Below, piece by piece: positions 1 through 64,000 of a DNA stretch of 64,000 bases. The stretch is from NCBI GenBank assembly GCA_963677745.1, contig OY782391.1, positions 1,120,001-1,184,000 of the forward strand, read 5' to 3'. Position numbers and translations under genes: made by a program. Each line of letters opens with the position of its first letter. Within the stretch, counting starts at the first letter, position 1. The notes beneath the pieces are model-generated. The model was given only the letters and a program-made list of their open reading frames with translations, was not told where the DNA came from and ran no database searches. This DNA is from Candidatus Altimarinota bacterium (GTDB taxonomy: Bacteria; Patescibacteriota; Gracilibacteria; UBA1369).

Positions 1-1561
1 TAAAAATTCCCAGACTTTTCTGAAAAATTCCCAGGAAATATTGACCGGCACAACCGGCAGGGAAGTAAAACCCGGGGAAACCGTTGAGATCAAACTTCTT
101 TTGAATGCCACGGCAGTCGGGGGATCCGGTTTGATCGATCTGCAACAGGTAATCGGTGGTAAGACCTCCAGTGGATATCTGAGTTTCGGTCTGCAGGTAA
201 ACGCGCCGGCACCCAAAAAGAAATACGATTACAGCCTGATCAGCATCATCTACGGTAAAAACGAATTTAAGGCCGGGGAAACCGTGGACGTGACAATCAA
301 ACTGCGTAACAAGGGGACCGCTCCGTGGCAGAAAACCGGCAGCAATAAGCTTTCTTTGGGAGCCGATAAACCGCGTGACCACAAGAATGTCCTTTTAGCA
401 AAACCCGCTCCGCGGTTGGCTGCACTGCAGGAAGACCTGGTCCAGTCCGGAGAAATCGGAACCTTTAAATTTTCCATTAAGATCCCCGCTCAGGACGGTA
501 TCTACCGGGAATATTTCACCCCGGTGGTAGAGGGGATACAGTGGATGGACAATCATAATACATTTTTGCAGGTGAAAGTCGGCAACTCCGACCGTCTGAT
601 GACTCCCGATGTTGAAGACGCGGCCGCCCCGCAGTCGACCAAGACCGCCGCCGCTTCCACCGGTCCCAATATCGCGGTAACAACGATCAATACACAAAGC
701 CGTCCCCGTGATATCCGCGTTGATCTGGCCTATCGCGGCAATCCGGCCGTCATCAGCGCCAACGGTAATTTCTCGCTGTTTGAAGGCAACCAAAAAGTGG
801 CTGACTTCAAAGCCGATCAGCAGGTCAACGTCCAATATGACGGAGCGGTTTTCAAAGTCACGGGCAATCTGAAAACTCACACCATTTCCGGCCGGCCGCG
901 TTTCCAGCCTTCACTCGGTACCATCATGAGAATAGATAACTGGGAGAGACGCAATACCTGGGGTGATAAGGCCAATAACAATCTGTTCCGCGGCGTGCTG
1001 GAGGTGTTGATTTACAATAAGGAATTGCACGTCATCAATGAATTGCCGCTGGAAGATTATCTGAAGGGGATTGCGGAAGAAAGTTCCACCGCCCCCGCGG
1101 AGAAAATCAAAACCATCATGGTGATCGCCAGAACTTACGCCCGTTTTTATATGGATGTAGTGAAAAAGTTTCCGGGCGCGCCGTTCGACCTGAACGACGA
1201 TCCCAACTATTCCCAGAAGTATCTCGGTTATGCCTTTGAGTCCCGCTCGCCCGAGACGGCGCGCCTGGCCGCCGCCACAGCCGGACAATATGTCACTTAT
1301 AACGGTAAACTGATCAAGACGCCTTATTTCAGCAAATCGGATGGCAAAAAGACTATTTCCGCCGCCGACAAATGGGGCTGGACCGATACACCATTTTTAG
1401 TCAGCGTCGATGATTCGATGTGCGATTCCACGGCATTCTCCGGCCACGGCGTGGGTTTGTCCGGCTGTGGCGCCACTGCTCTGGCCAAACAGGGAAAATC
1501 TTATCGGGAAATTATCAAATATTATTATCAGGGGGTGGAAGTTACCCAGACGGATTACTAA
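1..1561 (+). CDS. SpoIID/LytB-domain protein with N-terminal Ig-like (NBR1-like) domain; 5'-truncated by window edge
   Basis: Frame is open from position 2. C-terminal SpoIID motifs INELPLEDYLKGIAE, ARTYA, GHGVGLS and YREIIKYYYQG; Ig-like segment LRNKGTAPW...PVVEGIQW. Confidence 0.85.
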   Translation, partial: KNSQTFLKNSQEILTGTTGREVKPGETVEIKLLLNATAVGGSGLIDLQQVIGGKTSSGYLSFGLQVNAPAPKKKYDYSLISIIYGKNEFKAGETVDVTIKLRNKGTAPWQKTGSNKLSLGADKPRDHKNVLLAKPAPRLAALQEDLVQSGEIGTFKFSIKIPAQDGIYREYFTPVVEGIQWMDNHNTFLQVKVGNSDRLMTPDVEDAAAPQSTKTAAASTGPNIAVTTINTQSRPRDIRVDLAYRGNPAVISANGNFSLFEGNQKVADFKADQQVNVQYDGAVFKVTGNLKTHTISGRPRFQPSLGTIMRIDNWERRNTWGDKANNNLFRGVLEVLIYNKELHVINELPLEDYLKGIAEESSTAPAEKIKTIMVIARTYARFYMDVVKKFPGAPFDLNDDPNYSQKYLGYAFESRSPETARLAAATAGQYVTYNGKLIKTPYFSKSDGKKTISAADKWGWTDTPFLVSVDDSMCDSTAFSGHGVGLSGCGATALAKQGKSYREIIKYYYQGVEVTQTDY

Positions 1562-1567
1562 AACATC

Positions 1568-1828
1568 ATGAAGGCATTACCCAACGAGGGACAAAGTCCC
1601 TCCAAATCATCAGGGCGCGGCAGATCCAATATCAATCCCCAATTGGTACGCTACACTATTGCCGTTAAAAAAGTCTCCCGCCGGCTGGGGCAATTTGCCG
1701 ATCATGATCTGGATGAAAAATCAATTCTGGCGCTTCTGGACGATACCAGAAGCCAGGTATTAAGCCTGCATATCGCCCGCAAGCAGCTCAAAAACAATCA
1801 TAAAAGAAAACACCGTAACCGCACCTAG
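1568..1828 (+). CDS. hypothetical protein (86 aa)
   Basis: ATG 6 nt after the upstream stop; fills the gap to the convergent rsmI. Confidence 0.5.
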   Translation: MKALPNEGQSPSKSSGRGRSNINPQLVRYTIAVKKVSRRLGQFADHDLDEKSILALLDDTRSQVLSLHIARKQLKNNHKRKHRNRT

Positions 1829-2505
1829 GATTCCGGGTGATTTTTACTTTTCCCGGCCATCATTACCACAAACTCCCCTTTGGGATTTTTTTGCGAAAAA
1901 TACTTTGATAATTGGTCGGCTGTGCCGGTCTGAAACTCTTCGTAAATTTTACTGATTTCCCTGGCAACCACTATTTTACGTTCCGGGAAATATTGTTCCA
2001 TTTCCTTGAGGGTCTTTTGGATACGATGGGGGGATTCATAAAAAACTACAGTGTTTTCCTCTTCCTGTAATCTTTTCAGCATAGTCTGGCGGCCCTTTTT
2101 CATGGGCAAAAACCCCAGATAAAGGAAATGGTTGGTAGGTAATCCGCTGGCCGAGAGCGCAGCCAGGAAGGCGGCCGGACCGGGCAGGGGGGACACGGCG
2201 ATACCGGCTTCCCTGGCCGCCCTGACCAGCAGAAATCCCGGATCGGAGATGCCGGGTGTACCGGCATCGGAAATCAAAGCAATATTTTTCCCTGCCACCA
2301 AGGCATCCAGCAGCTCCTGCAGTTTTCTTTCATCCGAAAAGGCATGGAAAGAAGTCATGGGCGTACCTATCTCGTACTTTTTTAAGAGAATTCCGGAAGT
2401 TCTGGTGTCCTCAGCCGCGATCAGATCAACTTCTTTCAGGATACGCAAAGCTCTGGCAGTAATATCTTCCAGATTTCCGATTGGTGTGGCGACTATGTAT
2501 AACAT
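1825..2505 (-). CDS. rsmI: 16S rRNA C1402 2'-O-methyltransferase RsmI
   Basis: LYIVATPIGNLEDIT, AAEDTR, SDAGTPGISDPG, FYESPHR, PKGEFV. Confidence 0.97.
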   Translation of the reverse strand: MLYIVATPIGNLEDITARALRILKEVDLIAAEDTRTSGILLKKYEIGTPMTSFHAFSDERKLQELLDALVAGKNIALISDAGTPGISDPGFLLVRAAREAGIAVSPLPGPAAFLAALSASGLPTNHFLYLGFLPMKKGRQTMLKRLQEEENTVVFYESPHRIQKTLKEMEQYFPERKIVVAREISKIYEEFQTGTADQLSKYFSQKNPKGEFVVMMAGKSKNHPES

Positions 2506-2513
2506 CCATTAAA

Positions 2514-2966
2514 TTAAAAAATTTTCTTTTTGGACGGAGAAATCATCGGTTCCGAAGCATAGACGGGTTTGGCTATTTTAACCGGAGGCCAGCCCGTCCG
2601 GAATTTCCCGGAAATCAGCTCCGCAAGTTTATCAGAAGCGGGACTCCGGTCTGTAGCAGAAGACAGTTTTAACTCGAAAATATCAACCTTGCCGCCTCCG
2701 GCTTCTATTGCCAGTGCTAAGATATTGGCCATCGTAACCCCGATGCGGGTCGCGGAAAAATTACCGACGCCGACAACCGAAACAATCCGTGAAATATCGT
2801 TCCATTCTTTCCGGGAATTTTTTAACAGATTTTCCATTTGCTGCGGCACTTTTCTAACCTCGTCCTTTTTTGAAACCCACCCTGCTTCGGCCAACATCCG
2901 TCCCTTTTGATCCAGGAGTAACAGCTCTACGCGGGGCAAGACGGTTTGTATCACCAGAGTAATCAT
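2514..2966 (-). CDS. tsaB: short TsaB/YeaZ-like t6A biosynthesis protein
   Basis: GVGNFSATRIG resembles the TsaB GPGSFTGxRIG motif; ends in a PVY motif; only 150 aa. Confidence 0.7.
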   Translation of the reverse strand: MITLVIQTVLPRVELLLLDQKGRMLAEAGWVSKKDEVRKVPQQMENLLKNSRKEWNDISRIVSVVGVGNFSATRIGVTMANILALAIEAGGGKVDIFELKLSSATDRSPASDKLAELISGKFRTGWPPVKIAKPVYASEPMISPSKKKIF

Positions 2967-2970
2967 ATTT

Positions 2971-4092
2971 TTATCCTGACAGTTTGCAGATATCGACAGG
3001 AGGAGTACCCATGGTATAGGTATCCACCCCGCGATAACTCTTTACTTCAGACTGTATACGCGTGGAGATGGTTGTTTGCAAAGTGATTTTCGGGATTTCC
3101 GACTCATCCAGTCCACCGAATAAGATCAACTGATCCTTACTGGGTCTGGCTTCCAGTGTAATGGTTACTTTAGGCTGTTCCACGGATCCCTGTTCGGCAA
3201 AAGCTTTATGAGGATCCTCTCCCGGTGAGACATTGAAAACCAGCCGGGTGACCGTCGTGCGTTGCGGGCTGATTGCCACAAAACCTTTATAAGGATCGTC
3301 ATTGAGCAGGGAGGATTCCAATGTAGCCAGGCCTCCGCAATCATAATCTTCGGTATTGCAGCAAAAAGTTCCCCTGGTAACACAGTTCAACCACGTTTCC
3401 GTGAGGCCGTCTTTGTTCGTATCGTCCCCGATCTTTTCAATCATGGCCACGCCCCATTTTTCAGGGCTGCCGGATACTCTCTTTCGGGCAAACACGGTTT
3501 TTCTGGTTCCTTCTTTATTGATCAGATAGAGTTCGTCCTTCTTATTCTGGTTTTTAATGGTGCAGCCGGCTGCACCAAATTTATAAATCGGGCAAAAAGC
3601 ATTGGAATCGGGGGCCGGCACGGGGAGGGCTCCAAGATAAGGATACTTGCCGGTATTTAGATCTATTGACGGCTTAAATACCACGCATTCCTGTCCCGTG
3701 TAGGGTTTACCGTCATTGCATAGTGCGCCCAGTCCTCCCGGCTCGGTGATAATGTCGGTAGCTCCCGGTGGATAGGATTTTCCGATGCCCGGATTATAAA
3801 ACTGGGCGGCATAACAACCGTAAAACTCACCATATTGATGGGCGGAATTGGTTGATTTGTTAAAATATTCTTCATAATCAACGGCATTGTTTCTGATGCT
3901 CCGTGAAATTCTTTCCATCATAAACCTGGCATCTTCATAGATATTGTTTTCCAGGTTAAGTCTGGCCTGAATTCTGGTAACATTCATGAAAATATTCAGG
4001 GAAAGAGTCCCGATAAAGGCAAACAATCCCACCGCCACCATTATTTCCACCAGTGTAAAACCTCTCCGCATTATTGATGGTTTATTGATCAT
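2971..4092 (-). CDS. prepilin-type N-terminal cleavage/methylation protein (minor pilin, PilW-like)
   Basis: RRGFTLVEIMVAVGLF class III signal; Cys-rich globular domain. Confidence 0.88.
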   Translation of the reverse strand: MINKPSIMRRGFTLVEIMVAVGLFAFIGTLSLNIFMNVTRIQARLNLENNIYEDARFMMERISRSIRNNAVDYEEYFNKSTNSAHQYGEFYGCYAAQFYNPGIGKSYPPGATDIITEPGGLGALCNDGKPYTGQECVVFKPSIDLNTGKYPYLGALPVPAPDSNAFCPIYKFGAAGCTIKNQNKKDELYLINKEGTRKTVFARKRVSGSPEKWGVAMIEKIGDDTNKDGLTETWLNCVTRGTFCCNTEDYDCGGLATLESSLLNDDPYKGFVAISPQRTTVTRLVFNVSPGEDPHKAFAEQGSVEQPKVTITLEARPSKDQLILFGGLDESEIPKITLQTTISTRIQSEVKSYRGVDTYTMGTPPVDICKLSG

Positions 4093-4826
4093 TTATAACT
4101 GGCTAAAAGGCTGGTCAGCACGACCTTGTGAGTTACTTTTCTGGCTCCCTGCCACTGGACGGTCGAAGTCACGACCATCAGATTGGCGGTGGTTGGTAAT
4201 GCCGGACCAATAGTATAGGGAGGACCTGAGATTAATTTGTAATCAATATTAATACTGCGATAAAATTTTGTATTATCAACAAAAGTACCTGCGGCTTTGA
4301 AAGAACCTATAAAATCATAATCATCATTCTTATCTGTTAAAGCACCTATCTGTTTATATTCATTGTCGCTGTTCTCCAGGGGATTCAAATCAAAATTCTT
4401 CAGCATGTACGGGGCATCGTTTACGACACCGTTGGCCAGATTCAGAGCGGGAGTGACCGGTAAAGGATTGAGAACATCCCCCAGTATCATGCCGTTAGTG
4501 GTGTTTGTTGCCGGCAGACGTTCCGTTGGCGCCAGGCCCGTACAGGACAACAGACTGGGCCTGGCATTCCAGCATCCCTTGGGGTTGGCACTGTATTTCA
4601 TCCAGTTGGTATCGCGCAGATTGCGCATATATTCAATCCCTTCCTGCGCCAGATTGAGGGCGATCAGTGAGTCTTTGTTGTAGATACTGGCATCAATGGC
4701 GGTCAGGATCATCGAAGTGGCCGACGCAGAACCTATCACCAGCACCACCAGGGCAAACATAACCTCCAACAGGGTCTCAGCCCTGCTCAGGTTCCTCCAC
4801 CTGATTTTTCTTAATAAGTGTTTCAT
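4089..4826 (-). CDS. prepilin-like protein (PilV-like)
   Basis: RAETLLEVMFALVVL, ALNLAQEGIEYMRNLRD, C-terminal VTSTVQW. Confidence 0.8.
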   Translation of the reverse strand: MKHLLRKIRWRNLSRAETLLEVMFALVVLVIGSASATSMILTAIDASIYNKDSLIALNLAQEGIEYMRNLRDTNWMKYSANPKGCWNARPSLLSCTGLAPTERLPATNTTNGMILGDVLNPLPVTPALNLANGVVNDAPYMLKNFDLNPLENSDNEYKQIGALTDKNDDYDFIGSFKAAGTFVDNTKFYRSINIDYKLISGPPYTIGPALPTTANLMVVTSTVQWQGARKVTHKVVLTSLLASYK

Positions 4827-4832
4827 TTTGGC

Positions 4833-5486
4833 TTAAGTGCAGGGACCAACTTCGGGAATACCCGCCAGTTTATGCATTGTGATAATGCGGCAACCCATCA
4901 GCTTGGGGTTACTGAGCTTAATAGTTATAAAAGGAGATGTACTGACGTCCAGGTTTTCAAAGTTGATATCGGCGTAATTGGGACTATAGAAAATGCTGCC
5001 GGAGGTCTTGGCGCCGGTACCGTCCTGCACATCCAAAATAGTGCCTTCCGGCAGGTACAGACTGTCCAACACCACGTCCTGCCCCAGATCATAGGTGGTC
5101 CCCTCGTCGTAACGCAGTCTTGCCCCCATGGCTCCGCTTTCGGGAGGATTGATATCGGCAAACAATACGACTTGTGGGGCGCTGTCCGTCTGGAAGTGAA
5201 TACCGTAATTGGCCGGAGTCACATAATCCGGGGGACTGGATAAATTGGTTCTTGTATCATGGTCGAAATCAGTGAAATCCAGCTGGCCTTTGCCTGTAAT
5301 AGCCTGACTGCGGGCATTACTGATCAGACTGAACAATTTGGCAAAATTATTGCTGAATAATTGCGTGCTCTGTGATTGTGACAAAGCGTTTAGGGAAAAA
5401 GCCAAAACAATCACTATAATCCCAATGACAATCAATAGTTCAATCAGAGAGTAGGCTTTTCTTGTGGGATAACTTTGTATTTTCAT
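4833..5486 (-). CDS. prepilin-type protein (FimT/FimU-like)
   Basis: KAYSLIELLIVIGII, ARSQAITG, YGIHF. Confidence 0.85.
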   Translation of the reverse strand: MKIQSYPTRKAYSLIELLIVIGIIVIVLAFSLNALSQSQSTQLFSNNFAKLFSLISNARSQAITGKGQLDFTDFDHDTRTNLSSPPDYVTPANYGIHFQTDSAPQVVLFADINPPESGAMGARLRYDEGTTYDLGQDVVLDSLYLPEGTILDVQDGTGAKTSGSIFYSPNYADINFENLDVSTSPFITIKLSNPKLMGCRIITMHKLAGIPEVGPCT

Positions 5487-5628
5487 GTTTATTTCTCGTT
5501 CCGGTCAATACTAACACACAGCCGGAATTTAGCAAAATTCTACTATAATTTTTTAGCGATATGTCTTCCCGTGATTGATAAAACAGTCATATTATGATAT
5601 AATCATCAGACGTAATAACCACAAAACC

Positions 5629-6087
5629 ATGCCAATACAAAACGAACAGGATTTGCACATCATTGCCAATATGCTCAAGCAGATAGACCTTTTTAAAGAG
5701 CTGGACGAAACACTGCACGCTGAAATAATCAAAAACGTCACTTTGGATTATTATCCGGAAAATTTTCTGGTTTTTAAGCAGGGCGAAGCCGGTGACAGGA
5801 TGTATATCATCAAATCGGGCATGGTGAAAATTTATCAGCCGGGAGAGAGTCCGAGTTTTGATAAGGAAATAGCGGTTTTGGCGGACAATGATTTCTTCGG
5901 TGAAATGGCTCTGATTTCCGACACTCCCCGCAATGCCTCGGCCAAAACCGTCGAGCCGACACAGGTCTTTATCATCAAAAAAACCGACTTTTTAAATCTG
6001 ATTTCCAGTAATGCCGGTCTGGCTGAGAAATTCAGTAAGGAATTCCTGGACAGGGTCAAAATGGGGACACGTGAAAAGAACGCTTAA
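5629..6087 (+). CDS. stand-alone cyclic nucleotide-binding domain protein
   Basis: FKQGEAGDRMYIIKSG and FFGEMALISDTPRNASA phosphate-binding cassette; no HTH. ATG chosen downstream of TGATATAAT (5595-5603). Confidence 0.9.
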   Translation: MPIQNEQDLHIIANMLKQIDLFKELDETLHAEIIKNVTLDYYPENFLVFKQGEAGDRMYIIKSGMVKIYQPGESPSFDKEIAVLADNDFFGEMALISDTPRNASAKTVEPTQVFIIKKTDFLNLISSNAGLAEKFSKEFLDRVKMGTREKNA

Positions 6088-6109
6088 ATTACCTATCTAA
6101 AAGCCGACC

Positions 6110-6703
6110 ATGCTTTTTCTCTACCTGTTGATGTCACATCTTGTTTCCGATTATCTGCTTCAGCCGGACAATCTGGTGGAGTGGAAAAATCAATCCAAAT
6201 GGGGGCTTACTATCCACGCTTTTATCCATTTTTTGTTCAATACACTGGTTTTATATGTTTACACCGGCCGACTGGCCGTGGCAGCCTTGGCCTTATTACT
6301 GGCCATCTTTCACTATACAATCGACCTTACCAAAGCAATCTATGACCGGAAAAACGGCCACCACAGTTTTTCCTACTGGGCGGATCAGCTGGTCCATTAC
6401 GTCAGCTTATTGGTTGTTACCCTGATTGCCTGGCGTTTTGACGGGGTTTTCGCCGGCCGGACAATCGGGACTGGAAACCTCTTCGAATTAATGTTTTTCA
6501 ACCCGTTCATTATCTCGTATTTTAGTCTGGCCATCTTCATTACATTGACCGTTGAATACAGTTCCGGTCTCTATTCAAAAAAGAAACACCGCAGTTTTTC
6601 CATGCTCGATAAAAAAAACATGATCAAAAGGCTGCTGCTGGTCACTATCGTCTATGTCGGACTGTTATTCGCTCTTGTCCCGAGCGTGGGGCTTAACTTC
6701 TGA
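6110..6703 (+). CDS. DUF3307-family membrane protein
   Basis: HLVSDYLLQ, H..IH, HYTID and DQLVH His/Asp motifs within TM helices. Confidence 0.8.
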   Translation: MLFLYLLMSHLVSDYLLQPDNLVEWKNQSKWGLTIHAFIHFLFNTLVLYVYTGRLAVAALALLLAIFHYTIDLTKAIYDRKNGHHSFSYWADQLVHYVSLLVVTLIAWRFDGVFAGRTIGTGNLFELMFFNPFIISYFSLAIFITLTVEYSSGLYSKKKHRSFSMLDKKNMIKRLLLVTIVYVGLLFALVPSVGLNF

Positions 6704-7600
6704 AGTAAGTTTCAAAAAGGTGAAAGTCCAGACAGCCACGGCAAAAACGTGGATTATTCCGTTTAAATAGGAAGCCAGCATCAAGCCGACAACTCCCAGT
6801 CCGCCGCCCAGATAGATGCCGACATATGGTAAGTTGGCCAAGGTCATCAGATAAATCACTGCAATTACAACCACGGGGATCAGCATTACAAACAGCAGCT
6901 GAATTACGATTCTGATACCGATAATTAACATCAGGATGCTTAACAGGACTGTTTCCTCCAGGTTCCGTACCACCAGGTTAAAACTTTTGGTGATGGAGGT
7001 AAAAACTTTCTCTTCATCAATAACTATGTAAAATTCCGAATAGGTCAAAAAGATGGCGATTACAAAAACCGCCAATGAGGCCAGAATAAAGACCGGAGTT
7101 ACCAGTGGTAAAACTTTCCAGCCAAAATTGCGGAGAGAAGTGGCGAGAACCGTATAAATGGAGGTACCACCGACAATCTGGAAAAACAGCGTGTATTCAA
7201 AAAGCGGTAAAAAATACATCAGCCCGAAGGAAAAGCCTTTCCTGGCCGGAATGTCCTGCCCGTTTCTGCGTCTGGCAATCAGCTGTATCAAACCTCCCTG
7301 GCAAATTACCGGTACCAGAAAATAACAAATCACCATCACCACGGCCACGATGATCAAAGGAACGACGATTCCCCGATGTGTCTGTAAAAAATCCAGGCCG
7401 GTGGAGAAAATCAGATAGGTAAAACTCTTATTCCAATTCTCAAAAAGCCTGGAGGAAAGGAACGCGTAATACTGGTAGACCAGATAGACTATCCCTACCA
7501 CGGTCCCAAAAAAAGCGGGGAATGCTCCATACCACATCACCAGTTTTTTGTTTTCCTGGGTAAACTGCCAAGCCTCCGCAACTATTTGCTTATAATTCAT
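6665..7600 (-). CDS. multi-pass membrane protein
   Basis: 311 aa with about 6-7 hydrophobic segments. Confidence 0.8.
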   Translation of the reverse strand: MNYKQIVAEAWQFTQENKKLVMWYGAFPAFFGTVVGIVYLVYQYYAFLSSRLFENWNKSFTYLIFSTGLDFLQTHRGIVVPLIIVAVVMVICYFLVPVICQGGLIQLIARRRNGQDIPARKGFSFGLMYFLPLFEYTLFFQIVGGTSIYTVLATSLRNFGWKVLPLVTPVFILASLAVFVIAIFLTYSEFYIVIDEEKVFTSITKSFNLVVRNLEETVLLSILMLIIGIRIVIQLLFVMLIPVVVIAVIYLMTLANLPYVGIYLGGGLGVVGLMLASYLNGIIHVFAVAVWTFTFLKLTSEVKPHARDKSE

Positions 7601-7649
7601 CTTTGATCTAAAACTTTGACCTGAATAGATGTAACATAAAAATAATGGC

Positions 7650-7678
7650 TTGCCAATGTGAAGCTGCTCTGCTAAATT
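7650..7678 (+). promoter_or_regulatory. sigma70-type promoter of rpsO-pnp
   Basis: TTGCCA-17 nt-TAAATT with TG extension. Confidence 0.6.
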
Positions 7679-7721
7679 ATAGCTCGCGTGTAATAACCTG
7701 TATTTTCTTAGTAATTCACCA

Positions 7722-7982
7722 ATGAAAAGACCAGAAAAGAAGAAGATTATCCAGACCTTTGCGGTACATCCGAAAGATACTGGTTCTCCCCAGGTTCAGA
7801 TTGCCATTCTGACCAACAGGATCAAGCAACTTTCCTCACACCTGGAAGAACATCCAAAAGACAATCATTCCCGGCGTGGACTTTTGATGATGGTAGGTAA
7901 GAGACGAAAACTCCTCAACTACCTTAAGCTCAATGAGAAGGATGTTTATGACGAGCTGATGGGCAAACTTGAGTTAAAATAA
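7722..7982 (+). CDS. rpsO: 30S ribosomal protein S15
   Basis: DTGSPQVQIAILT, HPKDNHSRRGLL, GKRRKLLNYL. Confidence 0.98.
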   Translation: MKRPEKKKIIQTFAVHPKDTGSPQVQIAILTNRIKQLSSHLEEHPKDNHSRRGLLMMVGKRRKLLNYLKLNEKDVYDELMGKLELK

Positions 7983-8022
7983 TTGATATAATTATCAAAG
8001 TTTTTTCAGATCAGAATCCTTG

Positions 8023-8055
8023 AAAAAGTCTACGCTACAGCAGCTGGACTTTTTT
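8023..8055 (+). terminator. hairpin plus T-run between rpsO and pnp (terminator or processing stem)
   Basis: AAAAAGTCTA...TGGACTTTTTT. Confidence 0.5.
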
Positions 8056-8102
8056 GTTAAAAAATATCAACAATATAATTAATATTTAATAAGAATAAGA
8101 AA

Positions 8103-10199
8103 ATGCCAAATGAATACAAACTAGACCTGGCTGGACGGCAGCTGAAAATTGATACCGGCCTGTTGGCCAATCAATCGAGCGGTTCGGTAACGGTCTCACT
8201 GGGGGACACAGTGGTTTTTGCCAGTGTGGTGATGGGCGATGCCCGTCCTGGAAATGACTTTTTCCCTCTGACCGTGGATTTCGAGGAAAAATACTATGCC
8301 GCCGGCAAGATCAAGGGCTCCCGTTTCATAAAAAGAGAAGGCCGCCCCTCCGAAAAATCCATCCTGAGTTCCCGCATGATTGACCGTCCAATCCGCCCGC
8401 TCTTTCCCAAACACATGATCAATGACGTTCAGCTGATCTGCTCTGTACTGTCAGCCGATCTGGAAGTGGATCCTTCCCCGCTTGGACTGATTGCCGCATC
8501 TGCCGCCATCTGTATTTCGGGAATGCCTTTCGGCGGACCGGTTGGAGCCGTAAGAATCGGACTTGTCAATGATCAGCTGGTTGTAAATCCCACCTATGAT
8601 CAGGTAGCCACCGGCAAACTGGATCTGGTGGTTGCCGGAACTGCTGAAGCCATTACCATGGTGGAGGCGGGGGCCAAGGAAATAGATGATGAAACTCTTC
8701 TCAAAGCTTTGGATCTGGCACATGTCGAAATAAAGAAAATCTGCGCCCTGCAGAAAGAATTCATGAAGGAATTCCGCAAAGCCGATCTGGAGGTAATCAT
8801 GGCTCCCGAAAACCAGTCAGCCATTGATGCCGTGGAAAAAACCGTTACCAAAGAGATGCTGGATGATCTGACCGGACCCACCAAAGTGGCTATCAAGGAA
8901 AAGATCCATGCCCTGGAAAATATGCTGGTGGAGAAGTTCAAGGCAGAGATTGAAGCCGGGACCTACACCGAAAACGATTTGAAAAATCATTTTGATTATA
9001 TGTTCGGCAAGAACATGAGAAAAAACATCCTGGAAAAAGAAAAGCGTCTGGATGGACGGAAAATGGATCAGATCAGACCTCTCAGTGTCAAAACCAGTTT
9101 GCTCCCCAAAACACACGGTTCCGCCCTTTTCCAGCGCGGGGAAACCCAGTCCCTTTCCATTGCCACACTCGGTTCACCGGGCTCGGCCCTGATCGTGGAC
9201 AGCATGGATGAGGACAGTGAGAAATTTTATTTCCATCATTATAATTTCCCGCCATTTTCCGTGGGCGAAACCAAGCCGCTGCGCGGCCCTTCCCGCCGGG
9301 ACATTGGTCACGGCTATCTGGCTGAAAAAGCTCTGGTGCCCGTGCTCCCCGAACATGCCAAATTTCCCTATACCGTCTGGGTCGTCTCCGAAATCATGTC
9401 CTGTAACGGTTCCAGCTCCATGGCTTCGGTCTGCGGTTCCACCGTTGCCCTGATGGATGCCGGAGTTCCGATCACCAAGCCGGTTGCCGGTATTGCCATG
9501 GGTCTGGTCACTTATGACGGAGATCTGGCCAATGGTTACAAGATACTTACAGATATTCAGAGTTTCGAGGATTTTGCCGGAGACATGGACTTCAAGGTGG
9601 CCGGCACCCGTGACGGCATTACCGCTTTGCAAATGGATATCAAAGTCAAAGGTCTGTCCGTTGATCTGTTGCGCCAGGCCCTGGCCCAGGCCAAGAAAGC
9701 CCGCCTGGAGATACTGGATGAAATTCAAAAGGTCATTCCCGCACCGCGGGCCGAGCTGGCTCCCAATGCCCCGCGCATTACCAGTATTCAGATTGATCCT
9801 GATAAAATCCGTGAAGTCATCGGCAAAGGCGGAGAAACCATTCAAAAGATCACCAAAGAAACCGGTGTGGAGATTGACATCGAGGACAGCGGTTTGATCA
9901 TGATTACCGCTACCAACCAGGAAGCCGCCAAACTGGCGGAAGAATGGATCAACCGCATTACTTACGAACCAAAAATCGGTGATATTTTTACCGGAAAAGT
10001 CGTGAAGATTATGGAATTCGGGGCCTTTGTGGAAATGGCTCCCGGTAAAGACGGACTGGTTCATATTTCCGAACTGGCTGACCACCGCGTGGAAAAAGTT
10101 GAGGACGTGGTCAAGGAAGGTGATATCATCAAAGTTAAACTGGTGGATATTGATGAAAAAGGCCGCTACAAACTGTCCCACAAGCAGGCTATGAAATAA
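8103..10199 (+). CDS. pnp: polyribonucleotide nucleotidyltransferase
   Basis: FFPLTVDF, two RNase PH domains, GDMDFKVAG, KH and S1 domains. Confidence 0.98.
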   Translation: MPNEYKLDLAGRQLKIDTGLLANQSSGSVTVSLGDTVVFASVVMGDARPGNDFFPLTVDFEEKYYAAGKIKGSRFIKREGRPSEKSILSSRMIDRPIRPLFPKHMINDVQLICSVLSADLEVDPSPLGLIAASAAICISGMPFGGPVGAVRIGLVNDQLVVNPTYDQVATGKLDLVVAGTAEAITMVEAGAKEIDDETLLKALDLAHVEIKKICALQKEFMKEFRKADLEVIMAPENQSAIDAVEKTVTKEMLDDLTGPTKVAIKEKIHALENMLVEKFKAEIEAGTYTENDLKNHFDYMFGKNMRKNILEKEKRLDGRKMDQIRPLSVKTSLLPKTHGSALFQRGETQSLSIATLGSPGSALIVDSMDEDSEKFYFHHYNFPPFSVGETKPLRGPSRRDIGHGYLAEKALVPVLPEHAKFPYTVWVVSEIMSCNGSSSMASVCGSTVALMDAGVPITKPVAGIAMGLVTYDGDLANGYKILTDIQSFEDFAGDMDFKVAGTRDGITALQMDIKVKGLSVDLLRQALAQAKKARLEILDEIQKVIPAPRAELAPNAPRITSIQIDPDKIREVIGKGGETIQKITKETGVEIDIEDSGLIMITATNQEAAKLAEEWINRITYEPKIGDIFTGKVVKIMEFGAFVEMAPGKDGLVHISELADHRVEKVEDVVKEGDIIKVKLVDIDEKGRYKLSHKQAMK

Positions 10200-10252
10200 G
10201 CCTGTCCGGATGCCCGGATCGGATTAATTTAATCTGAAATAACTTGGATTTT

Positions 10253-10280
10253 AAAAGCCCCGCCATACGGCGGGGCTTTT
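10253..10280. terminator. bidirectional intrinsic terminator between pnp and dnaX
   Basis: AAAAGCCCCGCC-ATAC-GGCGGGGCTTTT perfect inverted repeat. Confidence 0.9.
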
Positions 10281-10300
10281 CTTGCAGTGAAAAAATTTTT

Positions 10301-11890
10301 CTAGGCCACCATTTCTCCGCCGAAGACATTGAGGGCGGACTCAATCACATTATTTTTGACGGAGGACTTTTCGGCGGGAAGACTTTCGGCAGCTTTGTCG
10401 GAGGATTCTTCAGCCGTTTCCCCCAGTCCGGAGGAAGTCGTATTATCCTTTACCAGACCGGGATCGACTTTCCCCGTCAACTTGATGGGTTGACCTGTCT
10501 CTTCCAGAATAGCCTTTTCCGAAACAGCCAGCAGTTCCGGCACAAACAGTTTGTCCTTGTTGAAATGATTGCTGAAAGCCAAAGTCAAATTGCCGTTTTC
10601 CAGGGAGACCGGTTTGGCGGCCATCAGACAGCGCTTGGCTAATGGCAGATGAATCCTTTCAATCACTTTGTTCCATTTTTTTAGAAAATCTTTCAGTTCA
10701 GGCGTGTTTTTTGTATCCTCGGACAGTTCCGACGGTTCAGGGCCGGAATACGGTTCTGCCAGTTCAGGGTCTTGTGTTTTCGTGTCCGGCTTTTTTATCT
10801 GTGTAATTTGAGTCGGTCGTGGCGTGGGTCTGGCCTGTTCATCCTGGTTCGGCATGTTTCTAACCCCGGATTTGGCAATGGCCACCTCCAACGGCAGTTC
10901 CGGTATATAGGAAAACTTTTGTTTCTCGTAGGCCTCCTGAAAATACCCGATTAGCTCAATAAATCTGGCTGTATTGGCTCCGCTCTCCTGTTTCACGGCT
11001 TCCAGCAGTCTTTGGCGTAAAAAGTCCAGAAAATCACGGTTGAATTGCACCAGGTCGACTCCCGCCTGGAATATCTGGTCGAGTTTCAGCATGGCGTCGG
11101 CGGTTTGTCCGTTTTGCATCATTTCCAGAATTTCCTCGCAGGCGGAATAATGACTGATGCCCAAAACGCTTTTGACTCTGGCCGCATCCAGCTTCTTGCC
11201 GGTGGCAATCTGTTCCAGCAGTGTCAGGGCATCGCGGGCGCCGCCCCGGGCATGTTTGGCAAGAATGCGGACAGCCTCGTCTTCCGCCTCAATTCCTTCG
11301 ATTTTTGCCACCTGTTTTAGATGTTCTACCAGTATTTCTTCGGTAATCCTGCGGAAATCAAATCTCTGGCAGCGGGAAATAATCGTCTCCGGAACTTTGT
11401 TGATTTCGGTGGTGGCCAGTATGAAATAGACAAAAGAAGGTGGTTCCTCCAGGGTTTTCAGCAGGGCGTTGAAAGCCTCCTTGGTCAACATATGCACTTC
11501 ATCGATGATGTAGACCTTGTTTTTGGCTCTGGTGGGGGAGTAATTGATTTTCTCGCGCAGGTCGCGTATTTCGTCAATTCCGCGGTTGGAAGCGGCATCA
11601 ATTTCAATCACATCGATCAGCCGGCCGGCATCGATTTCCTCGGCCAATTCCGAGTCGTCAAAACGGCCATCCTCGGTCATGGTATCCACGTTGATGGCTT
11701 TGGCCAGCAGACGGGCTGTGGTGGTTTTGCCGGTGCCGCGTGGACCGGTAAACAGATAGGCGTGGGCAATCTTGCCGGACTTGATGGAGTTCAGCAGCGT
11801 CACCTTAATATGTTCCTGCCCGATCAGACTGGGAAAATCTTTGGGGCGGTATTTTCTGTATAGTGACATAATTGCTACATTATTGGCCAT
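10301..11890 (-). CDS. dnaX: DNA polymerase III subunit gamma/tau
   Basis: LYRKYRP, GPRGTGKTT, EIDAASNRG, IIDEVHML, SRCQ. Confidence 0.97.
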   Translation of the reverse strand: MANNVAIMSLYRKYRPKDFPSLIGQEHIKVTLLNSIKSGKIAHAYLFTGPRGTGKTTTARLLAKAINVDTMTEDGRFDDSELAEEIDAGRLIDVIEIDAASNRGIDEIRDLREKINYSPTRAKNKVYIIDEVHMLTKEAFNALLKTLEEPPSFVYFILATTEINKVPETIISRCQRFDFRRITEEILVEHLKQVAKIEGIEAEDEAVRILAKHARGGARDALTLLEQIATGKKLDAARVKSVLGISHYSACEEILEMMQNGQTADAMLKLDQIFQAGVDLVQFNRDFLDFLRQRLLEAVKQESGANTARFIELIGYFQEAYEKQKFSYIPELPLEVAIAKSGVRNMPNQDEQARPTPRPTQITQIKKPDTKTQDPELAEPYSGPEPSELSEDTKNTPELKDFLKKWNKVIERIHLPLAKRCLMAAKPVSLENGNLTLAFSNHFNKDKLFVPELLAVSEKAILEETGQPIKLTGKVDPGLVKDNTTSSGLGETAEESSDKAAESLPAEKSSVKNNVIESALNVFGGEMVA

Positions 11891-11980
11891 TAATTTTTAC
11901 ACGTTTCCCGCCGAAAGTTAAACCAAAATTTCTGGACAGAATAGGCAAACTGTTACTGTCGGACGGTCGCCTCAAAAGAT

Positions 11981-13126
11981 TCAGACGGCTGTTGATTCCA
12001 GCGATTTTTTGATAAATTCCGCAATTTCTTTTTCAAATCTTTCAGTGGAAAACCGCAAAGCATCCTTCCGGATGTTTTCAGCGTGGTATTTTTTTTCATT
12101 CAATAGCATCCTGGCCAGAGCATCCTCCATCGAAGCCAGGTTTTGTTCGTCAAAAAATTCACCGTTAAAACCGGGTTTGATAAATTCCAGGGCCCCTCCC
12201 GCCTTGTAGGCCAGAACAGGTTTGCCGCAGGCCAAAGCCTCAATCATGGTGATGCCAAAATCCTCCTCCGAAGGGAAAATATAGCCGCGGCAGTTTTCCA
12301 GATATTTTTTGCATTCCTGATCCGTGAGCCTGCCTTTGAATTCGATGTTAATATCGGCAGTCGATTCCAAAAATTGCCTTTCCGGCCCCTCGCCGATGAT
12401 CACCAGTTTTTTTCGGGTTTTATTAAACAGATTGACCGCCAGATCGATCTTCTTGTAATCGGTCAGCGTCGAAATTATCAGAAAATAATCATCATGATCG
12501 GGATTGGTCTCAAACCTGTCCGTGTCCACCGGTGGATAAATCAATTCTGATTTTAGACGGTAATATTTATCAATCCTTTCCTGTACGTGCCGGGAATTGG
12601 CGATATAAAAATCAGGCCGGTCCGCCGCAATCTTGTCCCACAGCCGGATTTTCTCCAGAGAACGGGTGGCCAGCCACCTTTTTACCGGTCCAAACCACTT
12701 CTGTTGCAGGTACTCATGAGTATAATCCCAGGCATAGCGCATCGGGGAATGGCAATAGCAGACATGCACCGTTTCCGAACCGGTCAGTGCTCCATGGGCA
12801 AAAGCCGAACTGGAACTGATCACCAGATCGTAATCGCTAAAATCAAATGACTCGATGGCAAAGGGCATCAAAGGAAGCAGCCAGCGGTAGCGGCGCCGTA
12901 TGAATTTCGGGAATTTCTGCAAAAACGAAGGGCGAACCCGCTCCTTGGGAAAATCTTTTCCGCATTTGGATTCATCGTAAAGCAGTGTATAGACGGTAGC
13001 TTCGGGATACATTTCCGAAAGCTTTTTTACGACTCTTTCCGCACCGCCCATTTTGACCAGCAATTCGGCTACCAGGGCAACTTTTGGTTGATGTTTGGTC
13101 TGATCTGCCTGTTTGAAACTATTCAT
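11981..13126 (-). CDS. glycosyltransferase family 4
   Basis: GGAERV, YCHSPMRY, EDFGITMIEALACG. Confidence 0.93.
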   Translation of the reverse strand: MNSFKQADQTKHQPKVALVAELLVKMGGAERVVKKLSEMYPEATVYTLLYDESKCGKDFPKERVRPSFLQKFPKFIRRRYRWLLPLMPFAIESFDFSDYDLVISSSSAFAHGALTGSETVHVCYCHSPMRYAWDYTHEYLQQKWFGPVKRWLATRSLEKIRLWDKIAADRPDFYIANSRHVQERIDKYYRLKSELIYPPVDTDRFETNPDHDDYFLIISTLTDYKKIDLAVNLFNKTRKKLVIIGEGPERQFLESTADINIEFKGRLTDQECKKYLENCRGYIFPSEEDFGITMIEALACGKPVLAYKAGGALEFIKPGFNGEFFDEQNLASMEDALARMLLNEKKYHAENIRKDALRFSTERFEKEIAEFIKKSLESTAV

Positions 13127-13128
13127 GC

Positions 13129-15240
<2,112 letters not shown>

Positions 15241-15326
15241 TCAAAGGTACTTTAACCAAAATTTCAGATTGTTTCAACCTGCCCGGAAAAATGTTATTAT
15301 TATTGAGAACAATTATTTGAGAATTT

Positions 15327-15797
15327 ATGGAAACTCAACTGGGCAGCCAGGTCGTCGAAATCAAAAACGAGGGCCAAAAAGTAATTTATCTGATCCGCAA
15401 AGCCTATCTGGAAGGTTCTCTGTCTGTCTCCTCCAATCCCACCGCCGAAGTTCAATTTATGCTCAATAAGCCGACTGCCATCGATAAGAAACAATATCAG
15501 GCTGATCCCAAAGACCAGGTGTTTTTGAAAGAAATTATTAAAAGAGTTGAATCCGGCGAAATCAAGTTGTATTCGCCTTCCACCTTGCTCAACCCGGCTG
15601 TTTATGAGCAGGCCCCTGCAGAACTAAAAGCCAAAGCAGACTATGATATTCTGATTTTGATTCACAAAATCCGCCAGATCAAGAAATTATGGGATGAGGG
15701 GGCTAAAGGCAGCTATCAGATTATGAATCTTGTCAACTCCCTGCGTTTGGCTAAAGAAAGCCTTGAAACCCAGCAAGGAGACATTTTTGTCATCTGA
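15327..15797 (+). CDS. hypothetical protein (156 aa)
   Basis: ORF with typical composition behind a TGTTATTAT -10-like element. Confidence 0.75.
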   Translation: METQLGSQVVEIKNEGQKVIYLIRKAYLEGSLSVSSNPTAEVQFMLNKPTAIDKKQYQADPKDQVFLKEIIKRVESGEIKLYSPSTLLNPAVYEQAPAELKAKADYDILILIHKIRQIKKLWDEGAKGSYQIMNLVNSLRLAKESLETQQGDIFVI

Positions 15798-15819
15798 TTA
15801 AGGTTGCAGGCGGCTTTTA

Positions 15820-15848
15820 TTGAAAATAAAGCGAAAAATTGGTATAAT
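15820..15848 (+). promoter_or_regulatory. sigma70 promoter
   Basis: TTGAAA-17 nt-TATAAT with TG extension, 24 nt upstream of ATG 15873. Confidence 0.8.
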
Positions 15849-15872
15849 TAACGGATATCAATATAAAAACCA

Positions 15873-16505
15873 ATGCCAACAGATCCCAGCAGTGGTGACA
15901 TACAGATTACAGCGGCAGGACCCGCACCGACTTCACCGGCTTCCCAGACACCTGGACCGGCGGCTGCTTCAACAGGTCAACAGCCGGTCGCCCAAGCTCC
16001 GGTCGTAACAACTCCTGTGGTAGCGCCTGCAGCCGCTCAACCGGCTGTCCCCGCTCAACCGGCAGCTCCCGCCCAGCCTGTCAATAAAAAAGCCTTCAAC
16101 CTGGAGGAGGGGGTAGCGGAGGCCTCAACCGGCCCGGTCAAACCCGATAAATTTGCCATCCCCAAAATCGTCCGCGAAAAATATCCGGATCTGGTTGAAC
16201 TGATCAAAGTTACTGAGTCGATGGACGATCAGGAGCGACAATACTGGTTCCAGATTCTGCCGGTCATGACGCCCGAGCAGGTGGAAAAATTCCGCGGCAT
16301 TCTGGTCACGGAAAAAGAACAGCTGGCCCAGTTGGACAAGGAGTATGAAGATGAATTGAATCGTCTCAACGACAAGCATCTGCTGGAATGGAAAGAATTT
16401 GAATCAAAGGAAAAGAGCAAAGCCATCAAAGACGCCGAAGCCAAAAGCAGTGAGGAAGAGAAAAAAATGGAAGAGGATCTGCTGGCCAAACTCAGCAACG
16501 TATAA
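15873..16505 (+). CDS. hypothetical protein: Pro/Ala-rich N-terminus plus helical C-terminal domain (paralog of 39564..40043)
   Basis: Consensus promoter upstream; shares a motif with 39564..40043. Confidence 0.85.
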   Translation: MPTDPSSGDIQITAAGPAPTSPASQTPGPAAASTGQQPVAQAPVVTTPVVAPAAAQPAVPAQPAAPAQPVNKKAFNLEEGVAEASTGPVKPDKFAIPKIVREKYPDLVELIKVTESMDDQERQYWFQILPVMTPEQVEKFRGILVTEKEQLAQLDKEYEDELNRLNDKHLLEWKEFESKEKSKAIKDAEAKSSEEEKKMEEDLLAKLSNV

Positions 16506-16514
16506 AAACACTTC

Positions 16515-17474
16515 ATGCCGGACTACCGCTTCGGGGACAAAGAGGAGCAGACTTCAAAAGCTACGCCGGAAAGCCGCCCGATTCCTGTTGAGGACGGCGC
16601 GGTCACTTTCAAAATCGGACATCCGGAAGTCCCTTCGGCATCAGCCGCTCCAAACCAGACTGCGCCAGCCGGTTCTTCCGTTGTTGCCAAGACTGCCCGG
16701 CCAGCCTCTGCCAGACCCCGTCAAACTGCTTCCAAAGGTTCTCTGCATCTGACCAACCGCATCTGGCATCTGCTGGAATTTATTGCTGTGACAGCGGTGG
16801 TTTTTACGGTGTTATTTTTTATCATCAATTTTGATTCATACAGCCGTCTGTTTATGAGCAAGCTGGATCAGCTGCGCGGACAGATGAACAGCAATCCTTA
16901 TACGCAGCAGGAGCAGCAGGCACTGAAAACAGCTTCCCCCGAGGGCCAGAAACCTTTGCCCATCATCAGCAATCCCCAGGCCACCAAAAAACAAATTCCC
17001 GAACTTAACCTGAGTATCGCGCCTCCCGACGACCGAATAATTATTCCCCGTATTGGACAGAATGTCCCGATTGTCCGGGTCCCCACCGACAAACTGATTC
17101 AACGCGACTGGTCGGCGCTGGAAAAACAGATTCAGGACTCATTGCGTTACGGCGTGGTGCACTTTCCCGGCACTGCTTTTCCCGGAGACAGCGGGAATGT
17201 TGTGATTACCGGTCACAGTTCGTATTTTCCCTGGGATCCGGGTCGTTTCAAAGACGTATTTGCGTTGTTGCATCAGGTGGACGTAGGGGATGAAGTGATC
17301 GTTTATCACGATCAGACCAAATATCGCTACATAGTCTCGGAAAAAAAGGTAGTCAAACCCAGCCAGGTTGACGTGTTGACTCAGGAGGGAGGAGATCGCC
17401 TCACCCTCATCACTTGTACGCCGGTGGGGACTGACCTCAACCGTCTGATTGTTCTGGCCAAACCCGAGGTGTAG
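16515..17474 (+). CDS. sortase
   Basis: TM helix, then GNVVITGHS, LTLITCTP and downstream R (His/Cys/Arg triad). Confidence 0.93.
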   Translation: MPDYRFGDKEEQTSKATPESRPIPVEDGAVTFKIGHPEVPSASAAPNQTAPAGSSVVAKTARPASARPRQTASKGSLHLTNRIWHLLEFIAVTAVVFTVLFFIINFDSYSRLFMSKLDQLRGQMNSNPYTQQEQQALKTASPEGQKPLPIISNPQATKKQIPELNLSIAPPDDRIIIPRIGQNVPIVRVPTDKLIQRDWSALEKQIQDSLRYGVVHFPGTAFPGDSGNVVITGHSSYFPWDPGRFKDVFALLHQVDVGDEVIVYHDQTKYRYIVSEKKVVKPSQVDVLTQEGGDRLTLITCTPVGTDLNRLIVLAKPEV

Positions 17475-17586
17475 AAAATCGATCGGGACTATTTGAAACA
17501 AATGCAGCAGCATCTGGACCAGGGAGGTATGCCGGGGGAGGTGAATTGAGGCGTGGAGCGGCAGTCCATTTAATACACTGTTGATA

Positions 17587-17619
17587 TTCGTAAAGGTAAG
17601 AAAATCTTACTTTTACGAA
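17587..17619. repeat. dispersed palindrome, copy 1
   Basis: TTCGTAAAGGTAAGA-AAA-TCTTACTTTTACGAA; related copies at 31498 and 36751. Confidence 0.75.
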
Positions 17620-17802
17620 GAGCGTTTGTAGAGATTATGTTCCCCCTTGAACAGAACAAGTCAGATAGTCAAAAATGCCCCAGGCCCATTGTCAAAAAAC
17701 GTAAAATGTTGTACTATTATATATAGCGTATTGATTTATTCAAAAAATTCAATATATTCGATCTTCACCAAGTTTTTCTAACTATAAGTTACTAAATCAA
17801 AT

Positions 17803-19668
17803 ATGCAGAACCCAGTAATCCCGGAGTCGTCCAAACAAGCCGAACAATCCTTACTAGCCGTACAGCCGGAACAACAGGAACATCATGAACAGGCCGAACA
17901 CTCCGAACACATTGAATACTCCGATCAACAAATAGAACGCGCCCATGAAGTACTGGGAATTTCCGGTATGCCCTATCTGATTCTGGAAAGCGATGCGGCC
18001 AAATTTGCCGAACGAAATATTGATGTCAGTCAGTATTTGAAACAGCACGATACCTCTTTCTTTGCTCCCGGAGCTATTCCCAATCTCTTCAAGAAAAATA
18101 AATGGAATCAGGTATTTGTGGAAATCGGTAAGAATTCCAATGTCCAGGAAATCGGTAAAATGGAAATTACTCAGGGACAAGAAGTACAAATCAAGATTGG
18201 CGAAGGCACTTCCATTGCCCATGGAGTTAAATTTCTGCCATCGGATGGCGAAATGGTTAATTACACTATTGGAAATAATGTATTTATCGGTATTGGCACA
18301 CATTTGGCCGAGGGGGTTATTGGCAATAATTGCAATATTGGCTTCAATTGCCGCCTGGAAAATGACGTCGAAGTCGGAGATTATGTGACCATCTGTGACG
18401 GTGCGGTCATTGAGGAAGAAATCAAACTCCCACCGTTTACCGTGGTTCCACCGGGTCTCAGGGTTACGCGTGAAATAGCGGAGAAACCTGCTGTCAGCCC
18501 CGCAGAATATGTGGAAATGACAAAAAATGCCACCGAACCGGTAAAGACATTAATCAGGTTTACTTTTGAGCAACAGCAGGAAATTTTACATGCCGAAGCA
18601 CCTGACCAACTGAGTGAAAAGAACGGGGTAAACGGCAATCTGAAAGCCAATAGCATTCTGGATCAGGCTGGCGTGGAAGCCAGTTCACTTTTCCTGACCC
18701 AGTTTAACCGTATTGTTGTCAGTGAAAACCGGCTCTTCCCTTTGATGTACCGGTTGATTGGCAAATTCCACCCGGAACACGTCGAAAATAGTGACCGGTC
18801 TACTGAAGCCAATACTTATGGCAACAATGTCCAGATCATGGATTTACCGGTAGATCGTACCGCCTTTATTAAGCATTATATGGATCAGGTCAAGAATGGT
18901 GTACAGGAAGGAGATATTGCCCCTTATCAGGGCGAATTTACCACTTGCCAGGTGGACTGGGACCGGGTCAGATTTAAGGGAGATACTCATTTAATTGGTC
19001 CGATTGAAATCACAGGGAATAGTGAGTTTGGAAAACATTTTGTGGGAAGATTTGATGAAGGAAACAAAGGGGACAAGTTAAAACTTAACAAGTGTAATTT
19101 GGGTGCACATACTACTTTCCATGCCTCCGGCAGTAAGACTTTAGACTCAGTTGAGGCGGGTGATGAATGCGTCTTTCACGGAAGTATCTATCTGGTGAAA
19201 ACCGCTTTGGGCAGTTCAATTATTCTTCATAACGTCAGTGCTTTGGGCAGTAACCTGCATGGCGATTCAATTTTACTTGGTGCGACGATCAAGGACTCCA
19301 CTGTAGGAACAGGGAATGTTATCCTTGGCCACCACGGACAGATTGATTTGGAATATATCAATACCGCCAAACATATGGTGGTTTTACATAAAGTTAAAAT
19401 TTTGGGCAGAGGGAAAGAACGTGACCAGCTGATCTGGTTCGGTAACGGCAGCAAGATCAGAGAAAATACTGTTATCTATGGTCGCGGAGCCATTAAACGC
19501 AATCAACTTTTTGGTCCCAATGGAGTTTATGAAATTATTCCCGGCCAGGAAGTCAGAAAACTGACTCCTTCCGAAATGAGTAATTTTATAGAGAATCTAA
19601 CTGAACAGGGGGTTATACAACTCCAATCTATGATCAGCGATTCCACCGAGTCACAACTGCCATCCTGA
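17803..19668 (+). CDS. tandem left-handed beta-helix protein, gamma-carbonic anhydrase (Cam/CcmM)-like
   Basis: Hexapeptide repeats in two blocks; IGKNSNVQE and SIAH in block 1; RFDEG, TTFHA and VFHG in block 2. Confidence 0.75.
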   Translation: MQNPVIPESSKQAEQSLLAVQPEQQEHHEQAEHSEHIEYSDQQIERAHEVLGISGMPYLILESDAAKFAERNIDVSQYLKQHDTSFFAPGAIPNLFKKNKWNQVFVEIGKNSNVQEIGKMEITQGQEVQIKIGEGTSIAHGVKFLPSDGEMVNYTIGNNVFIGIGTHLAEGVIGNNCNIGFNCRLENDVEVGDYVTICDGAVIEEEIKLPPFTVVPPGLRVTREIAEKPAVSPAEYVEMTKNATEPVKTLIRFTFEQQQEILHAEAPDQLSEKNGVNGNLKANSILDQAGVEASSLFLTQFNRIVVSENRLFPLMYRLIGKFHPEHVENSDRSTEANTYGNNVQIMDLPVDRTAFIKHYMDQVKNGVQEGDIAPYQGEFTTCQVDWDRVRFKGDTHLIGPIEITGNSEFGKHFVGRFDEGNKGDKLKLNKCNLGAHTTFHASGSKTLDSVEAGDECVFHGSIYLVKTALGSSIILHNVSALGSNLHGDSILLGATIKDSTVGTGNVILGHHGQIDLEYINTAKHMVVLHKVKILGRGKERDQLIWFGNGSKIRENTVIYGRGAIKRNQLFGPNGVYEIIPGQEVRKLTPSEMSNFIENLTEQGVIQLQSMISDSTESQLPS

Positions 19669-19777
19669 AAACCGCCGCAACTCAAACGAAAATTATATCG
19701 CAAACACTTTCTCAGGCCGGATTGACAATTGTGGGGAATTTGGTTCAAAGTATGCCCGCTATTAACAGCAAATTAGG

Positions 19778-20836
19778 GTGAAAATCGCAGTGCTCGCCTC
19801 GGGCGGGGTGGACAGTTCGGTGGTACTGAAATTGTTGCAGCGTGAGGGCCACGATGTGACCGCTTTTTATCTTAAAATCTGGCTGGAGGATGAGCTGAGT
19901 TTCCTGGGCAATTGCCCTTGGGAAGAGGATTTGCAATACCTGAGGGAGATCTGTGCGGCCGGCGGCGTGCCTCTGCAGATTATCAATCTGCAAAAGGAAT
20001 ACCACCAGGAGGTGGTTTCCTATGCCCTACGCGAGATCAAAGCCGGCCGCACCCCCAACAGTGATCTTTTGTGCAATTCCAAAATCAAATTCGGGAAATT
20101 CTATGAAAAAATCGGTCCGCAATTCGATCTGGTTGCTTCCGGACATTATGCTGACAAAACCGTTATTGACGGACAGCATTTTCTGACCCGTTCCAAAGAC
20201 ACCTTCAAGGACCAGACCTATTTTCTGGCTCATCTCAATCAGGAGCAGCTGAAACGCGCGGTTTTCCCGCTCGGCCCCTACCTCAAATCCGAAGTCCGCG
20301 ATCTGGCCAAACAATTCAAGCTGCCCAACCAGGCCCGCAAAGACAGCCAGGGGATCTGTTTTCTGGGCAATATCAAGTATCCTGATTTTGTGCGCTTCCA
20401 TCTGGGGGAAAAACCGGGAGATCTGATCAACTACGATACCGGTGAAATAGTCGGCCGGCATGAAGGATATTGGTTCTACACCATCGGCCAGCGCAAGGGG
20501 ATTAAACTCTCCGGAGGACCCTGGTTTGTCATAAAAAAGGATATTGCTGCCAATACCGTTTATATTTCCAATACCTACCACGACCTTTCCAAAAAGCGTG
20601 ATCACTTTGAAGTGGAGGATTTACACTGGATTTCAGGTCCACCGACTCCCCAAAATTTGCAGAAGCTGCAGGTAAAAGTCCGTCATGGAGAAAAACTTTA
20701 TGATGCCACTCTCAGTCTTTTGGACGGCCGGCGGGGAAAAGTGACAATCGAAGGCTCCGACCAGGGTTTCGCCGCCGGCCAGTTTGCAGTCTTTTATAGC
20801 GGCGAATTTTGCCTTGGTTGCGGGACAATCATCTAG
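19778..20836 (+). CDS. mnmA: tRNA 2-thiouridine(34) synthase MnmA
   Basis: SGGVDS, TPNSDLLCN, SGHYA, KDQTYFL, KDSQGICF, YTIGQRKG. Confidence 0.97.
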   Translation: MKIAVLASGGVDSSVVLKLLQREGHDVTAFYLKIWLEDELSFLGNCPWEEDLQYLREICAAGGVPLQIINLQKEYHQEVVSYALREIKAGRTPNSDLLCNSKIKFGKFYEKIGPQFDLVASGHYADKTVIDGQHFLTRSKDTFKDQTYFLAHLNQEQLKRAVFPLGPYLKSEVRDLAKQFKLPNQARKDSQGICFLGNIKYPDFVRFHLGEKPGDLINYDTGEIVGRHEGYWFYTIGQRKGIKLSGGPWFVIKKDIAANTVYISNTYHDLSKKRDHFEVEDLHWISGPPTPQNLQKLQVKVRHGEKLYDATLSLLDGRRGKVTIEGSDQGFAAGQFAVFYSGEFCLGCGTII

Positions 20837-20898
20837 GCCGGACTATTTGGAGAATTTCAAAAAGGTGTTATAATTATAACAGGAATATTTTAAGAATT

Positions 20899-22185
20899 AT
20901 GGCTAATCAAAACCCCTCAAAACCTGATCCGATCAACGACGATATTATTTCGGAGCAGGAGGCAAAAATAGACTCGGAGACGGTTCAATTCCGCCCTGAA
21001 CAGGTTACTGTTCCGGATATACGGCAAGTTGATCTGGTTGAAGAGATTTCCCGCGATGACACACTGCCCACGGCTGAAAGATCCAAAGTGGCCGAACTGA
21101 CCCTAAAATTCTCTTCCGAAGGCGATGAGGAGTCGCAGCGCGGACTTGCCGACACCGCCAGCGAAGCGATGGTTCACTACGATGCCGGAGCCCGGATGGA
21201 TCTGGAATCCCGCGAAGCCAAAGACGGTGTGGATCTCAGCAACAAAATCATGCGCAGGGGAAACTTCCCAACCGAAGAATATCTTTCGGACATGGGATAT
21301 TACGGATTTGACGTGAAACACGATTTCGATAAAAAGGAGACGGTTTATTCCCAGTCGACTTTTGGCAGACTGATGCTCACATTGGAAAAATGGTTCTATC
21401 GCAAACGTGATTCCGGCTCACTTAGAAAGGGCAGAACGGTCAGGGAAAAGATCACCGGCAAAAATCACGCCCCCCAAATTGTCGAACGGGCCAAAGTTCT
21501 TGGTCAGGAACAGTATTTTTCCCTGAATGATCAGGGCCAGGTGGTCGAAAAGACCTCCGATCTGACCGGCGGAGCCAGTCTGGATGATCTGTTGCGTTTT
21601 CATAAAAGGGAAGATGCTCCTGCGATTCATAAAAAAATGACGGAAAAGGAAAGAGAAATCGCCGCCAAAGGTTACCAATTCCTTCGTGATCTGGCACCTC
21701 AAATTGAAAACAGTCTGGCCATGTCAGCCCGGACAGTCCAAAGAATCCATGAACAGTCCGGCGGCGGAATCGGGGAGGTATTATGTAATGACCTTATTTT
21801 ACAATTGGATAACGGTAAAGTGACAGGAGTCCGCCTGGCCCTGCCCGACGTTCAATATGCGGAAGGTGTGGACGCCCTGGAACAAAAAGCCACCGACCTG
21901 GCCGATTTTTGCTTTTCGGCCGGCAGCGCGGGCTTCCAGGTCTATGGAGAAGATCAAGCCAGATCATATATCCGAACCATCCTTTCCAATTATGATGACG
22001 AAATGGTCAAATCCGCCCTTCTGGCGACGGTTCCCAGCCGTCCTCACTACGGTTATATCACCAACCGTCCCAGACTGGGATTTGACCGTATGAAAAATTC
22101 CAAACAAGTTTTTGAACAGGTCCGCCAATTGATTATCGATGAGTTGCATAAAAAACCGCCGCTGTTGCCGCAAAAAGCCGAATAG
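20899..22185 (+). CDS. hypothetical protein with degenerate kinase-like C-terminal domain
   Basis: ATG follows TGTTATAAT (20866-20874); IHEQSGGGIGEVLCNDLIL...DLADF pattern. Confidence 0.7.
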   Translation: MANQNPSKPDPINDDIISEQEAKIDSETVQFRPEQVTVPDIRQVDLVEEISRDDTLPTAERSKVAELTLKFSSEGDEESQRGLADTASEAMVHYDAGARMDLESREAKDGVDLSNKIMRRGNFPTEEYLSDMGYYGFDVKHDFDKKETVYSQSTFGRLMLTLEKWFYRKRDSGSLRKGRTVREKITGKNHAPQIVERAKVLGQEQYFSLNDQGQVVEKTSDLTGGASLDDLLRFHKREDAPAIHKKMTEKEREIAAKGYQFLRDLAPQIENSLAMSARTVQRIHEQSGGGIGEVLCNDLILQLDNGKVTGVRLALPDVQYAEGVDALEQKATDLADFCFSAGSAGFQVYGEDQARSYIRTILSNYDDEMVKSALLATVPSRPHYGYITNRPRLGFDRMKNSKQVFEQVRQLIIDELHKKPPLLPQKAE

Positions 22186-22300
22186 ACAATTGCCTGCAGG
22201 ATGTGGTTTTGCCCCTTACTAATCACAAAAAAAAGTTATTTTACATCAGGAGAAAGAATGGTAAAATAGCTTGTACAGGAAACACCTCATTTAACTGCCC

Positions 22301-24730
22301 ATGAAGGTGAGCCCAAAAAACAGGGGACAGGATCTGCTGGAGATTCTGGAAAAAAAACACCAGATTGATCTGGAGGGATTAATAGACACCATCAAGGGCT
22401 ATAACCCTGAATTTGACGAGAGCAAATTTCGTGAAGCTTTTATCTTTGCAGCGGTGGCGCATGAAGGGCAAACCCGCAAACAGGTCGATGTTCCTTATAT
22501 TGTTCATCCCTTTGAAACGGCCAAGATTCTCACCCAGATTCACGCGGATGAGCCGACTTTGATTGCTTCACTCCTGCATGACGTGCCTGAGGACACCACC
22601 TACACGCTGGAACAGATTGAAGCTCATTTTGGCAAGCAGGTGGCCTACATGGTGGAGGGGATTACCAAATTATCCAAAGTCCACTATCGACATGACATGC
22701 AGCAGCGCGAAGTGGAAAGCATGAAAAAACTGTTCATCCACGTAGCCGAGGATCCCCGCACCATGCTGATCAAGCTGGCCGACCGTCTGCACAACATGCG
22801 CACGCTGGAATATATGGACGTCCCCGAGAAAAGACTCCGGAAAGCCCGTGAAACGCTCGAGGTCTTTACCCCGATCGCCAATTTGCTTGGTATCAAGGAG
22901 TTGCAGGCCGAACTGGAGGATTTATGTTTTATCAATCTCTATCCTGAAGATTACGCAAAATTAAAGGAAAGAGTTCAGCAGGAGAGGAAAGACCACGCCA
23001 AAGACATGGAGAAAATGATTACGGATACCGAAAAAGCTCTTAAGGATAATAAAATTGACGCGATTGTCTATTCCTATCAGGAAAATCTTTATCGAACCTA
23101 TAACCGTCTGAAGCGTGAAAAAAAGACCATCGACGAACTGGAGGTGACGTTTTTAATCAATGTGATCGTCAACGATGTGGCTGTCTGCTACGAAGCTTTG
23201 GGGGCGGTACATGGCCTCTACAGGCCGCATCCGGGCAAAATTCGCGATTATATTTCTTTGCCCAAGGCCAACGGTTATCAGAGCCTCCATACCACTGTTT
23301 TCGGGATCAAGGGTATCAATACCAAATATTGTATCCGTACCAACCAGATGCACTTCGAGGCTCAATATGGAATTGCCGCCAGTTATTTCACCCCTGACGG
23401 CCGTAAACACAAACTTTTCACCAGTGCCGATCCGCGCTCCCACTGGGTTGAGGACGCTTTGCAGATACAAAAAGAACACAGCGCCGAATCCAAATATTTT
23501 GATGAACTGAAAAATTATGTTTTCCAGGATCGCATCAATGTCCTGACCCCCAAAGGCAAAACCTGTGATCTGCCGGTAAGCGCCACCTGTATTGATTTCG
23601 CCTATTCCATTCATACCGAGGTGGGGAACCGGGCCATCCGGGCGGTGGTAAACGGCAACAATGTGCCGCTGGATTATCATCTGCAGACCGGAGACGTAGT
23701 AAAAATCATCACCACCGACTACCCCAAAGGGCCCAGCTATGAATGGATGAGCTTTGCCAAAACTCCCCAGGCCCGCAAGACCATGAAAGAGTATTTCAGA
23801 AGGGAAAGTTCCGCCTCCAAGGTTCAAATCGGCCGGAAAATGCTGCAGAAGGAATACGACCGTGCCGGCGAAGGACTGGTCAACAGTATGTCCAAATGGA
23901 AACTACAGAAAATTGCCCAGCAATTTCCGGCCCTCAACATCCAGACCACGGAAGATTTATTGGTTCATATTGCGGAAGGATCAATTTCCACACTGGAAAT
24001 AATCAACCTGTTGGCTACCGTCATCCCCAATGAACTTTCCGAAAACGGTGAGAACGGTTTCACCAGACGAAAGTCAACCAAGCTTTCCATCAAGGTCACC
24101 TGTGATTCCAGCGTCAATTTTGCCGAACTGATCAGCCGGCTCCAGAAAAGAAAAGAATCGTTTTTTCTGCTTTCCGGAGATACCAAATACAATTATCTCA
24201 ACAACAAGATTATCTACCGTGCCAACATGCTGGTAAAAGGATACAGCGACATCTCCAACATCTGCCGCGAACTGGAGAGTCTTCCCGGCGTGGAACAGGT
24301 ACAGCGTCTGTTCTGGGGTAAGAAACTGGTTTTCTTTTTGGGAAGCATCTTCACCTTCATGGTCTGGGCCGTACATCCCCTGGCGCTCTATTACATCACC
24401 AGCCAGTGGCAGACCAGTCCGGAAGCGGTGCGTCTGGTTGCCAACACGGTCTTGTTCGCAGGCTTGTTTATACTGTTTTCCCTGATCTTTTTTCTTAAAC
24501 AATACACCGAAAACAGCTTTCCCGAATTCCGCGAAGGCAGTCGCCTCTGGCAGGTTGCTTACGTACTTAGTTTCTTCGCCCTGGTCACGATTTTTCTGGA
24601 AATCTATCTCTACAAACTCAGTTTTGACTGGGCCTGGGTATTAGCCAGCGTTATTCTGATTTTCGCCTATCTGACCGGCCAATACATTTATTACCGGGAA
24701 AAAAATCCCCCTGAACATCTCGAAAAATAA
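22301..24730 (+). CDS. RelA/SpoT homolog (HD hydrolase, degenerate synthetase, TGS) with C-terminal TM helices
   Basis: AHEGQTRK, PYIVHP, LLHDVPEDT, IKLADRLHNMRTL, PKANGYQSLHT, DFAYSIHTEVG; four hydrophobic segments at the C-terminus. Confidence 0.92.
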   Translation: MKVSPKNRGQDLLEILEKKHQIDLEGLIDTIKGYNPEFDESKFREAFIFAAVAHEGQTRKQVDVPYIVHPFETAKILTQIHADEPTLIASLLHDVPEDTTYTLEQIEAHFGKQVAYMVEGITKLSKVHYRHDMQQREVESMKKLFIHVAEDPRTMLIKLADRLHNMRTLEYMDVPEKRLRKARETLEVFTPIANLLGIKELQAELEDLCFINLYPEDYAKLKERVQQERKDHAKDMEKMITDTEKALKDNKIDAIVYSYQENLYRTYNRLKREKKTIDELEVTFLINVIVNDVAVCYEALGAVHGLYRPHPGKIRDYISLPKANGYQSLHTTVFGIKGINTKYCIRTNQMHFEAQYGIAASYFTPDGRKHKLFTSADPRSHWVEDALQIQKEHSAESKYFDELKNYVFQDRINVLTPKGKTCDLPVSATCIDFAYSIHTEVGNRAIRAVVNGNNVPLDYHLQTGDVVKIITTDYPKGPSYEWMSFAKTPQARKTMKEYFRRESSASKVQIGRKMLQKEYDRAGEGLVNSMSKWKLQKIAQQFPALNIQTTEDLLVHIAEGSISTLEIINLLATVIPNELSENGENGFTRRKSTKLSIKVTCDSSVNFAELISRLQKRKESFFLLSGDTKYNYLNNKIIYRANMLVKGYSDISNICRELESLPGVEQVQRLFWGKKLVFFLGSIFTFMVWAVHPLALYYITSQWQTSPEAVRLVANTVLFAGLFILFSLIFFLKQYTENSFPEFREGSRLWQVAYVLSFFALVTIFLEIYLYKLSFDWAWVLASVILIFAYLTGQYIYYREKNPPEHLEK

Positions 24731-24800
24731 TAGCTGAAAAACACCACCTGTTTTTAGTTGGTCGGTTCGGTCGTTTTACCTGTTTCGGCGCGGTTTCCGG

Positions 24801-25889
24801 TCAGGCTGAATGACGGAAATGCATCACATCCCCGTCTTTGACTATATATTCTTTTCCTTCCAGTCGCAGCAGGCCTTTTTCCCGTGCCTGGACTTCGCCG
24901 CCGCAAGCCACATAATCGTCATAGCCAATTACCTCCGCCCGAATGAAGGCTTTTTCAAAATCGGTATGTATCACGCCGGCGGCGCGCGGTGCGGTATCTC
25001 CCCGGTGTATTGTCCAGGCCCGTACTTCCTTCGGCCCGGCCGTGAAGTAGGTCATCAGTCCCAGTGTGTCATAGGCCGCATGGATCAATGCGTTCAGCCC
25101 GCTCTCTTTAATCCCCAGCTCATCCAGCAAATCACGGGATTCTTCCTCGGTGAAATTAATCAGCTCCTCCTCCACTTTGGCCGAAATAGGAATGAGCTTG
25201 GCCGATTCCGGCAGGCCCATATCTTTCCGTACCTGTTGTACGATAATCGTTTTCAGATCGTTTTCGGAAATATTGAGAATATACAAAAACGGTTTGGCGG
25301 TAAGCAAATGAAGATCGCGGATTTCCTCACGTTCTTCAGCCGTCAAATTCAGATCGATGGCTTTTTTCCCGCCCTGCAGAAAGTCGTCGATCTTTTGCAG
25401 TAAGGCAGCATAGGCCACTTTTTTCTTGTCACCGGACTTGGCATCGCTATGGGCTTTGCCCAACCTTTTTTCCAGTGTCTGCAAATCAGCCAGTATCAGT
25501 TCGGTATCAATGATTTCCAGGTCGCGTCGGGCGTCCACCCCTCCATGCACATGTATAACATTGTCGTCCCGGAACAGTCTGATCACCTGTCCGATTGCAT
25601 CGCACTCGCGGATATGAGCCAAAAACTGGTTGCCCAGCCCTTCTCCGGTCGAGGCTCCTTTGACCAGACCGGCAATATCCACAAATTCCACGACGGCCGG
25701 TACCAACCGTTCCGGAGTAACCAGTTCGGCAAGTTTGGCGATGCGTGGATCCGGCACCTCCACAATACCCACATTCGGATCAATGGTGCAGAAAGGATAA
25801 TTGGCAGCCATCGCTCCGGAAGATTTGGTCAGGGCATTGAAAAGAGTTGATTTGCCCACATTGGGCAGTCCTACGATACCGATTTTCAT
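24801..25889 (-). CDS. ychF: redox-regulated ATPase YchF
   Basis: GIVGLPNVGKST, NYPFCTIDPN, DIAGLV, TGS domain. Confidence 0.98.
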   Translation of the reverse strand: MKIGIVGLPNVGKSTLFNALTKSSGAMAANYPFCTIDPNVGIVEVPDPRIAKLAELVTPERLVPAVVEFVDIAGLVKGASTGEGLGNQFLAHIRECDAIGQVIRLFRDDNVIHVHGGVDARRDLEIIDTELILADLQTLEKRLGKAHSDAKSGDKKKVAYAALLQKIDDFLQGGKKAIDLNLTAEEREEIRDLHLLTAKPFLYILNISENDLKTIIVQQVRKDMGLPESAKLIPISAKVEEELINFTEEESRDLLDELGIKESGLNALIHAAYDTLGLMTYFTAGPKEVRAWTIHRGDTAPRAAGVIHTDFEKAFIRAEVIGYDDYVACGGEVQAREKGLLRLEGKEYIVKDGDVMHFRHSA

Positions 25890-25920
25890 GTTTTAGAAAT
25901 TATGCGGCGGATTGAAAGCG

Positions 25921-26919
25921 CTAGAATTTTACCAGCACCTTTTCCGGACTGAAAGAGATGATTTTAAGATCGGTTCCCGCCGGCAAAACGATATCGCCGG
26001 AATTAACAACATATATTCCTTTTTGCAGGCTGGAGGTCTTGATCAATAGTTTGAGCGAGTTGCTGTCCAGAGTCGCCAGCACTTCGGGAATTCCCTCTAC
26101 GGTCACCAGAATATTTTTTGGCAGCAGCTCTTTTACCGATGAACTCAAATCATCCGCCGTTTTTGCTTCGACCATCAGTGTCTTTCGTTCCTTGCCGGAT
26201 TCCACCGGAGTGTCCGTTCCGTCAACCACGGTCCCGGAATCCGTCCCGGAAGCATTTGTATCCGTAGTGTTATTCTTTTTTCTGATTTCAATATCCGCCT
26301 GAATTACCGGAGGATCAAAACTTACCGTTTTTCCGGAAAGACTCCACTCGGCCGGAGCTTCCAGAGTTATTTTGCGGCTGAAATCGGCTGTTTCCGTGCC
26401 ATCCAAAGTAATTTTTATCGGCAGATTTTGCAGTTCGGAAATGGCACTGGCGGCCCCGCTAATATTCACGGTTTCTGTATCTATTTTCAGGCTCTTGATC
26501 TCGTAATCCTTGGCCGGAGCGCCCGTGATTTCACTTTCCAGGGTAATGTACCTGCTGGTGATGGCCTCCAGTTTAAGTTTCAGTTTGGCCGGTTCCACCG
26601 CCACAATCGCCAGTTTAACATTTTTAGTGGTGAATCCGACCGGCAGGGTATATTCCCCCTCGCCCAGTCCTTCCGCGTCCAGAAACAAATCAAAATCATT
26701 GCTGTTGGCGGTGATGGATCCGGAAGGAGTCTTATAGAGAATTTTTACCCCTTCGATCTCGCTGGCCACACTGACATTTTTTCCCATGTTAATTATTTTA
26801 ACCGGAAGATTCCCGGGAAAAACATAAACATAATTTTCCACTCCCACCACAAACATCCACAAAATAACGGCCGAAATCACAGCCAGCAGTTTGAGATGTA
26901 GATTTTTAAATATATTCAT
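25921..26919 (-). CDS. cdaR: CdaR/YbbR-like regulator of diadenylate cyclase
   Basis: N-terminal TM KLLAVISAVILWMFV, YbbR-like repeats; overlaps the cdaA stop. Confidence 0.85.
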   Translation of the reverse strand: MNIFKNLHLKLLAVISAVILWMFVVGVENYVYVFPGNLPVKIINMGKNVSVASEIEGVKILYKTPSGSITANSNDFDLFLDAEGLGEGEYTLPVGFTTKNVKLAIVAVEPAKLKLKLEAITSRYITLESEITGAPAKDYEIKSLKIDTETVNISGAASAISELQNLPIKITLDGTETADFSRKITLEAPAEWSLSGKTVSFDPPVIQADIEIRKKNNTTDTNASGTDSGTVVDGTDTPVESGKERKTLMVEAKTADDLSSSVKELLPKNILVTVEGIPEVLATLDSNSLKLLIKTSSLQKGIYVVNSGDIVLPAGTDLKIISFSPEKVLVKF

Positions 26920-27785
26920 TGGCTGTCGCGGTAAACCAAATGCTTTTCCTTCTTTTTTCTGTCTTTCGGCTCCAGGACAATTCGCAGCAGATGCTGCAGT
27001 CTGGCCGCATCGATGTCACGCTCCAGCCGGCCGTTCTTGGCAAAACTGATCGAGCCTCTTTCCTCTGAAATCACGATCACACTGGCGTCAGTGTGATCGG
27101 TCAAACCGATTGCCGCTTTGTGCCGGGTCCCATAACTCTTTTCCTTGTTGTCGAAGCTGGTCGGCAGTATGCATGCGGCAGCTTTGATCCTGCCGTTTTC
27201 CACGATCACCGCCCCGTCATGCAGGGGGCCCTTGCCGTGAAAGATCGAAATCAATAATTCCTTGCTCAGCAGGGCGTCCATTTTCACCCCGCTCTCAATA
27301 TATTCTTTCAGCGGAATACCGTGTCGGAACACAATCAGGGCTCCTTCTTTCCTTTCCGAAAGGTAGACGCAGCTGGCTACCGTCTCGGAAATCATTGCGT
27401 CCACCTGCGGGTTTTTCCCGCCGGTCAGAAAAGGCGTATTGCCGATTTTTTCCAGACCCATGCGCAGTTCCTGCTGGAACAGGATGGGAATGGAGATCAA
27501 TAAAATTGTGAAAAACCTGTCCAATAGCCAGCCTACGGCCAGCAGATTAAGTGATTTGCTGATCAGAAAAAGTATAAAAATAATGGATAGCCCCAGCAGA
27601 ACGCTTACCGACCGTGAGCCTTTCAGCATCGAAAAAATGAAATAAAAGGTCAGCGCCACAATTCCAATATCCAGAAGTACCTGCCACAGGCTCATGTCGG
27701 AATAAATCAGATTTTGCCAAAATTCCCGCGCAATATTGGCGATCTGCGATATGCCGCTGGCAATAAAACTGCTGATGGCGTCCAT
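26916..27785 (-). CDS. cdaA: diadenylate cyclase CdaA
   Basis: Three TMs, FQQELR, GALIV, PLHDGAV, GTRHKAA, VISEERG. Confidence 0.95.
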   Translation of the reverse strand: MDAISSFIASGISQIANIAREFWQNLIYSDMSLWQVLLDIGIVALTFYFIFSMLKGSRSVSVLLGLSIIFILFLISKSLNLLAVGWLLDRFFTILLISIPILFQQELRMGLEKIGNTPFLTGGKNPQVDAMISETVASCVYLSERKEGALIVFRHGIPLKEYIESGVKMDALLSKELLISIFHGKGPLHDGAVIVENGRIKAAACILPTSFDNKEKSYGTRHKAAIGLTDHTDASVIVISEERGSISFAKNGRLERDIDAARLQHLLRIVLEPKDRKKKEKHLVYRDSQ

Positions 27786-27901
27786 GCCCGGGAGGGTTAA
27801 TTTAAGTACATTTTAGGCAATGGGGCCGGTTTTGCCAATAGAAAAGCAGTATTCCGCCGGGAAGGTAAAGTGAACAAGGAAAGGACATAGAAAGGAACAA
27901 G

Positions 27902-27927
27902 AAAAGGCCGCCCTGCGGGCGGCCTTT
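27902..27927 (-). terminator. intrinsic terminator
   Basis: AAAAGGCCGCCC-TGC-GGGCGGCCTTT. Confidence 0.8.
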
Positions 27928-27965
27928 CTAATTATGGATCCGGCCACAACATTTGCCGGATTTTA

Positions 27966-29066
27966 TCAGTATGATTTGAAAGCTTTTTGCAGCTTTTTTC
28001 GATTGGCCCAGGCCAGTACCAGTATAATTCCCAGGTAAAGTGTTTCAGCCGGGCCGGTTTTGGCCAATTTCTTGGGAGCATCGGCGGCCGGTTTGAGTTC
28101 CTCAGTTACGGTTGTTTCCTGAGTTTCTGCAGGTTCCAGAGAGGTGATAGGCTCATTATTCTGGGCAGTCATTGTTTCATCAATGGCACTGGTCAGAACA
28201 TTTTCAGTGGTTTCGCCGGCGGCCGTTTCAGGCGTATCAGTGCCGGTTTCGGCCGGTGTTGTCAGAGTGGGACTTCCCGTCCCTACGGTTATGGAAGCTT
28301 TAAGCGCAGGATTATAGGTGGAGTAATATTCAAAAGTGCCATCCTGGTCGAACAAATAACTGAAACTCTGTCCGCTGGTAAGTACCGGGCTGGCAAAACT
28401 TTGTCCGTTGGTGGATGAGCCGATAATAGTCTGATCTTCAGTGCTGGTATTGGTCCAGACCACAGTTGCTCCTTTATCAATTTTTACTGTCGCGGGTTCA
28501 AAGCCAAACAGGGACACGTCAACATTGACGCTGGGGCCTGTACTTTGTGCAACGGTTTCGGGGGTAGTGGAAGAAGTATCGGTACTTTTTTCAGCTACTG
28601 TGGAAGTGTCAGTGTTTGTGGCGGTTTCAGTAGAGTCCAGAGAGGCTACCCCGGCTGTTGGTGTAGTCTGATTGGTTTCGCTGTTTACAGGCGTGGAGCT
28701 GAGCAGGTCGGATTTGAGTTGTAACGGTTCCTGTACCCAGTAAGCCACATATCCGGCAATGCCGACGATAACCAGTGCGGCGATAATTTTTGTCTTGGGA
28801 ATTTTGTCTTCCGATGGTTCAGTTTCTTCCGCGACTACCGCTGCAGCTTCTTCAGCTACTGTTGTTTCTGCAGCCGGGGCTGTTTCTGTCTGCACGGCTA
28901 CCTGGTCGGCGGTTTCAGCGGTTTTATGTGAAATATTCAAGGTGGTCGCCGGTGCTGCTTCCGCTGAACGCATGGTGGCTGGTCCGGTCTGTTCAAACAG
29001 ATCCATCTGATCGGGACTTACCGGTGTTTCGGTTGTCTCTTCTGGCTTGTTTTCTAGCTCGGTCAT
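27966..29066 (-). CDS. membrane-anchored cupredoxin-like protein with C-terminal LxxTG-type sorting signal
   Basis: FEPATVKIDKGATVVWTN...FDQDGTFEYYS; LAKTGP followed by TM and RKK. Start placed after TGATATACT (-) at 29096-29104. Confidence 0.8.
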   Translation of the reverse strand: MTELENKPEETTETPVSPDQMDLFEQTGPATMRSAEAAPATTLNISHKTAETADQVAVQTETAPAAETTVAEEAAAVVAEETEPSEDKIPKTKIIAALVIVGIAGYVAYWVQEPLQLKSDLLSSTPVNSETNQTTPTAGVASLDSTETATNTDTSTVAEKSTDTSSTTPETVAQSTGPSVNVDVSLFGFEPATVKIDKGATVVWTNTSTEDQTIIGSSTNGQSFASPVLTSGQSFSYLFDQDGTFEYYSTYNPALKASITVGTGSPTLTTPAETGTDTPETAAGETTENVLTSAIDETMTAQNNEPITSLEPAETQETTVTEELKPAADAPKKLAKTGPAETLYLGIILVLAWANRKKLQKAFKSY

Positions 29067-29188
29067 AGCTTTATTGGTATTTGATAAATCTTCACAGTAT
29101 ATCACAAAAACACCCCGGGATTAATGTTCCGGAGGCCTGTGCAAGCCAAAAGGACTATACAAAAAAAAGAAATGTATTGAAACTCAAA

Positions 29189-29450
29189 ATCCCTGAGTAG
29201 CAGAATCAATTTTAGGCATCAGATTGACCAAGTCCAACGGTAACCGTTTTAAAAGTTACATGCTTTCATTTTAATTGGGAAAGCAACTTTATAAATAAAG
29301 ATTGTTTTCTTTTTAAACTGAAAAATCCTGAAATTATTTCTGTACCCAGGGAAGAGGTTGCCTTTGGTCATACAGGGTTGCCTTGAGGACTGTGTGCCAA
29401 AAAAATTTTAGGCAAAAGTCACAGTCCAAAGGCAACCTTCTCCCTGTGAT
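29189..29450 (-). ncRNA. putative structured RNA unit C (diverged third unit of the array)
   Basis: 5' CAGGGAGAAGGUU arm, internal UCCCUGGGUA, 3' UACUCAGGGA; long closing stem; shares ACUUUUAA with units A and B. Confidence 0.55.
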
Positions 29451-29478
29451 AGAAACGCTGTTTTTTAATGTTCAAAAA

Positions 29479-29843
29479 ACTCCCTAAACTAACCTCAATC
29501 CCTTAAAAGTAACTTACAACCTGGAAGATTAAATTTCCTTGATAGTCACTTTTCCTTAAGCATTGCTGTTTAAGATTAGTAATTCTCTTTAATATTCTTT
29601 TCTTTTTTATCTTGCGATAAAAATCAGATTGGAACTTAAAGGTCTGTTCCGAAACTTCTCTATCCGGCTTTTGGATAACCACCGAACTGAATATTTCAGC
29701 ATTCTGAAAACCTGGTAGATTTTCAGTAACGACTTTTAAAGTAATTTTAGCTAGTTTAGGGAGAGAGTTTACACAAAATCGTATCAGCTTGATTTTGTGA
29801 AATGTTAATTCCACTTCGTTTTATGCAAACTTTCTCCCTAGAC
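29479..29843 (-). ncRNA. putative ~365-nt structured RNA unit B
   Basis: Diverged tandem copy of 29876..30250 with compensatory changes, two GCAA tetraloops and a 15-bp closing stem. Confidence 0.75.
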
Positions 29844-29875
29844 CGGTCCTCCTTTTTTTCAAGTATCAATTTAAG

Positions 29876-30250
29876 ACCCCCTAAACCAACTGTCGCCCCT
29901 TAAAAGTAGAAAGCATCTCAGAAGCGCGAAGGATCCAAGATAGAAACTTTTCCCTGAGCATTGCTGCCCAAGACTAGTAATTCTCATTAAACTTTCTTTC
30001 TTACACTTTGTCTTGCGACAAAAGTACAAGATAAAAAATCCAAAAGTTTTCCCCAAAACCTCTTTACTCGGCCTATGGATAACCACCGAACCGATAATTT
30101 TGGCATCCCAGGAACCTGGTGGACTCCTGGAAACGGCTTTCAGGTAACTTCAGCAAGTTTAGAGGGAGAGTATGGCTTCAATCGCAGGTTTGGTTTTTAT
30201 GTTTGTTTTTAAAACCGGTTTGTTATTGAAACCAAACTTTCCCCCTAAAT
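29876..30250 (-). ncRNA. putative ~375-nt structured RNA unit A
   Basis: Same evidence as unit B; lies directly downstream of a near-consensus promoter. Confidence 0.75.
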
Positions 30251-30301
30251 CTCAATTGGTTACTTGTTAGTTTTTGTCTTTATTTCAAATATCATCATAC
30301 T

Positions 30302-30330
30302 ATGATATACCATAGATTTCACCCTGTCAA
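30302..30330 (-). promoter_or_regulatory. sigma70 promoter driving the ncRNA array
   Basis: Minus strand TTGACA-17 nt-TATCAT. Confidence 0.8.
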
Positions 30331-30370
30331 GTGTCTAATCCGAAAAAAACTGAAATAGTCCAAATATAGT

Positions 30371-30399
30371 TTGAAATCTGCATTTGTTTCAGTTAAATT
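30371..30399 (+). promoter_or_regulatory. promoter of tRNA-Phe
   Basis: TTGAAA-17 nt-TAAATT. Confidence 0.65.
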
Positions 30400-30434
30400 T
30401 ATGCCGCTCACCAATCAAAACCCACCTCAATTGT

Positions 30435-30509
30435 GCCGGGGTAGCTCAGTGGTAGAGCGAAGGACTGAAAATCCTTGCGTCGCCAGTCCGATTCTGGCCC
30501 TCGGCACCA
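30435..30509 (+). tRNA. tRNA-Phe (GAA)
   Basis: Acceptor GCCGGGG/CCTCGGC plus ACCA; D arm GCTC/GAGC; anticodon arm AAGGA-CTGAAAA-TCCTT; T arm GCCAG-TCCGATT-CTGGC. Confidence 0.96.
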
Positions 30510-30612
30510 TATACTTCGTAAAATTAACTTCAAACTGGCTGATTTAAAACGTTTGAAGTCTTTATTATGTACCGGGAAAATGGTAAAATGTTAAGATCAT
30601 TTAATTATTACC

Positions 30613-31485
30613 ATGAAGCCAATTGCCAAACTTTTTCCGGGCCAACAGACTGATGACAATTCCGGAGTCCGCAGGATCAACCGCGGAAACAAAACCATCG
30701 AAGAAACCCGGCAGGGTTATGCCGACGTCATAGAATCAATGGAACGGCATGAGTTACTGGGCCCGCTGGTTCGCGGGGGATTTCATAACGGAGTCAGGCA
30801 GGAGGGATTGTTACGCCGGCTAATTTATAAGCTAAATGCCGAGCTTTATGACCGGAGATTATTGAAAGAATCTGAATATCATAATCAGGACGCCGCACTT
30901 CGTTCTCTGGAACATATTTTTGAAACCACCATGAAGGACGTGATAGCCCTTTGGGCCAGGCTTTCCGCTCAAAAAGTTGAATGGAATGAACTTTGCGCCG
31001 TTCTGGAGGATTATTTTTATGACCTGGCCAGTCTGTTTGGAGTGGAACAGCAAATGCGCTTTTTTACACGCAACTGGTTTGATACCTATGCCCGTAATGA
31101 ACTGAATGCCAGCGCACTGGCTTCCTATCAGCAGTTGTCTTATCTTGGTGCGTCCGGCAGTGTTGAAGATCAGCAGAAAATCGCCAAGGAAATTCGGGGG
31201 AACATTACCTCAATCAATAATAAGCTCAGAAATCTTCCCATAAAACCTGAACATTACCCGGCTTTCAGCAAACTAAATCCCCAGAGCAAAGTACTGATAC
31301 AGCCCGGCAATCCCTCGTCTCCCAATCCCCATCATCTGGTGGTGAGCATGAAACACGGAAGGGGGGAAACGGCCAAAACCGAAACTTATCCTTCACCCTG
31401 GGTCGAACCGCCCTTTCTGCCCAAACCGGCCGAACAGAAAAAGTCCTGGTGGGGTAAACTTTGGGGGAAACTAACCGGTAAATAA
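30613..31485 (+). CDS. hypothetical protein with C-terminal amphipathic helix
   Basis: 290-aa ORF behind TGGTAAAAT; ends KKSWWGKLWGKLTGK. Confidence 0.8.
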   Translation: MKPIAKLFPGQQTDDNSGVRRINRGNKTIEETRQGYADVIESMERHELLGPLVRGGFHNGVRQEGLLRRLIYKLNAELYDRRLLKESEYHNQDAALRSLEHIFETTMKDVIALWARLSAQKVEWNELCAVLEDYFYDLASLFGVEQQMRFFTRNWFDTYARNELNASALASYQQLSYLGASGSVEDQQKIAKEIRGNITSINNKLRNLPIKPEHYPAFSKLNPQSKVLIQPGNPSSPNPHHLVVSMKHGRGETAKTETYPSPWVEPPFLPKPAEQKKSWWGKLWGKLTGK

Positions 31486-31497
31486 GATTAATATTGC

Positions 31498-31535
31498 AGT
31501 TCACAAAGGTAAGATTTTCTTACGTTTATTAAGTT
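31498..31535. repeat. dispersed palindrome, copy 2
   Basis: AGTTCACAAAGGTAAGA-TTT-TCTTACGTTTATTAAGTT. Confidence 0.75.
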
Positions 31536-31633
31536 TGTTTTTAGCTAAAATTATTATTAACTAAGCTTGCAAATTGCGCAGGCTTGAGGATAATTATGAA
31601 GCTTTTAAATTTCCATTTTATCCCGGATTACCA

Positions 31634-32260
31634 ATGCGCATCACCATCTTTGATACCGAAACCACCGGTCTGCCCAAAAGGGGAGCTGGATTGTCCGAAC
31701 AGCCCCATGTCATCCAGTTTGCCTCACAGACTTTTGAGTTTGATCCCGTCACCAGAAGATTTGTGGAAGTGGAACGTTGTAGCCAGTTAATTAAACCACC
31801 CGTACCTGTGCCGGAAGAAATTACCAGACTTTGCGGTATTACCGACCAGCAGGTCACCAATTCACCGGCCTTTGCCGAATTTGCCGACCGGATTGTGGAT
31901 ATTTTTGCCAGATCCGACCTCGCTGTTGCCCATAACCTCAGTTTCGACCGGGAAATTCTGGAATATGAATTTTCCAGAATCGGCAGAAGCAGGGACTTCC
32001 TGCCTGCCAATACTTATGACAGTCTGGAAGGGACCAGAAATCTCTGCAAATTGCCCGGAAAAAACGGCAACTATAAAGCGCCGCGACTGATGGAATTACA
32101 CCAGTTTCTGCTTAATGAAAGTTTTCAGGAGGCTCATAATGCCGAAAAAGACGTGGAGGCCCTCTCCCGCTGCGTCAAGGTGTTACTGCAACAGGGATTA
32201 TATCAACCGGTGCTGCAACAAAAGCAGGAGAGTTCCAGCGAACAGACGGCACTTTTTTGA
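31634..32260 (+). CDS. DEDDh 3'-5' exonuclease (DnaQ-like)
   Basis: IFDTETTG, VAHNLSFD, AHNAEKDV. Confidence 0.93.
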   Translation: MRITIFDTETTGLPKRGAGLSEQPHVIQFASQTFEFDPVTRRFVEVERCSQLIKPPVPVPEEITRLCGITDQQVTNSPAFAEFADRIVDIFARSDLAVAHNLSFDREILEYEFSRIGRSRDFLPANTYDSLEGTRNLCKLPGKNGNYKAPRLMELHQFLLNESFQEAHNAEKDVEALSRCVKVLLQQGLYQPVLQQKQESSSEQTALF

Positions 32261-32392
32261 CATCGGTCCGGGCGGGAAGTTGCATAATTAGAAAATTATC
32301 TCTATTTAATACAACCCGAATTTGCGGCTTTAGAGTAATCCGCAGGGTTGACTTAGGTTATATTAGGCGCAAAGCCAATAACCAATTTAAGC

Positions 32393-35086
32393 ATGCAAAA
32401 ATCTTTTTCCATGGTAGCCAGGCTGCTCCTGATGGGGTATTTGATCGGGATTATTCCCGCTGCCGCCATCGCCCAGCAGGCCACCATTTTTTCCGATGTC
32501 ACCACGGACACACAGTACTCCGAGGCCATCAAATATCTGAAGGACAATAATGTCGTTCAGGGCTATCCGGATGGCACCTTTGCACCGGCTACCAATATCA
32601 ACCGCGCTGAGTTTACCAAGATTCTGGTGGGTGCGGTGGCGGGCAGCGACGTAAGCGGCTCCAACTGCTTCCCCGATGTCAAAGACGAATGGTTTGCTCC
32701 CTATGTCTGTACCGCCAAGAAATTGAATCTGGTGGACGGCTATCCCGACGGGACTTTCAAACCGGCCGAACCGATCAATTTTGCCGAGGCTGCCAAGATC
32801 ATCGCCAATGCTTTCCGGATTCAGCTGGGTGCTGACGATCCTTCTGCCTGGTTCAAGAAATACATAACCGCCCTGCAGATTGAAAAAGCTATCCCGCTTT
32901 CCGTCGAATATTTTGACGAAAAAATCACCCGCGACGAGATGTCCGAAATTATCTGGCGTATCAAGGCCGATAAACAGGATCTTACCAGCCGCACTTATCA
33001 GGAATTAAGCGGCGAGGGACTGGTGACAGTCGGATCCTGCCGCGAACTGGAAGACCGCATGAAAAGTGTCATGACATCCCCCTATCCAATTTTATATGAC
33101 GCGATTCCCCTGGACGGAATGGGAGCCGTAGAAGAAGCGGTACCGGCTGCCGCGCCATCTACCAGTGATTCGAAATCTTCTTCTTATACCGGCGCGGGAG
33201 CATCCGCCGATTATTCAACCACCAATATCCAGGAGGCTGGAGTTGATGAAGCCGATGTTATCAAAAACGACGGCAAATATATTTATCTGATCAAGGGCAA
33301 TACCATCCGTATAGTAAACGCCTATCCGGCTTCCGAAATGAAAGAACTGATCAGTTTTCAATTGGGGCCCCAGGATGAATATTTCTATCCCAATGAGATG
33401 TATGTGAACGGCGATACTCTGATCGCCATGGGATCGGCCAGTATCAGCTACCCGATGCCGCTTGCCGATACGACGGTCTCCTCCGATACCGTCACCAGCG
33501 ATTACAAGATGATGCCTCCTTATTATGGCGGTTCCAAATCCAAGGTCTATATCGTCAACATTGCCGACCGGATGAAACCAAAAGTGATCAGGACTATCGA
33601 TATTGACGGCAGTTACAACACTTCCCGCCGTATTGGTGACACTCTTTATCTGGTATTGAATCAATACCCTTATTTCCCTTACTGGAAAGGCAATCAGGAA
33701 ATCGCCAATTTTGCCGATTATCTGCCCAAGATGTCCGATTCCAAGGATGATAAGGTTGTACCGGTGTCCAGTTGCGATCAAATCCGACTGATGCCGAAAC
33801 CGAAGAGTTTCAACTTCTTGATTACTGCAGCTATTCCCCTTAATGATCTGAGCAAACCGGTTTCCCGCAGTGTGATCGTCGGCAGCAGCGACAACGTCTA
33901 TTCCTCAACCAGCAATTTGTATGTTGCCTCCACCGACTGGTCGGGTCCCTACTATTACAACAACAACCCTTCCACCAAGATCTACCGATTCGCTTTGTCT
34001 GCAGGCAAACTGGAATATAAGGCCGAGGGAGTGGTCCCCGGCACTGTTCTCAACCAGTTTTCCATGGATGAGCATCGCAGTAATTTCCGCATCGCCACTA
34101 CTGAAACCAGTTATGTGATGGGAGACAGCCGCACCACCAACAATCTCTTTATCCTGGGCCCGGACATGAAAATGCTGGGGAAACTGCAGGATATTGCACC
34201 GGGAGAAAAGATCTTTTCGGTACGTTTGCTGGGAGACCGCGGCTATATGGTTACCTTCAAATATGTTGATCCGCTTTTCGCCCTGGATTTGAGCAATCCT
34301 GCCAGTCCCAAGGTTCTGGGAAAACTAAAAATACCCGGCTACAGTGATTATCTGCATCCTTATGATGAAAACCATCTGATCGGTTTCGGCAAAGATGTTG
34401 ATCCGGCCGAAATAGCCAAAGACCAGGATTTCATTTATTACACGGCGGTCAGGGGTTTCAAGATGGGTTTGTTTGACGTGACTGATGCCACCAATCCCAA
34501 AGAAATGTACAGTGAAGTGATCGGGGATCAGGGGACTTATTCCGAACTTCTGTACAATCATAAAGCCCTGCTGTTCGACAAGGAAAAGAATCTGATTGCT
34601 TTCCCCATTACTGTCACCCAGATGCCGGCCGATCAACCGCAGATCTGCAAGAACTTCACCTATTCCACCTGTCCCGACAGTTGCAACAAGATTTGCCAAT
34701 CCAAATGTACCTATGAGAACGGCATAACTATTTGCGACCAGAGCTGTGACGGCGCGAACAGCTGCCAGGAGTCAAACTATGTTTATCCCAAGACGGTTTT
34801 CGATGGAGCTTATGTCTATGGATTGGATCTGGCCACCGGCTTCAAACTCAAAGGCAAAATCACCCATCTGACCACTCAGGAACAGGCCGAATTACTGGCC
34901 AACGGTTATGGCAATTGGGAAAAAACCATCCAGAGAATTATCTATATCGGCGACACGCTCTATACCGTATCCCAGGGCGCGGTCAAAGCCAACAGTCTGG
35001 CCGACTCGCTGAGGGAACTGAAGATGATCGAATTGGCCGGAACTATCTGGAATATCTCCTATGGTGTCGAGCCGATGGTTAAATAA
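32393..35086 (+). CDS. secreted protein with SLH domains and C-terminal beta-propeller
   Basis: Signal peptide; SLH motif GYPDGTF.P...INRAE; YSTTNIQEAGVDEADVIKNDG, NQFSMDE, LKIPGYSDYLHP. Confidence 0.9.
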   Translation: MQKSFSMVARLLLMGYLIGIIPAAAIAQQATIFSDVTTDTQYSEAIKYLKDNNVVQGYPDGTFAPATNINRAEFTKILVGAVAGSDVSGSNCFPDVKDEWFAPYVCTAKKLNLVDGYPDGTFKPAEPINFAEAAKIIANAFRIQLGADDPSAWFKKYITALQIEKAIPLSVEYFDEKITRDEMSEIIWRIKADKQDLTSRTYQELSGEGLVTVGSCRELEDRMKSVMTSPYPILYDAIPLDGMGAVEEAVPAAAPSTSDSKSSSYTGAGASADYSTTNIQEAGVDEADVIKNDGKYIYLIKGNTIRIVNAYPASEMKELISFQLGPQDEYFYPNEMYVNGDTLIAMGSASISYPMPLADTTVSSDTVTSDYKMMPPYYGGSKSKVYIVNIADRMKPKVIRTIDIDGSYNTSRRIGDTLYLVLNQYPYFPYWKGNQEIANFADYLPKMSDSKDDKVVPVSSCDQIRLMPKPKSFNFLITAAIPLNDLSKPVSRSVIVGSSDNVYSSTSNLYVASTDWSGPYYYNNNPSTKIYRFALSAGKLEYKAEGVVPGTVLNQFSMDEHRSNFRIATTETSYVMGDSRTTNNLFILGPDMKMLGKLQDIAPGEKIFSVRLLGDRGYMVTFKYVDPLFALDLSNPASPKVLGKLKIPGYSDYLHPYDENHLIGFGKDVDPAEIAKDQDFIYYTAVRGFKMGLFDVTDATNPKEMYSEVIGDQGTYSELLYNHKALLFDKEKNLIAFPITVTQMPADQPQICKNFTYSTCPDSCNKICQSKCTYENGITICDQSCDGANSCQESNYVYPKTVFDGAYVYGLDLATGFKLKGKITHLTTQEQAELLANGYGNWEKTIQRIIYIGDTLYTVSQGAVKANSLADSLRELKMIELAGTIWNISYGVEPMVK

Positions 35087-35147
35087 TAAGCGCACTAGAA
35101 CGGAAATCGAAGACAAAAAAAATCGTGAAATAATGTGAAAATTCCCT

Positions 35148-35176
35148 AAGAGCCCCGCGCAGCGGGGCTCTTTTTT
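35148..35176 (+). terminator. intrinsic terminator
   Basis: AAGAGCCCCGC-GCA-GCGGGGCTCTTTTTT. Confidence 0.88.
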
Positions 35177-35525
35177 ATTTCTTGGGCGAGGTCCGTTTTT
35201 CCAGTGATTGCATCTCCAGCGTCAGAATCAGACTCAGGGCGCCTCTGATGGCGATCAGTGCGGCCAGTTTGCCCAGTGACTCCCAGGTGGAATGTTCAAA
35301 AACCGTCAGGATGTCCACGGCGATAAAAAACTCCATTCCCATGATCAGTTTGGAGGCGAAGCTTTTGCGGTTTTGTTTCTCCACTTCCAGGTCATTTTTT
35401 CCGCTCAAATCTCCCAGCAGCACGCGGAATGCCGCTTCCAGGCCTCCCCATAATACGAACACTATTCCGCAGATATTAAGTGCAAAATTGACCGTGTTTA
35501 CTATTGTCGACAGAATCTGATCCAT
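35175..35525 (-). CDS. DUF1622-family membrane protein
   Basis: GMEFFIAVDIL and LAALIAIR motifs. Confidence 0.85.
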   Translation of the reverse strand: MDQILSTIVNTVNFALNICGIVFVLWGGLEAAFRVLLGDLSGKNDLEVEKQNRKSFASKLIMGMEFFIAVDILTVFEHSTWESLGKLAALIAIRGALSLILTLEMQSLEKRTSPKK

Positions 35526-35616
35526 TTTTGAGCCGGTTACCGAAATTAAGCTATCCCATTATTTTAGCATTTATTTCGGTAAATTTCATGTTAAATTAAA
35601 GAAAAAGAATTAAATT

Positions 35617-36720
35617 ATGCTTAGAGCAATACTGGTTGACTGCTTGCCGCTGGACATTGGGCGTGAAGATGCCGAGTTTCGCATGCAGGAAGCCGAAAGC
35701 CTGATCAAAACTTATGGCGGGGTGGTGCTACTGAAGTCCTATCAGAAAAAACTTAACCCGGTTTACAAGACCTACCTGGGTACGGGTAAGTTGGAGGAAT
35801 TGATGGAGGAGGGACGGCGTCTTGGAGCCAATATATTTATCATTAATAATGAACTCAAACCGCTCCAGACCTATAACCTGAGTGAGATTCTGAGGAAGGT
35901 TAACATTCAGGTCTGGGATAGAATTGATCTGATCCTGAAAATATTCCAGAAACACGCTCAGACCAAGGAAGCTCAGCTGGAAATTGAGCTGGCCAGTTTC
36001 CGCCATATGGGGCCGCGCATTTACGGAATGGGAATGATACTTTCCAGACAGGGAGGGGGCATCGGCGGCCGGGGAATCGGTGAAACCAATACCGAGATCA
36101 TGAAACGGCATATTGCCGCCAACATCCGGAAAATTGAGCAGGATCTGGAAAAAGCCCGCTCCAACCGCGAACTGCACCGCGCCGGCCGCCGCCGAAAAAA
36201 CTTTTTTTCCGTGGGTATAGTCGGATATACCAATGTCGGCAAATCCAGCCTCCTTAACGCCCTTACCCACAAGGGCGCTTACGCCGCTGACGAACTGTTT
36301 GCCACGTTGGATACCCGCGTAGCAAAACTCCACCTGCCCGACGACTGCCGCGAGGTGTTGCTCACCGACACAATCGGTTTTATCCAGGATTTACCGCCCG
36401 ACCTGATTAAATCATTCCAGTCCACCCTGGACGAAACCATCGAATCCGATCTGCTATTGCATGTGATTGATTTGAGCGATCCCCGCTGGGAATACAAAAT
36501 CTCGGTGGTCAACGAAGTACTAGGTAATCTGGATGCCATCCACAAGCCGATAATTTATGTATTTAATAAAATCGATCTGCTGCCGCCCGGTTATGATTAC
36601 GAGGTCGTGAAAAAACAGTTTGAACGTTTTCATCCCTGTTTTACTTCTTCCCTGAAACGCACCGGCCTGCCCGAATTGTTGGAAACCATCAAAGCCCACC
36701 TTCCCCAATGGCAATCCTGA
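35617..36720 (+). CDS. hflX: GTPase HflX
   Basis: DRIDLILKIF, GYTNVGKSS, LFATLD, DTIGF, NKID. Confidence 0.96.
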   Translation: MLRAILVDCLPLDIGREDAEFRMQEAESLIKTYGGVVLLKSYQKKLNPVYKTYLGTGKLEELMEEGRRLGANIFIINNELKPLQTYNLSEILRKVNIQVWDRIDLILKIFQKHAQTKEAQLEIELASFRHMGPRIYGMGMILSRQGGGIGGRGIGETNTEIMKRHIAANIRKIEQDLEKARSNRELHRAGRRRKNFFSVGIVGYTNVGKSSLLNALTHKGAYAADELFATLDTRVAKLHLPDDCREVLLTDTIGFIQDLPPDLIKSFQSTLDETIESDLLLHVIDLSDPRWEYKISVVNEVLGNLDAIHKPIIYVFNKIDLLPPGYDYEVVKKQFERFHPCFTSSLKRTGLPELLETIKAHLPQWQS

Positions 36721-36750
36721 CTCCTGCCTGGTTCTTTTTGGGGACCGGCG

Positions 36751-36789
36751 AAGTTCGCAAAGGTAAGAAAATCTTACGTTTGTTAACTT
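36751..36789. repeat. dispersed palindrome, copy 3
   Basis: AAGTTCGCAAAGGTAAGA-AAA-TCTTACGTTTGTTAACTT. Confidence 0.75.
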
Positions 36790-36928
36790 AACCAGCCGCT
36801 AATGTATGACCGGCGGACATTGTAGAAGTACAAAAAAAAATAAATAAAATAAATTGTACTTTTACGGACAGCGATATTGCCATGGATTCCCCATCGCCAG
36901 ATCTCCCACAGTGTTATATCTTCCCCGA

Positions 36929-38062
36929 TCAGTCCGTTAAAACTTCAAAAGTCTGTTCGGCGGCTTTTTCCCAGCTGAATTTAGCCAGCTGCCGGTCGCC
37001 TTCCGCGATCAGCCGGGAGATCAGCACACCGTCCGCCACCAGACGTTTCAGTCCAACGCTGATTTCCTCAACTTTCTCCGGATCAACCAGAAAGGCCGCT
37101 TTCCCGGCCACTTCGGGCATGGAGCTGACTTTGGAGGTCAGAACAGGGCGGCGGTAGGCAAAAGCCTCCAGAATGGGCAGTCCGAATCCTTCGTATTTGG
37201 AAGGAAAAGCAAACAGTCGGCATTTGGTGAGCAGATATCTTTTCTCCGTTTCGCTGATATATCCGGTGACGATGACATCGTTTTCCAGTCCGAGTTCCAG
37301 AATTTTTTCTTCAATTTCCTCATAGCCCATTCCCTCCTTGCCGGCCAGTACCAGTTTCCAATCCGGATATTCGTTCAGCAGGCGTGAAAAAGCCTCCACC
37401 AGCCGTACCAGGTTTTTTTTGAATTCGACCCGTCCGACATAGAGCATCACCAGGTCTTTTTCCGAAATTCCCAGCCGTCCCAGGATCTGCTCTTTTTCCT
37501 GATCGGACCATTTTTTGAGCAGGGGATTATTTACTCCTGTGATGTCTGGTCCGCCATGATAAATCACGCTGACCTTGGCCGGATCACAATTGTAAAACTT
37601 CACCAGATCGTTTTTGGTGGCTTCACTGGGGACGATTATCTTATAAGCTTTGCGTACCGCCCTTCTGGTACTCCATTCCAGCAGAAATTTGTTTTTTAAA
37701 TCATAGGCTTTTTCAAATCCCGGTACCTTGAAGGCAATATCATGCACGGTTACGACGGTTTTCTTGGGCAGCCACAGCGGCAAAATGTGTGAAGGCACAA
37801 ACAGCAGATCGACCGGATGGGTGAAAAGTTCCCAGGACAGCCGGAGCATTGTCCACAGCCGACGTCCCCGCACCACTCTTTGTTTAACATTAAAAGGCAA
37901 TTCCTCGTCGAACTGTTGTTCGGTCTGGGTATACAGGCTTACTTCCAGATGGTGGTCACGGCCCAGGATGGGAATCAGACTGTTGAGCAGATGATAGGAA
38001 TACCATTCCACGCCGGTGGGTTCATTGATTTTATATCTGGATGCGTCGATGCCGATCTTCAT
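36929..38062 (-). CDS. glycosyltransferase family 4
   Basis: MKIGIDAS, TGVEWY, YEGFGLPILEA, FSWEKAA. Confidence 0.93.
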   Translation of the reverse strand: MKIGIDASRYKINEPTGVEWYSYHLLNSLIPILGRDHHLEVSLYTQTEQQFDEELPFNVKQRVVRGRRLWTMLRLSWELFTHPVDLLFVPSHILPLWLPKKTVVTVHDIAFKVPGFEKAYDLKNKFLLEWSTRRAVRKAYKIIVPSEATKNDLVKFYNCDPAKVSVIYHGGPDITGVNNPLLKKWSDQEKEQILGRLGISEKDLVMLYVGRVEFKKNLVRLVEAFSRLLNEYPDWKLVLAGKEGMGYEEIEEKILELGLENDVIVTGYISETEKRYLLTKCRLFAFPSKYEGFGLPILEAFAYRRPVLTSKVSSMPEVAGKAAFLVDPEKVEEISVGLKRLVADGVLISRLIAEGDRQLAKFSWEKAAEQTFEVLTD

Positions 38063-38138
38063 CGGGAAGTGGAGGTAAATAAAGCGGGTAAAGCCGACAG
38101 GATATGACAGGATAGAGGTCCGATCATAGACTAAACTA

Positions 38139-38831
38139 CTACATTTGTCTAGCCAGCACCAGGCCGTAAACTACGGCCGCGCCGGCCTGCCTCAAAGTTT
38201 CCGCGATTTCCTCCAGTGTGGCCAGCGTGGTGGCCACATCGTCCACCACCAGTATCCGCTTGCCCGCCAGCGGCGCGGCCGACACCGCAAAAGCCCCTTT
38301 GAGGTTTTCCAGCCTTTGCCGCCTGTCCAGCTCCATTTGCGGGCGGCTCTCCCGGACTTTGATCAACATCTCCTGCCGGGGCAGATTAACGTCCAGTCCT
38401 TTGGCCAGCCGCTCGGTTTGATTAAAGCCCCTCAGCCGCAATTTTTTGCGGCTGAGGGGTGTCCAGGTGATCAGATCAAAATGGTCCTCCATAAACGTCT
38501 TAAAATCACTTTGAACCCGGCAGTTCAGCAGTTTGGCCAGTTCCGCCCCGTAATCCGTCATTCCACCGTATTTATATAAATGTAGCATTTTGGCCAGCAT
38601 CCCATCCTTACTGTAATTAAAAGCCACCGCCACCCCCCGCAACGCCGATTCCCAGCAGAAGGGACAGACCAGTCCCCATTCGCTGTCCCTGCGGCAGCGC
38701 GGGCACAGCTGCTTTTCGGGTGCCACGATCTGCTGCCGGCAGGCTTCACAAAGCAACAAATCATCCTGGCCGCACCCGGCACAGGTGATAGGGAACAGCC
38801 AGTCCAATATTTTTTTAAAAAATTTCAGCAT
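38139..38831 (-). CDS. comF: ComF family protein (double zinc ribbon plus PRTase)
   Basis: FPITCAGC..LCEAC..CPRC..CPFC, RGFNQ, LVVDDVATTLATL. Confidence 0.92.
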   Translation of the reverse strand: MLKFFKKILDWLFPITCAGCGQDDLLLCEACRQQIVAPEKQLCPRCRRDSEWGLVCPFCWESALRGVAVAFNYSKDGMLAKMLHLYKYGGMTDYGAELAKLLNCRVQSDFKTFMEDHFDLITWTPLSRKKLRLRGFNQTERLAKGLDVNLPRQEMLIKVRESRPQMELDRRQRLENLKGAFAVSAAPLAGKRILVVDDVATTLATLEEIAETLRQAGAAVVYGLVLARQM

Positions 38832-38933
38832 TGCTTCCAAAAAAACAAAATTTGAGTTGCAATTAACATCATAAAGCAGCAAAATAAACTAGAAATAAAT
38901 TTTGCCTAAAAATGTAAAAGTTCCAGTTTGTCT

Positions 38934-39551
38934 ATGCTCAAACCAAAATCCCAATTGAAGGTCCGGACTGCAGTCAGTCTGAGCAAAACCCGCCCACTCA
39001 AAGCAAAGAAAATTCAGCGTCTGCAGAAAGATCTGGAGCGGATTGAGAAAACCCGGAAGTCCGCGCCGCCCGCCCCCACCGGCAGAACCAAGCCCCAATC
39101 CCAGGTAGAATTACAGAATAAACTGGATCTCTGGCTGATTCCCGCCCGCGTGGCCTACTTTTTGAGCGGCCTGTATTTCCTCAGCTTTGCCGTGGTTTCC
39201 TTCATTGGAATTTTCAGTAACTTCAGCGTGATTAAACCTTTTTTTACGCTGCCTTTCGACACCAGTTTTTCCTCCTTTTTTCTGCTGGAAATCGCTGCAG
39301 TATTTTCCTTTCTGGTCAGTCTGATCTTTATTCATGCCTCCCGCTCGCCCCGGCAATATCGCTGGTTTTATTTCACCATGATTCTGGTCTATTTCCCCTA
39401 TCACTTTTTTTCCAATTTCCAGAAGATGCAGATAGAACTGTCTCAGGACTTTCTAAATTATCTTTATTTTGATACCATCATCATGGCCGTTTTCTGGATT
39501 TGTTTTTTGGCCAGTCTTTATTCCTACCTCAAGCAAAAACCTCAACCATAA
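38934..39551 (+). CDS. membrane protein, about 4 TM, basic N-terminus
   Basis: Hydrophobic segments; ATG at 38934. Confidence 0.75.
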   Translation: MLKPKSQLKVRTAVSLSKTRPLKAKKIQRLQKDLERIEKTRKSAPPAPTGRTKPQSQVELQNKLDLWLIPARVAYFLSGLYFLSFAVVSFIGIFSNFSVIKPFFTLPFDTSFSSFFLLEIAAVFSFLVSLIFIHASRSPRQYRWFYFTMILVYFPYHFFSNFQKMQIELSQDFLNYLYFDTIIMAVFWICFLASLYSYLKQKPQP

Positions 39552-39563
39552 ACTCTCACTACT

Positions 39564-40043
39564 ATGCAAGACCAATCCACTCCCCAACAGCCACCGATGG
39601 ATAACGGCGCAATGCCCGCCCCCGGAGGAATGAAACCCCCCGCACCACAGCCCGAGGACACCACCCCCGCCAATTTTCAGTTGGGAGCCCTGCTGCCGGC
39701 TGAGCTCACGGTCAAAGTACCCGCCCACAGTCTGACTTTTGACGAAGGGCACTTCCTGCGTTTGCTGGCCGGATCCATTTCGCTCAGCCGCGACGAAAAG
39801 AAACGCATTATCGACACTATTCCCAAGCTCAAGCAGAGCCAGGTGGACGAACTGGTACGCATCTTCGAGGAGGAAAAATTCAAATTCTCCCAGCTATCCA
39901 AAAAGCATGTTCCCCAGCTGGAAAAACTGGCCAAGCAGCATTATCAGGACTGGATGGATTTGGAAACCGCCTATCACGCCGATCAGAAGAAGGCCACCGA
40001 CCAGGCCGCCGCCGACGACATTCGCAAATCCCTGGGGCTGTAA
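39564..40043 (+). CDS. hypothetical protein (paralog of 15873..16505)
   Basis: Pro-rich N-terminus plus shared helical motif. Confidence 0.85.
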   Translation: MQDQSTPQQPPMDNGAMPAPGGMKPPAPQPEDTTPANFQLGALLPAELTVKVPAHSLTFDEGHFLRLLAGSISLSRDEKKRIIDTIPKLKQSQVDELVRIFEEEKFKFSQLSKKHVPQLEKLAKQHYQDWMDLETAYHADQKKATDQAAADDIRKSLGL

Positions 40044-40103
40044 ATAGTCGCAGCCACAAAGTTTCAATAATCAACAATTAAATAAAAACCTAATCCAACT
40101 ACC

Positions 40104-40769
40104 ATGAACAGAAAAACAATTTTTACCCTCTCTGCTATCCTGCTCACCGCTGCCATTCTGACCGGCTGTCAGGAGGAAACTCCCATTCAACAGGGTATTC
40201 CTCAAACCAATTCAGGAAAGAATATAAACAGTATTAAAGAGCCTGTTGATAAAAATCAAAACGCGACCCAGTCTTTAGTAACACCTTCCACACCGGCCAG
40301 CGAAGCAGACAAAGCAGCCTTTGAGGGGGCCCTGCAATTAAAAGACAAGTTATTTTGTGAGAAAATCATTGATGCAAAATACAAAGCATATTGTCTCAAA
40401 ACAGTAAATAGTTCTATTGCCAATTCAAATGCCCAAATTACTGATAATTCAACTGACTGTGATAAGTTAAGTACGGCAGATCTTCAAAGTGCCTGTAAAA
40501 TTAATCTGGAGGTACAGAAAGCCAGGGAGCAAAAAGAACTGGAAATACAAAAGGCCAATGAAGACAGATCAGCACTATTAACAGAAATTATTGCTTCAGG
40601 GAGTGTACAGGAATGTTCAAAGTTGGATACCGAAGGTTCCAAAGCCAGCTGTGAAACAACGATTCTCAGTAATAAAGCCATAATGGCCAAAGATTCTGCA
40701 ATTTGTAGCCAGGCTTCTTCTGAAAAACTCAAAAACGCCTGTCTTGAGGCGTTTGAGTTGTCGTCCTGA
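40104..40769 (+). CDS. lipoprotein with Cys-pair repeats
   Basis: Lipobox LTGC; four C-x9/10-C repeats. Confidence 0.85.
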   Translation: MNRKTIFTLSAILLTAAILTGCQEETPIQQGIPQTNSGKNINSIKEPVDKNQNATQSLVTPSTPASEADKAAFEGALQLKDKLFCEKIIDAKYKAYCLKTVNSSIANSNAQITDNSTDCDKLSTADLQSACKINLEVQKAREQKELEIQKANEDRSALLTEIIASGSVQECSKLDTEGSKASCETTILSNKAIMAKDSAICSQASSEKLKNACLEAFELSS

Positions 40770-40776
40770 TAATTAT

Positions 40777-42489
40777 TTAGCCGGCTGAATCCATACAATA
40801 CGCATAACCTGTCAAGTTCTCTGCTGTGCCGGAATTATTCCTTGCTCCAATATAGCAATACGAGCCAAAAGTACTTTTATAGCTTGTATATACGCTTAGA
40901 GATGAACCACCCTTATAAGCACAGCTGTAAACTTTACCTGCACTGCAGTATATTGACACACCTGCAGTTGATGAACCAGGAACAGATACTGTGCCGGAAT
41001 CTGAATAAGTATAGTTACCAAACCCCTCATTGGAAGTAATTTTACCGGTTGAATTAATAGTACCATAAACCTTGACTTTAGAATTGGGGGCGTCAATATC
41101 ATCGCCAACTTTTAAATCATAAAGTCCAGTATCGGCACCCAGACTCCCATTGATCACAACACCATCGTCATAACCGTCATTATAAGCAATAAAAGCCCAC
41201 CAGGGGTCTGGAAATTGCTTCGACCTAACTCCATACATATCGGCAACGGTATCTGCCAGATTAATTGTTAAAGTCTGTCCATATTCGTCTGGATCGGCTG
41301 GGCCCGTAATAGAAGTTGTTGTAATCTGGCCCCCCACCGTTAAATTGTTGGTGGAAGTATTTCCAGTTATGTTGGCATTTCCTGATACTGCCAAATTTTT
41401 ACTGTTCAAAATTGTCACGTCATCATCAATTTGCATATCCTCAGTCGGGTTATATAAATGTCCCCAGGAATCGACTGCAAATCTCCAGGAACCGTTATTC
41501 CAGAAGCCCAGACGGCTGGAATCAATCTGTCCCATGAATAACTGATAATCATCGCCGGACTTCCCGAGCCAAATACCACCTTTATGATTACCATCGGATC
41601 CGGTGCGGATTCTTCCCGCCACATCAAAATCTTCATTAGCACTTCCGCTACCTGTAATTTTAAAGCCTTGTGCATCATTGACTTGTACGCTTCCCCCGGA
41701 TGGATTGGAAATTGCGCCGGTCAAGCCGTCTACATCCAAAAAGATGCCACCTGTGTTATTTTTCAATTCCAGACCCTGATCATCAAAGACAGTCACAGCA
41801 CCAGTTGCACCAGTATCGGCATCAGTCAGGTCGCCGTTGACTGCAATCGTCATTTTGTCATTTTTAATTATACCTTTGGCATTTACCGCTTCATCCATAG
41901 TGCCAAGTTTAACACTTGTCTTCTCAACGCCAGCCTGCTTTGCCTGAAACCAGCCTGAAGCCCAGTTTGCGCTGGTTCCGGCAACACCCAATTGACCCTC
42001 ATATGTATATCCGGAGCCAAAGCCCGATCCGGAATAAGTAACTGCCGCACCGCCAGTACCCGGTCCAAAATAGTAAGCATTTACTGCAGATCCTGCACTG
42101 CCCAGTTTTGCGTAATTGACTCCTGTATTATCTACAAAATAACCGCCATTACCGGCTGCGTTACTTGAGGCGCCGGCTACACCGGCAGTCGTTCCTACTC
42201 CATAGACTCCGTAGTTGGCACCGGCAGCCGTAGAAGTTCCCTTCACACCGTGTCCGGTGGTGGAGGAAGCATTCACTCCCTGCGTCACGCCCTGGAACAC
42301 ACCGCCGCTGGTTGGAACTGTTGTTCCAAAACCGCTGGTTACCGAATTAAAAGTAGCATCCGGCAGATTGGGGGAGGGGGGGCCGCCAGCAGGAGCTGCG
42401 CCTGTAATCAGAGGCACCATAATCAGCACGGTACAGGACAGTGCCAGTCCGATCCAAAGTCCGCGGTTGTTGATGTGTAGATTTCTCAT
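40777..42489 (-). CDS. secreted Gly-rich fibre/adhesin-like protein
   Basis: N-terminal hydrophobic signal, GVxG repeats, Cys-containing C-terminal domain. Confidence 0.8.
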   Translation of the reverse strand: MRNLHINNRGLWIGLALSCTVLIMVPLITGAAPAGGPPSPNLPDATFNSVTSGFGTTVPTSGGVFQGVTQGVNASSTTGHGVKGTSTAAGANYGVYGVGTTAGVAGASSNAAGNGGYFVDNTGVNYAKLGSAGSAVNAYYFGPGTGGAAVTYSGSGFGSGYTYEGQLGVAGTSANWASGWFQAKQAGVEKTSVKLGTMDEAVNAKGIIKNDKMTIAVNGDLTDADTGATGAVTVFDDQGLELKNNTGGIFLDVDGLTGAISNPSGGSVQVNDAQGFKITGSGSANEDFDVAGRIRTGSDGNHKGGIWLGKSGDDYQLFMGQIDSSRLGFWNNGSWRFAVDSWGHLYNPTEDMQIDDDVTILNSKNLAVSGNANITGNTSTNNLTVGGQITTTSITGPADPDEYGQTLTINLADTVADMYGVRSKQFPDPWWAFIAYNDGYDDGVVINGSLGADTGLYDLKVGDDIDAPNSKVKVYGTINSTGKITSNEGFGNYTYSDSGTVSVPGSSTAGVSIYCSAGKVYSCAYKGGSSLSVYTSYKSTFGSYCYIGARNNSGTAENLTGYAYCMDSAG

Positions 42490-42586
42490 GGCTTGTTTGT
42501 TTTAAACGTAAATTAAAAATATATCTTTGTATTATAACACAATTTATTTGATTTGAAAAAGCCTAAATTTGAAGGAGAGGGAATGG

Positions 42587-43960
42587 CTAGGAAAGAACCT
42601 GCACTGCCATATTGACATACTGTTCGGTCCAGGGCACCTCAATCTGGGCAAAAGTCTGATCAATCAGCCCCTGCTCATCCATTACCTGCAATCTGATCAT
42701 CTTTGATCCGCCGATTCTGTAACTGCCCGTAATTTTGGCGGAGTTATTCCAGCCGGTATCAAAAATAATGTCATCACTGCCGGAATAGTTGAAATCCCAG
42801 CGGAACTTCAGGTTTCGGGATGGAGTGTGGTCATCTGTGGATTGGCTGGCGTCAAACCTGTAGTTAAAGTCGCTAACTCTCTCCACCGACAGTAATGCGG
42901 TGGGAGACGAGTCGTCCAGCACGCTCAATGAGATTTCGGCAAGTGAAGAAGCACCTTCCGGATCGCGTACTTCCATCAGTACATTGTAGGTATTGGCCTC
43001 ACGGTACAGATGATTCCAGATATTCTTTTTCTGGAAATTGGTGTCCCAGTTGCCGTCTCCGTCCCAGTCAAAACGATAGGAAAGTTGTGATTTGTTGTAC
43101 TGGTTGTCGCTGGAGAAGGAAGTGTCAAAACGGAAAATGGCGTTTACGGGAGCGGCGATTTTATCCACTCTGAAATAGGCATTTGGAGCGTCGTTGGAGA
43201 CGACAGTTAACTTTTTTATGACCGAACTGACCTGTCCGTAGCCGTCCAGCACCTCCAGTTTTACCTCATATTCACCGGGTTCCCTGTAGCTGTGGGTAAT
43301 GCTTTTGAGTTTGGAAAAATAGCTGTCCTGCTGGCCGTCATTCTGGAAATCCCAGCGATATTCCAATTCGCCCTGGCGGAAAGTCTTGGACGATACGTCC
43401 GCGGTCAAGGTAAAAACGGTTTTGGTAGTGCCGCTATAGGGGTCGCTGGAAGCGGGGAGGTCATTACTGACCCGAAAATCAACATTATCCAGTTGTTTGA
43501 TGGAGGCTGCAGGCACTTTTACTGTTTGACTCATGCTGCCTTCGGCAAAAGCGTCGTATTGCGGGGGGATGTAGTTGCTTTGATCATACTGGCTGCCGGA
43601 TTCAACATAGGAACGGCCGGTGCTCGTACCGGAAGGGGAAGTGTTTGTTCCCAGATAAGTATCGGTGGAGGTCCCGCTGAAATAAGTAGTGGTGCTGTTT
43701 CCGGAATTTCCCGGCATAAGCTGCCCAGTGACTGCATTGCGCTGGCCCTGCTGTAAAGCGTCGTAACCGTCGCCGGTTTGCGGCTGCATGACAGCGGCAC
43801 CGGTGGAAGTAAGAGAAACCAGCGGCACCATAAACAGGTCGGGGATGGTCTGGGCGGATGCGACGTTGGAAAGCGGCAGAAGCAACAAAATTCCCAGCGT
43901 TGAAAACGTTATTTTCATCTTTGTTCGGCCAAATTTCCGGAGATATTGTTCTCTATTCAT
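42587..43960 (-). CDS. secreted protein with three PKD domains
   Basis: Signal peptide ASA; YRWDFQNDG, YRFDWDGDG and FRWDFNY with Y...G.Y.V.LEV.D. Confidence 0.9.
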   Translation of the reverse strand: MNREQYLRKFGRTKMKITFSTLGILLLLPLSNVASAQTIPDLFMVPLVSLTSTGAAVMQPQTGDGYDALQQGQRNAVTGQLMPGNSGNSTTTYFSGTSTDTYLGTNTSPSGTSTGRSYVESGSQYDQSNYIPPQYDAFAEGSMSQTVKVPAASIKQLDNVDFRVSNDLPASSDPYSGTTKTVFTLTADVSSKTFRQGELEYRWDFQNDGQQDSYFSKLKSITHSYREPGEYEVKLEVLDGYGQVSSVIKKLTVVSNDAPNAYFRVDKIAAPVNAIFRFDTSFSSDNQYNKSQLSYRFDWDGDGNWDTNFQKKNIWNHLYREANTYNVLMEVRDPEGASSLAEISLSVLDDSSPTALLSVERVSDFNYRFDASQSTDDHTPSRNLKFRWDFNYSGSDDIIFDTGWNNSAKITGSYRIGGSKMIRLQVMDEQGLIDQTFAQIEVPWTEQYVNMAVQVLS

Positions 43961-44036
43961 CTATATCAATTTAAAATAGAGTATATATAACCAGAAAATG
44001 GCTAACAAGTCAATGTAATAGGGGGAGATTGTTACT

Positions 44037-46787
44037 TTAGATTTCGCTGTAGGCGGCCGGAACTATGGTAAAGCTGTAATCGCCAACCTTGATCGATCCG
44101 TTGATGACATTGCCTTTTATTGATCCTGAGGCCGCAAAGGCCATAGTCATGTTGGCGGGAGTGGTCTGGGTGGCTCCATATCCGCTGACCGTGCTGGAAC
44201 CGGTGCTGTTAAAGCTTCCACCAGCCGTAAAAGCCCCTGTTTCCGGATTGACCGAACCGCTGCAACCATTGGCTACCGCTGTGGCTGCGCCGGTAACGGC
44301 CATTCCTTGCATGGTGCCGCTGGCTTTGGTGGTGAGGGTTGAGGTACAGGTCAGACTGAAATTTTCATCAATTTCAAAATAAATCGGTCCTCCGCCGGTG
44401 GTATTGATTCCCATTGTGGAATTGCTGATTTGCACCTGGGCCTGATAAGAACCGGGGGAAACCACTCCGACCAGGGAAATTAAAAATTTTTCCCAGGGTC
44501 CCAGTGTCCCTGCGTTTTTGGCTTTTTGATAATCTTCGGCCAGTTTTTTGATATCCTGATTATACTGATCACTTAATTGCTTAAACATTTCCAGCTGCAC
44601 GGCTTTCAGTACGGATTTCACTTCCTCTTCGTTGATCTCCTCCTGAGTTTGGGTACTGACGCCCATAAATTTAGCGGCGTCACCGACCCAGGCTTTGATT
44701 TTATCATCGGCCATGCTGCCTACGATATTATTAAGGAAGCTTAAAGCCTTGGGGGCAAAACCCTTGCCCGCGCTTTCACCGATTCCCAAAGCGTCCGCAA
44801 AAACACTCAGCATGCGTTTTTTCTCAAATAATCCTTTGAAGGCGCCCGGGATATTTTCCACGCCGTTTGACTTCAATAAATTGAAGGCATCGTCCAGACT
44901 GGAAGAGATTGTATTCTTGGTAGCTGATAATACGTTTTTGGTTCCGTTAAGCGCCGCATCCAGTCCCTGTTTGCTGAACAAGGATTTGAAAGCGCCTTTC
45001 AGTCCTCCCGAGAAAAAGTTGGTAATACCGCCTTTAATTGCAGCACCGTCAATTGCCATCAATCCTTTGACCAGACTGCTGGAACCGGAAGCGACTTTGC
45101 TTCCGGCAATTTTCAGGGCCTGTGAACCCTTCAAAAAACTGCCCGACCCACCGATACAACTGAGTCCAACACCCAGCAGACCCACCAGCGTATCGGCTGT
45201 AGAGGTGTTAGGGTCAAGCGCTGTCATGGCATCTTTTCCCAGACCGGTAAAGAAACCGGAGACGATTTTTGCAGCAAAACCTACCGTTTTACTGGTTACT
45301 CCTTCTCCCATTACCAGTTTGGTCATACCTTCCATTCCTGCCGCAAAGACTTTGTCAGATTCATCCAGAATTTTCACCGTATCGGAATATACCTGATGTC
45401 CCTGTGTCCCAGCCTGGAAATTATTATAAATTCCTACGTAATTGGAGCCGATGGTGGAGAGTACTTGCTTGGCGCTGTTGCCGTAATAAACGCCGTTGAC
45501 CACATCCATGGGGGTTTTGGCTACTGCACTGGCTGCGTCCAGAGCAGTACCGATAACCTTGCCGGCTACTTTGGTCCCTGCCACTGCTACTTCCGCGCCT
45601 TTATTTACTACATATTTGGTGCCGTCCCAGGCCATATTGACACCGGCCGATCCATAATCCAGAGCCGTGTCTTTGACCGCCACGCCGGCGTCCACAATTT
45701 TCCCGCCAAACCAGGCGGCTGTGTCCATAAATCCGGCTCTTGCCACCGGAATCAGACCGGACACTTTGAATTCCGGTTCTTTCAGCAGGTCTTCCTCCGG
45801 CACTGAATCCAGGTAAGCCTGCAGGTTTTTGCTGAATTCCTCGTATTCTCCGATTTGTTCATTTAGCATGGCCAGAACGTCCTGATCAATCGCTTCTTTT
45901 CCGCCCTGATAATCTGCCAGAGCCTTTTTTAATTCGGGCAATTTGGCCTTCATATTGGTCACCACATCCTGCACATAATAATGGTCGGCTGTGAACAGCA
46001 GCTTTTCCTCATGGGCCAGTAAAGCTCCGTTATAAGCCAGTTTTTGTATCAGTTTTTCAATGTCTTTGCTGCGTTGGCCCATCTCCTGATCCAGCTGGTC
46101 ATTGATTGTTTTATAACCTTCCAGATTGTAACTGGCGGAAATCATCTCCAGACCGGCCAGCCTCCCGTACAAAAAGGCCAATTCATCCTGATAACTTTGG
46201 GTCAGGTTGAAAGTTAGATAATATTTGGTATAAGCCAGAAAACCCCACTCGGCGCTCTTTTCCATTTTGGCCAGTTCATCTTTCAGAGAATTCAGGAAAA
46301 CCAGTTTCTGGTAATTATAAACGGCATATTCATTGCCCTGATCGATCTGTTGTAAAAGTTCTTCCTTGGCGCTCGGTGCGAACACGGCAATTGTCAGGAA
46401 GTAACGGTCGAAAATCGTACGCACCTCTCGCACCTTGGCGTCCAATTCATTCAGATAACCCACGGACTGATCCACTACTTTCAAAATCTGGTCGGCTCTT
46501 TCGTCACGCTGTTTGGTATAGCCTTTTGTATATTCATCCATTCCCAGAAAAGTCCCGAAATAGAAAGGGCCGGAATAGGAAACCTGTGTAACATTTTCCT
46601 GTTCGATGTATTGCTGGGCCAGCTCGGGAGTCCAACTGTAACTGGCATCCATGGTCAGTTCTTTCAGCGGGGTAGATGCAGACTGGCCGTCGGGGCCGGC
46701 CTGGTCGCCGCCCGGAGTCTGGGGAACACTCTGACAGCCGCTGATAAACATGGCTATCAGGGACAAACAAGCAATCAGCTTCTTCAT
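44037..46787 (-). CDS. large lipoprotein of unknown function (916 aa)
   Basis: Lipobox ISGC; helical N-terminal region, Gly/Ala-rich middle, beta-rich C-terminus. Confidence 0.85.
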   Translation of the reverse strand: MKKLIACLSLIAMFISGCQSVPQTPGGDQAGPDGQSASTPLKELTMDASYSWTPELAQQYIEQENVTQVSYSGPFYFGTFLGMDEYTKGYTKQRDERADQILKVVDQSVGYLNELDAKVREVRTIFDRYFLTIAVFAPSAKEELLQQIDQGNEYAVYNYQKLVFLNSLKDELAKMEKSAEWGFLAYTKYYLTFNLTQSYQDELAFLYGRLAGLEMISASYNLEGYKTINDQLDQEMGQRSKDIEKLIQKLAYNGALLAHEEKLLFTADHYYVQDVVTNMKAKLPELKKALADYQGGKEAIDQDVLAMLNEQIGEYEEFSKNLQAYLDSVPEEDLLKEPEFKVSGLIPVARAGFMDTAAWFGGKIVDAGVAVKDTALDYGSAGVNMAWDGTKYVVNKGAEVAVAGTKVAGKVIGTALDAASAVAKTPMDVVNGVYYGNSAKQVLSTIGSNYVGIYNNFQAGTQGHQVYSDTVKILDESDKVFAAGMEGMTKLVMGEGVTSKTVGFAAKIVSGFFTGLGKDAMTALDPNTSTADTLVGLLGVGLSCIGGSGSFLKGSQALKIAGSKVASGSSSLVKGLMAIDGAAIKGGITNFFSGGLKGAFKSLFSKQGLDAALNGTKNVLSATKNTISSSLDDAFNLLKSNGVENIPGAFKGLFEKKRMLSVFADALGIGESAGKGFAPKALSFLNNIVGSMADDKIKAWVGDAAKFMGVSTQTQEEINEEEVKSVLKAVQLEMFKQLSDQYNQDIKKLAEDYQKAKNAGTLGPWEKFLISLVGVVSPGSYQAQVQISNSTMGINTTGGGPIYFEIDENFSLTCTSTLTTKASGTMQGMAVTGAATAVANGCSGSVNPETGAFTAGGSFNSTGSSTVSGYGATQTTPANMTMAFAASGSIKGNVINGSIKVGDYSFTIVPAAYSEI

Positions 46788-46799
46788 AAAATTAAAAGG

Positions 46800-48617
46800 T
46801 TATCTTTTTATTTCAACTTTAATATTATCGGGAACCGAAGGCAGTGTAGGCGCCCAGGCAGGCCAGGTTTTGATTTCCACGCGCTCGATTTCAGGGAGAT
46901 TCTGGATGAAATCTCGCGCTTCACGGATATCTTTGCCGACAATGCTTTCCTGGATTTTCTTGATCAGACGCTCGCCGTTTTCTTTCTTGGGACTGACTTC
47001 GAATTCCTCAATTCCCTGGATGGTGGCGGTAACGGTAATTTTTTGGGCGGTTTTGTCGTAATCCACGATTTTCATAGTCAGTGAATCTTCATCAACGCTG
47101 GCCAAAGTTTTCTCGGGATTTTTCTTCAGGCGGATTTCACGCTTCAGTATGCTCAGCAATTCGTCCAGATCATAAGCCACGCCGCTGACCACCATCGATC
47201 CTTTTACGTCGAATGAGTCGAGCTTCTGGCCTTCCAGATTGGTGGGAATAACTATTTTCGGTGTTCCGTATTCAATGATATTTTTTCCGGTAAGCAAAGC
47301 CAGTTTGGTATTCTGGTTTTCGTTGCGCTTGGTGACTACCGCTTTCAGTTCTGCCTCGGCTGATGTTTTGAGATCATTTTCCATTTTCAATTGTGCCGCC
47401 TGTACATCCTCTTTACTGATAAATTTGACTATGTTTGTCACACCTCCCACAAAAGGTCCGTTGCTGACGGCAAATAATTTTTTCTGGTTCTCCGCCGACA
47501 GTGCCGGCAGGAAAAACTTCACTTCGCCCTGCAGATTGCCTCTTTCGCCGGTGGGTTGTCCAAAGGCGTCCACGGGGTCCGCCACCACGCTTACTTCCAG
47601 TTCACCGGGTTTTTCCGGGGAACCTGCGGGCACCATGACCTGTTTGCTGATTCTGAAAACCAGTCCGTCGGCCGTTTGGAAACGGGTCTTGGGAACCAGT
47701 GGCCAGTCATTGGGGCTGATATTTTTGACCTTTATTTTGCCGCTGGCGCTGATCCCTCCCTGGGCATCTTTGCCGGTTGCCTGGAAAGTAAAAATTTTGT
47801 CGATTTGCGTGGTGATTCTGTAACTGGGAATCATATTGGTGGGCCTCGTGTCCAGCTCGGCCCGGTTTCTGTCCACGTCTGCCAGAATGATGTTCTTGGG
47901 AACTTCTATCACATTGGATTTGGGAGTGAGAATCAGCGTGGCTCCCGGCAGGGCAATATAGGAAATGGTCATCAGGATTATCACACTCACCGCTACCAGA
48001 GCGAACAGGGCTTTTTTATTCGGCGCAATCAGTACCAGTGAAGATTTACCCTGGTTGCCGGCAGCTTTCTTTTGAGCGGCATTGCGGGCCGAAGAGTTGA
48101 AATCTTTGGGCATGATCTGAATCCTTCCACCGGTGGTACGTTTGATCAGTTCGGATATGGAAAACTTCTTTTCGTTTCTGCGGCTGGGGGATTCTTCATT
48201 CAGACTGTTGACCGAAGCCTTAAGCGGGGTGATTTCATTTTCGGCATTTTCCTTGAACTTGCCGGAAATCAGAGCCGGATGACCCTGCCCCTCAATTTTC
48301 TCCGAAACCTGCAGACCGATTCTGTTGCAGAGATTAAAGCCGTTGCTGTCATTGGTCACGATGAAAATGTTTTTCTCCAGATCCTCGGCCTTTCTTTTTA
48401 AAATTTTCAGATTGATGGCACTTTGGAAAATCACTGCGCGCTGGGGAATAACCAGATAAACATTTTTATATTTAACTTTGCCCAGTTTGTCATAAATGGA
48501 CGTCACTTCATCGTCAATTTCCAGATAAAGTATCTTTTTAGTGGACACGGGAACCCTTTTGGCGGGTTTTTCCTGGTCCGCATCGTCTACTCTGATTTTT
48601 TTCTTTTGTATTGGCAT
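46800..48617 (-). CDS. membrane protein with baseplate J/gp47-like extracytoplasmic region
   Basis: N-terminal YLEIDDEVTSI...QSAINLKIL domain; single TM; ATGK..ASGKIKVKN..LVPKTRF..GLVFR..VPAG..GERGN. Confidence 0.7.
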   Translation of the reverse strand: MPIQKKKIRVDDADQEKPAKRVPVSTKKILYLEIDDEVTSIYDKLGKVKYKNVYLVIPQRAVIFQSAINLKILKRKAEDLEKNIFIVTNDSNGFNLCNRIGLQVSEKIEGQGHPALISGKFKENAENEITPLKASVNSLNEESPSRRNEKKFSISELIKRTTGGRIQIMPKDFNSSARNAAQKKAAGNQGKSSLVLIAPNKKALFALVAVSVIILMTISYIALPGATLILTPKSNVIEVPKNIILADVDRNRAELDTRPTNMIPSYRITTQIDKIFTFQATGKDAQGGISASGKIKVKNISPNDWPLVPKTRFQTADGLVFRISKQVMVPAGSPEKPGELEVSVVADPVDAFGQPTGERGNLQGEVKFFLPALSAENQKKLFAVSNGPFVGGVTNIVKFISKEDVQAAQLKMENDLKTSAEAELKAVVTKRNENQNTKLALLTGKNIIEYGTPKIVIPTNLEGQKLDSFDVKGSMVVSGVAYDLDELLSILKREIRLKKNPEKTLASVDEDSLTMKIVDYDKTAQKITVTATIQGIEEFEVSPKKENGERLIKKIQESIVGKDIREARDFIQNLPEIERVEIKTWPAWAPTLPSVPDNIKVEIKR

Positions 48618-48620
48618 AAG

Positions 48621-49874
48621 CTAAATTTGCATCAGTCTGACTACTTTCTTTAATAATTTGGCCAGAATCTGTTCTTCGCCGACATATTCCAGTCCGATAT
48701 TGGCCAGTGCCACAGTCGGCACGTCGATTGGATCCTTCAGCAGTCTGGTTTCGTCAATCATATTGGCAAGCATTTTCGGTTCCAGAAAAGTAATGGCGGG
48801 TTTCTTGGGGAAGGGGAGGGTTTGTGTCCATTCACGGCTGTCCAAAACCTCCTTGATTTCAGGAAGCAGGCTGCCGCCTCCGCAGATATAAATTTTGGAA
48901 GGTAAAATATCGATTTTTTCAATTTCTGCCAGAGTCAGCGCCACTCCGGAAATCCATACCTGGCAATCACTCTTCATGGCTTCGCGCACTATCCGGTGTG
49001 ACTGTTTTTCCAGTTGTTCGCCCGAATAGGCCAGCTTAATTTTTTCCGCATCCTCGTAACCGACCGAGAGAGCCTGGGCCAGGCGTTTGGTGAAAGACCG
49101 GCCGCCCAGCGTAAACATCTTGGTACCTTCCACACTGCCGTTGCTGACCACGGCCAGATCGGTGGTGCCCCCTCCGATATCAATGAAAATCGCACTCAAA
49201 TTCCCTCCGTCTTCATGTCCCAGACAACGTGCCAGAGCATAGGGGCCGGCGGTAATCGCCAGCAGATCCATATCCAGTTCGGCGGCGATTGTTTGCAATG
49301 AGCCGTAATGAACCAGCGGGGCAAAAGCGTTAAAAATACTGATAGTCACCTCTTTGCCCTGAAAACCCAGCGGGTTGGCCACTTTATAGCCGTCGATCCG
49401 CACATCCACAATCGCCGCATTGACCAGTTTGATATCAATCTCATTGTAGCCGGTCTCAAAAGCCATCTCGGAGCGGACTTCATCAAAAGCTTTCCATTGT
49501 ACTTTATGGACAATATTTTTCAGTTCGCCCAGATCAATTTTGGTATCGGGTTCGCGGCGGGTATAAGAAATAGTGGTGGTAGCGCCTTTTACCAGTTCCC
49601 CGGCAATGCCCATTACCAGCTGGTCGGTCGTCACACCGGCCATTTTCTCGGCTTTGCGTATTGCCTCATTGCAATTATTGATCACCGCGCCGATGTCGGT
49701 AACGGCACCGCTGGCCATATCGCCCAGCCGCTGTTTTTGCCTTCCCACACCCAGAATTCTGCCTCTGTCTCCTTCCGCCGAACAGACCAGCGCTTTTACC
49801 ACTTCGGTACCGATATCCAGGGCAATAAATAATTTTCCACCGGCGACCTTTTGAGTCTTTTTAAAAATAGCCAT
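48621..49874 (-). CDS. ftsA: FtsA-like actin-fold ATPase
   Basis: ALDIGTEVVKALV, IDIGGGTTD, AEKIK, ICGGGS; C-terminal amphipathic LAKLLKKVVRLMQI. Confidence 0.75.
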   Translation of the reverse strand: MAIFKKTQKVAGGKLFIALDIGTEVVKALVCSAEGDRGRILGVGRQKQRLGDMASGAVTDIGAVINNCNEAIRKAEKMAGVTTDQLVMGIAGELVKGATTTISYTRREPDTKIDLGELKNIVHKVQWKAFDEVRSEMAFETGYNEIDIKLVNAAIVDVRIDGYKVANPLGFQGKEVTISIFNAFAPLVHYGSLQTIAAELDMDLLAITAGPYALARCLGHEDGGNLSAIFIDIGGGTTDLAVVSNGSVEGTKMFTLGGRSFTKRLAQALSVGYEDAEKIKLAYSGEQLEKQSHRIVREAMKSDCQVWISGVALTLAEIEKIDILPSKIYICGGGSLLPEIKEVLDSREWTQTLPFPKKPAITFLEPKMLANMIDETRLLKDPIDVPTVALANIGLEYVGEEQILAKLLKKVVRLMQI

Positions 49875-50112
49875 TTGAATTTTGTTTTGTTTCGTCAGGC
49901 CCTGAAAATATCCTTTCAACAACAACAGCCGGAGGGAGGTATAGCTACCGCGAATTTTCGCGAACTTCAGGGCAAAATTAAATCACAGCAATATTAGACT
50001 TTTGAGCCAAGAGGGTCAAGACAAACGAGGTTAATTTGTTGATAAGCTATTGCCTCAGAATAAACTGTCGACCGGCTCATTTTTTATTGTTCTACCTATG
50101 TCTGTGATGCCG

Positions 50113-50973
50113 CTATGAGCAATCATTAAGCCCTCCATGCACGAGCTCATGATGCCCCCGACAAAGTGGTCGTAAATTCGCCGGATCCTGTCCGCCTCCG
50201 AAAGCGAACTCCCGCAGATGATGCAGATGATCAGCCCGCCGCCCGCAACCCCCCGCCGAACATTTGTCACCATGTTTCTCAAAAACCAATCGTTTCACAA
50301 CTGCCGGCACATATCTGGACCGGTCTTTCAGTTCATGTTCCATCTTTTCCTGAACCTGCAGCTCCTCAGCAGCGATTTCCTGCCCCCTTTTTTCCAGCAT
50401 TTCTTTCAGCAACTGATTCAGATCCAGTCCTTTCCGTTTCAGTTCATGCAGTTTTTCCGCCACCTGCTCGCTGATGCCGAGCTCAGCCAAAGTTTTTTGA
50501 GTGGCGCTACTATAATTCACCAATGCTATGGGGGCATTGATGTCCTGTGCGCACAGACTTTTAGTGGCGGATTTAGTTTCCGGCAAGCCATTCTCAGTTT
50601 TGATTTCTTTCACTTTTATATCCAAAGCTGCATAAGTGAGCTGCCTGGCCATTTGTAAAACCTCAGCGGAATTTTCAGCAGTTGCCACTGCCGCCACCCG
50701 TGCCAGTTTTCCGGCACTAACTTCTCCGGTTACCAACGCCTCGTGCAGCAGAGGCATTTCGGCAAACCGCTGCTCCAGCCGCAATACTTCATCCACCTGT
50801 TCATGGCTGAGTCCTCCTAGGCGTGCCGCAAACTCGTAAATTGACGCAAATCCCCGCCGCTCCCACAGCCCACGCCGTCTCACCTCTGGTAACAACCCGG
50901 CAAACCGGCGGCGCGCCTTCAACGCCACCCGCCCCCACTTTTTACATAATCTGTACAGTTGTTTGTCGGTCAT
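50113..50973 (-). CDS. HNH endonuclease with DUF222-like helical N-terminus
   Basis: SRYVPAVVKR, CSAGGC, HLHHLREFAFGG, NLRPLCRGHHELVH. Confidence 0.88.
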   Translation of the reverse strand: MTDKQLYRLCKKWGRVALKARRRFAGLLPEVRRRGLWERRGFASIYEFAARLGGLSHEQVDEVLRLEQRFAEMPLLHEALVTGEVSAGKLARVAAVATAENSAEVLQMARQLTYAALDIKVKEIKTENGLPETKSATKSLCAQDINAPIALVNYSSATQKTLAELGISEQVAEKLHELKRKGLDLNQLLKEMLEKRGQEIAAEELQVQEKMEHELKDRSRYVPAVVKRLVFEKHGDKCSAGGCGRRADHLHHLREFAFGGGQDPANLRPLCRGHHELVHGGLNDCS

Positions 50974-51025
50974 AATAGTGAAAATATTATGTTGTTAGAC
51001 AGCCGAATATTAGCAGAAATAAGCC

Positions 51026-51050
51026 AAAAACGCCACCGGGACGGGTGGCG
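51026..51050 (-). terminator. intrinsic terminator-like hairpin upstream of the HNH gene
   Basis: Minus strand CGCCACC-CGTCCC-GGTGGCG-TTTTT. Confidence 0.6.
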
Positions 51051-51288
51051 GAGGTCTGTCAAGTTGTGGTGGGAATATATTTTAAAACAGCTGTGGGAAG
51101 CCAAAACCGCTGTGAGATATTCCGAAGCGCCCAACGTGCTGATGTCGTAATCAATTTCGTATAACTCCCAATCCCACAGTACGTGAAGGGCGCAACGAGG
51201 TTAAAGTGTGCAAAAAATGCCAAACTGCGCGGGCATTTAAGTGAAGCCACAGCCCGGATGACTAGGCAATGTTGCGCGAAAAACTTTC

Positions 51289-51549
51289 TTAATATTTCTT
51301 CTTAATTTGCATGCCACGTTCTCTTATTCCTCCCAGGGCACACCATATTGCTGCTTCGCATGCAGACTGACTTTCTTCCACCAGATCACCGTTAGAATTT
51401 AGGGAAAATATTGCATTGCTGAGGCAGGCAAGAACGGACTTTAATTTGCCATCACAATTGCAAATTTCTTCTGAGTTAGCCTGTGTTTGTAATGACCTGC
51501 TAAGATCATTTTCAACGCTAACTTTTACTCCTTCAAAATTTTCTTTCAT
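51289..51549 (-). CDS. small hypothetical protein (86 aa)
   Basis: ATG-initiated ORF filling an otherwise empty gap; no recognisable motif. Confidence 0.5.
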   Translation of the reverse strand: MKENFEGVKVSVENDLSRSLQTQANSEEICNCDGKLKSVLACLSNAIFSLNSNGDLVEESQSACEAAIWCALGGIRERGMQIKKKY

Positions 51550-51635
51550 AGGGGCTTTAAGTTAATAGCGTCGAAAATAACATAAAACAAAGAGTAAGTC
51601 AAGGACTCTCCAATTTCTATATTCCCTTCTCACTC

Positions 51636-52649
51636 CTAATACCCCCTCCTGATTCTTCTCACCGTCTCCACCACAAAATTGAACCAGTATTTGGCGGTCA
51701 GCGGCTTGTCCTGACAGTGCAGAAGTGCCTTTCCGGTGCCGCCAAACCCCTGCTTGAAAAAACTCAGACCCGACCAGGGATGTTTGGGAGCGTTCTCCAC
51801 CACGCCCCAGAAATTGTAGCGGGGCAGCCCGCGCTTTTTGGCCTCCAAAATGGCTTCCCACTGGATCAGATAGGAACCGGGGATGCGGTTGTATTCGGAC
51901 AGGGATGCCCCGTGATGGTAAACACCTTCCTTTCCGTAAAACATGATGATGGCACCGGCGATGATTTTGCCTTCATGCTCGGCCAGATAAATTTTTATCT
52001 CGTCGCGCGGACCGAAAATTTCCAACTGGGCTTTTAGATACTCCCAGGAATAAGGGACAAAATGCTGCCGGCGGGAAGTTTCCAGATGTATTTCATAAAA
52101 TTTCCGCAGCAAATCTTCATCCGCCCCCGATAGAAGTTTAACGCCCATTTTCTGGGCCTGTTTGAGGGCGTAACGGGTGTTTTTGCGCATTTCAAACAGC
52201 AGTTCTTTTTCGGATTTGTTCAGGTCCAGCAGCCACAACAATTCCGGGTGCATCATATGCACGGGAGCGTCCCGAAAACCCAGTTTCTTAAACCAGTCCA
52301 GATGTTGCGGCAGGCCGGTCAGCAGCGGACTGATCCTCAGAAAATCCACGCCCTTTCCGGGAAAATTGTTGGTCAGAAAAGTTGTCAGCAAATCCAGCGT
52401 TTCCAAGTCCAGCGCCGGATAAGGCAGAAAAAAATATTTGCCTCTTTTGGCTTTGAAGAGAATTGCCATGTAAGATGAAAGAATTTCTCCGTTATCATTT
52501 TCCACCAGCATGTACAACGGTTCATTACCAAGTCTGGCCTGCATTTGGCCGTAATCATAGGATTGCAGGAAAGAGATGTTTTCCGGATTCAGCCTGTTTT
52601 GACCCAGCTGATAAAGGGAACTGTCGTTGGTAAGTTTAATCTTCGGCAT
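51636..52649 (-). CDS. FemABX-family peptidoglycan bridge aminoacyltransferase
   Basis: SFLQSYDYG, MRKNTRY, YHHGAS, YNFWG, GLSFFKQGFGG. Confidence 0.9.
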   Translation of the reverse strand: MPKIKLTNDSSLYQLGQNRLNPENISFLQSYDYGQMQARLGNEPLYMLVENDNGEILSSYMAILFKAKRGKYFFLPYPALDLETLDLLTTFLTNNFPGKGVDFLRISPLLTGLPQHLDWFKKLGFRDAPVHMMHPELLWLLDLNKSEKELLFEMRKNTRYALKQAQKMGVKLLSGADEDLLRKFYEIHLETSRRQHFVPYSWEYLKAQLEIFGPRDEIKIYLAEHEGKIIAGAIIMFYGKEGVYHHGASLSEYNRIPGSYLIQWEAILEAKKRGLPRYNFWGVVENAPKHPWSGLSFFKQGFGGTGKALLHCQDKPLTAKYWFNFVVETVRRIRRGY

Positions 52650-53907
52650 ATTGATTTACTAATTTTACGATTTTTTGCCAGTCCCGCTGTTTCAGGGAGT
52701 GATGGGTGGGCAGATTGAGAATGCGGGAATTGATGATTTCACAGTGCGGGCATTGACCGTTTTGATATCCGGTTTTTGACTGATCAACATCCGCCGGTGC
52801 CACCGGCACGCTGTACCAGTCGCCCAGCATCACACCCTGCTTTTTGGCCGCCCGCCTGACCTCCGCCGGATTTTTTATCAGCAGGGGATAGCGCAGAAAG
52901 ATTGCGCCGCCTGCGCCGCCATCGTGCGCGCCGCCCAGATCGGCCGGATTCAGTTTTATTCCTTTTTTCAAATGTTGAAAGTAATAGCGGGCGGCGCGGC
53001 GTCGCTGTTCATTGAATTGATCCAACAGGGACATTTGAATCAGCGCGATTGCCGCCATGGCATTGGCCAGCCGTGACACAAACCTAGCCGGTCGATGGCC
53101 TTTTTTTTCGCCGGGGGTAACCTCCAGATTAACCAGTTTCAGTTTCTGACTTGCCACGATCAGTGCTTTCCCCAAACCGATTGAGTATAACAATTTGCCA
53201 AGCGAGAAAATCAGCGGATGTAACAGATTTTGCAAAATCACTCCAGTTCCCCAGTTTTTAAGATGCTTTTCCTGGTCGGTCAGACCGGGAATGAAACTGG
53301 GATTATTGCAGATCACCATCCCGCCGTTAACGCAGGAAATTACTTTCGATCTGCCCAGACTGAAAAAAGCCAGATCACCAAAACTGCCGACCTGCTTTCC
53401 CTCCGCCGTGGCTCCCAGTGAATGGGCGCAGTCCTCAATCAGAATCAAATTTTTCTCACGGCAGATTTTCAGAATTTCCGTAATTTTTCCGGGGACGCCG
53501 AAGGTATGTTGGACTATCACCACTTTGGTTTTTGGAGTGATTTTTTTTCGCAGATCTTCCGGATCCAGATTAAATTGGTCGTCGATATCTGCATAAACAG
53601 GTTTGAGTCCGCTCCAGATGATGGAATTGGTTACCACCATGCAGGTGAAACTTTGCAGCAGTACCTCACTTCCTTGCTCCAGCTTCAGACTGCTCAAAAT
53701 TTGCAGCAGGGCTTCCCGGCCGCTGCCCACCGCCAGCGCATAATCGGCATCGAATTTTTCCCGAAACAGTTGCTCCAGCTTTGCTACGGCGGGGCCTTTT
53801 TTCCAGCGAAACCAGTTCCAGGGAAGCACCAAAAAGGCCAGGGCTGTCATCGTGTCCTTCCAGGTGTTATTGGGGGAAAGAGCGATATGTATGGATTTAT
53901 GGCACAT
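52636..53907 (-). CDS. DegT/DnrJ/EryC1/StrS PLP-dependent aminotransferase
   Basis: SGREAL, QHTFG, IEDCAHSLG, FSLGRSK, ILNLPTH. Confidence 0.9.
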   Translation of the reverse strand: MCHKSIHIALSPNNTWKDTMTALAFLVLPWNWFRWKKGPAVAKLEQLFREKFDADYALAVGSGREALLQILSSLKLEQGSEVLLQSFTCMVVTNSIIWSGLKPVYADIDDQFNLDPEDLRKKITPKTKVVIVQHTFGVPGKITEILKICREKNLILIEDCAHSLGATAEGKQVGSFGDLAFFSLGRSKVISCVNGGMVICNNPSFIPGLTDQEKHLKNWGTGVILQNLLHPLIFSLGKLLYSIGLGKALIVASQKLKLVNLEVTPGEKKGHRPARFVSRLANAMAAIALIQMSLLDQFNEQRRRAARYYFQHLKKGIKLNPADLGGAHDGGAGGAIFLRYPLLIKNPAEVRRAAKKQGVMLGDWYSVPVAPADVDQSKTGYQNGQCPHCEIINSRILNLPTHHSLKQRDWQKIVKLVNQYAED

Positions 53908-55561
53908 TTTGCAGTTTCTTTAAAACCTGTTCGCTGCCGCGGCTGATGAATAACACCACACTTTTTTTCTGGGCCAGCCGGTCGCGCAGACTGATCAGTA
54001 ACTTTTTCTGGTCATTTACTATGAATTCAAAATTCTGATATTTTTTATCTCGCATGGCGGCACGGAGGGGTCTGCCAAAATCATGGGAGGTGAAATAAGC
54101 AAAGTCGCAAACCTCGGCGATTTTTTTGCCGACTTTTTCATGTTCCTCATAGGTCATTTTGCCCAGCTCCAGCATTCCCGGGAAAATAATGATTTTTTGC
54201 CAGTCAGTGTAGGTATTCAGATAATTCAGCGCTGCTATTACGCCGTCCGGATTGGCATTGTAGGTATCGTCAATAATGGACAGCTCGGGAGTGGGGTTCA
54301 GCACGGAGAGAGTGTGTTCCCGCAATTTGACCTTTTTGACCTCGGGCGCCATTTCTTCCAGAGTCAGTCCCAATTCCAATCCAACCGCCAACGCTCCAAG
54401 CAGATTACTCAAGTTATGCAGGCCGGGTACCGGGGCAAAAAATTGTATCCCTTCCACTTTGAATTCCAATCCTTCACGGGTTTCCTTAATTGCGGTTGCC
54501 TGCAAGTTGGCATCGGGATGTTCCCCGTAAGTCACAATTTTGGCCAGATTGAGCATTTTGGCGCGTCGGGAAAGGTCATGTGCGCCTTCATTACCGATAT
54601 TGAACATTGCCGTCCCGAATTCCGGCAGGCTTTCAATCAGCTCAAACTTGGCTGCCTTGATGTTTTCCAGGGAACCGAAAAGTGCCAGATGGCTGTCTTT
54701 CACGGCTGTTACCACGGCGATGCGGGGAGCAACCATCCGGCAGATCTTCTGAATTTCACCCTTTTTATAGGCGCCTGCTTCCACAATAAATATTTCGTGT
54801 TCCGGTTTCAGGTTTTTTAGAACAATCCTGGCCACGCCGATTTCCGTATTGGTGTTACCAGGAGTTTTTAGAACTTTAAATTTTGAGCTTAAAATCTGGG
54901 CCAGAAATTCTTTGGTACTGCTTTTGCCATAGCTGCCGGTAATACCAATCACCTTGAGGCCCTGCAGCCGGGCGATCTTACGCTTGGCCCTGGACAGTAC
55001 CAGTGTTTTCGAAAGCAGAGTGATCGGATAAAAAAACAAAATTACCAGGGCGTTGATAAAGGGCGTCAGCAGACTGAAAAAGGCCAATACCGGCAGGAAC
55101 ACCAGTGCCTGGCCGGGAGCCAGAATCAACCAGACCGGGTACGCCAGGGAACCGGCCAATGTGATCAGCACAATCAGATAAGCCTTGGCGGTCAAATCCG
55201 GCCGGTACAACCGGTGCTGCAGAAAACGAAAGGATGCGTTGAAAATTTCGGCAAAACAGAGAATCAAAGTCAGAAAATAAATATTGCACCACAGCTGGCT
55301 CATTGTATCCAAAGCCTGTATCTGATCTCTAACCAGCAGCGGTATGAACAGGTAACCCGAAAGCGAGACCAGCAAAAGCAGCAGTCTGCCCCACCAGAAT
55401 ATGTTAAAAAAGCGGCTCCGACCAGACGGAGTGCGCAGAAAATCCCTGAGACGGTCCCAGCGGTACTCTTTCAGTTGCCAGAAATAAGTATAATAGAGTG
55501 TGGAATTTATAATCGACCCCAGAATTATTATAAAAATCAGATTGTTGATCAGATTTTGCAT
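53897..55561 (-). CDS. murF: MurF-like Mur ligase with N-terminal TM domain
   Basis: GITGSYGKSSTKE, KTPGNTN, DDTYNANPDG, PGMLELG; about 5 N-terminal TMs. Confidence 0.88.
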   Translation of the reverse strand: MQNLINNLIFIIILGSIINSTLYYTYFWQLKEYRWDRLRDFLRTPSGRSRFFNIFWWGRLLLLLVSLSGYLFIPLLVRDQIQALDTMSQLWCNIYFLTLILCFAEIFNASFRFLQHRLYRPDLTAKAYLIVLITLAGSLAYPVWLILAPGQALVFLPVLAFFSLLTPFINALVILFFYPITLLSKTLVLSRAKRKIARLQGLKVIGITGSYGKSSTKEFLAQILSSKFKVLKTPGNTNTEIGVARIVLKNLKPEHEIFIVEAGAYKKGEIQKICRMVAPRIAVVTAVKDSHLALFGSLENIKAAKFELIESLPEFGTAMFNIGNEGAHDLSRRAKMLNLAKIVTYGEHPDANLQATAIKETREGLEFKVEGIQFFAPVPGLHNLSNLLGALAVGLELGLTLEEMAPEVKKVKLREHTLSVLNPTPELSIIDDTYNANPDGVIAALNYLNTYTDWQKIIIFPGMLELGKMTYEEHEKVGKKIAEVCDFAYFTSHDFGRPLRAAMRDKKYQNFEFIVNDQKKLLISLRDRLAQKKSVVLFISRGSEQVLKKLQNVP

Positions 55562-56374
55562 TTATTTTCTTAAAAAATCGGCGATGTGGGGAGCCAGCAT
55601 GGCGGCGTGGGTTTTATGTATGCCGTGTCTGCCGTCGGGTACGGTGATCAGTTGGCTGCCCAGAATGTATTTGTGCATCATCAGACCGTCGGAATAGGGA
55701 ACATAAGAATCTTTTTTGCCCCAGATCACCAGAGCGGGATTTTTGACGTGGGAAATGGAAGCGGCCAAATCCTCATCAATAATTTTTAGAAAAGTTTCCC
55801 TCATAATACCGGTGCTTTTTTCGTAATCGTGGGATTTGAGGATTCTATAAAGAATTTTTTGGGCGGCCGGGGCCAGTTTTTTCAGCACCGGCAGTTTCAT
55901 AACGCGTTTTCCCGCCTTGGCCGCCACCCCGGCCGCCCGCAGCCGCATCGAGGGCTGATGTTTTACTCCAGCCGCAGCAATCAGTACCAGTTTATCGGGC
56001 CTTTCCGTTATCTGGTGTTCAAAATCGGTGGACAATAATTTCAGAGCCACCCGGCCTCCGAATGAATGTACTGCCAAATCGTAATTGCCGGACCAGTCAA
56101 ATTCCCGGTAGCAGCCGGCCACCAGTTTTTCAAAAAAATGAGCATAATCCGAAACTCCCCAGGGACGAACGGGTTCCTCGCTTTCTCCGAAACCGGGAAA
56201 ATCCAGCGCCACCAGCGATCTTTCCTCGTCGATACCCAGCTTTTCCAGCTCAGCAGTCAGTTTTCCCCAGGATTCCTTGGTGCCGCCCCAGCCATGCAGA
56301 AAAAAAAGCGGTTCACCTTTCCCCGTTAATGTCAGAGCAACTGTTCTTCCGTCAATATTAATAAGCTTTTTCAT
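55562..56374 (-). CDS. alpha/beta hydrolase
   Basis: FLHGWG, DFPGFGES, HSFGG nucleophile elbow, WGKKD, RHG. Confidence 0.92.
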   Translation of the reverse strand: MKKLINIDGRTVALTLTGKGEPLFFLHGWGGTKESWGKLTAELEKLGIDEERSLVALDFPGFGESEEPVRPWGVSDYAHFFEKLVAGCYREFDWSGNYDLAVHSFGGRVALKLLSTDFEHQITERPDKLVLIAAAGVKHQPSMRLRAAGVAAKAGKRVMKLPVLKKLAPAAQKILYRILKSHDYEKSTGIMRETFLKIIDEDLAASISHVKNPALVIWGKKDSYVPYSDGLMMHKYILGSQLITVPDGRHGIHKTHAAMLAPHIADFLRK

Positions 56375-56477
56375 ACTGGCCTGCCCTTATAAAATTTCCG
56401 ACGGGCATGTGTATTGTAAATGAAATTGGAAATTCTGCAAAAAAATGCTAAATTTGGCCCGCCATAACACCCTAAAA

Positions 56478-57152
56478 ATGATTGAACAGGAAAATATCCA
56501 GGTCCGTGCCGCATTCGGCCCGACTTTCATGTCCAAAGTATACTTCTTTTTTGGCTTGGCGGTCGCGGTATCCACTGCCGGCGCCTACCTGGGGCTCAAC
56601 TACCTGGTTAAATATTTCGTTACTTCACCCGCACTCACTTACGGCTTGATTATTGCCGAATTGGCTCTGATCCTGACTTCCGGCTGGTGGAGCAGGACCC
56701 GTCCCCTCAATTATCTGCTGTTTTCCCTTTTCGCGCTGGTTACAGGGCTGACACTGGTGCCCATTCTGGCTTATTTCTCCCTCTCCAGCGGGGGCATGGA
56801 TTTGCTCATTAAAGCGCTTACCGCCACCGCCCTGATGTTCGGCGCCTGCGCGATTTTCGGACAGACCACCCATTATAATCTGCAGGGATTGGGAGGATTC
56901 CTGATGATGTCCCTTTTGGGCATGATTATCGTCGGCCTGGTGGGGATGTTTTTGCCCTGGAGCAACACCTTTGAGATGATTTATTCCGGAATCGGGGTGG
57001 TAATTTTCAGCGGATATACCATGTATGACATTCAAAGACTGAAAACCTATCCGGAAGACCGCTATATTGACGCCGCACTGCAATTGTATCTGGATATTTT
57101 CAATTTGTTCCTGTACATCCTGAGACTACTGAGCGCACTCAACCGCCGTTAG
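56478..57152 (+). CDS. Bax inhibitor-1/YccA family membrane protein
   Basis: Seven TMs, YTMYDIQ, AALQLYLDIFNLF; start placed after TGCTAAATT (56446). Confidence 0.93.
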   Translation: MIEQENIQVRAAFGPTFMSKVYFFFGLAVAVSTAGAYLGLNYLVKYFVTSPALTYGLIIAELALILTSGWWSRTRPLNYLLFSLFALVTGLTLVPILAYFSLSSGGMDLLIKALTATALMFGACAIFGQTTHYNLQGLGGFLMMSLLGMIIVGLVGMFLPWSNTFEMIYSGIGVVIFSGYTMYDIQRLKTYPEDRYIDAALQLYLDIFNLFLYILRLLSALNRR

Positions 57153-57163
57153 TAAACAACCAT

Positions 57164-57721
57164 ATGATTAAAGACATCACCTCAATTAAAATCGGGCCGG
57201 TTTGGAATGGCGGCCGCGGGGCCACCTATAAGGAGGAAATCGAGGCCGTGGCCGACTTCGGTCCCGATCTGAAATTGGACGAACCAATCACCGCGCAGCT
57301 GATGCTGATCAGAATGAAAAACGGCATTACCGTGGTTATAAGTGATCTGCAAACCGGTCTGGCCGCGACCTGTGCCCGCTGTCTGGATAAGTTTTCCCAG
57401 TCCATCGAAATAGCCTCCACCGAGGCGCACTTTTATGAGGAACCTCCCAAAAAAGATTTTGATTTACTGGAAGTTAATTTTATCAGGACACAGGATATGT
57501 CGATCGACCTTACTGAAGCCCTGCGGCAAGAAATAATCTTGCATTTTCCAATGATTCCAGTATGCTCTGAGCGCTGTCGGGGGCTATGTGAGTCATGTCG
57601 GGTTAACCTCAACCATTCCCCGCATAGCAAGGATTGCCGGCGGGAAAAAGAGCCCGAGGAAAAACCGGAAACCGACCAAAACCGCCCTTTCGCACATTTG
57701 AAAGATTTGCTAAACAAATAG
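57164..57721 (+). CDS. yceD: DUF177/YceD protein
   Basis: CARCL, IDL, P..PVCSERCRGLCESC, PFAHLKDL; upstream of rpmF. Confidence 0.92.
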   Translation: MIKDITSIKIGPVWNGGRGATYKEEIEAVADFGPDLKLDEPITAQLMLIRMKNGITVVISDLQTGLAATCARCLDKFSQSIEIASTEAHFYEEPPKKDFDLLEVNFIRTQDMSIDLTEALRQEIILHFPMIPVCSERCRGLCESCRVNLNHSPHSKDCRREKEPEEKPETDQNRPFAHLKDLLNK

Positions 57722-57746
57722 TATCAAATATTAATTATTTAAAGTT

Positions 57747-57938
57747 ATGGCCAAGCATCCAGTACCAAAGTACAAGATGACCAAGAGCCGCTCGAAGTCC
57801 AGGCACAGCACTTTCATGTCCAGGACCAGAGTGAAGCTCACCGGAGTTGTTGATAAGATGAAAAATCTTGAGTTAAAAGGAGCCCTGAAACTGCGCGAAA
57901 AGACCAAGAAAGCAGTTGTCAAAAAGGTTAAGGCTTAG
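57747..57938 (+). CDS. rpmF: 50S ribosomal protein L32 (Cys-free, divergent)
   Basis: PVPKYKMTKSRSKSR N-terminus; position between yceD and nusB. Confidence 0.8.
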   Translation: MAKHPVPKYKMTKSRSKSRHSTFMSRTRVKLTGVVDKMKNLELKGALKLREKTKKAVVKKVKA

Positions 57939-58011
57939 TCAAAAAACGACTGGGAAATAGGCAGAGAGTCTGCTATAATCACAAGATACTTAACAACTTA
58001 CTCGAGCCCCT

Positions 58012-58491
58012 ATGGCAAGCTACAGGCATCTGGCCAGAATCGCCGTCATGCAGACTTTGTTCGCTTACGAATTCCGTAACGAACTGGTAAAGCCTGATCT
58101 GGAATCGAATTGCCGGGAATTTTCTGATAAACTGACCGATTTAAGTTTCGCCCGGGAAATACTGGAGGGCGTGCTTAAGCATAAGAAGGAAATCCGGGAT
58201 ATCATCGGCAAAGAAGCCCCCGAATGGCCTTTTGAAAGAATAGCTTTGGCCGATCGCGTAATTCTGGAAATGGGCATTTATGAGATTATCTTTTCCCCGG
58301 ATGTGCCACCGGTGGTGGCCATCAACGAAGCCATCGAAATCTCCAAGGTTTTCGGAGACCTCAACAGCAGCAAATTCATCAATGGGGTGCTCAGTACCAT
58401 CATGAATAAATATCCCCACATTATTGAGGGGAAAAAATTAAAAAAAGAAAAGAAAGTTAAATCGGCTAAAAAAGACAAGCATGCTGGCTGA
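58012..58491 (+). CDS. nusB: transcription antitermination factor NusB
   Basis: RHLAR, VAINEAIEISK, FINGVL. Confidence 0.96.
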   Translation: MASYRHLARIAVMQTLFAYEFRNELVKPDLESNCREFSDKLTDLSFAREILEGVLKHKKEIRDIIGKEAPEWPFERIALADRVILEMGIYEIIFSPDVPPVVAINEAIEISKVFGDLNSSKFINGVLSTIMNKYPHIIEGKKLKKEKKVKSAKKDKHAG

Positions 58492-59200
58492 AAGATACAA
58501 AGCTTTGATCGAACAACTTGACCTGAGTTTCAATAATCTGGAACTTTTGGATTTGGCCTTTGTGCATAAATCCTATCTCAACGAGCATCGCGATCTTAAG
58601 ATTGCCCATAACGAGCGTCTGGAATTTTTGGGTGATGCCGTGCTGGAATTGATTGTCACCGATTATCTCTATAAAAAATATCCGGAGCATGAGGAAGGCG
58701 ATCTGACCAACTGGAGATCTGCTCTGGTAAAGGGCAAACATCTGGCGGAAATCGCCATCGAGCTGGAGCTGGGCGTCTATTTGTATTTGAGCAGGGGAGA
58801 GGAACGTTCCGGCGGACGGAAGAAAAATTATATTTTGGCCAATACGCTGGAAGCTTTGATTGGAGCCGTTTATCTGGATCAGGGCTATCAGGGAGCCGAT
58901 AGTTTTGCCGGTAAATTTATTCTGGGCCGGCTGGATCAGATACTGGAAAAAGGTTTGCATATAGATGCCAAATCCCGCTTTCAGGAAATTGCCCAGGAAC
59001 TTTTGGGGGTGACGCCGGATTATATTTTCATCTCGGAAACCGGACCCGATCACAACAAAAATTTCACTATGGGACTGTTTCTGGGAAAAGAAAAAATTTC
59101 CGAAGGACAGGGGTCGAGCAAACAAAAAGCCGAACAGGAGGCGGCGGTTAACGGGCTAAAAGCCAAAAACTGGGAACATATTCAGTTGACCACCGATTGA
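58481..59200 (+). CDS. rnc: ribonuclease III
   Basis: HNERLEFLGDAVL, EALIGAVYLD, dsRBD. Confidence 0.98.
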   Translation: MLAERYKALIEQLDLSFNNLELLDLAFVHKSYLNEHRDLKIAHNERLEFLGDAVLELIVTDYLYKKYPEHEEGDLTNWRSALVKGKHLAEIAIELELGVYLYLSRGEERSGGRKKNYILANTLEALIGAVYLDQGYQGADSFAGKFILGRLDQILEKGLHIDAKSRFQEIAQELLGVTPDYIFISETGPDHNKNFTMGLFLGKEKISEGQGSSKQKAEQEAAVNGLKAKNWEHIQLTTD

Positions 59201-59346
59201 GTATTGACCGGAGCCGGTGCTATGGCAGTCCGGTTGTTTTTATCGGCCCAATACCAGACTGAAAAAATTACAGCCGCCACCAGGACAATGAGAAGCAGCT
59301 TCAAGCCAAATTGCCGGTTTCTTTGTTTTTGGGAAGTGCTGGACAT
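59182..59346 (-). CDS. small single-TM protein
   Basis: MSSTSQKQRNRQFGLKLLLIVLVAAVIFSVWYW. Confidence 0.6.
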   Translation of the reverse strand: MSSTSQKQRNRQFGLKLLLIVLVAAVIFSVWYWADKNNRTAIAPAPVNTQSVVN

Positions 59347-59445
59347 ATTATTAATAGTTAACTGACACCAGATTAGCACAATATTTCCAGTTGGCAAAAT
59401 CACCGGAAAAAACATATTATTCAGTTAACAGATCTATCAATTTTT

Positions 59446-59892
59446 GTGAATAATAATCAACATCAAGCTGACACCAGGGAATACTCGGCCGGTGTAGTAC
59501 TGTTTCGTGAAATAAACGGCAAGCGCAAGTACCTGATTTTACATTATCCGGGCGGACACTTTGATTTCCCCAAGGGGCATCTGGAAAAAGGCGAAACCGA
59601 AACCATGGCGGCCATCCGCGAACTGGAAGAGGAAACCGGTATTTCCGTGGACTCGGTCTTTGAAGGTTTCAGTACGGCTATCACCTATTTGTTCCGCCGG
59701 CCCCAAAAACTTGTCCACAAAACCGTGACTTTTTTTCTGGCCCGGGCCGATTCCGGTGAAATTAAAATATCGCATGAACATCAGGGCTATTTATGGTTGG
59801 ATTTTGAAAGCGCCTTGTCTAAAATTACTTTCGAAAACGCCCGGGGAGTACTGCGTAGGGCTGAAGAATTTTTAAATAAACAATCAACATGA
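59446..59892 (+). CDS. NUDIX hydrolase (Ap4A hydrolase-like)
   Basis: SAGVVLFR, FPKGHLEKGET...AAIRELEEETG, SHEH. Confidence 0.92.
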   Translation: MNNNQHQADTREYSAGVVLFREINGKRKYLILHYPGGHFDFPKGHLEKGETETMAAIRELEEETGISVDSVFEGFSTAITYLFRRPQKLVHKTVTFFLARADSGEIKISHEHQGYLWLDFESALSKITFENARGVLRRAEEFLNKQST

Positions 59893-61352
59893 AACCTGCC
59901 TACAAAAAAACTGTTTCTGAAAAGGAAAAAGTGATCCTGATTCCGTTTTTTACAGATCTGGAAAACCTCTCCGAAGATCAGCGTGAGTGGATGCGGGCCA
60001 AGGAAAAAGCCGGTTTTTTCAAAAGCAAACGTGACGAACATTTTACTTATTATCCGGAAAGTCCGGCGGCCGGGCAGAAGTTTTTGTTCTATTGTTTTGG
60101 CAAAGAGGAAGACGCCCAACCCAGGCAAATTCGTTCCGGACTGGCAGCGGCGGTCAAACTGCTCAGGCGCCAGCAATTGCCGGAACTGGCAGTGGTGCTG
60201 AACCAGCAATTCTTGAAATATAGCCAGGAAATAGGGGAAGCTCTGATGCTGGCCAATTACAACACTGCACTTTTCAAGACCGGAGAGGAAAAAAAAGAAG
60301 CGGAGCAAAAAGTAATACACAAATTTATTATAGTTTCCCATGACATCACCCGCGTCAATAAATACGATCTGGAGGAGGGACTGAAAATTGCCACAGCGGT
60401 GAACGCGGTACGTGATTTGATTAATTCCCCCCACAACCTGGTAAATGAGGAGACACTTACCAAAGAAGCCGTGCGAATCTGTGCGCAGAACAAATTAAAA
60501 ATTAAAGTCCTGGACCGTAAACAGCTGGAAAAAATCAAAATGGGAGCGTTGCTGGCGGTCAATGAAGGATCAAAACATGAAGCCAGACTGCTGGTCATGG
60601 AATATCTGCCGCTGGGCAGGAGACAGGATCCGGTCATACTGGTGGGCAAAGGGGTCACTTTTGATACGGGAGGAGTCAATCTCAAACCAAGCCAGGGACT
60701 GGCCGAAATGCACATGGACATGGCCGGAGCAGCTGCCGTACTGGGAGTATTCATGTTACTGAAAGAACTGGAGATCCAGCATAATGTAATCGGTGTGATT
60801 CCTCTGACCGACAACTCCCTGGATGCCGGTTCGCAAAAACCAAGTGACGTCATCACCACCTATTCCGGCAAGACGGTAGAAGTGGGGAATACCGATGCCG
60901 AAGGCCGTTTAATTTTGGCCGATGCCATATCCTATGCCCTCAAAAACTACAAAGCCTCCGCTCTGATTGATATCGCCACCCTTACCGGGGCCTGTATCGT
61001 GGCGCTGGGGGATCAGATGGCGGGGCTGTTCGGCAATAACGACAAAATGAAAGAAAGAATGAAAAACGCTGCGCTGGAAACCGACGAGGAAGTTTGGGAA
61101 ATGCCCATTCATGAAAACCACCGCAAGGGCATGAAAGGCAAATTTGCCGATCTGAACAACGTGGATAATTCGGGCATGGCCGGGGCTTGCACTGCCGCCG
61201 CCTTCCTGGAAAATTTTGTGGAAAAAACCGACTGGATTCATTTGGACATCGCCGGCCCGGCCATGCCCAAGAAGCCCAAGGAAATTGATTTTCCCGGAGC
61301 CACGGGTTTTGGAGTCAGACTGCTGCTGAGATTCCTGCAGAACATAAAATAG
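59889..61352 (+). CDS. pepA: leucyl aminopeptidase (M17)
   Basis: GKGVTFDTGG, DMAGAA, NTDAEGRL, ATLTGA, HLDIAG. Confidence 0.96.
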   Translation: MKPAYKKTVSEKEKVILIPFFTDLENLSEDQREWMRAKEKAGFFKSKRDEHFTYYPESPAAGQKFLFYCFGKEEDAQPRQIRSGLAAAVKLLRRQQLPELAVVLNQQFLKYSQEIGEALMLANYNTALFKTGEEKKEAEQKVIHKFIIVSHDITRVNKYDLEEGLKIATAVNAVRDLINSPHNLVNEETLTKEAVRICAQNKLKIKVLDRKQLEKIKMGALLAVNEGSKHEARLLVMEYLPLGRRQDPVILVGKGVTFDTGGVNLKPSQGLAEMHMDMAGAAAVLGVFMLLKELEIQHNVIGVIPLTDNSLDAGSQKPSDVITTYSGKTVEVGNTDAEGRLILADAISYALKNYKASALIDIATLTGACIVALGDQMAGLFGNNDKMKERMKNAALETDEEVWEMPIHENHRKGMKGKFADLNNVDNSGMAGACTAAAFLENFVEKTDWIHLDIAGPAMPKKPKEIDFPGATGFGVRLLLRFLQNIK

Positions 61353-61361
61353 TTACCGCAA

Positions 61362-61928
61362 TTATTTTCTGCGGCGGATTTTGGAAGGTCTCACCTGATG
61401 GCGGGGAGGAGTCTTCAGCATATGATAGAGGGAGAAAATTGCAAAGAAAGTATTCAGCCAGAAGAAAATCCAGCTGGCTTCCATATAACTGAAAAGCGCA
61501 ATCAGCGCGCTGCCGCCGACCAGGGCGACATTTCTACGGAGTGTGCCGATCTGGAAAGCATATCCCAAACCGATTCCGGATAAACCCAGAATAAAGAAAA
61601 TGGTTCCGATGTCCTTAAACAGGAAAAGAGACCAGGCAATCAATATTAATCCGCTGACTGAAATAACCGCCAGATCGATCCGGTCGTCGGTGTTGAGCAT
61701 CATCAGTACGCTCGCAATCATTACCAGTGCCTCCAGGAACACGTAGAAAATCGGACCGCCTTGCTGATAGCCGAGTAAGGCATAAATCAGCATCACCAGT
61801 CCCCCCACTGCAAACAGCCAGTTTTTTGTGGCCTTCATCGGATGTTTTACATCCTTACTCTCCGGCCAGGCTGCGCCCGTCACCAGAATCAATGAACCCA
61901 ACAGGCCGCTGTAAAAAATGATATCCAT
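61362..61928 (-). CDS. multi-pass membrane protein
   Basis: 188 aa, almost entirely hydrophobic, basic C-terminal tail. Confidence 0.8.
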   Translation of the reverse strand: MDIIFYSGLLGSLILVTGAAWPESKDVKHPMKATKNWLFAVGGLVMLIYALLGYQQGGPIFYVFLEALVMIASVLMMLNTDDRIDLAVISVSGLILIAWSLFLFKDIGTIFFILGLSGIGLGYAFQIGTLRRNVALVGGSALIALFSYMEASWIFFWLNTFFAIFSLYHMLKTPPRHQVRPSKIRRRK

Positions 61929-61972
61929 ACAAATAGATTAAGTAATCTATTTATTATACCATGAATTACAGT

Positions 61973-62917
61973 TCAGGAAAGCTTTACGTCGTTTTTGATC
62001 AGGTACTCATAGGCCCAGAAACTGGCCGTAACAGCCTCCGCAGAACCTGTAATTGCCTGTTTGAAATGGGAATCACAGACATCCCCGGCCCCGTAAACAC
62101 CCGGGAGATTGGTTTCACTGTTGCGGTTGATTTCAATTTCTTTTCTGGCATTTAATTTCACGCCCAGTTTTTCGGCCAGTTCGGAATTGGGTAGGAGTCC
62201 GATAGCTACAAAGACGCCGTCAACGTCCAGTGTTTTCCCGTCCTTGAGCCGTATCCCTTTAACTTTTTGTTCTCCAAACACCTCTGCCACTTCGGCATTG
62301 GATATCAGTTCTATCTTGGGATTTTCCTGAACTTTTTGGAGATTGACCGGTTCAGGGTGAAGTGTGCTGCGCGAGATCACATAAACTTTAGCAGCATATT
62401 CCGCCAGCAGTAAAGATTCCTTGGCCGCGCTGTCTCCTCCACCCACAATGGCCACTACTTTTCCTCTATAGAATGCTCCGTCACAGAGCGCGCAATAGGA
62501 AACTCCCTTGTTTTCATATTCTTTTTCTCCCGGAGCTTCCAGCTTTCTGTGCTTGCTGCCCGTGGCAAACAAGACGGTTTTCGCAGCATACTCACCCGAG
62601 GCTGTTTTAACGACAAACCCCGGCTTTTTCCCTGCGGATGAATCATCCTCGGACAATTTCAGTTGTTCGACACTCAATACCTGTTCATTTTTCATGGAGG
62701 CTCCCGAAGCCAAGGCATGCTCTACCAGACTGGTTGCCAGATCCGGCCCGGAAATTGCTTTGATGCCCGGCCAGTTTTCCACCAGATGGGTGGATGTAAT
62801 CAACCCGCCCGGCATTTCGGCGATCATAACGGTCTTTAGGTTGAGGCGGGCGGCATACATAGCCGCACTGGCGCCGGCGCAGCCGGCGCCAATAATTACA
62901 AAATCAAATTGTTCCAT
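61973..62917 (-). CDS. trxB: thioredoxin reductase
   Basis: IIGAGCAG, VENWPG, GVSYCALCDG, GGGDSA, GAGDV. Confidence 0.95.
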   Translation of the reverse strand: MEQFDFVIIGAGCAGASAAMYAARLNLKTVMIAEMPGGLITSTHLVENWPGIKAISGPDLATSLVEHALASGASMKNEQVLSVEQLKLSEDDSSAGKKPGFVVKTASGEYAAKTVLFATGSKHRKLEAPGEKEYENKGVSYCALCDGAFYRGKVVAIVGGGDSAAKESLLLAEYAAKVYVISRSTLHPEPVNLQKVQENPKIELISNAEVAEVFGEQKVKGIRLKDGKTLDVDGVFVAIGLLPNSELAEKLGVKLNARKEIEINRNSETNLPGVYGAGDVCDSHFKQAITGSAEAVTASFWAYEYLIKNDVKLS

Positions 62918-62960
62918 GAAAGGGTTTAATTAATATTCCTGGAAAAAATTAAACCGATTT

Positions 62961-63482
62961 CTATCCTTTGCCAAGAGTTTTTTGTCCCGGCTTCCAATTG
63001 GCCGGACAAAGCTCGCCGGTCTGCAGACTGGAAAGCACGCGCAGGGTTTCATCGGCGCTGCGGCCAACTGTCAAATCATGTACCAGTTGATAACGCAAAA
63101 CACCTTCCGGGTCGATGATAAAAGTGCCGCGCAAGGCATGTCCTTTTTCTTCAATCAAAACTCCGTATTCCCGGCTCATTTCGCGGTTAAGGTCGGAAAA
63201 GAGGGGATAGTTCAATTGTCCCAGCTGCTTCATCCAGGCCTGATGGGAATAAACCGAATCGGTGCTGCCGCCATAGACCACGGCATCCAGCTTTTCAAAT
63301 TCAGGCATTTTTTCGCTCATTTCCAGAATTTCAGTCGGACAGACAAAAGTGAAATCCAGCGGATAAAAGAACAGCACCACCCATTTTCCTTTTAAATCCT
63401 GCAGAGAAATTCTGCCGAACTGATCCTTGAACACCGTTTCCACCGAGAATCCGGGGGCGGAATGTCCTACTTGAATAAACAT
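62961..63482 (-). CDS. ahpC: 2-Cys peroxiredoxin AhpC
   Basis: FYPLDFTFVCPTE and LCPANW. Confidence 0.96.
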   Translation of the reverse strand: MFIQVGHSAPGFSVETVFKDQFGRISLQDLKGKWVVLFFYPLDFTFVCPTEILEMSEKMPEFEKLDAVVYGGSTDSVYSHQAWMKQLGQLNYPLFSDLNREMSREYGVLIEEKGHALRGTFIIDPEGVLRYQLVHDLTVGRSADETLRVLSSLQTGELCPANWKPGQKTLGKG

Positions 63483-63528
63483 ATTTGTATTGGTTAAAAT
63501 GTTAATAGAAAAAATTACCTTTTCCGAA

Positions 63529-63840
63529 ATGATAAATCAAGCACAGTTCCTGGAAAGATACCAAGACAAAAGTTCCGATTTTTTTCTCCTCGATGTTCGC
63601 ACTCCCTATGAATTTACCGATCATCATCTGGCCGGTTCCGTCAATATCCCGCTTGATGAATTACAGCAACGACTGGCGGAAATACCCCCGGACCGTTCCA
63701 TAGTTACCATCTGTGAGCACGGAGTGCGCAGCGGCATCGCCGAAAAATTTCTGAAAGGACAAAATTATCGGGCCGACAGTCTTCAAAACGGTCTCTCGCG
63801 CTGGTCCGGTCCCCTCGAAACAAAAAACTCACTGTCTTGA
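63529..63840 (+). CDS. rhodanese-like protein
   Basis: LLDVRTPYEF, NIPL, CEHGVRS. Confidence 0.9.
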   Translation: MINQAQFLERYQDKSSDFFLLDVRTPYEFTDHHLAGSVNIPLDELQQRLAEIPPDRSIVTICEHGVRSGIAEKFLKGQNYRADSLQNGLSRWSGPLETKNSLS

Positions 63841-64000
63841 GCCGGTCGGATTGCCGCTGTTGGGATAATTTCCAAAAGCATTGTCAATCGACCCGAGATG
63901 TTTGGTCTCGTCATTTATCAATGTTTTGCCGCCCATGAGCGGCGGATTTGGTTTGGCCGGCATTCCGACCACCGGTTTTACTCTGCGGTTGCCGGGTTTG
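63829..64000 (-). CDS. possible 3' end of a gene truncated by the window edge
   Basis: Open minus-strand frame KPGNRRVKP...GSRQ* ending at 63829; the frame is uncertain. Confidence 0.3.
   Translation of the reverse strand, partial: KPGNRRVKPVVGMPAKPNPPLMGGKTLINDETKHLGSIDNAFGNYPNSGNPTGSRQ

What the first reader, a model, noticed from the sequence alone, without database searches (positions are those of the whole stretch)
22301..24730. Membrane-anchored, synthetase-dead long RelA/SpoT homolog
Seen: the hydrolase motifs are intact (H..Q.RK, YIVHP, HDVPED, KLADRLHN). The synthetase motifs are lost: GRxKxxxS.xxK reads YSYQENLYRTYNRL, the catalytic D-xx-A-x-R reads EVTFLIN, and E-x-Q-IRT reads TKYCIRT. 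TGS is present, the Cys zinc-finger is absent, and the protein ends in about four TM helices (~24325-24690). Established: long RSH enzymes are normally soluble, and hydrolase-only pseudo-synthetase forms exist. Inference: a membrane-tethered (p)ppGpp/(p)ppApp hydrolase that responds to envelope or host-contact cues.
Basis: partly seen in the sequence, partly recalled or inferred. Interest (0 to 1): 0.7.

Follow-up and report, generated by a model that had tools for sequence, protein, structure and literature searches.

The report
Membrane-anchored hydrolase-only RelA/SpoT homolog
A small-genome candidate-phyla-radiation bacterium has split its alarmone (ppGpp) metabolism between a soluble enzyme that looks able only to make the signal and this membrane-embedded relative that looks able only to destroy it, which echoes the RelA/SpoT split of E. 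coli but adds a membrane domain not found on such enzymes in the papers searched.

Summary
ORF 22301-24730 (+, 809 aa) is a long RelA/SpoT homolog. All 11 hydrolase residues scored are intact and 0 of 7 synthetase residues are canonical. It has TGS, helical and ACT-like domains, no zinc-finger domain, and four C-terminal TM helices (AF2 pLDDT 88).

The tail is not a fusion artefact. 118 of 119 listed homologs have it, and in 53 of 61 genome matches it lies in a frame of 762 aa or more. Seven of the other eight are broken only by in-frame TGA.

The tail has no Pfam family and no specific structural relative. It is almost confined to one class of the Patescibacteria group.

The genome's only other synthetase-domain gene is a soluble 746-aa long RSH with degraded hydrolase motifs, an intact synthetase, and zinc-finger and ACT domains. 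In the family, the TM copy keeps the hydrolase in 32 of 32 genomes. The soluble copy keeps the synthetase in 34 of 34 and has lost the ED motif in 34 of 34. Synthetase decay in the TM copy marks one 14-genome subclade and needs at least 4 independent events.

Best reading: a membrane-anchored, monofunctional (p)ppGpp hydrolase, convergent with Moraxellaceae SpoT[Hs]. Sensing of envelope or host cues is untested.

The parts
22240..22267 (+). sigma-70-like promoter match (TTTACA-16-TAAAAT, TG before the -10 element) 34 nt upstream of the start codon
   Evidence: 10 of 12 matches. This is a consensus scan only: 8 sites were found in the region against 3.4 expected.
22301..24730 (+). CDS of the 809-aa TM-tailed long RSH (P0001)
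   Evidence: TIGR00691 spoT_relA scores 499.6 bits against a cut-off of 499.2.
22436..22894 (+). HD (alarmone hydrolase) domain, residues 46-198, with all 11 scored catalytic/metal residues present (H54 Q57 R59 H69 H93 D94 E97 D98 D161 H164 N165)
   Evidence: HD_4 1.3e-39; the same 11 residues are identical in 120 of 120 listed family members
23048..23395 (+). pseudo-synthetase domain, residues 250-365: fold retained, catalytic residues replaced (S258 Y259 E261 V282 N287 K342 C344 in place of G R K D R E Q)
   Evidence: The NTD of the model superposes on S. aureus Rel NTD 7oiw with TM 0.93 and rmsd 1.9 A.
23534..23713 (+). TGS domain, residues 412-471
   Evidence: 1.9e-21; beta-rich fold, pLDDT >90
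23744..24016 (+). alpha-helical (AH/HEL) domain, residues 482-572. The RIS/zinc-finger domain that follows it in canonical long RSHs is absent.
   Evidence: RelA_AH_RIS profile positions 3-92 of 185 only, 21.9 bits, below the 23.8 cut-off; the paralog matches 3-172
24077..24310 (+). ACT/RRM-like beta-alpha-beta-beta-alpha-beta domain, residues 593-670, running directly into TM helix 1 (R669 invariant)
   Evidence: E593-601 H607-615 E621-631 E636-645 H648-659 E664-670; ACT_4 E 0.096 only; many homologs carry a precomputed PF13291 hit
24314..24703 (+). C-terminal four-helix transmembrane domain, residues 672-801. Invariant H692, P693, E767; at least 90% conserved W689, L725, K733, F740, P741, R744, W750, A760, Y790.
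   Evidence: No Pfam family and no specific structural relative.
24759..24773 (+). terminator-like hairpin 29 nt after the stop codon; the gene converges on ychF
   Evidence: consensus scan only; 4 sites found against 3.4 expected

Best explanation
The gene encodes a monofunctional alarmone hydrolase of long-RSH ancestry, [Hs] in the notation of Tamman et al. It is permanently inserted in the cytoplasmic membrane by a lineage-specific four-helix C-terminal domain.

Shown here:
- The HD site is complete and invariant across the family.
- The synthetase site has lost all seven scored catalytic or substrate-binding residues, but the domain is still folded and conserved (a pseudo-SYNTH domain).
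- The zinc-finger/RIS domain is missing.
- The ACT-like domain runs straight into TM helix 1.
- The tail is part of the same open frame in relatives.
- The same genome holds exactly one other synthetase-domain gene. It is a soluble long RSH with degraded HD motifs, an intact synthetase and the full TGS-AH-ZFD-ACT set.

Inferred:
- The soluble paralog acts as the RelA-like (p)ppGpp source.
- This protein, with its N-terminal enzymatic part in the cytoplasm (N-in/C-in topology), removes the 3'-pyrophosphate from (p)ppGpp at the inner face of the membrane and so resets the alarmone pool, as SpoT does for RelA.
- The retained pseudo-SYNTH, TGS, AH and ACT domains act as allosteric scaffolding for the HD site, as was shown for A. 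baumannii SpoT.
- The welded ACT-TM junction offers a path by which the state of the membrane domain could tune hydrolysis.

Evolutionary order, from trees and motif tallies: a TM-tailed and a soluble paralog coexist across the order. The soluble copy lost hydrolase residues first, across the whole family. The TM copy then lost synthetase residues in the window's subclade and, independently, in at least three other lineages.
For: Architecture. The AF2 model has pLDDT 88.2 and pTM 0.75, shows four long C-terminal helices and has no domain between AH and ACT.

Hydrolase. 11 of 11 residues are identical in 120 of 120 listed family members and in 32 of 32 family genomes.

Synthetase. 0 of 7 canonical residues in the query. 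27 of 120 listed homologs have 0-1 of 5, and 79 of 120 have 5 of 5. The pseudo-SYNTH domain is still 63% pairwise-identical within the dead clade, against 82% for HD.

Tail fused, not split. 118 of 119 homologs have C-terminal hydrophobic segments. A tail-only profile finds 75 cluster representatives among 1.84 billion, always at the C-terminus; 36 are 731 aa or longer, and 36 of the 39 shorter ones align to the C-terminal part of P0001. In 401 class genomes, 61 have the tail: 53 in frames of 762-1162 aa and 7 in frames broken only by in-frame TGA.

Partner. PF04607 hits only two places in the 97.9%-complete single-contig genome.

Reciprocity in the family. Soluble copy: synthetase at least 6 of 7 in 34 of 34, ED motif intact in 0 of 34. 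TM copy: SYN 0-1 of 7 in 14 genomes and 5-7 of 7 in 18.

Outside the family. 7 of 8 genomes with a TM-tailed RSH have a soluble paralog with degraded HD and intact SYN.

Trees. TM-tailed and soluble proteins mostly fall into separate clades (SH-aLRT 98 and 100). On a tree built without SYN columns the 14 dead-SYN family members form one clade (100), and at least 4 state changes are needed.

Precedent. Hydrolase-only SpoT with a regulatory pseudo-SYNTH domain is experimentally established in A. baumannii (PMC9974481, passages read).
Against: - No activity was measured. Loss of synthetase and retention of hydrolase are read from residues only.
- HD-domain enzymes of this superfamily can act on other substrates, for example the Mesh1-NADPH complex 5vxa listed.
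- Among the 'synthetase-intact' TM-tailed relatives, only 50 of 120 have Asp at the position aligned to the catalytic Asp. 29 with the other five residues intact lack it, and many have Asn there with an Asp one residue upstream. The motif-based boundary between active and inactive is therefore not sharp.
- The AF2 global arrangement matches no solved full-length state (TM 0.34-0.41 to 7qpr, 6yxa and 5iqr), so the allosteric path is conjecture.
- TIGR00691 is passed by only 0.4 bits.
- In one search six TM-tailed rows (G216, G204, G295, G081, G279 and the two giant forms) fall outside the 98-supported clade, so a single clean TM-tailed clade is not established.
- Both trees are 'quick' IQ-TREE runs without the mixture model, and several long branches were flagged.
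- The genome also has two small HD_4 proteins that could be the main hydrolases.
Confidence: 0.75

Rival explanations
1. The protein is still bifunctional: it makes (p)ppGpp with a non-canonical active site, and the TM tail merely localises a Rel-type enzyme.
For: The SYNTH fold is retained and still conserved (63% pairwise identity in the dead clade; Pfam RelA_SpoT 70 bits). Most TM-tailed relatives keep canonical synthetase residues (79 of 120 have 5 of 5).
Against: All seven scored residues are replaced, including charge reversals at the positions aligned to the catalytic Glu (K342) and to the Lys of GRxK (E261). The replacements are themselves conserved in the clade: N287 in 23 of 26 and K342 in 22 of 26. 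A complete synthetase is encoded elsewhere in the genome. A. baumannii SpoT, with comparable losses, is experimentally SYNTH-inactive.
Confidence: 0.05
2. The HD domain is active, but its main substrate is not (p)ppGpp: for example (p)ppApp, pGpp or NADPH (Mesh1-like). (p)ppGpp turnover is then done by the two small HD_4 proteins.
For: The genome has two further HD_4 proteins with intact HD/ED/H-N motifs (L005 1381..2064 and L006 1432..2112). Mesh1 structures with NADPH appear among the fold matches of the HD domain. Substrate specificity cannot be read from these motifs.
Against: The HD domain is closest by sequence and fold to bona fide (p)ppGpp hydrolases of long Rel enzymes (6yxa E 4e-116; 7oiw TM 0.93). 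Reciprocal decay with a (p)ppGpp-synthetase paralog is what a shared (p)ppGpp cycle predicts.
Confidence: 0.1
3. It is a catalytically silent pseudoenzyme: a membrane scaffold or regulator that binds, but does not turn over, alarmones or the paralog.
For: One of the two catalytic domains is already a pseudo-domain. The stem branch of the dead clade is long (0.58) even without the SYN columns.
Against: The 11 hydrolase residues are invariant in 120 of 120 homologs, and HD is the best-conserved domain (82% pairwise identity). That is not expected of a site without catalysis.
Confidence: 0.03
4. The TM tail is an assembly or gene-calling artefact: a separate membrane-protein gene fused to a truncated RSH.
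For: 39 of the 75 tail-bearing cluster representatives are short (59-572 aa), and five of 215-229 aa begin near the linker before the ACT domain. One genome match lies in a 333-aa frame with no stop inside (G530, E 6e-7).
Against: 36 of the 39 short proteins align to the C-terminal part of P0001, many from their first residues, as truncated fragments would. In genomes the tail lies in frames of 762 aa or more in 53 of 61 matches, and 7 of the other 8 are interrupted only by TGA, in lineages whose full-length RSH match also carries many TGAs. The window comes from a single-contig, 97.9%-complete genome. The AF2 model packs the ACT strand directly into helix 1 with pLDDT about 90.
Confidence: 0.01

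Closest known systems
SpoT[Hs], the hydrolase-only SpoT of Moraxellaceae (A. baumannii SpoT, PDB 7qpr; PMC9974481, passages read)
   Same: A long RSH whose synthetase residues are lost while the SYNTH fold is kept as a pseudo-domain. The HD is intact. It is paired with a monofunctional synthetase paralog that is the sole alarmone source. 7qpr is found by sequence (E 3.7e-63) and by fold.
   Different: Independent origin: it arose within a Patescibacteria-group lineage (trees), and the SpoT equivalog model NF008303 scores 423 bits against a 947 cut-off. SpoTAb is soluble and keeps ZFD and RRM. This protein lacks the ZFD and ends in a 4-TM domain. The predicted global arrangement does not reproduce the tau-state (TM 0.34-0.41).
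RelA/SpoT pair of Beta-/Gammaproteobacteria (as described in PMC3153485 and PMC9974481)
   Same: A duplicated long RSH is subfunctionalised into a synthetase-only copy with a pseudo-HD and a hydrolase-bearing copy. Here the soluble copy has lost the ED motif in 34 of 34 family genomes while keeping the synthetase.
   Different: A different lineage and a separate duplication. The hydrolase-bearing copy is membrane-integral. In the window's subclade both copies look fully monofunctional.
Plant RSH1 (Arabidopsis AtRSH1; review PMC5633626, two passages read)
   Same: A long RSH without synthetase activity (G376S substitution, per the review), for which two putative C-terminal transmembrane segments (811-827, 848-864) were proposed.
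   Different: According to the review the plant TM proposal dates from 2000, and the protein was later localised to chloroplasts. The plant synthetase defect is given as a single substitution, whereas here all seven scored residues are replaced. No homology between the tails was tested.
Bifunctional Rel (B. subtilis Rel 6yxa; S. aureus Rel NTD 7oiw)
   Same: These are the best sequence and fold matches for HD, SYNTH fold, TGS and AH: E 4e-116 over residues 23-571, and NTD TM 0.93 with rmsd 1.9 A.
   Different: Rel is soluble, has an active synthetase, and carries ZFD plus RRM.
Small alarmone hydrolases (Mesh1, RelH, P. aeruginosa SAH)
   Same: Hydrolase-only members of the RSH superfamily. The HD domain matches them (E 1e-11 to 1e-16 by sequence; TM 0.69-0.77 normalised to the target).
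   Different: SAHs are single-domain proteins of about 180-200 aa. This protein keeps the whole long-RSH regulatory region and adds a membrane domain.

Membership tests
Long RSH (RelA/SpoT family, TIGR00691 / Pfam HD_4 + RelA_SpoT + TGS) | N-terminal HD-type alarmone hydrolase domain | tested here: met
   HD_4 1.3e-39, residues 46-198
Long RSH (RelA/SpoT family, TIGR00691 / Pfam HD_4 + RelA_SpoT + TGS) | RelA_SpoT nucleotidyltransferase (SYNTH) domain fold | tested here: met
   PF04607 70.3 bits against a cut-off of 27; the NTD model superposes on 7oiw with TM 0.93
Long RSH (RelA/SpoT family, TIGR00691 / Pfam HD_4 + RelA_SpoT + TGS) | TGS domain after the catalytic half | tested here: met
   PF02824 1.9e-21, residues 412-471
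Long RSH (RelA/SpoT family, TIGR00691 / Pfam HD_4 + RelA_SpoT + TGS) | Whole-protein score over the curated cut-off | tested here: met
   TIGR00691 499.6 bits against 499.2, a pass by 0.4 bits
Long RSH (RelA/SpoT family, TIGR00691 / Pfam HD_4 + RelA_SpoT + TGS) | Zinc-finger / ribosome-intersubunit (ZFD/RIS) domain between AH and ACT | tested here: not met
   The AH_RIS profile is matched only at positions 3-92 of 185, against 3-172 in the paralog. There is no Cys cluster and no domain between helix 564-572 and strand 593 in the model.
Long RSH (RelA/SpoT family, TIGR00691 / Pfam HD_4 + RelA_SpoT + TGS) | C-terminal ACT/RRM domain | tested here: inconclusive
   ACT_4 reaches only E 0.096, but the model shows a beta-alpha-beta-beta-alpha-beta unit at 593-670, and many homologs carry precomputed PF13291
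Catalytically active (p)ppGpp synthetase | Canonical G-R-x-K, D-x-x-A-x-R and E-x-Q-IRT residues (names of the motifs recalled; positions taken from the alignment to 6yxa) | tested here: not met
   S258 Y259 E261 V282 N287 K342 C344: 0 of 7 canonical
Catalytically active alarmone hydrolase (HD) | H-x-x-Q-x-R, H-P, H-D, E-D and D-R-x-H-N residues | tested here: met
   11 of 11 present and identical in 120 of 120 homologs. Enzyme activity itself cannot be tested with these tools.
SpoT (NCBIfam equivalog NF008303) / Moraxellaceae SpoT[Hs] | Orthology to proteobacterial SpoT | tested here: not met
   NF008303 423.3 bits against a cut-off of 947. Its nearest relatives are TM-tailed RSHs named by their sources as Peregrinibacteria, Altimarinota or Patescibacteria group. 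The trees place its origin within that group.
SpoT (NCBIfam equivalog NF008303) / Moraxellaceae SpoT[Hs] | Hydrolase-competent, synthetase-incompetent long RSH paired with a synthetase-only paralog (a functional definition) | tested here: met
   By residues only:
Known membrane sensor or anchor domain families (Pfam) | Significant match of the tail to any curated family | tested here: not met
   10 tails were scanned. No family was matched by more than 1 of 10, and the best E was 0.009, below every cut-off. 7TMR-DISM_7TM reached E 0.016 on the whole protein. The structural searches are inconclusive.

The most novel reading that the evidence does not exclude
The four-helix domain is not a passive anchor but an intramembrane sensor. 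An invariant His-Pro (H692-P693, TM1) and an invariant Glu (E767, TM3) both lie about 16-20 residues into helices that run from the cytoplasm outwards, so near the outer leaflet. They would report proton-motive force, external pH or cations, or lipid or host-contact state. The signal would pass through the rigid ACT-TM1 junction (invariant R669) and the pseudo-SYNTH/TGS scaffold to switch (p)ppGpp hydrolysis on or off. That would be a ribosome-independent, membrane-gated arm of the stringent response, invented in ultra-small, probably episymbiotic bacteria. Its repeated pairing with a RelA-like paralog would make this a third, independent and more extreme RelA/SpoT-type division of labour.
Probability: 0.25. 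Interest if true: 0.75.

Novelty: new variant of a known kind. Interest (0 to 1): 0.55.

Why it matters
Long RSH enzymes are the master regulators of the bacterial stringent response. In the papers read here they are treated as soluble factors associated with ribosomes or partner proteins.

This finding adds three things:
1. A conserved family of long RSHs that are integral membrane proteins and have lost the ribosome-contacting zinc-finger domain.
2. An independent, stepwise subfunctionalisation into a synthetase-only and a hydrolase-only enzyme outside the Proteobacteria. The intermediates are still alive in sister genera: 18 family genomes have a synthetase-intact TM copy and 14 have a dead one. 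That gives a natural series for testing the 'conformational gatekeeping' model of Tamman et al.
3. A concrete handle on alarmone signalling in candidate-phyla-radiation bacteria. The full-text searches here returned no paper on RSH enzymes in this group.

If the membrane domain proves regulatory, it would link membrane state directly to (p)ppGpp turnover.

Tried and rejected
Fusion artefact or split gene: rejected (see rivals). A weak residue remains. Five 215-229-aa cluster representatives start near the pre-ACT linker, and G530 has a 333-aa frame.

Known family for the tail: none was found. Pfam on the whole protein and on 10 tails gave nothing over a cut-off. The ESM Atlas feature search of residues 665-809 gave no usable hit. 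Foldseek against PDB gave no match at E 0.001 or better. VIA-align against 48,161 chains gave a best Z of 10.7 to designed helical bundles, which is below the roughly 13 that the tool's note says helical bundles reach by chance. This shows only that no specific relative was found, not that the fold is new.

Conformational state. I hoped the full-length model would match either the compact SpoT tau-state (7qpr) or the ribosome-bound extended state. It matches neither (TM 0.34-0.41), so nothing is concluded. Their depth in the membrane is inferred from helix numbering only.

External sensor domain: rejected on anatomy. The extracytoplasmic loops are about 4-10 residues.

Literature. No paper describing a transmembrane long RSH, or RSH enzymes in Patescibacteria/CPR, was returned (55 papers, 15 listed; 0; 3; 3; 2) or 71 (5), judged from titles and abstracts. 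'Transmembrane' occurs 0 times in Atkinson 2011 and in Jimmy 2020. Supplementary datasets of those papers, which hold the RSH classification tables, are closed and may bear on this claim. The library also lacks most subscription journals.

Complex prediction was not used, because I make no binding claim.


Full report
1. WHAT IS THERE

The window holds a single 809-codon ORF at 22301..24730 on the + strand. Only two codons lie between the upstream stop and the ATG (open frame 811 aa). A promoter-like site lies at 22240-22267 and a terminator-like hairpin at 24759-24773. The gene converges on ychF.

Pfam finds HD_4 (46-198, 1.3e-39), RelA_SpoT (262-361, 2.1e-19), TGS (412-471, 1.9e-21) and the first half only of RelA_AH_RIS (485-581, profile positions 3-92 of 185, below its cut-off). 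ACT_4 gives a very weak hit (637-669, E 0.096). NCBIfam's general spoT_relA model is passed by 0.4 bits (499.6 against 499.2). The SpoT and RelA equivalog models are far below their cut-offs.

The best solved relative is B. subtilis Rel (6yxa, E 4e-116, residues 23-571). A. baumannii SpoT (7qpr) is also found (E 3.7e-63).

All quoted strings are present. In the printed alignment to 6yxa, the GRPKHIYSIYRKM stretch of Rel faces YSYQENLYRTYNRL, YDLLAVRIL faces EVTFLINVI, and LEVQIRT faces TKYCIRT. The Arg and Lys of GRxK, the Asp and Arg of D-x-x-A-x-R, and the Glu and Gln of E-x-Q-IRT are therefore all replaced, two of them with charge reversal (E261, K342). The names and roles of these motifs are recalled knowledge; the alignment is the tool result.

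All 11 hydrolase positions I scored (H54 Q57 R59 H69 H93 D94 E97 D98 D161 H164 N165) are canonical.

3. THE C-TERMINAL HALF

An AlphaFold2 model built on 80 homologs is confident (pLDDT 88.2, pTM 0.75). It shows TGS, a helical domain (482-572), a short low-confidence linker, and a beta-alpha-beta-beta-alpha-beta unit (593-670). Its last strand runs straight into four long helices (672-702, 707-739, 748-771, 777-801).

No domain lies between the helical domain and the ACT-like unit, and that stretch has no Cys cluster.

Hydropathy agrees with four spans. Counting Lys and Arg by eye in the printed sequence gives 9 on the N-side flank, loop 2 and the C-terminus, against 2 on loops 1 and 3. That fits an N-in/C-in topology with very short outer loops.

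The NTD of the model superposes on the S. aureus Rel NTD (7oiw) with TM 0.93 and rmsd 1.9 A. The overall arrangement matches no solved full-length state (TM 0.34-0.41).

4. IS THE TAIL REAL AND CONSERVED?

The 120 best proteins in a 5.8-billion-sequence search are almost all 777-834 aa and cover 93-99% of the query. The one exception is the 677-aa P0029, at 78%. 118 of the 119 non-query sequences have two to four hydrophobic segments after about residue 650; P0029 has none.

In the 80-sequence alignment the tail has invariant R669, H692, P693 and E767. W689, L725, K733, F740, P741, R744, W750, A760 and Y790 are at least 90% conserved. It is therefore a conserved domain and not merely a greasy anchor.

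A profile of ten diverse tails, searched against 1.84 billion cluster representatives, finds only 75 proteins, and the match is always at the C-terminal end. 36 are 731 aa or longer. Of the 39 shorter ones, 36 align to the C-terminal part of P0001, many from their first residues, as N-terminally truncated fragments would; 3 gave no BLAST hit.

In 401 genomes of the window's class, 61 carry the tail. 53 are in open frames of 762-1162 aa. 7 are in frames interrupted only by in-frame TGA, and for one of those genomes (G268) one search shows a match over residues 17-797 with 25 TGAs, which suggests TGA is read as sense there. 1 is a weak match in a 333-aa frame.

5. DISTRIBUTION

The sources' own names for close homologs are Candidatus Peregrinibacteria (66% and 56% identity), Candidatus Altimarinota (55%) and Patescibacteria group (lineage).

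By family code, the tail is present in 11 of 11 sampled genomes of the window's family. In the other families of its order the counts are f2 4/4, f3 8/14, f4 16/16, f98 1/3, f99 5/5, f100 0/5, f123 1/1, f124 0/2, f125 0/1, f126 1/1 and f127 0/1, which sums to 36 of 53. Only 13 genomes elsewhere in the class have it.

In a phylum-wide sample of 401 genomes, 8 have it. 7 are in the class. The eighth (G119) carries it on a contig in a genome with 5% contamination.

The tail has no Pfam family, no Atlas look-alike and no specific structural relative.

6. THE SECOND ENZYME

The window's genome is one contig of 1.336 Mb, 97.9% complete. PF04607 hits two places only: this gene and C1:225762-226139.

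The second gene (746 aa, C1:224631-226871, minus strand; L001 370..2610) has HD_4 (94 bits), RelA_SpoT (116 bits), TGS, AH_RIS over profile positions 3-172, and ACT_4. It has a Cys-rich stretch before the ACT domain and no hydrophobic segment. Its synthetase residues are 7 of 7 canonical. Its hydrolase residues are 3 of 11 (YLRRISYSDEN in place of HQRHHDEDDHN). By residues, it is a RelA-like [hS] enzyme.

Two further small HD_4 proteins (227 and 226 aa), with HD, ED and H-N motifs visible in their translations, are encoded elsewhere.

7. COMPARATIVE TEST OF THE DIVISION OF LABOUR

All 36 family genomes match P0001. I could score the TM copy in 32 genomes and the soluble copy in 34. The rest lay at contig ends or were fragmented, and I did not fetch them.

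- TM copy: hydrolase 11 of 11 in 32 of 32. Synthetase 0-1 of 7 in 14 genomes and 5-7 of 7 in 18.
- Soluble copy: synthetase at least 6 of 7 in 34 of 34. ED motif intact in 0 of 34. Overall hydrolase score 2-8 of 11.
- Among the 30 genomes with both scored: 13 combine a dead TM synthetase with a soluble hydrolase score of 3 or less; 15 combine an intact TM synthetase with a score of 4-8; 2 combine an intact TM synthetase with a score of 3 or less.

These genomes are kin, so this is one main event and not 13 independent ones.

Outside the family, 7 of 8 genomes with a TM-tailed RSH have a soluble paralog with degraded HD and intact SYN. In the eighth (G295) both proteins look bifunctional.

In a phylum sample, 9 of 10 genomes of the window's order or class have two or more RelA_SpoT-domain genes, against 11 of 139 matching genomes elsewhere (the tally includes the unpublished G150).

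8. TREES

On the first 620 residues, with the tail excluded, most TM-tailed proteins fall in one clade of 31 rows (SH-aLRT 98). This clade also holds five tail-less proteins of families f3 and f100. The soluble long RSHs of the class form another clade of 25 rows (100), which contains the hydrolase-degraded paralogs of the order (6 rows, 100). L012 (G295, TM-tailed) sits as sister to the soluble clade with weaker support (84).

Six TM-tailed rows fall outside the 98-supported clade: G216, G204, G295, G081, G279 and the two giant forms. A single clean TM-tailed clade is therefore not established.

On a tree of 42 TM-tailed proteins plus 3 outgroups, built without the SYN-domain columns, the 14 dead-synthetase family members form one clade (100). 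They sit on a long stem (0.58) nested among synthetase-intact relatives. The fewest changes of state over the tree is 4 (two-state) or 5 (three-state). The other decays are in f4 (G270, G250/G161), G204 and G216, each with different substitutions.

Both trees are quick searches under LG+G4 with flagged long branches. The number of losses is a lower bound that depends on my thresholds.

9. MECHANISM

Shown: the anatomy, the conservation, the fused tail, the partner gene and the reciprocal decay.

Established elsewhere: a long RSH can become a hydrolase-only enzyme whose pseudo-SYNTH, TGS, ZFD and RRM domains tune the HD site allosterically, with RelA as the sole alarmone source (A. baumannii; PMC9974481, passages read).

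Inferred for this protein:
- It hydrolyses (p)ppGpp made by the soluble paralog.
- It does so at the membrane.
- Loss of the ZFD together with anchoring takes it off the ribosome.
- The ACT-TM1 weld gives the membrane domain a lever on the catalytic half.

Whether that lever is used is open. The conserved outer-leaflet His-Pro and Glu are suggestive, but their depth is inferred from helix numbering only. I put the passive-anchor and sensor readings at roughly 2:1 within the best explanation.

10. COMPARISON AND NOVELTY

In function it works like Moraxellaceae SpoT[Hs] paired with RelA. By descent it is not SpoT (NF008303 423 against 947; trees). It fails one canonical long-RSH feature (the ZFD) and adds a domain with no known family.

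The plant RSH1 literature offers the only earlier proposal I found of a synthetase-dead long RSH with C-terminal TM segments (review PMC5633626, passages read).

I found no paper on TM-anchored long RSHs or on RSHs of this bacterial group. Supplements and subscription journals were not searchable. I rate it a new variant of a known kind.

11. CAVEAT ON THE 'INTACT' RELATIVES

At the position aligned to the catalytic Asp (282), only 52 of 93 'synthetase-intact' homologs have Asp. 27 have Asn, with an Asp one residue upstream. Motif-based calls of 'bifunctional' for those relatives are therefore provisional, and decay of the synthetase in this family may be more gradual than a two-state picture suggests.

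Noticed in passing
G000:C1:224631-226871 (minus strand; L001 370..2610), outside the window: A soluble 746-aa long RSH with degraded hydrolase motifs (3 of 11), an intact synthetase (7 of 7), and TGS, AH-RIS/zinc-finger and ACT domains. It is the presumptive sole (p)ppGpp synthetase of the genome.
   Followed up: yes
L005 1381..2064 (+) and L006 1432..2112 (+) (G000:C1, near 592 kb and 324 kb): Two small HD_4 proteins (227 and 226 aa) with HD, ED and H-N motifs visible in the translations. They would be small-alarmone-hydrolase-like, giving this 1.3-Mb genome three putative alarmone hydrolases for one synthetase.
   Followed up: partly
window 24801-25889 (-), 25921-26919 (-), 26916-27785 (-): ychF (YchF-GTPase_C + MMR_HSR1) converges on the RSH gene, followed by a YbbR-domain protein and a CdaA-type diadenylate cyclase (CdaA_N + DAC). 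A c-di-AMP synthase module thus sits about 1.2 kb from the alarmone hydrolase. A ychF ortholog (73-87% identity) lies beside the RSH in the loci of all 13 other dead-synthetase family genomes and was not found in the loci of the 18 synthetase-intact ones (the flanks are only about 1.5 kb).
   Followed up: partly
window 20809-22185 (+): A 458-aa ORF directly upstream of the RSH gene, overlapping the end of mnmA by 28 nt. It has no Pfam family at E 0.001 or better.
   Followed up: no
L047 (G230:C23, 1162-aa ORF) and L048 (G218:C7, 941-aa ORF); also G497:C1:91729-94020 and G602:C124:7272-9596 (1107-aa frames, each with 1 TAA inside): Giant RSH forms with intact HD motifs, decayed synthetase motifs and about 9-11 hydrophobic segments. 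Their first four segments match the tail profile weakly (for example G230, E 4e-10). This looks like a further elaboration of the membrane domain.
   Followed up: partly
class-level genomes of families f117, f119, f121 and f107 (e.g. G268:C6:9254-11509, 25 TGA; G223, 25 TGA): The RSH genes of several families in the class carry 3-25 in-frame TGA codons over otherwise full-length matches. That is as expected if these lineages read TGA as a sense codon. The window's own family shows none.
   Followed up: no
L013, L015-L018 (G081, G057, G297, G305, G279; 643-689-aa ORFs): Within the TM-tailed clade of the tree, families f3 and f100 hold shorter copies without a tail and with both active sites intact. 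G081 and G279 additionally carry a TM-tailed copy of 819-822 aa (L045, L046). Tail loss or further duplication has therefore occurred.
   Followed up: partly
G119:C85:1805-2248 (752-aa frame): The only tail match outside the class in the phylum sample. It sits in a genome listed with 5% contamination and may be a binning contaminant rather than a true occurrence.
   Followed up: no

What the first reader, a model, noticed from the sequence alone, without database searches (positions are those of the whole stretch)
29189..30250. Three tandem RNA units share a 5'-arm / anti-arm / 3'-arm conformational switch
Seen on the minus strand: each unit starts with YAGGGRGAARGUU (A: UAGGGGGAAAGUU; B: UAGGGAGAAAGUU; C: CAGGGAGAAGGUU). 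This closes a variable ~55-75-nt insert by pairing with an internal pyrimidine arm. The same internal arm is also complementary to the unit's 3' end: A CCCUCUAAACUUGCUG/CAGUUGGUUUAGGGGG; B CUCCCUAAACUAGCU/GGUUAGUUUAGGGAG; C UCCCUGGGUA-CAGAA/UUCUG-C-UACUCAGGGA. The three arms co-vary within each unit. Units are ~30 nt apart and all keep ACUUUUAA. Inference: a metastable leader hairpin is displaced once the 3' end is made, giving a closed ~280-nt (A, B) or ~165-nt (C) domain. This suggests an array processed into several RNAs (RNase III cleavage or circularisation) or a timed switch. Unit C's long irregular rod could alternatively be 6S-like.
Basis: partly seen in the sequence, partly recalled or inferred. 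Interest (0 to 1): 0.8.

Follow-up and report, generated by a model that had tools for sequence, protein, structure and literature searches.

The report
Tandem structured RNA operon with switch
A small uncultured bacterium carries a ribosomal-RNA-like operon that makes several large folded RNAs of unknown function, and each one appears to be built with a temporary "leader" hairpin that later gives way to the helix closing the finished RNA.

Summary
Window 29189-30250 (minus strand) is a non-coding gap with three tandem units. Each has a G-rich 5' arm, a pyrimidine anti-arm and a G-rich 3' arm, and the anti-arm can pair with either.

Homologous arrays occur at one locus, next to a divergent tRNA-Phe, in 26 of 36 genomes of one family. 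Named records call these Candidatus Peregrinibacteria/Peribacteria. A second model adds three genomes. Nothing convincing was found in 128 genomes of 18 sister families or in viral contigs. No Rfam family matches.

Both helices are kept by compensatory changes, several of them three-way. They are nearly iso-energetic. In the three window units the leader hairpin is the minimum-energy fold until the 3' arm is added.

New here:
- A strong promoter is followed at once by a boxA-like element, 12/13 to the B. subtilis rrn consensus.
- boxA-like motifs recur in the spacers.
- nusB and rnc are present.
- Metatranscriptome contigs of 257-275 nt coincide with the closed domains of A and B.

Best reading: an rRNA-like stable-RNA operon whose units mature by programmed strand exchange and cleavage. 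The function of the mature RNAs is unknown. Unit C is not 6S.

The parts
30302..30330 (-). Sigma-70-type promoter, TTGACA-17 nt-TATCAT
   Evidence: 11 of 12 consensus positions. A TTGACA-type promoter stands at the same place in homologous loci (read).
30283..30295 (-). boxA-like element AUGAUAUUUGAAA, directly after the -10 box
   Evidence: 12/13 identical to the B. subtilis rrn boxA-like consensus AUGAUCUUUGAAA (consensus taken from passages of PMC13753749). Leaders of 24 genomes score 12/13 in 10, 11/13 in 4, 10/13 in 7 and 8/13 in 3. Random 128-nt windows of the own genome reach >=12 in 4 of 5000.
29875..30248 (-). Unit A (type-2 unit): 5' arm 30247-30235, leader hairpin H5 to about 30159, anti-arm 30170-30151, body, 3' arm 29892-29877
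29879..30154 (-). Closed domain of unit A, covered by contigs from RNA libraries
   Evidence: contigs 29879-30153 (275 nt, a relative with 23 differences), 29929-30152 (0 differences), 29995-30154 and others.
29841..29876 (-). Spacer A-B with the boxA-like/UUGAAA motif
   Evidence: TTGA[AC] lies within 40 nt after the 3' arm in 26 of 39 units. Background is 9.7% of 40-nt windows.
29480..29842 (-). Unit B (type-2 unit): 5' arm 29840-29828, anti-arm 29767-29749, body, 3' arm 29494-29480 followed by U6
29483..29757 (-). Closed domain of unit B, covered by contigs from RNA libraries
   Evidence: contigs 29483-29757 (275 nt, 1 difference), 29483-29739 (0 differences), 29482-29699.
29186..29446 (-). 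Unit C: conserved 5' hairpin domain (29446-29337, with anti-arm 29360-29337), a variable body, 3' arm 29205-29190, then a U-tract (the likely operon terminator)
   Evidence: A U-run follows the 3' arm in the long C units read.
30435..30509 (+). Divergent tRNA-Phe(GAA), the conserved neighbour of the array
   Evidence: tRNA found upstream on the opposite strand in 10 of 12 other loci scanned.
58033..58404 (+). nusB, the factor expected to read boxA
   Evidence: PF01029, E 1.1e-31, at G000 1178033-1178404.
58541..58930 (+). rnc (RNase III), candidate processing nuclease
   Evidence: PF14622, E 2.3e-41, at G000 1178541-1178930.

Best explanation
This is a lineage-specific, rRNA-like operon for stable non-coding RNAs.

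1. A strong promoter and a boxA-type (Nus-factor) element start one transcript of about 1.05 kb on the minus strand. It holds three modules.
2. Each module is a leader hairpin (H5: 5' arm with anti-arm), a multi-helix body, and a 3' arm.
3. Because RNA is made 5' to 3', H5 forms first. It keeps the anti-arm out of wrong pairings, including pairing with the near-identical arms of neighbouring units.
4. Once the 3' arm is made, it nucleates on the stretch just downstream of the anti-arm core. It then displaces the 5' arm and gives a 16-25-bp closing helix (H3).
5. H3 serves as a processing stem, most likely for RNase III. This releases the closed domains of A and B as separate RNAs of about 275 nt.
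6. In the last module, H3 plus its U-tract ends transcription.

Shown: the structure, the conservation of both pairings, near-equal stability, the boxA-like element, and presence in RNA libraries. Inferred: the order of pairing, the nuclease, antitermination, and any function of the mature RNAs, which remains unknown.
For: **Real structured RNA on the minus strand**
- Fold z-scores are -4.7 to -5.7.
- RNAalifold on 25 type-2 units gives 54 pairs, 41 of them with compensatory changes and many G-U pairs that would be A-C on the other strand.
- Model R1 scores 117 bits on the minus strand against 38 on the plus strand.
- There is no conserved ORF. Stop-free runs of 31-112 codons differ in frame and place among 44 units, and there is no Pfam hit.

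**Both helices conserved**
- On alignment A3 (25 units), H5 has 94.8% of cells paired against 89.6% in shuffles, and 6 of 10 pairs change on both sides (0 of 500 shuffles).
- H3 has 89.5% against 79.4%, with 13 of 16 pairs and 48 cells changed on both sides (0 of 500). Slid controls give 42-70% paired.
- In 36 curated units the 7-nt shared core is fully paired in H5 in 32 and in H3 in 30.
- Three-way changes (5' arm, anti-arm, 3' arm) occur at four positions: U-A-U 28 against C-G-C 5; A-U-A 25 against C-G-C 3; A-U-A 22 against G-C-G 3; G-C-G 29 against A-U-A 2.
- In 19 further metagenome units, read at fixed alignment columns, H5 is 7/7 in 19 and H3 is 7/7 in 15, 6/7 in 2 and 5/7 in 2.

**Switch plausibility**
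- H3-forced minus H5-forced energy has a median of -2.15 kcal/mol. It is within +-3 in 19 of 32 units, and H3 is favoured in 24 of 32.
- For A, B and C the minimum-energy fold holds H5 7/7 until the 3' arm is added. It then holds H3 at 7/7, 6/7 and 6/7, and H5 at 0/7.

**rRNA-like operon**
- Promoter with 11 of 12 consensus positions.
- boxA-like leader and a spacer motif.
- nusB and rnc are present.
- H3 duplex energies are -18 to -31 kcal/mol in 12 of the 13 further units computed; the 13th, G004 at a contig end, gave -8.8.

**RNA**
- Contigs of 257-275 nt in 4 metatranscriptome runs of one study coincide with the closed domains of A and B. Their 3' ends fall after UUUAGG in both units. The downstream CDS start and the region beyond the tRNA, laid in the same call, had zero depth.
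Against: - The RNA evidence is assembled contigs from one study. The tool states that contigs cannot show ends, strand or level, so the 275-nt species and their ends are only a weak hint.
- Contig 5' ends of unit A lie 6 nt further in than those of B. That would leave a 10-nt rather than a 2-nt 3' overhang, so a clean RNase III cut is not demonstrated.
- The energy difference between conformers is within the error of nearest-neighbour models. With slightly different ends, the minimum-energy folds of A and B keep H5.
- The 36 curated arms were chosen partly by complementarity, which inflates the self-against-shuffle contrast. Related sequences can also beat column shuffles without any constraint.
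- Most internal units lack a U-tract, so the need for antitermination is not obvious everywhere.
- The own 16S leader matches the boxA consensus less well than this leader does (read).
- No function is known for the products.
Confidence: 0.55

Rival explanations
1. Static architecture without exchange. H5 and H3 are two independent functional helices that merely abut. In the finished RNA the anti-arm core stays with one arm. The other arm's complementarity is kept for a different reason, for instance because the GGGAG arms are themselves a protein or nuclease recognition site, or because H5 is a separate functional hairpin RNA.
For: - The base of H5 (GGGAGAAAGCUG / CAGCUUCCUCCC, with a conserved A-C mismatch) is conserved as sequence across genera.
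- Lone H5-type hairpins exist without a body: the terminal hairpins, and the first element of G008.
- The minimum-energy folds of A and B keep H5 together with the distal part of H3.
Against: - Three-way compensatory changes show that both arms track the same anti-arm bases by Watson-Crick/wobble rules.
- Where the anti-arm has C to U, the 3' arm changes G to A while the 5' arm keeps a G-U pair. This is pairing logic, not motif identity.
- The same 7 nt cannot pair with both arms at once.
Confidence: 0.2
2. Terminator/antiterminator logic. H3 followed by a U-tract is a long-range intrinsic terminator and H5 is its antiterminator. The choice sets how many units are transcribed, that is, the stoichiometry of the RNAs, possibly under control of a factor.
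For: - All long C units read end with the 3' arm directly followed by a U-run.
- Unit B of the window has U6 after its 3' arm.
- A boxA-like antitermination signal starts the operon and recurs in spacers.
Against: - Most internal units have no U-tract after the 3' arm (listing).
- Helices that close 150-300 nt are poor intrinsic terminators (established knowledge).
- The simple terminator scan did not flag these sites, though it only allows loops of 3-8 nt.
Confidence: 0.12
3. Unit C (or the units in general) is a diverged known housekeeping RNA: 6S, SRP RNA, RNase P RNA or tmRNA.
For: - The sizes are similar to large SRP RNA or RNase P RNA.
- The genome has no detectable SRP RNA.
Against: - No Rfam family reaches even E<=10 in the region, apart from the neighbouring tRNA-Phe and chance sub-threshold matches, mostly to microRNA-precursor hairpin models (12 other loci).
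- RNase P RNA (170.5 bits), tmRNA (105.7 bits) and a 6S candidate (41.1 bits) lie elsewhere in the genome.
- The SRP proteins are also missing, so no SRP RNA is expected.
Confidence: 0.02
4. Circular or self-cleaving RNA array: the units are excised and ligated into circles.
For: Tandem units are flanked by near-identical direct repeats, namely the 5' and 3' arms.
Against: - No Rfam ribozyme family matches.
- The ends of the closed domain pair with each other, as in a linear processed RNA.
Confidence: 0.03

Closest known systems
Bacterial rRNA (rrn) operons: boxA/Nus-factor antitermination and RNase III processing stems
   Same: - A strong promoter is followed at once by a boxA-like element (12/13 to the B. 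subtilis consensus).
- Similar motifs recur in the spacers, as they do after the two tRNAs of this genome's own 16S operon.
- Several stable RNAs are made in one transcript.
- Each product is enclosed by a long-range helix of 16-25 bp.
- nusB and rnc are present.
   Different: - The products are not rRNA: no SSU, LSU or 5S match.
- The closing helix uses an internal anti-arm that is first occupied by a competing 5' arm.
- Neither antitermination nor cleavage has been shown.
Programmed folding pathways of type I toxin mRNAs (hok of plasmid R1, aapA3 of H. pylori)
   Same: - Metastable 5' hairpins form during transcription. In the full-length RNA they are replaced by a long-distance interaction between the ends, and end-processing follows (passages of PMC6733600).
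- The evidence is of the same type: coupled covariation among three segments. I saw only the title of Gultyaev et al. 1997 in that paper's reference list.
- G-rich arms are sequestered by CU-rich segments.
   Different: - There is no conserved ORF and no antisense partner is known.
- The units are large multi-helix RNAs in tandem.
- The likely purpose is folding and maturation rather than control of translation.
Large 'ornate' bacterial ncRNAs of unknown function (OLE, GOLLD, ROOL, raiA); these properties are recalled, not taken from a call
   Same: - Hundreds of nucleotides in size, with many covarying helices, a narrow lineage range and no known function.
- GOLLD and ROOL are often next to tRNA genes (recalled).
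   Different: - There is no match to any Rfam model.
- It is chromosomal, at one fixed locus, and was not found in viral contigs.
- It comes as paralogous tandem units with leader hairpins and a boxA-like start.
   Same: A strongly structured RNA of about 250 nt.
   Different: - There is no RF00013 hit in the region at E<=10.
- The best 6S candidate in the genome lies at G000 602254-602414 (41.1 bits).
- The conserved part of unit C is a branched hairpin domain, not a rod with a central bubble.

Membership tests
6S RNA (RF00013) | Covariance-model match at or near the gathering score (46.4 bits) | tested here: not met
   No RF00013 match at E<=10 anywhere in 28900-30650. The genome's only hit is elsewhere, at 41.1 bits.
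6S RNA (RF00013) | A single long rod with a central open-promoter-like bubble | tested here: not met
   The minimum-energy fold of unit C and the consensus of its conserved domain are branched: a hairpin domain plus a closed multi-helix domain.
Any Rfam 15 family | A covariance-model hit | tested here: not met
   The gathering scan of the window finds only the tRNA. E-value scans of the region and of 12 homologous loci give only tRNA and chance sub-threshold matches, mostly to microRNA-precursor hairpin models.
rrn-type Nus-factor antitermination unit | A boxA element near the 5' end of the transcript | tested here: met
   AUGAUAUUUGAAA at 30295-30283, directly after the -10 box, is 12/13 to the B. 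subtilis consensus. Of 24 genomes, 21 score >=10/13, against 3.7% of random windows.
rrn-type Nus-factor antitermination unit | NusB encoded by the genome | tested here: met
   PF01029, E 1.1e-31.
rrn-type Nus-factor antitermination unit | NusB/S10 binding to the element, and read-through of terminators | not testable with these tools
   Needs binding and transcription assays.
RNase III processing stem | A long, nearly perfect duplex formed by sequences flanking the product | tested here: met
   H3 has 16-25 bp and -18 to -31 kcal/mol in 12 of the 13 units computed; the 13th gave -8.8. 13 of its 16 pairs covary.
RNase III processing stem | RNase III gene present | tested here: met
   PF14622, E 2.3e-41.
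RNase III processing stem | Staggered cuts that leave 2-nt 3' overhangs | tested here: inconclusive
   Contig ends would give about 3 nt for unit B and about 10 nt for unit A. Contigs cannot define ends.
Metastable-hairpin folding pathway (hok/aapA3 type) | Two mutually exclusive helices that share one strand | tested here: met
   The same 7 anti-arm positions pair with the 5' arm and with the 3' arm.
Metastable-hairpin folding pathway (hok/aapA3 type) | Coupled (three-way) covariation | tested here: met
   Found at four positions among 36 units, at alignment columns 122, 123 and 127 of A3, and in further cases among metagenome units.
Metastable-hairpin folding pathway (hok/aapA3 type) | The early structure is replaced on completion of the transcript | tested here: inconclusive
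   Computed folds flip when the 3' arm is added and the energies are close. There is no experimental probing.
Circular / self-cleaving RNA | A ribozyme motif or back-spliced junctions | tested here: not met
   No ribozyme family matches. The table of joints is empty, but these are contigs only, so this is weak.

The most novel reading that the evidence does not exclude
This would be a new class of large, abundant, ornate RNAs. It comprises two ancient paralogues of about 275-330 nt plus a conserved hairpin RNA of about 90 nt. They are made from an rRNA-style operon (boxA, processing stems) in one family of CPR bacteria that lack the whole SRP pathway. Each RNA is matured through a hok-like programmed three-arm strand exchange. 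The products would be components of an unknown major ribonucleoprotein or ribozyme, possibly ribosome- or translation-associated, given the fixed pairing with tRNA-Phe and rRNA-like expression signals.
Probability: 0.3. Interest if true: 0.88.

Novelty: new variant of a known kind. Interest (0 to 1): 0.72.

Why it matters
**What is new.** Large structured bacterial RNAs without a known function are rare. Each new class has so far led to new biology. This one has strong comparative support. It is single-locus and confined to one CPR family. It is expressed in sediment and soil metatranscriptomes. Unusually, it is organised like an rRNA operon.

**A natural example of programmed folding.** The array carries one of the few natural cases in which three-way covariation documents two mutually exclusive helices. 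That makes co-transcriptional folding and ordered maturation of a non-coding RNA directly testable in vitro, without the need to culture the organism.

**Wider use of boxA.** It also suggests that boxA/Nus-type antitermination serves stable RNAs other than rRNA in these reduced genomes.

Tried and rejected
**Identity with known RNAs: rejected**
- RNase P RNA, tmRNA and a 6S candidate lie elsewhere in the genome.
- SRP RNA is absent, together with its proteins.

**Protein coding: rejected**
- The ORFs of 103, 71 and 40 aa have no significant Pfam hit.
- Stop-free runs differ in frame and place among 44 units.

**Other readings considered**
- Phage-borne element: 0 matches in viral contigs with the core pattern. 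This was one exact-pattern scan only.
- Pseudoknot between the CCNCC loop and the GGUGG stretch of the body, considered by eye on A4. The middle position does not covary (A-U, G-U, C-U, C-C), so I do not claim it.
- T-loop reading of GGGUUCGAUAUCC in type-1 units: dropped, because that stretch is part of H3.
- Purine triplex of the two G-arms on the anti-arm: rejected by reasoning, since the wobble and compensation patterns are those of antiparallel Watson-Crick pairing.
- Cis-regulatory leader of the downstream cdaA operon: rejected, because the downstream gene is not conserved across genera.
- TIGR arrays (PMC12045711, search listing only): unrelated in scale.

**Absences that are not evidence**
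- No contig in the four RNA runs covered unit C, the leader hairpins or the spacers.
- No joints were listed there either.

**Steps that led nowhere**
- Paper searches were badly posed and gave nothing useful.
- Searches (Peregrinibacteria + structured RNA: 0 papers) found no description of this RNA. Subscription journals and supplementary files were not searchable.
- The remaining family genomes without a hit to R1 or R2 were not examined further.
Full report
**What is at the coordinates**

Window 29189-30250 lies in a gap of about 1.3 kb without any conserved ORF. On one side is tRNA-Phe(GAA) on the plus strand (30435-30509). On the other is a Pfam-less gene of 379 aa on the minus strand (27966-29105), followed by cdaA and a YbbR-domain gene.

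On the minus strand there are three units: A (30248-29875), B (29842-29490) and C (29446-29189).
- A and B are paralogues, with 71% identity over 233 nt.
- C shares only the base of the first hairpin and the arms.
- All three fold far better than shuffled controls, with z from -4.7 to -5.7.

**Not a known RNA, not coding**

Rfam 15 finds only the tRNA at gathering thresholds. At E<=10 it adds only chance sub-threshold matches, mostly to microRNA-precursor hairpin models, in this region and in 12 homologous loci. RNase P RNA, tmRNA and a sub-threshold 6S candidate lie elsewhere in the 1.34-Mb single-contig genome.

The ORFs inside the units have no significant Pfam match. Stop-free runs vary from 31 to 112 codons and differ in frame and position among 44 homologous units.

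**Distribution**
- BLAST found the array in 10 of 41 related genomes, counting the window's own.
- A covariance model of the conserved hairpin domain of unit C (R1, from 8 sequences) hits 26 of 36 genomes of the same family, in 17 of 25 genera. In each genome the hits fall at one locus. The exception is G045, where the same element sits at the ends of two contigs.
- In a draw of 151 genomes of the order, R1 hits 14 of 22 family members and 0 of 128 genomes from 18 other families.
- A model of the type-2 core (R2, from 25 units) hits 15 of 22 family members. It adds three genomes that R1 missed. It gives one marginal hit (E 0.007) outside the family.
- An exact-pattern scan of named genome records returned 15 stretches. 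Seven carried titles of Candidatus Peregrinibacteria, Peribacteria or Patescibacteria MAGs. Two that I read were coding chance matches, and the other six bear titles of unrelated taxa and were taken as chance matches without being read.
- The core pattern has 0 matches in viral contigs.
- It has 71 matches in metagenome contigs, and R2 confirms 21 of these loci.

**Architecture across genera**

In every locus read the order is the same: a TTGACA-type promoter, one to three long units, then a terminal element. A divergent tRNA-Phe stands upstream wherever enough upstream sequence is held; in three loci (G022, G045, G009) none was seen.

There are two body types.
- Type 2 is the A/B type of the window. 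Its conserved features include a hairpin whose tip reads GUCC-NCCA-GGUU and a GNRA-capped hairpin.
- Type 1 is a distant paralogue. The type-2 profile aligns to a type-1 unit over its full length only in G007 (E 6.5e-13) and partly in G051 and G011. R2 gives weak hits about 430 nt upstream of the main hit in three metagenome loci.

The terminal element is either a short conserved hairpin followed by a U-run or, in the window's genus and a few others, the long unit C. The downstream gene differs between genera, so the array is not a leader of cdaA.

**The three-arm feature**

*Conservation of H5 and H3.* On a MAFFT alignment of 25 type-2 units (A3) the three anchors fall in the same columns in all rows.

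| Helix | Cells paired | In shuffles | Pairs changed on both sides | Shuffles reaching this |
|---|---|---|---|---|
| H5 (5' arm with anti-arm) | 94.8% | 89.6% | 6 of 10 | 0 of 500 |
| H3 (anti-arm with 3' arm) | 89.5% | 79.4% | 13 of 16 (48 cells) | 0 of 500 |

Slid controls drop to 42-70% paired for both helices. RNAalifold, left to itself, chooses H3 plus four body hairpins, with 41 of 54 pairs compensated.

*Three-way changes.* The shared anti-arm columns change together with both partners.
- Column 123 is G-C in 23 rows and A-U in 2 rows in H5. It is C-G in 23 and U-A in 2 in H3 (the G014 units).
- Columns 122 and 127 behave likewise.

*Curated units.* Among 36 curated units of all types, the 7-nt shared core is fully paired in H5 in 32 and in H3 in 30. 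Four positions show three-way changes. Arms exchanged between units pair worse: 0 of 10,000 shuffles reach the observed score. Within one genome, self against cross is 6.85 against 6.28 for H5 and 6.77 against 5.94 for H3.

These arms were picked partly by complementarity, so I added an independent set. It has 19 full units (18 distinct) from metagenome contigs, aligned onto A3 and read at the fixed columns. H5 is 7/7 in 19. H3 is 7/7 in 15, 6/7 in 2 and 5/7 in 2. There are new compensations, such as UAGAGAG with CUCUCUA.

*Strength of H3.* H3 extends beyond the shared core to 16-25 bp. Duplex energies are -18 to -31 kcal/mol in 12 of the 13 further units computed, with -8.8 for G004 at a contig end.

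**Is it a switch?**

The same seven bases cannot pair with both arms at once.
- Forcing one or the other core in 32 units gives nearly equal energies. The median of H3 minus H5 is -2.15 kcal/mol. It is within +-3 in 19 units, and H3 is better in 24.
- For A, B and C of the window, transcripts cut before the 3' arm have H5 7/7 in the minimum-energy fold.
- The full units have H3 at 7/7, 6/7 and 6/7, and H5 at 0/7.
- With slightly different ends, A and B keep H5. This shows how close the balance is.

This matches the logic of the metastable hairpins of hok and aapA3 mRNAs. There, early 5' hairpins are replaced by a long-distance interaction of the ends (passages of PMC6733600).

**An rRNA-like operon**

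*Promoter and leader.* The promoter at 30330-30302 matches 11 of 12 consensus positions. Directly after the -10 box stands AUGAUAUUUGAAA (30295-30283). A 2026 mBio paper (PMC13753749; passages read) gives AUGAUCUUUGAAA as the B. subtilis rrn boxA-like consensus that binds NusB, and UGCUCUUUAACA for E. coli.

| Leader match to the B. subtilis consensus | Genomes (of 24) | Random 128-nt windows of the own genome reaching at least this (of 5000) |
|---|---|---|
| 12/13 | 10 | 4 |
| 11/13 | 4 | 22 |
| 10/13 | 7 | 184 |
| 8/13 | 3 | not tallied |

*Spacers.* A shorter form, UUGA(A/C), follows the 3' arm within 40 nt in 26 of 39 units, against 9.7% of background windows. Seven of the 13 misses are terminal long C units, which carry a U-run instead.

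*The genome's own tRNAs and rRNA.* In the own genome the motif follows only 5 of 47 tRNAs. Two of these are the tRNAs of the 16S operon. A related stretch lies in the 16S leader.

*Factors.* nusB and rnc are adjacent to each other in this same window.

I infer that the array is transcribed like an rRNA operon under Nus-factor antitermination. That would help RNA polymerase pass the strong helices, and the U6 after unit B.

**RNA evidence**

Of 23 runs listed, 8 are recorded as RNA and hold part of the stretch. I laid four metatranscriptome runs of one study on 28900-30600.

| Unit | Contigs (window coordinates) |
|---|---|
| B | 29483-29757 (275 nt, 1 difference); 29483-29739 (0 differences); 29482-29699 |
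| A | 29879-30153 (275 nt, a relative); 29929-30152 (0 differences); 29995-30154; 29899-30050; and shorter ones |

- On the minus strand, the 3' ends fall after UUUAGG in both units.
- The 5' ends fall in or just after the anti-arm.
- The start of the downstream CDS and the region beyond the tRNA, laid in the same call, have no depth. This argues against plain DNA carry-over.
- These are contigs from one study, so they show presence and are only a weak hint of ends.

**Reading**

The best-supported account is a polycistronic stable-RNA operon. Each unit's leader hairpin holds the anti-arm until the 3' arm is made. Strand exchange then builds a long closing helix, which serves as a processing stem. 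The closed domains of about 275 nt are the stable products. The last unit's closing helix with its U-tract ends the transcript.

What the mature RNAs do is unknown. Their size, their many covarying helices, the two old paralogues kept side by side, and the rRNA-like expression signals point to an abundant structural or catalytic RNA rather than a regulator of a neighbouring gene.

**Limits**
- There is no experiment, no raw reads and no strand information from RNA.
- The covariance models cover only parts of the units.
- Related sequences inflate shuffle tests.
- The nuclease, antitermination and the order of pairing are inferred.
- I found no paper describing this RNA. Subscription journals and supplementary files could not be searched.

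Noticed in passing
whole genome G000 and its relatives (outside the finding): The whole SRP pathway is undetectable.
- No small or large bacterial SRP RNA.
- No SRP54 M-domain and no SRP54-type GTPase, so neither Ffh nor FtsY, in this 97.9%-complete single-contig genome.
- 0 of 36 family genomes have SRP RNA.
- Only P-loop-level PF00448 hits in 61 genomes of the order.

A passage of PMC8080830 says two SRP subunits are absent in many CPR bacteria, so this is known in outline.
   Followed up: partly
window 58033-58404 and 58541-58930 (+): nusB and rnc (RNase III) lie next to each other on the same strand. These are the two factors most relevant to the proposed expression and processing of the array.
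   Followed up: partly
G000:C1:602254-602414 (-), outside the window: A likely 6S RNA just below the Rfam gathering score: 41.1 against 46.4 bits, E 3.5e-7.
   Followed up: no
G000:C1:136200-146330, outside the window: The rRNA genes are split.
- The 16S gene (144335-145832, minus) is followed by tRNA-Ala and tRNA-Ile.
- The 23S gene (136623-139636) lies about 4.3 kb further on, behind what looks like its own promoter.
- Matching GGGUGUAGUA / UACUACACCC stems flank the 23S gene.

Seen: Followed up: no
window 27966-29105 (-): A 379-aa protein with no Pfam family stands upstream of cdaA (26916-27785) and a YbbR-domain gene (25921-26919). It appears to have its own TGn-extended -10 element (TGATATACT, read). 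Homologues follow the RNA array in several genera but not in all.
   Followed up: no
window 32393-35086 (+): An 897-aa protein with two S-layer-homology domains and a beta-propeller domain (PF09826, E 7.8e-163).
   Followed up: no
L051 and L062 (G045, two contigs): The same terminal hairpin element sits at the ends of two different contigs of one genome. This is probably an assembly break or a duplicated contig end at the array.
   Followed up: no
L057 (G047) and L053 (G008): The number of units varies. G047 has three long units before the terminal hairpin. G008 has a lone leader-type hairpin directly in front of its type-2 unit. In G002 and G014 the two type-2 units have nearly identical leader hairpins, which suggests recent duplication or gene conversion.
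   Followed up: partly

Follow-up and report, generated by a model that had tools for sequence, protein, structure and literature searches.

Tandem copies of a previously undescribed large structured RNA beside the tRNA-Phe gene of Peribacteria

The analysis of a 64,000-nt stretch of CPR DNA (referred to here as the window; its genome is G000 below) revealed two diverged copies of one structured RNA, both on the minus strand: copy A at positions 29876-30260 and copy B at 29470-29850. Direct repeats had been noted at these positions and on this strand in a preliminary description. This was confirmed by BLAST, in which A and B are 71% identical across 233 nt, and by pairwise alignment, where the blocks GUUCGGUGGUUAUCCA, GAGAAUUACUA and ACUUUUAAGGG, described earlier as invariant, indeed contain no differences. 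The same description had proposed an undescribed family of large structured non-coding RNAs on the minus strand of a CPR genome, and the proposal stands: there is no Rfam match, covariation is massive and no coding signal is present. We conclude that the two copies belong to a family of structured RNAs not described before, probably representing a new class of processed, stable RNAs that act in trans.

Each unit of the array has a leader hairpin, P0, and 3′ of it a core that the helix P1 closes. Both helices are built from three complementary segments per unit, arranged a - a′ - a. P0, a variable hairpin, is closed where UAGGGAG (a), on the 5′ side, pairs with CUCCCUA (a′) inside the unit. In P1 the a′ segment is extended to CUCCCUAAGCUU and paired with the 3′ terminal GGUUUAGGGAG (a), giving a long-range helix around the core, which measures about 270 nt. 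The CUCCCUA segment is contested by P0 and P1. The following parts were mapped in the window:

30435..30509, plus strand: tRNA-Phe(GAA), divergent from the RNA array
30302..30330, minus strand: sigma-70-like promoter TTGACA-17-TATCAT upstream of copy A, the top site of the region with 11/12 matches
30282..30298, minus strand: conserved motif AUGAUGAUAUUUGAAAU at the putative transcript start, as read from the sequences
30158..30249, minus strand: copy A leader hairpin P0, 5′ UUUAGGGGGA pairing with UCCCUCUAAA and a variable hairpin inside
30156..30166, minus strand: copy A P1 5′ strand (CCCUCUAAACU), its CUCCCUA-type bases common to the P0 3′ strand
29879..30154, minus strand: copy A core, the region under RNA-library contigs (X8, X13, X6, X7)
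30108-30130, minus strand: copy A hairpin P2, loop UCCACCAGG
30118..30120, minus strand: copy A kissing-loop bases A-C-C in the P2 loop, with partners G30084, G30083 and U30082
30082-30084, minus strand: GGU at the start of the loop of copy A hairpin P3, stem GGUUCGGU
29877..29887, minus strand: copy A P1 3′ strand (GGUUUAGGGGG)
29752..29842, minus strand: copy B leader hairpin P0 (UCUAGGGAGAAAG ... CUCUCUCCCUAAA)
29749..29763, minus strand: copy B P1 5′ strand (CUCCCUAAACUAGCU), 15 contiguous pairs with GGUUAGUUUAGGGAG
29482..29747, minus strand: copy B core, helices as in A, under RNA-library contigs
29480-29494, minus strand: copy B P1 3′ strand
29343..29451, minus strand: terminal P0-like long hairpin (CAGGGAGAAGGUUGCCUUUGG ... 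CCAAAGGCAACCUCUUCCCUG) 3′ of the last unit, -49.7 kcal/mol, z = -5.27

The remaining parts of the copy A core are a U-rich P4 with a GCAA cap, P5 with a GNRA (GCAA) cap, P6 and a 3′ tail. Ahead of the first unit, the -10 box and the subsequent AUGAUGAU.UUUGAAA motif are found again in G002, G014, G024 and G020, and they are also present in G003, which is without the RNA. Copies resembling the transcript-start motif AUGAUGAUAUUUGAAAU, of the form GA(U/A)C.UUGAAA, were also found after each unit. A sequence near-identical to the terminal hairpin follows the array of G020, and in G015 and G010, both without the RNA, the terminal-hairpin sequence is present on its own.

Folding of the two copies gave MFE z-scores of -4.57 and -4.91, with none of 100 shuffled sequences being as stable. 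The stems named in the preliminary description were all recovered, and they covary between the copies: CCAGGAG/UUCCUGG in A becomes CUGAAAA/UUUUCAG in B around the loop UCYACCAGG, UUUGUC-GCAA-GACAAA becomes UUUAUC-GCAA-GAUAAA, and CUUGGGCA-GCAA-UGCUCAGG becomes CUUAAACA-GCAA-UGCUUAAG. Both sides were changed in 13 of 87 predicted pairs. The covariation claimed from these two copies proved massive in larger alignments. Compensatory changes were observed at 58 of 101 pairs among 11 close copies, at 25 of 27 pairs in the 5′ half (35 copies; 92.1% of cells paired, slid controls 35-47%) and at 43 of 44 pairs in the 3′ half (41 rows; 90.1% against 43-50%), although such counts lean towards structure because the alignments (A5, A8, A9) were fitted to models. 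The value observed for the 5′ half was reached in none of 500 shuffles; shuffle controls overstate significance here because the sequences are kin. The covariance models represent the two halves separately, with 121 and 173 positions.

Codon-type conservation, which would speak for a protein, was not detected. Substitutions were distributed over the three codon positions as 266/276/261 (p = 0.80), showing no periodicity, and 24 of the 28 internal gaps were not multiples of 3. Overall, the RNA displays what is generally expected of a structured non-coding RNA, namely compensatory changes beyond those of slid and shuffled controls, without a coding signal. Small open reading frames were considered separately and rejected: no conservation was seen for a 37-aa frame with a TTG start (29756-29869) or for short AUGAUG frames where the transcript begins, and in G001 the third codon is a stop.

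It had been suggested earlier that GGUGG could form a pseudoknot with the CYACC loop. The contact exists, but its register is slightly shifted: an N-C-C loop meets G-G-X, the first three bases in the loop of the next hairpin, forming a kissing loop of 3 bp. In the 35 copies compared, N:X is A:U in 8, G:C in 5 and C:G in 20, with no exception among the 33 that could be read (one was ambiguous and one unreadable). Taken together, the alignments show the core to be a compact tertiary fold made of six covarying helices, the 3-bp loop-loop contact, a single invariant GNRA loop and junction bases that are conserved. In T-box RNAs a UGGN bulge pairs with the 3′ NCCA of tRNA. The present contact is alike in that an NCCA element of four bases, here a hairpin loop, meets (U)GGX and that N and X covary in the Watson-Crick manner. 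Unlike the T-box, both partners lie within one RNA, X is G in most copies, matching no common tRNA discriminator base, and neither an Rfam T-box match, a specifier loop nor a downstream amino-acid gene was found.

The closing helix is conserved as well. The family consensus of P1 comprises 12 bp, is 96% paired and shows 2.8 pair types per pair, and a contiguous P1 of 7-18 bp was present in 37 of 37 units. The 5′ a segment also covaries with a′, as GGAAG/CUUCC in G014 and CAGGGAG/CUCUCUGG in G022. In these two genomes all three segments change together, which indicates that both P0 and P1 are real. They could simply be processing stems, as in rRNA operons, where the 5′ and 3′ flanks pair and RNase III cuts. 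Common to both systems are a long-range helix that links the sequence preceding the mature 5′ end with the 3′ end region, several stable RNAs per transcript and hairpins between the products. The differences are that, by the limits of the RNA-library contigs described below, only the 5′ strand of P1 would be removed and the product would retain the 3′ strand, that the 5′ strand can refold into a leader hairpin, and that the cut would lie at the inner end of the helix and not within a long duplex.

The Rfam 15 scan of the 64-kb window at gathering score identified no family except tRNA-Phe, in agreement with the earlier remark that no known consensus could be recognised; HEARO, ROOL, GOLLD and raiA were among the models included. 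At E<=10, positions 29000-30700 gave 19 matches which, apart from the tRNA, were all far below gathering score and of microRNA type, the top one being mir-992 on the other strand (27.2 bits against a cut-off of 79). Among the Rfam 15 models without a match were those of RNase P, tmRNA, 6S, SRP and OLE RNAs, as well as those of group I and II introns, T-boxes, riboswitches and self-cleaving ribozymes. RNase P RNA (C1:405247-405740, 170.5 bits), tmRNA (C1:701797-702237, 105.7 bits) and a 6S-like RNA (C1:602254-602414, 41.1 bits, below the 46.4 cut-off) sit elsewhere in G000, and the array is therefore none of these. No account of the RNA was found in the literature, where motif catalogues in supplementary tables could contain one.

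Large "ornate" bacterial non-coding RNAs include OLE, GOLLD and ROOL (PMC12286853) and the raiA motif RNA (PMC12968392). The Peribacteria RNA is similar to them in being several hundred nt long and multi-helix, in its abundant covariation, conserved junctions and contacts between loops, in having no coding signal or known partner, and in being found in RNA libraries. It differs from them in giving no match to their Rfam models, in its far narrower host range (one CPR family), in the tandem pair of old paralogs, in the competition between leader hairpin and closing helix within each unit, and in not being phage-borne in one scan of viral contigs. RNAs of the OLE/ROOL/GOLLD type form homo-oligomers, and by analogy a paralog pair would fit an oligomer here as well.

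Using model R1 we found the RNA in 27 of 36 genomes of one family (16 of its 25 genera), whose MAGs are labelled Peribacteria/Peregrinibacteria and, by record labels, belong to the class Gracilibacteria. Model R2, built from 35 copies, found it in none of 129 genomes from other families of the order and in none of 150 other genomes of the class, but filtering is stricter whenever more than 40 genomes are searched, and weakly matching relatives may have been lost by it. Nine of the 36 family genomes are without the RNA, which is therefore not indispensable to the family. Five of the nine were re-searched and remained negative at E<=1, and R2 run unfiltered on six syntenic loci of RNA-negative genomes scored <=14.6 bits. 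In a pattern search of genome contigs 19 of 55 matches were real, and all 19 contigs carry the labels Peribacteria, Peregrinibacteria, Gracilibacteria or Patescibacteria, which bears out the expected CPR host; in metagenomes 21 of 80 loci were real. The family is a narrow one, restricted to one bacterial family as far as covariance models can see.

GOLLD and ROOL are found near tRNA genes, a likeness that had been pointed out for the present locus too, and the neighbouring gene was confirmed to be that of tRNA-Phe. The divergent arrangement was kept in 10 of 10 RNA-bearing loci scanned, and tRNA-Phe was also present in all six syntenic loci retrieved from RNA-negative genomes. Arrays range from one to three units, usually two; 2-3 copies were observed at 32 of 46 loci, with a spacing of 312-475 nt. 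The upstream copies form a clade of their own in most lineages, and the tandem pair is one of old paralogs. Sister genera seem to have other, smaller cores within the same frame. The downstream gene varies by lineage: a cupredoxin-like gene on the same strand in 9 genomes, an SNase-like gene on the opposite strand in 12. This variation argues for an RNA acting in trans rather than in cis. The neighbouring genes gave no functional clue, and no partner protein or target was found. An RNase T-like DEDD exonuclease (31574-32260) was considered as a partner and rejected, being present in 15 of the 36 family genomes including all 9 that are RNA-negative. A trans target of the 3′ tail was likewise sought and dropped: exact 9-10-mer complements occur in G000 at chance level and in no telling place.

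Cover by metatranscriptome data had been proposed as a check on the RNA, and contigs from four RNA libraries of two studies were found to match both cores. These are assembled contigs, which do not show strand, true ends or abundance, and RNA libraries can contain DNA; moreover, runs with small word shares were left out, and cover indicates presence, never absence. No inference is drawn from the contig-free parts, which are the coding positions 28900-29105 and 30613-30700, the P0s, the A-B spacer and the terminal hairpin. For copy A, five contigs (0, 6, 8, 10 and 23 differences from the window) stop at 30148-30154. Copy B is represented by X6 r4 (29483-29739, 0 differences), X7 r10 and X13 r1, and two contigs stop at 29739-29747. 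The stops lie 1-7 nt past the 5′ strand of P1, those furthest in each copy (30154 and 29747) 2 nt past it, and no loose ends were reported at them. Three contigs end at UUUAGG(G) within the P1 3′ strand (29879, 29483 and 29482). The position of the stops beside the P1 5′ strand is a weak hint of processing there. No joints were observed among the contigs, and a circular form is thus not supported.

Based on these observations we suggest the following course of events for the trans-acting RNA that we prefer. The sigma-70-like promoter, divergent from tRNA-Phe, drives an array of usually two paralogous units. P1 would form on the full precursor and fix the position of a cut, 1-2 nt past the 3′ end of its 5′ strand, made either by self-cleavage or by a structure-specific RNase. 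The excised leader could then snap into P0, freeing the 3′ tail of the core, and the stable product would be the core of about 265-276 nt. Cores A and B may act in trans as folded RNAs, candidate roles being those of a ribozyme, of a scaffold in an RNP, or of subunits in a homo- or hetero-oligomer of RNA. A more elaborate version, which we regard as rather unlikely, is an RNA machine of a new class, a hetero-oligomeric catalytic or scaffolding particle of A-type and B-type cores, or in other lineages of upstream-type and downstream-type cores, each unit being cut, or cutting itself, at the P1-set site and shedding its leader by P1 to P0 strand exchange, the particle serving a housekeeping task peculiar to these apparently SRP-less bacteria with reduced genomes.

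A special case of this main reading, to which we give only a small chance, is a self-cleaving ribozyme with the scissile bond at the junction of P1 and core, in which the fold mainly serves to excise units. The 5′ limits of the contigs follow the end of P1 in both copies despite their differing sequence (ACUU|GCUG in A, GCUA|AAAU in B), and the units are in tandem; the VS ribozyme of Neurospora, which has a 3-bp kissing loop, is excised from multimeric transcripts, and the glmS ribozyme cleaves at its own 5′ edge. The present RNA is like both in being a large multi-helix RNA, and its kissing loop and conserved junctions may be compared with theirs. However, no homology to VS or glmS was detected, the helices follow another order and the size is different. 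None of the Rfam ribozyme models matches, and self-cleavage is only a candidate activity here. In addition, for an RNA with no task but self-cleavage a length of 270 nt is large, and the retention of two old paralogs next to each other points to work done by the processed RNAs. Contig ends are weak evidence, and a protein RNase would account for them as well. Quite improbable is a leader, riboswitch or attenuator acting in cis, where P0 and P1 would switch read-through into the cupredoxin-like gene (379 aa, 27966-29105). Mutually exclusive a:a′ and a′:a pairings are classic expression-platform logic, a U-run follows the 3′ a in copy B of G000 and in the reduced elements of G003 and G023, and the same-strand gene is next in 9 genomes. 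Such a switch is difficult to reconcile with a next gene on the opposite strand in 12 genomes, or with the absence of a U-tract after P1 in most units. The start of the gene lies about 370 nt from copy B with another long hairpin between, arrays contain 2-3 units, and the cores are separate pieces in the RNA-library contigs. What would mark a riboswitch or attenuator was thus not found: both the gene and the strand downstream vary, and the search of the minus strand gave no terminator-like site.

That the RNA is a very divergent version of a universal RNA, most obviously of the SRP RNA that is missing here, is highly improbable. The idea arises because RF00169 and RF01854 find no SRP RNA in G000 (E<=1) and RF00169 is negative in all 36 family genomes, while a mature length near 270 nt, together with two neighbouring hairpins whose loops make contact, would be reminiscent of the Alu domain of long SRP RNAs. 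No Ffh is detectable, though (PF02978 and TIGR00959 none, PF00448 only 15.8 bits), SRP-GTPase motifs are missing from all six frames, and there is no helix-8-like element and there are two paralogs. Nor is the RNA present in 9 genomes of the family or elsewhere in the order, where SRP hits are absent just the same. We rejected this identity, as neither Ffh nor FtsY was found in G000 and the distribution of the RNA does not track the SRP gap. Least probable of all are readings that replace the host gene by a phage-borne RNA or by a repeat, either satellite or mobile and non-autonomous. They could account for the direct tandem arrangement and for UAGGGAG as a direct repeat at either end of every unit; but these terminal repeats are explained by pairing with a covarying internal complement, each genome has a single locus, always syntenic beside tRNA-Phe, and no integrase or transposase was seen among the scanned neighbours. 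A viral origin was tried and discarded, the lone pattern match in viral contigs having no covariance-model match.

Large new RNAs with complex folds are rare, and earlier ones turned out to be ribozymes, riboswitches, partners of RNA-guided enzymes or self-assembling RNA cages. The Peribacteria RNA combines an unusually well-supported secondary structure and a tertiary contact proven by covariation with ancient paralogs and an a - a′ - a switch, and its size of 265-276 nt suits immediate in vitro work; the narrow host range and neighbours that give no functional clue are its weak side. One frame that apparently carries different, smaller cores suggests modular RNA expression and processing. 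The CPR is a huge, almost uncultured branch of bacteria with tiny genomes, in which each retained gene likely matters.

Alignment of the two RNA copies on the minus strand, A (29876-30260) and B (29470-29850), confirmed that they are diverged direct repeats, with 71% identity across 233 nt by BLAST. All helices and invariant blocks listed in the preliminary description were found in both copies. The covarying stems that it had reported were also borne out: when A and B alone were compared, 13 of the 87 predicted pairs were changed on both sides with pairing kept, and further cases were seen in homologs. Comparison of the folding energies with those of shuffled sequences gave z = -4.57 for A and -4.91 for B, and none of 100 shuffles equalled either copy. 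A and B are the only copies of the RNA in the source genome (1.34 Mb, single contig).

The proposal that this is an undescribed family agrees with the database searches. When the whole window was analyzed with Rfam 15 at the gathering score, tRNA-Phe was the only match; when the cut-off was relaxed to E of 10 for 29000-30700, 19 matches appeared, of which only the tRNA was meaningful. RNase P RNA, tmRNA and a sub-threshold 6S-like RNA were located elsewhere in the genome. The 6S-like match (C1:602254-602414, minus strand; 41.1 bits, just below the Rfam cut-off of 46.4) is probably the 6S RNA of this genome. No description of the RNA was found in the literature at the level of listings and abstracts.

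Relatives were found by BLASTN in 8 of 61 related genomes, the source genome counted. A covariance model of the 5' half of the core (R1; 121 positions, built from 11 copies) recovered the RNA in 27 of the 36 genomes of the bacterial family to which the source genome belongs, whose MAGs are labelled Peribacteria or Peregrinibacteria, and in 16 of its 25 genera. In a sample of the order, R1 was positive in 15 of the 22 members of this family, and it matched none of the 129 genomes from 18 other families. The model rebuilt from 35 copies (R2) likewise matched 0/129 in the order and 0/150 other genomes of the class. Five near-complete RNA-negative genomes of the family remained negative at E<=1. 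Scanning 185,579 species genomes with a degenerate pattern produced 55 stretches; 19 had a model match, all labelled Candidatus Peribacteria, Peregrinibacteria, Gracilibacteria or Patescibacteria group, and the remaining 36, from other phyla, had none. The same pattern gave 83 stretches in metagenomes, with 21 of 80 loci real among the matches listed; the single stretch on a viral contig had no model match.

Covariation in the larger alignments was strong. Among 11 close copies, compensatory changes were present in 58 of 101 predicted pairs. In the 5' half (35 copies) 92.1% of cells were paired as compared with 35-47% with slid partners, and 25 of 27 pairs had double changes, with 0/500 shuffles reaching the observed value; in the 3' half (model R3, 173 positions; 41 rows, still including a few antisense and duplicate ones) 90.1% were paired as compared with 43-50%, with 43 of 44 pairs compensatory; these alignments of kin sequences were fitted to the models, which flatters the structure somewhat, and the margin is still very large. 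A GNRA loop is kept on one hairpin in nearly all copies, and the loop of another switches between GCAA and UUCG. The pseudoknot envisaged earlier was confirmed in a shifted register, NCC:GGX. It is formed by the first hairpin, whose loop U-CC-NCCA-GG-U contacts GGX, the first loop bases of the next hairpin; the N:X pair is A:U (8 copies), G:C (5) or C:G (20), with one copy ambiguous and one unreadable. Codon-type conservation, which would have spoken against an RNA, was absent: over ten ortholog pairs substitutions were spread as 266/276/261 over the three codon positions (p = 0.80), and 24 of 28 internal gaps were not multiples of three. The RNA is narrowly distributed and strongly structured, with a tertiary contact, and we are highly confident that it represents a genuine new family of structured non-coding RNA.

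The core is closed by a long-range helix, P1, formed between CUCCCUAAGCUU, which precedes the core, and UGGUUUAGGGAG at the 3' end. P1 has 12 bp, paired in 96% with 2.8 pair types per pair, and it was contiguous over 7-18 bp in 37 of 37 units examined. Each unit starts with a leader hairpin, P0, the base of which is formed by 5' UAGGGAG(A)AAGCUG and CAGCUUCCUCCCUA. The end of the P0 3' strand is the start of the P1 5' strand, and P0 and P1 are therefore mutually exclusive. Both P0 and P1 are under selection: all three complementary segments of this a - a' - a arrangement have changed together in genomes G014 (GGAAG/CUUCC) and G022 (CAGGGAG/CUCUCUGG). The array is flanked by two further elements.

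Elements flanking the array
30330-30302, minus strand: promoter TTGACA-17-TATCAT preceding copy A, 11/12 matches
29343-29451, minus strand: terminal P0-like hairpin, ~109 nt, near-perfect, CAGGGAGAAGGUUGCCUUUGG...CCAAAGGCAACCUCUUCCCUG, z = -5.27

The -10 box and a AUGAUGAU.UUUGAAA motif downstream of it are conserved in other genera. The terminal hairpin comes after the last RNA unit, and a near-identical sequence follows the array in G020. A motif GA(U/A)(C/N).UU(G/U)AAA was noticed at the transcript start (30282-30298, minus strand) and after each unit (29850-29875, minus strand), as well as after units at loci L010, L011, L012 and L047. It sits ~25-45 nt before the next UAGGGAG and might serve as a start signal or a signal for processing.

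The RNA is encoded as tandem paralogs adjoining tRNA-Phe. Two copies were counted at 32 of 46 loci, one of these having three, with a spacing of 312-475 nt (R2 at E<=0.05). In a tree of the 5' half, which at 121 positions is only indicative, most lineages have their upstream copies in a clade separate from the downstream ones, indicating an old duplication. Both copies of the clade of the source genome group with downstream-type copies, and within its genus the A-like copies of different species are orthologs, as are the B-like ones. The two types can stand in either order on the transcript: A is upstream in the source genome and the B-like copy in G002 (L010). The tRNA neighbour noted in the preliminary description is tRNA-Phe (30435-30509, plus strand), and at all 10 loci scanned it is oriented away from the array. 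The remaining neighbours vary. A DEDD exonuclease lies upstream of the array in 12 genomes and is not co-distributed with the RNA. Downstream, an SNase-like gene on the opposite strand was found in 12 genomes and a cupredoxin-like membrane protein on the same strand in 9.

Protein-coding neighbours in the window
27966-29105, minus strand: 379-aa membrane protein, no Pfam match, conserved neighbour
30613-31485, plus strand: 290-aa ORF, no Pfam match, between tRNA-Phe and an RNase T-like exonuclease
32393-35086, plus strand: 897-aa protein with SLH and beta-propeller domains, conserved neighbour

In G002, G014, G003 and G023 the exonuclease is only a few hundred bases from the tRNA, leaving no room for the 290-aa ORF, which thus looks like an insertion in the source genome. 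In the G019 ortholog of the 379-aa protein a copper-site-like motif of cupredoxin type was spotted by eye.

RNA-negative sister genera have the same locus, with the exonuclease, tRNA-Phe, a gap and the cupredoxin-like gene. G003 and G023 retain the promoter motif, a P0-like hairpin and, directly ahead of a U-run, the 3' 'a' segment, with a much smaller core.

Reduced element in sister genera without the large RNA
L208:4950-5135 and L211:5000-5165, plus strand

A hairpin of the small core has a 7-nt loop, CUGGUCA, identical in both genomes, on a covarying stem (AGAG/CUCU in one, AUCAAAG/CUUUGAU in the other). G015 and G010, also without the large RNA, have the terminal P0-like hairpin alone, adjoining tRNA-Phe, and G018 has only ~150 nt at the locus. 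The a - a' - a frame thus persists beyond the large core.

The RNA is present in RNA libraries. Metatranscriptome contigs mapped on 28900-30700 covered both cores (A at 29879-30154, B at 29482-29747) in four libraries from two studies (X6-X8 and X13). They differed from the window at 0 positions in some cases and at up to 23 in others, indicating several strains. Five contigs end at 30148-30154 in A and two at 29739-29747 in B; the longest reach in both copies (30154 and 29747) is 2 nt past the P1 5' strand despite different local sequence, and three contigs end at UUUAGG(G), within the P1 3' strand. Loose ends or joints at contig limits were not reported for this region in the four libraries. 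These limits near P1 are a weak hint of processing, as contigs give neither strand, level nor true ends and RNA libraries may hold DNA.

No SRP component was detectable in the source genome. Neither RF00169 nor RF01854 matched there, and RF00169 had no match in 36 of 36 family genomes. The Ffh M domain (PF02978) and ffh (TIGR00959) were absent from the source genome, the SRP54 GTPase domain (PF00448) reached 15.8 bits at best, and SRP-GTPase motifs were found in none of the six frames when translated with genetic codes 11, 25 and 4. PF02978 was also found in none of 151 order genomes and none of 151 phylum-sample genomes, with 14 of 14 controls positive; given this phylum-wide zero the first pass of the search is suspect and may set the limit, and the result for the source genome is carried by the independent checks. 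That the RNA is a divergent SRP RNA is very improbable, since Ffh is missing and the distribution does not fit. A cis-regulatory leader also seems improbable, as the downstream gene varies and terminators are missing, and the single syntenic locus makes a mobile or phage element scarcely credible.

We tentatively favour, with somewhat less than even confidence, a maturation pathway in which P1 would form on the precursor and set a cut at its inner end. A self-cleaving ribozyme would be a special case of this reading and is unlikely. In the maturation pathway as a whole, the cut-off leader would fold into P0, freeing the 3' tail of the core. For the ~270-nt cores we favour action in trans.
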